A stretch of 64,000 bases of DNA from the human T2T-CHM13v2.0 reference genome, Homo sapiens: contig CP068257.2 of assembly GCA_009914755.4 (NCBI GenBank), forward strand, positions 42,240,001 to 42,304,000, given 5' to 3'. Below the pieces are notes generated by a model. The model was not told where the DNA came from. It saw nothing but the letters and a program-made list of their open reading frames with translations, and made no database searches. Position numbers and translations under genes: made by a program. This document shows, one piece after another, positions 1 through 64,000 of the stretch (its first letter is position 1; each line of letters starts with the position of its first letter).

Positions 1-188
1 GGGCTTTCTGTGCTGCCTCTTCGACCTCGTCCCTGTTTTCTGCTGTGCGGAGCATGGCCCTTTCCTAATCCGAAAGAGCCGCACAGTCCCTTCCAGTGCT
101 GCCTGTGGTCTCGCCCAGCTGGCTGTGCTATTGCGGGACATGGGGCCCAGCCTCCTGCTCCTTCAGAGGCCTGGGGTGGGTGAGGCTG

Positions 189-430
189 GGGTGCCCTGGT
201 GCTGGATGCAGGGGTGCTGTGGTGCTGAATGCTGGGGTGCCCTGGTGCTGGACGTTGGGTGCCCAGGCACTGGATGCTGGGGTGGCCTGGTGCTGGATGC
301 TGGGTGGCCTGGTGCTGGGTGGCCTGATGCTGGGTGCTGGGTGGTCTGGTGCTGGATGCTGGGTGGCCTGGTGCTGGGTGCTGGGTGGCCTGGTGCTGGG
401 TACTGGGTGCTCTGGTGGTGGATGCAGAGG
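189..430. repeat. GC-rich minisatellite. Units of about 10-21 bp of the form CTGGTGCTGG(A/G)TGCTGGGTGG, roughly 11 or more copies.
   Basis: The degenerate periodicity is visible directly. The ORFs 96..692 and 125..565 are translation artifacts of the repeat. Confidence 0.8.
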
Positions 431-962
431 CAGGGCTATCTGTGGGTCTGCCCTTGGGTGTGGGGCAAGCCAGGTCAGCATATTGCAAAGCACACGTTGG
501 GCTGCTGCTTGTGTAATTGTCTCCTTGTCTCTGCTCTCTCCCTTCTCCCACCTCACATGGGATAGATCGGAGTTAACAGTGATGCCTTTGTTTTTTGTCA
601 AAAGCATCATACTCATGCCCCGTGGCATTCTCTTTAAGGGAAGAGCTGGTTTTACTAAAGATGTGCTTCAATGCAGTGACGTGCGGTGCTGAGCAAGGCC
701 GGGAACCTGGCCCCTGACCTGTGTACACTGGCCGGCCGTGCTCCCCTCACCCTGCGGCTAGACCTCAAATGGCATCCCCACCTCCCTCAGCCAACTGCAG
801 CCCCTCTGGTAGCATGGAGCTCGCAGACGCTGGGTGCAGGAGGCCTGGGCCTGGGCCAGACGGGTTCCCTGCACAGCTGCTTTTGCGTCATTGATGCAGA
901 CGCGGAGACTCACTTCTCTGCTTCGTGTGTTCCTAGTTGGTCTCCAGTTCTTGAACAAATAA

Positions 963-1303
<341 letters not shown>

Positions 1304-1868
1304 TGCCAGTTTCTTATATAAGCTGATTTGGAGGAAGAAAAGGGCCTGTTGTTTGATGACTCTGTGGCCCCAGGCCCAGCCCTGTGGAAGCCTGGAGTAT
1401 ACGGCCGGGGTTTGTGGCACAGGCGAGGGGAGCCACAGGTGAAGGTGTGCAGGTGCGCAGGTGCGCAGGGCTCCTGTGGGTGAGGGCACCGTGGCTCAGG
1501 GATGGGTAAGCAGTGTTTTCAGGAGCACTGAGGAGCGGGCCAGTGCTGGCAAGGGGGTTCCTTGGCAGCAGCTGACAGGAGGGAAGGTTGCCCGGTCAGG
1601 GGCTCCAAATACAGGCAGGGGTTTTTGCAAAGCCGGGGCAGCGACATGGCAATCGTGATGCCATAGGAAGCCGAAGCCTGCAAAGGGCACAGCTGGGTGG
1701 ACGCAGCACCTGCGGCCAGAGACTGGTGGCTGAGCATGGGGGTGCCTGGCATGGAAACTTGCAGGGCTTGGAGCTGATGGTTAGGGGAGGGAGTCACCAA
1801 TATCACCTCTGCTCCTCCTGGCAGTCCCCCTGCTGTGCTATCAAATATTAGGTCTTTATACTAGATCT

Positions 1869-2950
<1,082 letters not shown>

Positions 2951-3195
2951 CCTAGGAACCTGGATTAGAGTCCAGGTTGAAACAGCAACTATCTCAGTGT
3001 TTCTGGGACAGCTGGGGAAATGCAAATGTAGGTTGACTAATAGATGATATCAGGGACTAAGGGTTAATTTTCTTAGTGTGCTAATTTTATTGTGATGATG
3101 AAGAAGGCCTTACTCTTAGCAGAGACACACTGAAATATTTGGGTATAAAGTGCTATGATGTCTGGAAGTAATGCTCAGGTGGTTGAGGAATAAAA

Positions 3196-3225
3196 GCGTG
3201 CGCACACGCACACACACACACACAA
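3196..3225. repeat. Short impure (CA)n run.
   Basis: The sequence GCACACGCACACACACACACACAA is visible. Confidence 0.6.
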
Positions 3226-3275
3226 CTGCGCTCTCCTCAAATGTTAATTCTAATATAGGTAGTTGTATACAGAGT

Positions 3276-3576
<301 letters not shown>

Positions 3577-3660
3577 TATACACGTTCTTGTTGTACTATT
3601 AATTCAACTTCTCTATACAAACTTTTCATTTAAAAAGTTGGAGAAAACATCGTGTTTTAG

Positions 3661-3962
3661 TTTTTTGTTTGTTTATTTTTGAGACAGAGTCTCACTCTTT
3701 CACCTGTATTGGAGTGCAGTGGCACAGTCGCAGCTCCCTGCAGCCTCAACCTCCCAGGCTCAAACGATCCTTCCACCTCAGCCTCCAAGTAGCTGGCACT
3801 ACAGGTGCACACCACCACACCCAGCTAATTTTTAATTTTTTTGTAGAGATGGGGTCTCAGTATATTGCCCAGGCTGGTCTCGAATTCCTGGGCTCAAGCA
3901 ATCCTCCTGTCTCAGCCTTCCAAAATGTTGGAATGACAGGCTTGCATCACTGCACCCAGCTT
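3661..3962 (-). mobile_element. Alu SINE, antisense, older AluJ-like.
   Basis: A diverged Alu reverse complement ending in CACTGCACCCAGC. Confidence 0.85.
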
Positions 3963-4039
3963 GGTTTTACTTTTTAACATTTGTAAGGCTTTACTCCACC
4001 TGGAATTGTTTTTGTGTAGGATATATATATATATGAAAG

Positions 4040-4190
4040 CTAATGTATGCTGGGCTTAATGCCTAGGTGATGGGATGGTCTATGCAGCAAACCACCGTGG
4101 CACACGTTTACCTGTGGAACAGACCTGCACATCCTGCACATGTACCCCGGAACTTAAAATAAAAGTTGAAGAAAAAAAGAAAGAAACCTT
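4040..4190 (+). mobile_element. L1 3'-terminal fragment, about 120 bp plus an A-rich tail.
   Basis: AATGCCTAGGTGATGGGATGG...GCAGCAAACCACCGTGGCACACGTTTACCTGTGGAACAGACCTGCACATCCTGCACATGTACCCCGGAACTTAAAATAAAA matches the L1 3' end. It is preceded by (TA)7 at 4021-4034. Confidence 0.7.
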
Positions 4191-4330
4191 AGCAGGGTAG
4201 CTAGATAAATGGTAAGGTCAATCAATATTCTTATATATCAGCAACAAACAGGTAGAAAATGAATTATTTAAATACCAGTTACAGTAGCATCCAAAATATG
4301 AAGTACCAGGAAAACATTAAACAGAACATG

Positions 4331-4620
<290 letters not shown>

Positions 4621-4699
4621 CAAAGTTTCTTATTGATTTTAAAAATCTTATCTGTACATTATTTCAGATTTTTAAACATTTATTTCTTTAACTTTTAGA

Positions 4700-5115
4700 T
4701 TTTGAAGTGCACAGTCATGTCATCTGTGAATAACAACAGATTTGTTTTCCTTTTCAGTCCTTAGATTTCTATTGACTTTTCTTGTCGTCCTGTGCTGGCA
4801 TCTCCAACAAGCATGGGACTGAGGTGATGAAGGCATGTTGGCGACAGAGGGTCCTCACCAAAGGGAAACCTTCCTTGTTACACTGCTAAGTGAAGTGGTT
4901 GTTGTGGGTTTTTTTTTTTTTTTAATGTTTTTTATCAAGTTGAGAAAATTCCCCTCCATTTCGCATTTGCCAGGAGGTTCTGGTTTTTGTTTTTAATCAC
5001 AATCATGATTGGATGTTGCCAGTTACAGTGAACTTGTGGCTTTCCCCTTTTGATTTGTTAATATCATGTTAAAAAGTCCCTGCATTCCTGGAATAAACCC
5101 AATTTAGCCATGATC
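4700..5115. mobile_element. Probable ancient L1 (L1M-like) ORF2-derived fragment.
   Basis: The segment CCTGCATTCCTGGAATAAACCCAATTTAGCCATGAT resembles the L1M motif CCTTGCATTCCTGGGATAAA(C/T)CCCACTTGGTCATG. The rest is too diverged to orient. Confidence 0.35.
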
Positions 5116-5271
5116 TTTTTCATAAATTACTGGATTAGTTAACTAATACAGGCACACCTTGGTGATATTGTGGGTTCCGTTCCGGACTTCGGCAATAAAA
5201 TAAATATCACGATAAAGTGAGGCACACACATTTTTTGATTTCCCAGTGCATACAGAAGTTAGGTTTATGCT

Positions 5272-5318
5272 GTGTACAGCCATGCCACCCTGAACGTGCC
5301 TGATCTCATCAGAAGTTA
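5272..5318 (+). other. 5S rRNA 5'-end-like segment, about 45 nt, embedded in the Tigger1 5' region as filler between 9-bp direct repeats.
   Basis: GTGTACAGCCATGCCACCCTGAACGTGCCTGATCTCATCAGAAGTTA aligns to 5S rRNA GTCTACGGCCATACCACCCTGAACGCGCCCGATCTCGTCTGATCTCGGAAGCTAA. It is flanked by CAGAAGTTA at 5253-5261 and 5310-5318. Confidence 0.45.
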
Positions 5319-5552
5319 TGTTTCTGCTATACTGTAGTCTGTTAAGTGTGCAATAGCATTGTGTCTAAAAAAAACAGTGTGCATGCCTTAATTAAAAAAT
5401 ACTTGATTGCTAAAAAATGCTAATGATCATCTGAGCCTTCAGTGAGTCTTCGTCTTTTTGCTAGTAGACGGGTCTGCTTCGACGTGAATGGCTGCTGAGC
5501 ACTCAGGGAGGTGGTTGCTGAAATGGGGTGGCCATTGCAATTTCCTACAATA

Positions 5553-5690
5553 TGACATTTTGGATCTGTGTCCCTAAAATCTGACATTTTGGATCCGTGT
5601 CCCTAAAATCTAACATTTTGGATCTGTGTCCCTAAAATATGACATTTTGGATCTGTGTCCCTAAAATCTGACATTTTGGATCTGTGTCCC
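5553..5690 (+). repeat. Tandem repeat of a 29-bp unit, TGACATTTTGGATCTGTGTCCCTAAAATC, about 4.7 copies.
   Basis: The copies lie at 5553, 5582, 5611, 5640 and 5669 with 1-2 substitutions each. The last copy runs straight into the LTR body. Confidence 0.9.
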
Positions 5691-5981
5691 TGTCTGAATC
5701 TCAGTTGAATTGTAATCCCCAGTGTTGGCAGTGGGGCCTGGTGGGAGGGGATCGGATCCTGGAGGTGGGTTCTCATAGTTTAACACCGTCCCCCTAGTGC
5801 TGTAACTGTGATAGAGTTGTCGTGAGATCTGGCTGTTTGAAAGTGTGTGGCCCCTCCCCCTCTGTCTTCCTGCTGCTCTGGCCCTGTGAGACCGCGCGTC
5901 TGCTTCCCGCTTTGCCTCCGTCATGATGGTAGACTTCCAGAGGTGTTCCCAGAAACTGAGCAGATGCCACCATGCTTCTGA

Positions 5982-6665
<684 letters not shown>

Positions 6666-6974
6666 GGTATTTGTTAATAGCAGTGTGAGAACAGACCAAT
6701 ACGGACAGCAATGAAGCTTGCCACATGGATGGACTCTCTTTTTCACAAGTTTTCTCTGTAGCACGTGATGTCATTTGATAGCATTTTACCCACAGTAGAA
6801 CTTCTTTCCAAATTGGAGTCACTCCTCTCAAACCCTGCAGCTGTTTTATCAATCAAGTTTATGTAACACTCTGGATCTTTGTTGTTATTTCCACAATGTT
6901 CACAGCATCTTCACTAGGAGTAGGTTCTACCTTAAGAAACCATTTGCTTTGCTCATCCATAAGAAGCAACTCCG

Positions 6975-7323
<349 letters not shown>

Positions 7324-7598
7324 TCACATCTTCAGACCCCACTAATAATTCTAGTTCTCTTGCTATTTCCACCACTTCTGCAGTGACTTCTTCTGCTGAA
7401 GTCTTGAACTCCTCAAAGTCATCCACGTAGCTTGGAATCAGCTTCTTCTAAACTATTAATGTTGATATTTTGACCCCCTCCCATGAATCATGCGTCTTCT
7501 TAATGGCATCTAGAATGGTGAATCCTTTCCGGAAGGTTTTCCATTTACTTTGCCCAGATCCATCAGAGGAATCACTATCCATGGCAGCTATATTCCTA

Positions 7599-7956
<358 letters not shown>

Positions 7957-8430
7957 TTACTCCTTGATCCATGGGCTGCAGAGTGGATGTCGTGTTACCA
8001 GGTATGAAAGCAACATTCATCTCCTTGTGCATCTCCCCCAGAGCTTTTGGGTGACCACGTGCATTGGCAATGAACAGTAATTTTTTGAAAGGAATCCTTT
8101 TTTCCTGAGCAGTAGGTCTCAACAGTGAGCTTAAAATATTCAGTAAACCATGCTGTAAGCAGGTGTGCTGTCATCCAGGCTTTGTTATTCCATCTCTAGA
8201 GCACAGGCAAAAGTAGATTTAGCATCATTCTTAAGGGCTCTAGGATTTTCGGAATAGTATATGAGCATTGGCTTCAACTTAAAGTCACCAGCTGCATTAG
8301 CCCCTAACAAGAAAGTCAGCCTGTCCCTTGAAGCTTTGAAGCCAGACATTGACTTCTCTCTAGTTGTGAAAGTCCTAGATGGCATCTTTTTCCAATATCA
8401 GGCTGTTTCGTCTACATCAATAATCTGTTG

Positions 8431-8734
<304 letters not shown>

Positions 8735-9879
8735 CTATTGTTGAGTGTGGCCACCTTCATCAGTGATCTTAGCTCCATCTGCAGATGACTTGCTGCAGCT
8801 TCTCCGTGGGCACCTACTGCTTCACCTGCACTTTTATGTGAAGAAGATGTGGCTTCTTTTCTTAAATCTCCTGAGCCAGCAGCCTCTGCTAGCTTCCAAC
8901 TTTTTCTCTGCAGCTTCCTCAACTGTCTCAACCTTCACAGAATTGAAGAGAGTAAGGGCCTTGCTAGGCACTAGGCTTTGGTTTAAGGGAATATTGAGGC
9001 TGGTTTGATCTTCTCTCCGGACCACTCGAACTTTCTCCATATCAGCAATAACGCTGTTTCATTTTCTTATCATTTGTGTGTTTACCTAAGTAGCACTTTT
9101 AATTTCCTCCAAGAACTTTTTCTTTGCATTCATCACTTGGCCAACTGTTTGGCCCAAGAGGCCCAGCTTTCGGCCTATCTCGGCTTTCACCACACCTTCC
9201 TCAGCAGGCTTAGTCACTTCTAGCTTTTGATGTAAAGTGAGAGCTGTGCAACTCATCCTTTTACTTGAACACTTACAGGCCATCAGAGGGTTATTAAGTG
9301 GCCTCATTTCAACACTGCTGTGTAACAGGGAATAGGGAGGCTGGAACAGAGGGAGAGAGATGGGAAGAGCCGCTCGGCCGAGCAGTTCAGAGCATGCACG
9401 ACCTTTTTCCACTCAGTTCCTCCTCTGATGGGGGCCCGGTTCACAGCACTGAAAACAATTATGGTAGGAACATCAAAGATCACTGACCACAGATCACTGT
9501 GACAGGTATAACAATCATGAAAAAGTTTGAACGATTGCGAAAATTACCAAAATGTGACACAGACGCCAGAAGTGAGCACTTGATGTTGGAAAAACGTGGC
9601 CGATAGACTTGCTGGATTCAGGGCTGCCACGAACCTTCACGCTGCAAAAACTCAGTATCTGGAAGTGCAGCGAAGCCAGGCACAGTGAACAAGCTTCCTT
9701 CCGGCTTCTGGCGTTCATGCTCGTGAGTGAGACTGCTCCGTAATTATCCTTTGCATCCTGTTTTTGTCAGGTTTTGGCAAAAAGATTATATTAGCTTCAA
9801 AATGCACTGGGCAGGGGCCAGGTATTTCTTTCTTTCTTTCTTTTTTTTTTTTTTTTAACTTCTCTAAAAGAGTTTATGG

Positions 9880-11031
<1,152 letters not shown>

Positions 11032-11178
11032 TGTTATCAGCATTTTACAATGTTCTAATGCAGTCCACACTTAAGGTTGCCACTCCCCTTAGGAACTGTT
11101 TAGGCTGCGTCAGCCTATATGTAGTGACAGGATTTTTTTTTTTTTTTTTTTTTACTATTTCATTCAACATATTTTTGA

Positions 11179-11827
<649 letters not shown>

Positions 11828-12049
11828 TGATAACTGTTTTTAACTTCTGAGCATACCAGGATTTTTGCAGATAACTTTTTGTTACTTTTTTTTCCCCTCG
11901 TTTAAGCGTCTGTGGGGTGAAGGAATCTGCTCTGCTTGATCTCTGTCTTCTGAAACTTTTTAGGACTTGCCTTATGGCCCAGCACACGGTCAGATTTTAA
12001 AATGTTCTGTGTGTCTTTGAACAGATTCTGTTCTGCAGTGGTAGGGGCA

Positions 12050-12566
12050 GCATTGTGTGTAGATTGATTGAATCAAGTTTATTCATCATGTTATTCAAAT
12101 CTTCTATACTAAGGGTCAGCAAACTACAGCCTATAGGCTAAGTCTGGCTAGCTACCTGCTTTTATAAAGTTTTGCTGGACCGCAGTCACACCATTTGTTT
12201 ATGTCTTGTCTACAGCTGTTTTTGCATTGTGGATTTGTCTATTTTGTCTAGCAGTTGTATCGAGTTTTGCTTTATATACTTGAGAGCTATGTTATTAGGT
12301 GATACAGACTTAAAATTTTATATCTTCCTTATGAATGAAGCGACTATTACTGTGAAATTATCTTCTTACCTTTTTAATGCTTTCTGCCTTTCAGACTTTG
12401 TCTGGAATTAATATAGCGGCACCAGCTGCCTTTTGTTTACTGTTTGCTTTGCATGTCTCTTTTATTTTTTTATTTTTAATTTTTCTGTATCTTTAAATCT
12501 GAAATGTATCTCTTGTAGACAGTGTATGATTGGAGGATCTTTTTTAAATTGAAGTTTGACAGTCCG
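12050..12566 (+). mobile_element. L1M-like 3'-end fragment.
   Basis: GGTCAGCAAACTACAGCCTATAGGCTAAGTCTGGCTAGCTACCTGCTTTTATAAAGTTTTGCTGGA and TTTCTGCCTTTCAGACTTTGTCTGGAATTAATATAGCGGCACCAGCTGCCTTTTGTTTACTGTTTGC resemble old L1 3' regions. Confidence 0.45.
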
Positions 12567-13785
12567 TTTTTTTTTTTTTTTTTTTTTTTTTCAGTATTTA
12601 TTGATCATTCTTGGGTGTTTCTTGGAGAGGGGGATGTGGCAGGGTCATAGGATAATAGTGGAGGGAAGGTCAGCAGATAAACATGTGAACAGAGGTCTCT
12701 GGTTTTCCTAGGCAGAGGACCCTGCGGCCTTCCGCAGTGTTTGTGTCCCTGGGTACTTGAGATTAGGGAGTGGTGATGACTCTTAAGGAGCATGCTGCCT
12801 TCAAGCGTCTGTTTAACAAAGCACATCTTGCACCGCCCTTAATCCATTTAACCCTGAGTGGACACAGCACATGTTTCAGAGAGCACGGGGTTGGGGGTAA
12901 GGTTATAGATTAACAGCATCCCAAGGCAGAAGAATTTTTCTTAGTACAGAACAAAATGGAGTCTCCTATGTCTACTTCTTTCTACACAGACACAGTAACA
13001 ATCTGATCCCTCTTTCTTTTCCCCACATTTCCCCCTTTTCTATTCGACAAAACCGCCGTCATCATCATGGCCTGTTCTCGATGGTCGCTGTCCCTTCGGA
13101 GCTGTTAGGCACACCTGCAGAAGGGTTCCCAGACAGGGCGGCCGGGCAGAGGCGCTCCTCACATCCCAGAGGGGGCGGCCGGGCAGAGGCGCTCCTCACA
13201 TCCCAGACGGGGCGGCCGGGCAGAGGGGCTCCTCACCTCCCAGAGGGGGCGGCCGGGCAGAGGCGCTCCTCACATCCCAGACGGGGCGGCCGGGCAGAGG
13301 GGCTCCTCCCATCCCAGAGGGGGCGGCTGGGCAGAGACGCTCCTCACTTCCTAGACGGGGTGGCAGCCGGGCAGAGGCTGTAATCTTAGCACTTTGGGAG
13401 GCCAAGGCAGGCGGCTAGGAGGTGGAGGTTGTAGCGAGCCGAGATCACGCCTCTGCACTCCAGCCTGGGCAACATTGAGTATTGAGTGAGCGAGACTCCG
13501 TCTGCAATCCCAGCACCTCGGGAGGCCGAGGCGGGCAGATCACTCGAGGTCAGGAGCTGGAGACCAGCCCGGTCAACACGGCGTCTCCACCAAAAATACA
13601 AAAACCAGTCAGGCATGGCGGCGCGCGCCTGCAATCCCAGGCACTCAGCAGGCTGAGGCAGGAGAATCAGGCAGGGAGGTTGCAGCGAGCTGAGATCAGG
13701 GCAGTACAGTCCAGCCTCGGTAACAGAGGGAGACCGAAAAAAGAAAGAAGAGGGGAGAGGGGAGAGGGAGAGCGACAGTTGGTTT
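12567..13785 (-). mobile_element. SVA composite retrotransposon. Read on the plus strand it shows poly-T, antisense SINE-R, VNTR, Alu-like region and (AGAGGG)n.
   Basis: A 25-nt T-run at 12567-12591 is followed by CAGTATTTATTGATCATTCTTGGGTGTTTCTTGGAGAGGGGGATGTGGCAGGGTCATAGGATAATAGTGGAGGGAAGGTCAGCAGATAAACA, which is the SINE-R reverse complement. Then come about 8 copies of the 37-bp VNTR unit GGCGGCCGGGCAGAGGCGCTCCTCACATCCCAGAGGG at 13086-13375, sense-Alu pieces at 13371-13745, and GAGGGGAGAGGGGAGAGGGAGAG at 13750-13782. Possible short TSD GACAGT. Confidence 0.9.
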
Positions 13786-14137
13786 TTTAAGTCTGACAAC
13801 TAAAAAAATTTAACTGGATCATTTATTTGGTTTACTTTAAATGTAGCTGCAGATATTTGCGTTGAAATATACCATCTTATATTTTGTTGATTTCTTGGTC
13901 TGTGCTGATGTTTTCCTTTCCTTCTCCTTTCTTGCTCTTTTTGAGTCAACTATTGATCCTTTCATTTTCTGCCCTCCACCAGTTTGGATGTTACAGACTC
14001 TGTTCTTTTACTGGTTTCCCCACAAGCACAACATTCTTATTAAACGAATCTACAATTAACCTGTACGTTTTACACTCGGGAATATCCAAGGACCTGCAAG
14101 CATCCTTACCTTCGTTAATGCCCCTTACAACTAATAG

Positions 14138-14449
<312 letters not shown>

Positions 14450-14508
14450 TGTGTATTTAAATTCTTTTTTACTTTTGAATATCACAAGACATTGCTGGAT
14501 TATTACTG

Positions 14509-14639
14509 TTTTTTTTTTTGTAGGTACAGGGTTTCACCATGTTGTTCACGCTGGTCTCAAATTCCTGAACTCAAGTGATCCTTGTGCCTTGGCCTCCCAA
14601 AGTGTTTGGATTATAGGCGTGAGCCACTCTGCCCGGCCT
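14509..14639 (-). mobile_element. Free left Alu monomer (FLAM-like), antisense.
   Basis: TTTTTTTTTTGTAGGTACAGGGTTTCACCATGTTGTTCACGCTGGTCTCAAATTCCTGAACTCAAGTGATCCTTGTGCC...GAGCCACTCTGCCCGGCC. Confidence 0.8.
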
Positions 14640-16652
14640 GATTACATTTTGTGTTAGATTTGCACACACTTGCCGCTCTCTTTCCTTTACGTTTTGCATC
14701 TCAGACTTCCCATCTGGGATCTCTTTTTCTCCTTGAAGTGCACGTACATGAGAAATTCCTCTGGTTAGAGTGTGCTGGTGGCGAACCCGCCCCTTGTGTT
14801 TGTCCGGAAGCACTAGTTTTCCCTGCCCCTTGGGGGATATGCTTGCTGGTTGCAGAACTCTTGGTTGGCAGTGCCGTTCTTTCAGCACTTTGATGTCAGC
14901 CTCTGCTTGGCGTCAGCATCTTTTTGTGTGAAGACATCCTTGTCAGGCCATCTCTCCTTTGAAGGTAGTCTCCCTTTTTTCTCAGGTTGCTTCTAAGATC
15001 AAAATTAAAAACCTTTGTGCTACAAAGGACACCATCAAGAAAGGACGACCACAGGAAGGGGGAAGATGTTTGTAAATCACAGATCCGGCCGGGGATGTGC
15101 ACCCAGAGCCTCTAAAGGTCTCTTAGAAGGTCTGAGCGATTCGTGACCGGATCCCCGGGACGCCCTTGCCCTTACCGAGTGCGTTGGGGAGGGCTGGCAG
15201 ACAGGGAGGAGGGAGCCCTGCTGCTTGGGCTGGCCGCGGTGAGCAGCGGCAGCGCTGTGGTTCTGGCTCTTGCCTTCCTGCCCTGAGCAGAGCACCCCTC
15301 CCATCTGCTCCCCACCGCTGAGGATCACTGGTCCCCCAGGAGGCTTCCCAGGCATCACCTCGTGTGTGTGTGTGCAGCAGCTGCCTCGGCCCCGGTTCTG
15401 TTGGGTGTTGAGAGGAGCTTGGGAGAACCCATGACTGGGAGTGGTAGAGATTCGTGACCCAGCCCCGGTGATGCTCTCTTGACCTGCCTAGGTCAAGAAG
15501 AAATTGGGAAGAGGCGATGAACTGAGAGGAGGAGTGTCTCAGGTGCTGTCAGTACATGGTCTGCCTTTGGAGCACCGCCTTCTTTTTGCTGATTAAGTGC
15601 AGGCTTGCCTTCTAGTTTAACGTGGGCAGGCAAATAGTCCTGCTATTGCATTCTGACATAGAAAATGTACTTTGAGTGAGATGTCTTCATGGAGAGTAAA
15701 TGATCTGGAGGTAGAAAGAAAAAGGCAAATGCTTTTGTTCTCTTCCAGAGACGGCTGTCAAGCTGGCTCTGCAAGTCAGGCCCTCTGCAGCTGAGGTTCC
15801 ACTTTAGACATAGGTCAGTGTGTCTTGGAGAGGGAACACCTGTGAGGTCCACTGGAGAAGCCCATTCTGGATGAGTGAAAACCTGGATTTAAAAATGCAA
15901 GATTCCAGCTTGCACTTCTAGCCATGGTGGAAGATACAGACCAAATTTCACAGCCTACCTTAATCAACCAGAAAGCCAAACAAAAGTGCATGAAGCCACA
16001 GGCTTCAGACACTGGTGGCAGGCCGTGTGGACAGTGACCAGAGAGGGGCATGAGGGAAGTGAGGCCTCAGTAGCCCAGCGTGTCACCTGCAGAGTCTCCA
16101 GCCACAGGGCAGGGAGGGGAACCAGGACCTGGTGGAGACAGAGTGTGGAGTTAAGGGGCTCCAGGAAGGCTGGAATGTACAAAGAAAAATATGGAAGAAG
16201 AGGGAGTTCCATAAAGAAACAGCTCTGGAGAGCTGAGGAGGGGCCTTCCAGTCTCTGAGAGCTGACCACAGGTGGCATGTGAATGCTGCCCAGGTGAGGG
16301 AAAGGGGCGTGGGAGAGCAGGGGTGGCACAGTCCCCGAGTTCACAGGGTGGGGTGAATCTGTGTGCTCAGTGGCCAGAGGGAGAGACTCACCACCCAAGG
16401 TTGTCCTACAAAGGTCCGCTCAGGACTCACCAAACAGAGCTTACGAGCGAGATCTGAAAAGATCAAACTGGTTCTAGGTTGACTGCTCCCAGAACAAAGC
16501 CCGGAGATGCAGGACAGCAGCAAACCCAGCGTCCAGTGCCAAGTTCACAGGCACCAAGTTCACAGTGCCCAGCAGCCAAGCAAAAGTGACTGCCATACAG
16601 AAAACCCAGAAGAAGAGGAAAATCAATGGTTGGAAACATCCAGGCTAGACAC

Positions 16653-16965
16653 TGTAGCCCCCACCTGCAATTCCAGCCCTTTGGGAGGCTGAGGCAGGAG
16701 GATCACTTGAGCCCAGGAGTTCAAGACCCTCTGGGGCCACATAGCGAGACCCTGTCTCTAAAAAGATATGTGTTCTTTTGTTTGTTTTAAGAAAATAATT
16801 AGCTGGGCATAGTGGTATGCACCTGTAGTGCCAGCTACTCAACGGCAGAGGCAGGAGGATCCCTTGAGCCTGGAGTTCGAGGCTGCAGTGAGCTATGATT
16901 ATGCCACTGTACTCTAGTCCAGGCAACAGAGTGAAACTCTGTTAAAAAAAAAAAAAAAAAAAGAG
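16653..16965 (+). mobile_element. Alu SINE, sense, AluJ-like, with a small internal insertion and a 5' truncation.
   Basis: CTGTAGCCCCCACCTGCAATTCCAGCCCTTTGGGAGGCTGAGGCAGGAGGATCACTTGAGCCCAGGAGTTCAAGACC runs through to TGTTAAAAAAAAAAAAAAAAAAAG. Confidence 0.85.
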
Positions 16966-17124
16966 AAGAGAAAAGAGAAGGGAAGGGAACTATATCTATC
17001 CAGATGATAGAGCTAGCAGGCAAGCATGTTAAGATGGCATTGATAAATATGTTCCACGTGTTCAATCAGGGCAAATATGATAAAAATAAAGAAAAAAATG
17101 GAAGATATAAAAAAAAGACCTAGG

Positions 17125-17408
17125 GCCGGGCGTCATGGCTCATACCTGTAATCCCAGCACTTCTGGAGGCTGAGATGTGAGGATTGTTTGAGCTCAGGAG
17201 ATCAAGACCACCCTGGACAACCCCATCTGTACAGAAAAGTACAAAAATTAGCTGGGCGTGGTGGTGCACACCTGTGGTCTCAGCTACTTAGGAGGCTGAG
17301 GTAGGAGGATGGCTTGAGCCCAGGAAGGTTGAGGCTGCAGTGAGCCATGATCATACCATTGCACTCCAGCCTGGGTGACAGCATGAGACTGTCTCAAAAA
17401 GAAAAAAG
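17125..17408 (+). mobile_element. Alu SINE, sense, AluJ-like, with a TSD, inside the L1.
   Basis: GGCCGGGCGTCATGGCTCATACCTGTAATCCCAGCACTTCTGGAGGCTGAG runs through to CTCAAAAAGAAAAAAG. TSD AAAAAAGACC on both sides. Confidence 0.9.
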
Positions 17409-55951: not shown

Positions 55952-57062
55952 GTGAGTGAGGCCGGGGCCCGGGGGCCTGGGCAGTCCTGGGGGCCTTTAC
56001 TGTGTGCTCCCCTCCTCTTCCAGCCCTGGACCGTTCTCTGCATGTCAACAAACCCTGCCTAGCCCTTTGCAGGGGAACTCCTGGGAGGTAGGGAAGCAGG
56101 GGATGGCAGGAACTCATTCTGATCCCTCCTGGGGTCCTTGGGCAGCTCTCCCATCCTTCTGCAAAGGGGTTTTTGTTCAGAACATTCCTGAAGGAGCTGA
56201 GCGGTTTCATACCATCTGGGCGGTGTTTGTAGATGCCTGGCATGTCCTGGGACGGACAAGTGCCTGATGTATGGGCACAGACTCCCACTGCCCCCCAAGG
56301 CAGGTGCTGTAGGATGGCTGATTTACATGGTGATCTGCACCCTGAGCAGAAAATGCGTAGTTACCATCAAAGTGGCGCTGCTCTGTCACACCCATTGCCT
56401 GATGGGCTGGTTTATGGTGATCGCAGGCGATTTCCCAGCTGCCCTTGACCAGAGTCCGTGCCGGCTCTTACTGCAGAAGCCGAGAATCAGCAGGTGTCAC
56501 AGATCACGCTGGCCTAGGATTTCAGAGACTCGGTCCCAACCCCGCTGTGTCTCCGGGCTGGGATTAGATGGGGTGTTTGTGCTCCAGGCCTCCAGTGCTC
56601 ATTGGTAAAACGGGACACTGATGCCGCCTGCTGTTTCTGCAGAGGGTCAAAGGGCACAAGATGCGTGCCAGCCTCTGTCCATGGGGTGTGTGATGATGGT
56701 ACCAGGTGGTGCAGGGGGCAGCTGGGGGGACCCAAAAACCCCAAGTCTGGGTGCCAACTTTATTTTCTAGAGCCGGAGAACGGGGTGATTTCCTAGGAAG
56801 AGACCACAGCTCCCCTGGAGGTTCCACGCTAGATTGTGTTTGTTTTTCTTGGTGCACACTTGGCCAGGAGCTGCTTCTCTCTGATCTGGAAGCTTTCTCT
56901 TCTATAGATCCGATTAATGCACTTCCATTGCTAACAGCGGGGAGGGTCACTGCAGGTGACACAGGCAGGAGGATGCCCAGTCTTCCCCATGACTCAGTTT
57001 ATGTAAAAACGATCAATACTATTTACAAAGAGGTTTACCCAGAGCCAAAAGACAGAATCCTA

Positions 57063-57170
57063 AGGCTGAGGCAGGAGGATCCCTTGAGCTCAGGAGGTCA
57101 AGGCCACAGTGAGCTGTGATTACGCCACTGCACTCCAGCCTGGGCAACAGAGCGAGACCCCATCTCTAAA
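57063..57170 (+). mobile_element. Alu right-arm fragment, sense.
   Basis: AGGCTGAGGCAGGAGGATCCCTTGAGCTCAGGAGGTCAAGGCCACAGTGAGCTGTGATTACGCCACTGCACTCCAGCCTGGGCAACAGAGCGAGACCCCATCTC. Confidence 0.85.
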
Positions 57171-58260
57171 AAACAAACAGAACCTAAGTGTGGAATTTAG
57201 GAGACAAATTAGCTTGGGATTTGGGGCCTCTGAGAGTTTGAGCAAGGGGGTCGGTCATTGGTGAGGGTTCCAAAACCCCAGGAGCAACCGCTCACTCATC
57301 CTCAACCTGGGGCTACCGCGAGTGTGACGGGGGCCATGTATACAGGGCAGGCTGGCCCCAGCGAGCGGGCGACTCTGGCAGCTTCCACGGACCGTTCCTG
57401 GCGCCTGGGCGGAGAAAGGGTATCAAATCATTTCCTGGGATTCGTGGCTGAGCTATGCAGTTTCACAAATGCTCAAAATGATGAAAGACCTATTAGGTGT
57501 TGGGAAAAGAGCGCCTCTGTCTGGGAAGAGTGCCGCATTGCGCCTGAGCAGCTGCTCGTAATTGGCTTATGCCAAGCCTCTCAGCTTCAGCCTGCTGACC
57601 AGGTGGCAGGGGACTGGCTGTGCCACCTCCTCACCCACAGCGTTTCCAAGGATGTGCATTTCTCCTTTGCCCTCAGGTCTTCAGTAAGTTAGCTGTGGAA
57701 TTCGAGGCCTCAAGTGGTGGCCTGCGCCGTGGCAGCGTACCCACAGGTGCCATTTAGTGGCACTTGCAGTACGACCTGGGAGCTTCCGGAACCTGTGGGC
57801 TTGTGAGGTCCCTGTTGATCCTGTTTGACCTGGAGGGCCACAGAGGCGGCTTGGTTTTTTTGTGGGGACAGAGACGTTGAGCGTCACGGTGGGTGCTAGG
57901 CCTGTAATAGGAGCGATTCTGCATTGATGGCACCACGGGTCCAGGGAGGCCTCGCCAGCTCCCTCCCAGAGCAGGAAGGCGGGCTGGCCACTCACCAGGA
58001 GCCTGGGAGTCTGGCGTCCTTCACGAGGCGCTCCTGAAGCACCTCTGCCTACCCTGCATTCGCCACACGTGCCCAGGTACCTGGCGACGGACAGCAGGGA
58101 GCCCACAATGCCAGCTCTTCCTGGAGACGCCCGCCCCTGCGGTGGCCACTGGTGTTCAGTATGTGACTCTCTGAGCGTGGGGTTCTAGACCAGGAACCCT
58201 CTGTGCTCGGTCCACATGAAAAGAGCAGCTTCTCGTTCATCTTCAGAGACCTGTTCTTAA

Positions 58261-58992
<732 letters not shown>

Positions 58993-61831
58993 CGGGACAT
59001 CATTTTCTACTTGTAAACCAGAAACCTCCTTCCTCCCTCCTGCCGTCCCATAGGATTTTATCGATCACCTACTGTATACCAGGCACTGGCTAAGCCCTGC
59101 ACGCACAGTGGTGAGCAGGCAGTCCTCACCCTCCTGGGGCTCGATTTCCCAGAACCCTCAAGAGAAAGCCAGTCCTCAGGGGTCAGCAAGTTCCACATTC
59201 AGCTTCAGCTTTCGGCCATTCCTGCCGCCAGGCCACGCTGAGAGTCTGCCGGGGCACCTCTGTTCCCTGCGCCTGGCCTGCCAGGCCTCAGCCGCCACGG
59301 CCTGTGTCACGGAGGAAGGGGGCTGCAGCTGCACCCCCGGGAGGGGAGGTTGGAGTCGGGGTGGGGCGGGCCGCGTGCTGTTGGTGTAGGGTGGGCGATG
59401 GCAGTAGTGGCAGCTTATTACCACATCAGGAGAGGCCGGAGCGTTTTCAGCAAGGTCAGAAGCCTGCGCTGTGTTTAAAATCAGGGCGAGAGGGAGACAG
59501 GGAGGGAACGTTCCGCCGCCTAAACCACTTTCCCGCCGCATCTTTCACCTGGAGTGGAGGGGCAAGTGCCTGGGCCCAGTGGTGGCAGCTTCGGGAGGGT
59601 TCCATGAGGCTGCCTCGGGAAGCAAGGGTCCCGGCAGAGCTGGGTGTTCTCCTGGGCCCCCTCAGGACAGCAGCATCCACTTCAGGCGCCGCCTCTCTAA
59701 GGAGCCACACCTCCCTCTCGGGCCAAGTATGGAAACGAGCCACAGCACCACGTGTGCTAGGGCCCCAGCATTTCACCCACGTGGCAGAATCTGTGCCCCA
59801 AATGTCACAGCCCCTCCCCACCTCGGAAATGCAGGCTGAGTGGAGGCCCCGGCCCTCGCCACTCTGGAGCGATGGCTATTTCAGGCTCCAGGAGGCCGCT
59901 GAGTGGTTCCCGGGCTGGCCCTGCATTGCGGCTGGGCAGGGGCCACACGTCCCTCCCCCGTGGGCCCTGGGTGCCTGGAATCTGGAGCAGAGAGAGAGAG
60001 GGAAGGTAACAGCGTGGCCTGTACATCCCTGCCTGCAGGCGCTGGCCTTGCTGTCCCTGGGTGCTGCCTGTGTACTCCAGGGCACTCTCTTTCCTGGAGA
60101 GGAGGCCGCGGGAGTCATCGCGGGGCAGATCCTGGAGGCCAGCAAGGCCGCCCCTCCTCCTAAGTGGCACTGATTGACAGGGGAGAAAGACAGAGGCTTG
60201 TTCCCCAGAAAAGCACAGAAAACCAGCCTTGTTCCTCAGACAGGAGATGCATGTGCCGGGAGGCAGGCAGGGGGACGGCTGTGCTCGGCCTCTGTGCAGT
60301 GGGATTATTAGGGACAAATTCCAGAACAAAACTTGGGTTTCATCTAAGCTTTTTGGGGATTTGGGGAAAGCAGAAGAAAAGAGGGAGCCCAGGAGGAGGT
60401 CAATACACCGTGCCAGGAAATGAGGAAAAGCTCAGATGTGCAGTGTCAGCGCTTTTCCATGAATCACCTCTTACCTCTAGAACAGCAAGTGCGGGAGGTG
60501 TCCAGGTGCGGGGGGGCCACGTGCCCTCAGGGGCTTCCCTCCCCAGCCCGCCTGGAGACATCATCACTGACTCAGCTCCGGCAGGCAAGGGTCCCTCGGG
60601 GTCTACCACTGGGATTGACGCCAGCAAGTCGGACCCTTTCTCAGAAGCCCAGAGGGAGGGCAGAGCCGTAGCCACAGTTTGGAGGCATCTGCTGGGCTAG
60701 TGCATGTTTTAACAGCACCTATGACAAGGTGAGGCAGCATGGGTGGCCCTGCAGGTGGCGGTTTGCATATGTGCACATCCAGCCAGCTCCGTTTTCCAGT
60801 CTGGGGACTATGGTGACAGGAAGTAAAAAGCCTGCGATTTGGCCTACGGGGTCCCAGGGTCATCCCGGGGTCGCACCTTGGCTACCAGGCTTGAGGGTTC
60901 TGTGTGCGATTTCAGGAGAGACACACAGCCCATCGCACACCTGACAGCTGTCACCCTAAAGAAAATTCGGCTGAACTGTGCACATTCGGGAGCATTTTCA
61001 TTCACATTACACATTTCATTTCACTTCACGTTTTATTGGTTTGAGTAATGGTTTAGAAACTATCTTTTACTTCAAAATGTTTGTGCATCTGAGATTTTCT
61101 GACTTTATATCTGGACAGGGCGCCGTAATGGTAGACGATGGCCGAGGTTCAGGGAACCCTGTTTCTGTGGTTCAGGACAGGTCCAGCCTTTCTGAGCCCT
61201 GTCCCCGCAGAGAGCCCCCTTTCCAGGCACCCGTGTCTTGGGTCGCCGCTGGCCCTGTGAGGTGACACTCTGCAGCTCTTGCACTGTCCAGGCCAAGGGT
61301 GGCTGTTCTGAAACCTACTCGGTTTATTCCATCTTGAATCAATGCATTTTTTCAAGTCCGTGCCTCAGGGTGCCTGTAGAATGACAGATGTGGCATTTCA
61401 ATCGGTAAATAATGAGTACACCTTTAAGGTCCAGGCACTCTTTGTTTAGAACATTGTGGAATGCCTACATCATCTCATGCTTGCACAGGAGCGTGGCTTT
61501 GTCAGAACTCATCCCCAGGCAGCCCTGTGGGCACCTGGTGGGGGCTGGACAGGGGTCACGAGGAGAAGCCAGCAGGAGGGTGGTGGGCCCTCCACCTTGT
61601 CCCCGCAGGACTCCCCTCTCTGCCCAGACACACTCAGCCTCCACCAGGACTCAGGGGTTCCAGCCAAGCTCCTCTTACCAACGATGCCCCGTGACTGCCC
61701 CAGGGACGGGAGGGCTCAATGCCATTCCCCTGCAGGCCCTGTCTCTCCCCAGCTTCCAGTTGGTTGTCCTGCAGCCTCAGGTCTCTGATGGGATGAAGCA
61801 AAGTCGAGAACTTACGGTTTGTCTGGCTTTA

Positions 61832-62359
<528 letters not shown>

Positions 62360-62379
62360 TTAGCTGTGACTGTTTTATG

Positions 62380-62425
62380 TGTGCATGCATGTATGTGTGT
62401 GTGTGTACATGGGCGTGTGTGTGTT
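62380..62425. repeat. Impure (TG)n tract.
   Basis: GTGTGCATGCATGTATGTGTGTGTGTGTACATGGGCGTGTGTGTGTTTT. Confidence 0.8.
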
Positions 62426-63303
62426 TTGGAGTGTGGTCCCCACAAATCTGCCACCCTTGGAGAATGCTCTTCTGCCCTGGTGCATGGCTGTGCCCTAGCA
62501 TGGGAAGCGCCTGCTGTGTCCTGCAGGCCCGCAGACTTGTCACAGGTCCATTGTGCAGTCATCAGGCCCTGGGAGCTTTCCACATCCCTCCACCTCCCAC
62601 CCAACATCACCACTCTCCGGCCAGTGAGACCATCACAGCACCCCAGAGGAGACAAATTCTGGAGCTCAGAGAGCTGGGGTAGGTGACGGGAGGGTGGGGG
62701 GCTGGAGGTCCTTGGCCAGCAGCCTTCCCATCCTGGGCCACCAGCACCCTCATCCTCCCCTCGTCCTGCCCAGCTCCACCTCCTCCCTGCCCTCTTCCTG
62801 CCAGGGTTTGCAGTTTACACTGGCAGTGATGCAGTGGCAGACACAACTTGGGGAAATAACTCTAGGACCCTGGTCTTTAGTTCCGATTCCCGGTGAGACA
62901 GTACCTGGCGGGGAGCTTCTCGCCCTCTTCAGAAGTGGCCTGGGGGCCCTGGGGCTACTGATCCAGCCCAAAGCTGCAGTCAGGAGAGCGTGCAGCCGTG
63001 TGGGTCTCATAAGAGAGGCCGACCAGGGCTGCCCAAGCGGAGCTTCTGTTTGGCCTCTACCTGCTGGAGTGACGCCCCCGGCATCTCCAGCGAGGCCTGG
63101 AAACGTCGCAGTCTCCTCTTCACTGAGTCCAAAGTCACTTCCATCTCGGGCCCGTCCAGTGTCTGTCGGGGCCTTGATTCTGAGATGAGATTGTTTGCTG
63201 AAATGCTCCATGGACTCTTTCAGGAGTGACGTTGTTCTTTCAGGAACTGTAAACGGAGGTGGCATGTAACCAGTGTGGACTAAGAAGCCATGCTGCTGTT
63301 TCT

Positions 63304-63576
63304 TTTCTTTTCTTTTTTTTTTTTTTTGAGACAGAGTTTCAAAAAAAACTGCCTCCCGGGTTCAAATGATTCTCCTGCCTCAGCCTCCTGAGTGGCTGGG
63401 ATTATAGGCGCCTGCCACCACACCCGGCTAATTTTTTGTATTTTTAGTAGAGACGGGGTTTCACCATGTTGGTGAGACCATCACCATGATGGTCTCAAGC
63501 TCCTGACCTCAAGTGATCTGCCCACCTTGGCCTCCCAAAGTGCTGGGATTACAGGCATGAGCCACCGTGCCCAGCC
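63304..63576 (-). mobile_element. Alu SINE, antisense, with an internal deletion of about 50 bp and a TSD.
   Basis: TSD ATGCTGCTGTTTCT and TATGCTGGCTGTTTCT. The body runs TTTTCTTTTCTTTTTTTTTTTTTTTGAGACAGAGTTTC[AAAAAAAA]CTGCCTCCCGGGTTCAAATGATTCTCCTGCC to GAGCCACCGTGCCCAGCC. Confidence 0.9.
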
Positions 63577-64000
63577 TATGCTGGCTGTTTCTCACAAATG
63601 TATATTGAATACGAGCCATTCGCTTAGAAAACATTGATCAAGCATCTGTATTCTATGCCAGGCCCACGTGAGTAAGAGTAATAGCTGTTGATGATGTAAG
63701 CTGTGTTTTTGGCCAAAGGTAACAGAGATAGTGATTTAAACACCGTTACCTCTTGTCTTCCCCGCCTCTTGAAGAGGGCAGCTGCTGGTGTGACCTCAGC
63801 TGCTCCCCAGACCCTAAGGGGATCTGGGACCTTCCACCTTCTACCAACGGTGTTGGTCTTCTGTCCTCACGCCTATGGTTTCACGCTCCCACAGTGGCTC
63901 CTGCACCTTCAGACACTGCCTCCTCACCGAGGGAGGGAAGAACGACAAAGGTGATGACCAGAGGTATTTGTTTCTTGTCTTAGGAAAGCAAAAGCCTCCC

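What the first reader, a model, noticed from the sequence alone, without database searches (positions are those of the whole stretch)
5253..5318. 5S rRNA-derived filler captured inside a local duplication in the Tigger1 5' region
The Tigger1 copy carries a tandem duplication of its own roughly 27-bp segment CAGAAGTTA(G/T)GTTT...CTGT(A/G)(C)AG. Between the two copies lie about 30-45 nt that match the 5' end of 5S rRNA, with 4 mismatches over 32 nt in the stretch GCCATGCCACCCTGAACGTGCCTGATCTCATC and an extended match from GTGTACAG. The junctions show microhomology, TGTACAG on the Tigger1 side against GTCTACGG in 5S. That pattern is the signature of a double-strand-break repair event that used 5S rRNA or 5S cDNA as templated filler. 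It is an uncommon and mechanistically informative small scar, and ordinary annotation would not flag it.
Basis: partly seen in the sequence, partly recalled or inferred. Interest (0 to 1): 0.5.

Follow-up and report, generated by a model that had tools for sequence, protein, structure and literature searches.

The report
Tailless 5S rRNA retrocopy inside Tigger1
A 39-base copy of the start of 5S ribosomal RNA, flanked by a 19-base duplication of its insertion site, sits inside an old Tigger1 transposon; it is an ordinary member of a catalogued class of LINE-1-made "tailless retropseudogenes", not a rare repair scar.

Summary
Window 5272-5310 matches 5S rRNA nt 1-39 at 33/39. Four of the six mismatches are CpG transitions. 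The match scores far above anything else in the window or in 3000 random sequences. It is flanked by a 19-nt direct repeat (5253-5271 and 5310-5328, 17/19). None of 20 independent Tigger1 copies carries the 57-bp extra segment.

The interpretation needs correcting in four places.
- The duplication is 19 bp, not about 27. GTGTACAG is 5S nt 1-8.
- The site is about 105 bp from the Tigger1 3' end, antisense to the transposase, not in the 5' region.
- The anatomy fits a tailless retropseudogene made by LINE-1 target-primed reverse transcription with priming inside the RNA. It has an exact RNA 5' end, a 3' truncation in loop C, no A-tail, a 19-bp target-site duplication, no target loss and no untemplated bases.
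- Noll et al. 2015 list 555 such 5S elements in the human genome. In the first 99 rows of their table, 47 are 38-44 nt long.

All their operational criteria that I could test are met. Double-strand-break patches typically lack target-site duplications. I score this as already known and of low interest.

The parts
5253..5271 (+). 5' target-site duplication (CAGAAGTTAGGTTTATGCT), made of Tigger1 sequence
   Evidence: the repeat finder family D1. It corresponds to Tigger1 consensus TAAAAGTTATGTTTACACT. Both copies share derived C, G and TG relative to that consensus, so the duplication arose within this already diverged copy.
5272..5310 (+). 5S rRNA nt 1-39, sense on the + strand. It is 3'-truncated in loop C and has no A-tail. 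C5310 is shared with the 3' duplication, and the alignment can be run on to nt 42 through the CAGA/CUGA overlap.
   Evidence: Local alignment score 28 against a background maximum of 15-16. 33/39 identity with 4 of 5 CpGs decayed. Nt 33-44 form the apical loop region of helix III in the 5S fold. Length 38-44 is the commonest class among catalogued 5S tailless retropseudogenes.
5310..5328 (+). 3' target-site duplication (CAGAAGTTATGTTTCTGCT). Its complement would have been the primer for reverse transcription.
   Evidence: 89% identical to the 5' copy. It continues directly into Tigger1 ATACTGTAGTCT with no base lost.
5249..5258 (-). Inferred first-strand nick site. Bottom strand reads 5'-AACTTCTG|TATGC-3', or one base to the right (CTTCT|GTATG): a pyrimidine run followed by a purine.
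   Evidence: Sequence read. The position is inferred from the left edge of the duplication. It is only a partial match to TT/AAAA or to TT/WAAAAWW.
5149..5252 (-). Tigger1 3'-terminal segment from the terminal inverted repeat (CAGGCACACCT at 5149, preceded by TA) up to the insertion site
   Evidence: Alignment to 20 Tigger1 copies and blastn to the near-intact copy L001.
5329..5557 (-). Continuation of the same Tigger1 after the insertion. The whole element runs to about 9640-9690 on the minus strand, with nested inserts at about 5557-6744, 6973-7275, 7645-7954 and 8430-8729.
   Evidence: blastn against L001. The CENP-B_N domain of the transposase lies at 9086-9412(-). L001 ORFs with CENP-B_N, HTH_Tnp_Tc5 and DDE_1 all lie on the strand opposite to this end.

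Best explanation
This is a tailless retropseudogene of 5S rRNA, a by-product of LINE-1 target-primed reverse transcription (TPRT). It inserted into the 3'-terminal part of an already diverged Tigger1 copy.

Proposed steps:
1. L1 ORF2p nicked the minus strand at the left edge of what is now the duplication (5252/5253 or 5253/5254). This step is inferred.
2. The freed 3' end (...AACTTCTG-3') paired weakly with loop C of a 5S rRNA (C39-U40-G41-A42 against CAGA, 3 of 4). Reverse transcription was therefore primed inside the RNA rather than on an A-tail. This step is inferred and follows the Schmitz/Noll model.
3. The enzyme copied the RNA to its very 5' end. This is shown: the insert begins at 5S nt 1 directly after the duplication.
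4. The plus strand was cut 19 nt downstream and the gaps were filled, giving the 19-bp target-site duplication. The duplication is shown; the cutting and filling are inferred.
5. The copy then decayed neutrally. Four of five CpGs are mutated and the two duplication copies differ at 2 of 19 positions.

The 39-nt piece lacks the 5S internal control region (about nt 50-97, established knowledge). It should therefore be transcriptionally dead and without function.
For: - 5S identity is far above chance, and the mismatches are mostly CpG decay.
- The insert starts exactly at 5S nt 1 and abuts the duplication, as expected for run-off on an RNA template.
- The duplication is 19 bp at 89% identity. 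No target base is lost, no untemplated base is present, and there is no A-tail.
- The truncation at nt 39-42 lies in loop C. This is the main length class of catalogued 5S tailless retropseudogenes: 47 of the first 99 rows of Table S2 are 38-44 nt, with a mode of 42. An independent preprint also reports recurrent 5S truncation at loops C and D.
- All testable operational criteria of Noll et al. are met: at most 5 nt missing at the 5' end, at least 10 nt 3' truncation, an 8-35 nt duplication at 70% identity or better, more than 69% identity to the source, at most a 15-nt gap to the duplication, and length of at least 30 nt.
- The same Tigger1 carries several roughly 300-bp Alu-like inserts, and the window holds a U6/L1 chimera. 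L1-driven retroposition of small RNAs into this region is therefore documented more than once.
Against: - The inferred nick site (TA|CAGAAG or AC|AGAAG) is only a partial match to TT/AAAA or TT/WAAAAWW.
- The primer-RNA overlap is short and imperfect, 3 of 4 nt.
- L1 involvement is inferred from anatomy and literature. It is not shown for this locus.
- Rfam does not call the fragment.
- I could not place the window on a genome assembly. I therefore could not check whether the locus is in the published table, nor inspect an empty orthologous site.
Confidence: 0.85

Rival explanations
1. Double-strand-break repair patch. A chromosomal break in Tigger1 was healed by end joining that captured 5S rRNA or its cDNA as filler, and the flanking duplication came from staggered ends or synthesis-dependent copying.
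For: RNA-templated patches at breaks are documented (PMC5110952). The L1 endonuclease motif at this site is weak. There is 1-4 nt of junctional homology at the 3' junction.
Against: Break-repair insertions (class 2) characteristically lack target-site duplications and show microdeletion or untemplated bases. Here there is a clean 19-bp duplication, no target loss and no extra bases. The exact RNA 5' end and the end point in the loop-C hotspot are predicted by internal-priming TPRT, not by random patch capture. The supposed TGTACAG microhomology is simply 5S nt 2-8.
Confidence: 0.07
2. L1-mediated insertion of a pre-cleaved 5S 5' fragment. The RNA was already cut in loop C, for example by a stress RNase, before it was copied, rather than a full-length 5S being primed internally.
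For: The end point lies in an exposed loop. 5S 5' fragments are discussed experimentally in PMC6962460. The preprint argues for pre-cleaved tRNA halves in L1 chimeras.
Against: Noll et al. looked for polyadenylated truncated forms and for matching truncated 5S RNAs in small-RNA libraries. They found neither and concluded in favour of internal priming. Sequence alone cannot separate the two cases at this locus.
Confidence: 0.1
3. Not an insertion at all: either a chance similarity, or a segment native to a Tigger1 subfamily.
For: Rfam's 5S model reports nothing there.
Against: The alignment score is 28 against a null maximum of 16, with p about 3e-9 per tile. All 20 other Tigger1 copies lack the segment.
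Confidence: 0.01
4. A fragment of a 5S-headed SINE (such as AmnSINE1 or SINE3-type elements), or a 5S/L1 chimeric insertion.
For: Both classes start with 5S-derived sequence. 5S/L1 chimeras often carry 5S nt 1 to about 45.
Against: The 5S piece is bounded on both sides by the duplication and then by Tigger1. No tRNA-like body, LINE-derived tail or L1 segment is adjacent.
Confidence: 0.01

Closest known systems
5S rRNA tailless retropseudogenes (Schmitz et al. 2004 class; Noll et al. 2015, Genome Biol Evol 7:889, PMC5322556)
   Same: 5'-complete and 3'-truncated in a single-stranded loop, with no oligo(A) and a flanking target-site duplication in the 8-35 nt range. The length falls in the dominant 38-44 nt class, and a short stretch of target/RNA complementarity lies at the 3' junction.
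   Different: Nothing of substance. The target-site motif is a weaker match to TT/WAAAAWW than their consensus, and the duplication is imperfect at 17/19. Their headline set accepts 70% identity or better, but their logos use only perfect duplications.
Class III (3'-truncated, direct-repeat-flanked) snRNA pseudogenes of the early 1980s literature (recalled from memory, not read here)
   Same: A small structured RNA that is 5'-complete and 3'-truncated, flanked by 16-19 bp direct repeats, with no A-tail.
   Different: The source RNA is 5S, not U1, U2 or U3. The self-priming model proposed for U3 cannot give a 1-39 product from 5S, because the 5S 3' end pairs with its 5' end.
Class 2 templated sequence insertions (double-strand-break patches; Onozawa and Aplan, PMC5110952)
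   Same: A short insert templated from a cellular RNA, with no poly(A).
   Different: Those lack target-site duplications and show microdeletion or untemplated bases. This element has a 19-bp duplication and clean junctions.
U6/L1 and 5S/L1 chimeric retrocopies
   Same: A small Pol III RNA copied by the L1 machinery. 5S segments in chimeras are also truncated at loops C and D. A U6/L1 chimera lies in this same window at 35412-35518(-).
   Different: No L1 segment is attached here. The 5S piece is the whole insert.

Membership tests
Tailless retropseudogene (Noll et al. 2015 operational definition) | Derived from a cellular RNA, with more than 69% identity to the source | tested here: met
   33/39 (85%) to 5S nt 1-39, or 35/42 (83%) to nt 1-42. 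Criterion.
Tailless retropseudogene (Noll et al. 2015 operational definition) | 5' (almost) complete: at most 5 nt missing or overhanging | tested here: met
   The insert begins at 5S nt 1, directly after the 5' duplication.
Tailless retropseudogene (Noll et al. 2015 operational definition) | 3'-truncated by at least 10 nt, total length at least 30 nt, and no oligo(A) tail | tested here: met
   It ends at nt 39-42 of 121, is 39 nt long, and is followed at once by CAGAAGTT, which is not an A-run.
Tailless retropseudogene (Noll et al. 2015 operational definition) | Flanked by an 8-35 nt target-site duplication at 70% identity or better, with at most 15 nt between the element's 3' end and the duplication | tested here: met
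   19 nt, 17/19 (89%), gap 0.
Tailless retropseudogene (Noll et al. 2015 operational definition) | Truncation point in a loop or other single-stranded region, at a recurrent hotspot | tested here: met
   Nt 33-44 form the apical loop of helix III. 47 of the first 99 catalogued 5S elements are 38-44 nt long.
Tailless retropseudogene (Noll et al. 2015 operational definition) | Target site resembling TT/WAAAAWW, and 2-18 nt of complementarity between the target and the RNA 3' end | tested here: inconclusive
   The site reads TA|CAGAAGTT or AC|AGAAGTT, a partial match. The overlap is CAGA against 5S CUGA, 3 of 4.
Tailless retropseudogene (Noll et al. 2015 operational definition) | Made by L1 ORF2p (endonuclease and reverse transcriptase) | not testable with these tools
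   Inferred only from anatomy and from the published phylogenetic co-distribution with L1.
Tailless retropseudogene (Noll et al. 2015 operational definition) | Listed in their Table S2 (hg19 coordinates) | not testable with these tools
   The window's genomic coordinates are unknown. No coding exon was recognised that could anchor it.
Class 2 templated sequence insertion (double-strand-break patch) | No target-site duplication | tested here: not met
   A 19-bp duplication is present. Definition.
Class 2 templated sequence insertion (double-strand-break patch) | Microdeletion of the target and/or untemplated nucleotides at the junctions | tested here: not met
   Tigger1 is continuous across the site relative to 20 other copies, and every inserted base is accounted for.
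Canonical L1-mediated processed retrocopy (class 1 templated insertion) | Poly(A) tail at the 3' end, next to the 3' duplication | tested here: not met
   No A-run lies between 5S nt 39 and the 3' duplication.
5S/L1 chimeric insertion | An L1 3' segment joined to the 5S piece within one pair of target-site duplications | tested here: not met
   Only 5S sequence lies between the two duplication copies, and the flanks are Tigger1.
Functional 5S rRNA gene (Rfam RF00001) | Full-length structured RNA reaching the family's gathering score | tested here: not met
   No 5S match at the gathering threshold or at E<=10 on 5150-5450. Only nt 1-39 are present.
Tigger1 (host element) | pogo/Tigger transposase domains and sequence homology to other copies over the full length | tested here: met
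   blastn to L001 over 5145-9639. CENP-B_N at 9086-9412(-), and CENP-B_N, HTH_Tnp_Tc5 and DDE_1 in L001. The name 'Tigger1' itself rests on my memory of the consensus.

The most novel reading that the evidence does not exclude
The insert might not come from internal priming on full-length 5S by L1. It could instead come from capture of a pre-existing 5S 5' half cut in loop C. Alternatively, it could come from an L1-endonuclease-independent repair event at a staggered break. If that held for the whole class of 38-44-nt elements, these copies would be a genomic fossil record of 5S rRNA halves in the germline.
Probability: 0.1. Interest if true: 0.3.

Novelty: already known. Interest (0 to 1): 0.1.

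Why it matters
It matters little beyond correct annotation. The element is one more copy of a class that has been described, counted (555 clear human 5S cases) and explained mechanistically. Its modest value is as a clean textbook example of an exact RNA 5' end, a loop-C end point and a 19-bp target-site duplication nested in a datable Tigger1. It also warns that a duplication flanking a filler in mammalian DNA should first be read as a target-site duplication made by L1.

Tried and rejected
- Rfam scans at the gathering threshold and at E<=10 found no 5S hit. The fragment is too short for the covariance model, so I used sequence alignment with empirical nulls instead.
- I looked for other Tigger1 copies in the window for comparison and found none. 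I used host-derived metagenome contigs instead.
- An exact search for the 3' junction in genome contigs gave 0 hits, so no second copy or orthologue was available.
- I searched for other 5S fragments with a CpG-tolerant 5S nt 14-39 pattern. Genome contigs returned 4 hits, all full-length vertebrate-type 5S genes on tiny contaminant contigs. Viral contigs returned 0 hits. I therefore obtained no independent tailless examples of my own.
- I tried to anchor the window to a gene so as to look it up in Noll's Table S2. The ORF list of this GC-rich window showed no recognisable exon, and I abandoned the attempt.
- L014, chosen as a possible full-length Tigger1, proved to be a bacterial contig with only about 480 bp of Tigger1 at one end. 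I used L001 instead.
- I considered and rejected a 27-bp duplication with TGTACAG microhomology, a 5S-headed SINE, a 5S/L1 chimera, and self-primed cDNA. The last is rejected because the 5S 3' end pairs with its own 5' end, so it cannot yield a 1-39 product.

Full report
**What is in the sequence**

Reading 5140-5340 shows a Tigger-type terminal inverted repeat, CAGGCACACCT, at 5149, preceded by TA. About 105 bp further in, the sequence reads:

...CCCAGTGCATA | CAGAAGTTAGGTTTATGCT | GTGTACAGCCATGCCACCCTGAACGTGCCTGATCTCAT(C) | (C)AGAAGTTATGTTTCTGCT | ATACTGTAGTCT...

The repeat finder reports the two 19-mers as a direct repeat: 5253-5271 and 5310-5328, 17/19 identical, 57 bp apart.

**Is the 5S match real**

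I took the mammalian 5S rRNA sequence from memory and confirmed it against the full-length sequence printed in PMC6962460.

- A local alignment places window 5272-5313 on 5S nt 1-42 with score 28.
- The next best score anywhere in the 64-kb window, on either strand, is 15. The best of 3000 Markov-random 200-mers is 16.
- A Gumbel fit gives about 3e-9 per 200-nt tile, or about 1e-6 for the whole window.
- Over nt 1-39 the identity is 33/39. Four of the six differences are CpG transitions, and four of the five CpGs of this stretch are decayed. Only 2 of 29 non-CpG sites differ.

This is the pattern expected for an old, methylated, neutrally decaying copy of 5S.

Rfam's covariance model does not report it, even at E<=10 on a 300-nt slice. 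I read that as a length effect: the fragment holds about a third of the 5S sequence and none of its long-range helices.

**Is the segment foreign to Tigger1**

The window holds no second copy for comparison. I therefore fetched 20 independent copies from host-derived metagenome contigs. The search pattern, AAGTTATGTTTNNNCTATACTGTAGTC, is one the window itself matches, so it does not select against insert-bearing copies.

All 20 copies read GCATA-TAAAAGTTATGTTTACACTATACTG without interruption. The 57 extra bases are therefore private to this copy.

Both copies of the 19-mer share derived bases relative to the family consensus: C and G in CAGAAG against TAAAAG, and TG in TGCT against ACACT. The duplication therefore happened within this particular copy, after it had diverged.

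No Tigger1 base is missing at the site, and every extra base is either duplication or 5S.

- The duplication is 19 bp, not about 27. GTGTACAG aligns ungapped to 5S nt 1-8 at 6/8, and one of the two mismatches is a CpG transition. It aligns to the Tigger continuation ATACTGTAG only with a gap and a negative score. The proposed TGTACAG/GTCTACGG microhomology is simply the start of the 5S copy.
- The site is not in the Tigger1 5' region. blastn against the near-intact copy L001 shows one full-length Tigger1 spanning 5145 to at least 9639, with remnants to about 9690. The element is broken by nested inserts at about 5557-6744, 6973-7275, 7645-7954 and 8430-8729.
- The transposase reads on the minus strand. 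CENP-B_N lies at 9086-9412(-). In L001, the CENP-B_N, HTH_Tnp_Tc5 and DDE_1 ORFs all lie on the strand opposite to this end. The 5S piece therefore lies about 105-125 bp from the 3' end of the element, antisense to the transposase.

**What it is**

The anatomy has six features:
- an exact RNA 5' end abutting a direct repeat;
- a 3' truncation;
- no A-tail;
- a 19-bp flanking duplication;
- no loss of target sequence;
- no untemplated bases.

This is the definition of a tailless retropseudogene. Noll et al. 2015 (PMC5322556) extended the class from tRNAs (Schmitz et al. 2004) to nearly all small RNAs. They list 555 clear 5S rRNA cases in the human genome. They state that truncations fall at defined single-stranded positions, and they derive a target consensus of TT/WAAAAWW. 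They propose L1 target-primed reverse transcription with priming inside the RNA, the target being complementary to the last 2-18 nt of the copied RNA.

Their screening criteria are: at most 5 nt missing at the 5' end, at least 10 nt 3' truncation, an 8-35 nt duplication at 70% identity or better, more than 69% identity to the source, at most a 15-nt gap to the duplication, and at least 30 nt in length. The present element meets all of them.

I tallied the lengths of the first 99 5S entries of their Table S2.

| Length class (nt) | Entries |
|---|---|
| 38-44 (mode 42; seven are exactly 39) | 47 |
| 47-57 | 16 |
| 77-81 | 7 |
| 87-99 | 28 |

The element here, 39 nt and extendable to 42 through the CAGA/CUGA overlap, falls in the commonest class.

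In the 5S fold, nt 33-44 form the apical loop of helix III, which is loop C. A 2025 preprint independently reports recurrent 5S truncation at loops C and D in genomic copies and in 5S/L1 chimeras.

**How it most likely arose**

*Shown by the sequence:*
- The template was 5S RNA copied to its 5' terminus.
- A 19-bp staggered target duplication was generated.
- The junctions are clean.

*Inferred:*
- L1 ORF2p nicked the minus strand at 5'-AACTTCTG|TATGC-3', or one base over. This is a pyrimidine run followed by a purine and only a partial match to the published motifs.
- The freed end paired with C39-U40-G41-A42 of loop C, 3 of 4 positions, and primed reverse transcription.
- Second-strand cleavage 19 nt downstream, followed by fill-in, produced the duplication.

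*Age:* The two duplication copies differ at 2 of 19 positions. The non-CpG divergence is about 7%, and the CpG decay is nearly complete. This suggests an age of tens of millions of years, with very wide error. That is compatible with, but does not prove, the anthropoid-stem burst reported by Noll et al..

*Function:* The piece lacks the 5S internal promoter (about nt 50-97, established knowledge). No function is expected.

**Rivals**

Such class 2 templated insertions are characterised by the absence of target-site duplications and by microdeletion, microhomology and untemplated bases (PMC5110952). This element has the opposite features, so I give this view about 7%.

*Pre-cleaved 5S half as the L1 template.* A 5S 5' half, cut before copying, could have served instead of full-length 5S. 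This cannot be excluded from sequence. Noll et al. searched for such RNAs and for their polyadenylated retrocopies and found neither. I give it about 10%.

*Excluded.* Chance similarity, a native Tigger1 segment, a 5S-headed SINE and a 5S/L1 chimera are ruled out by the statistics and by the flanks.

**Limits**

- I could not place the window on a genome assembly. I therefore could not check the RepeatMasker annotation, the listing in Table S2, or the orthologous empty site.
- My own attempts to collect further tailless 5S copies from public contigs returned only full-length vertebrate 5S genes on contaminant contigs.
- The statement that this class is common rests on the cited paper and on my tally of its table.

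**Verdict**

The element is an ordinary member of a known, catalogued class. Novelty: already known. Interest: low.

Noticed in passing
window 35412-35518 (-), continuing to about 35200 (-): A full-length U6 snRNA copy (Rfam 75.5 bits) is joined directly at its terminal T-run to L1 ORF2 C-terminal/3' sequence (...LHCWWECKLVQPLWK...). This is a classic U6/L1 chimeric retrocopy and a second L1-mediated small-RNA capture in the same window.
   Followed up: partly
window 5544-5691: A 29-bp tandem array of 5.1 copies at 93% identity. Its unit appears to span the junction between the interrupted Tigger1 (CTAAAATA..GACA) and what looks, from my memory of the consensus, like the first ~20 nt of an inserted MaLR-type LTR (TGACATTTTGGATCTGTGTCC). 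That would make it a minisatellite born at a transposon junction.
   Followed up: partly
window 5145 to about 9690 (-): One full-length Tigger1 with its transposase remnant (CENP-B_N at 9086-9412 minus). It is split by at least four nested insertions at about 5557-6744, 6973-7275, 7645-7954 and 8430-8729. The three insertions of about 300 bp look like Alus.
   Followed up: partly
L014 (OGJZ01003388.1), 1 to about 480: A 9.8-kb metagenome contig that is otherwise bacterial (long ORFs, ABC-transporter-like and acetyltransferase-like) carries about 480 bp of mammalian Tigger1 at one end. It is probably a chimeric assembly of host and bacterial reads.
   Followed up: no
L021-L024 (contigs of 329-574 bp filed under Nocardioides, Geodermatophilus, Ancylomarina and Photobacterium genomes): Each tiny contig holds a full-length vertebrate-type 5S rRNA gene (GCTTACGGCCATACC...) with a T-run terminator. 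This is eukaryotic 5S rDNA contamination in bacterial draft assemblies.
   Followed up: no
window 33386-33867: A long 9-bp microsatellite-like array (GTGTTGTGG, about 56 copies, 74% matches) with extreme GC skew (0.57 over 33-34 kb).
   Followed up: no
window 13127-13378: A 37-bp repeat of 6.7 copies (TCCCAGAGGGGGCGGCCGGGCAGAGGCGCTCCTCACA). From memory it resembles an SVA-type VNTR unit.
   Followed up: no
window 189-425 and 50390-50679: Two further GC-rich minisatellites, one of 22-23 bp units and one of 98-bp units.
   Followed up: no
window 1027-1174 (-): An Rfam Metazoa_SRP match just above the gathering score (71.9 against 70), with the match only 148 nt long against a 299-position model. 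It is most likely an Alu rather than a 7SL gene.
   Followed up: no
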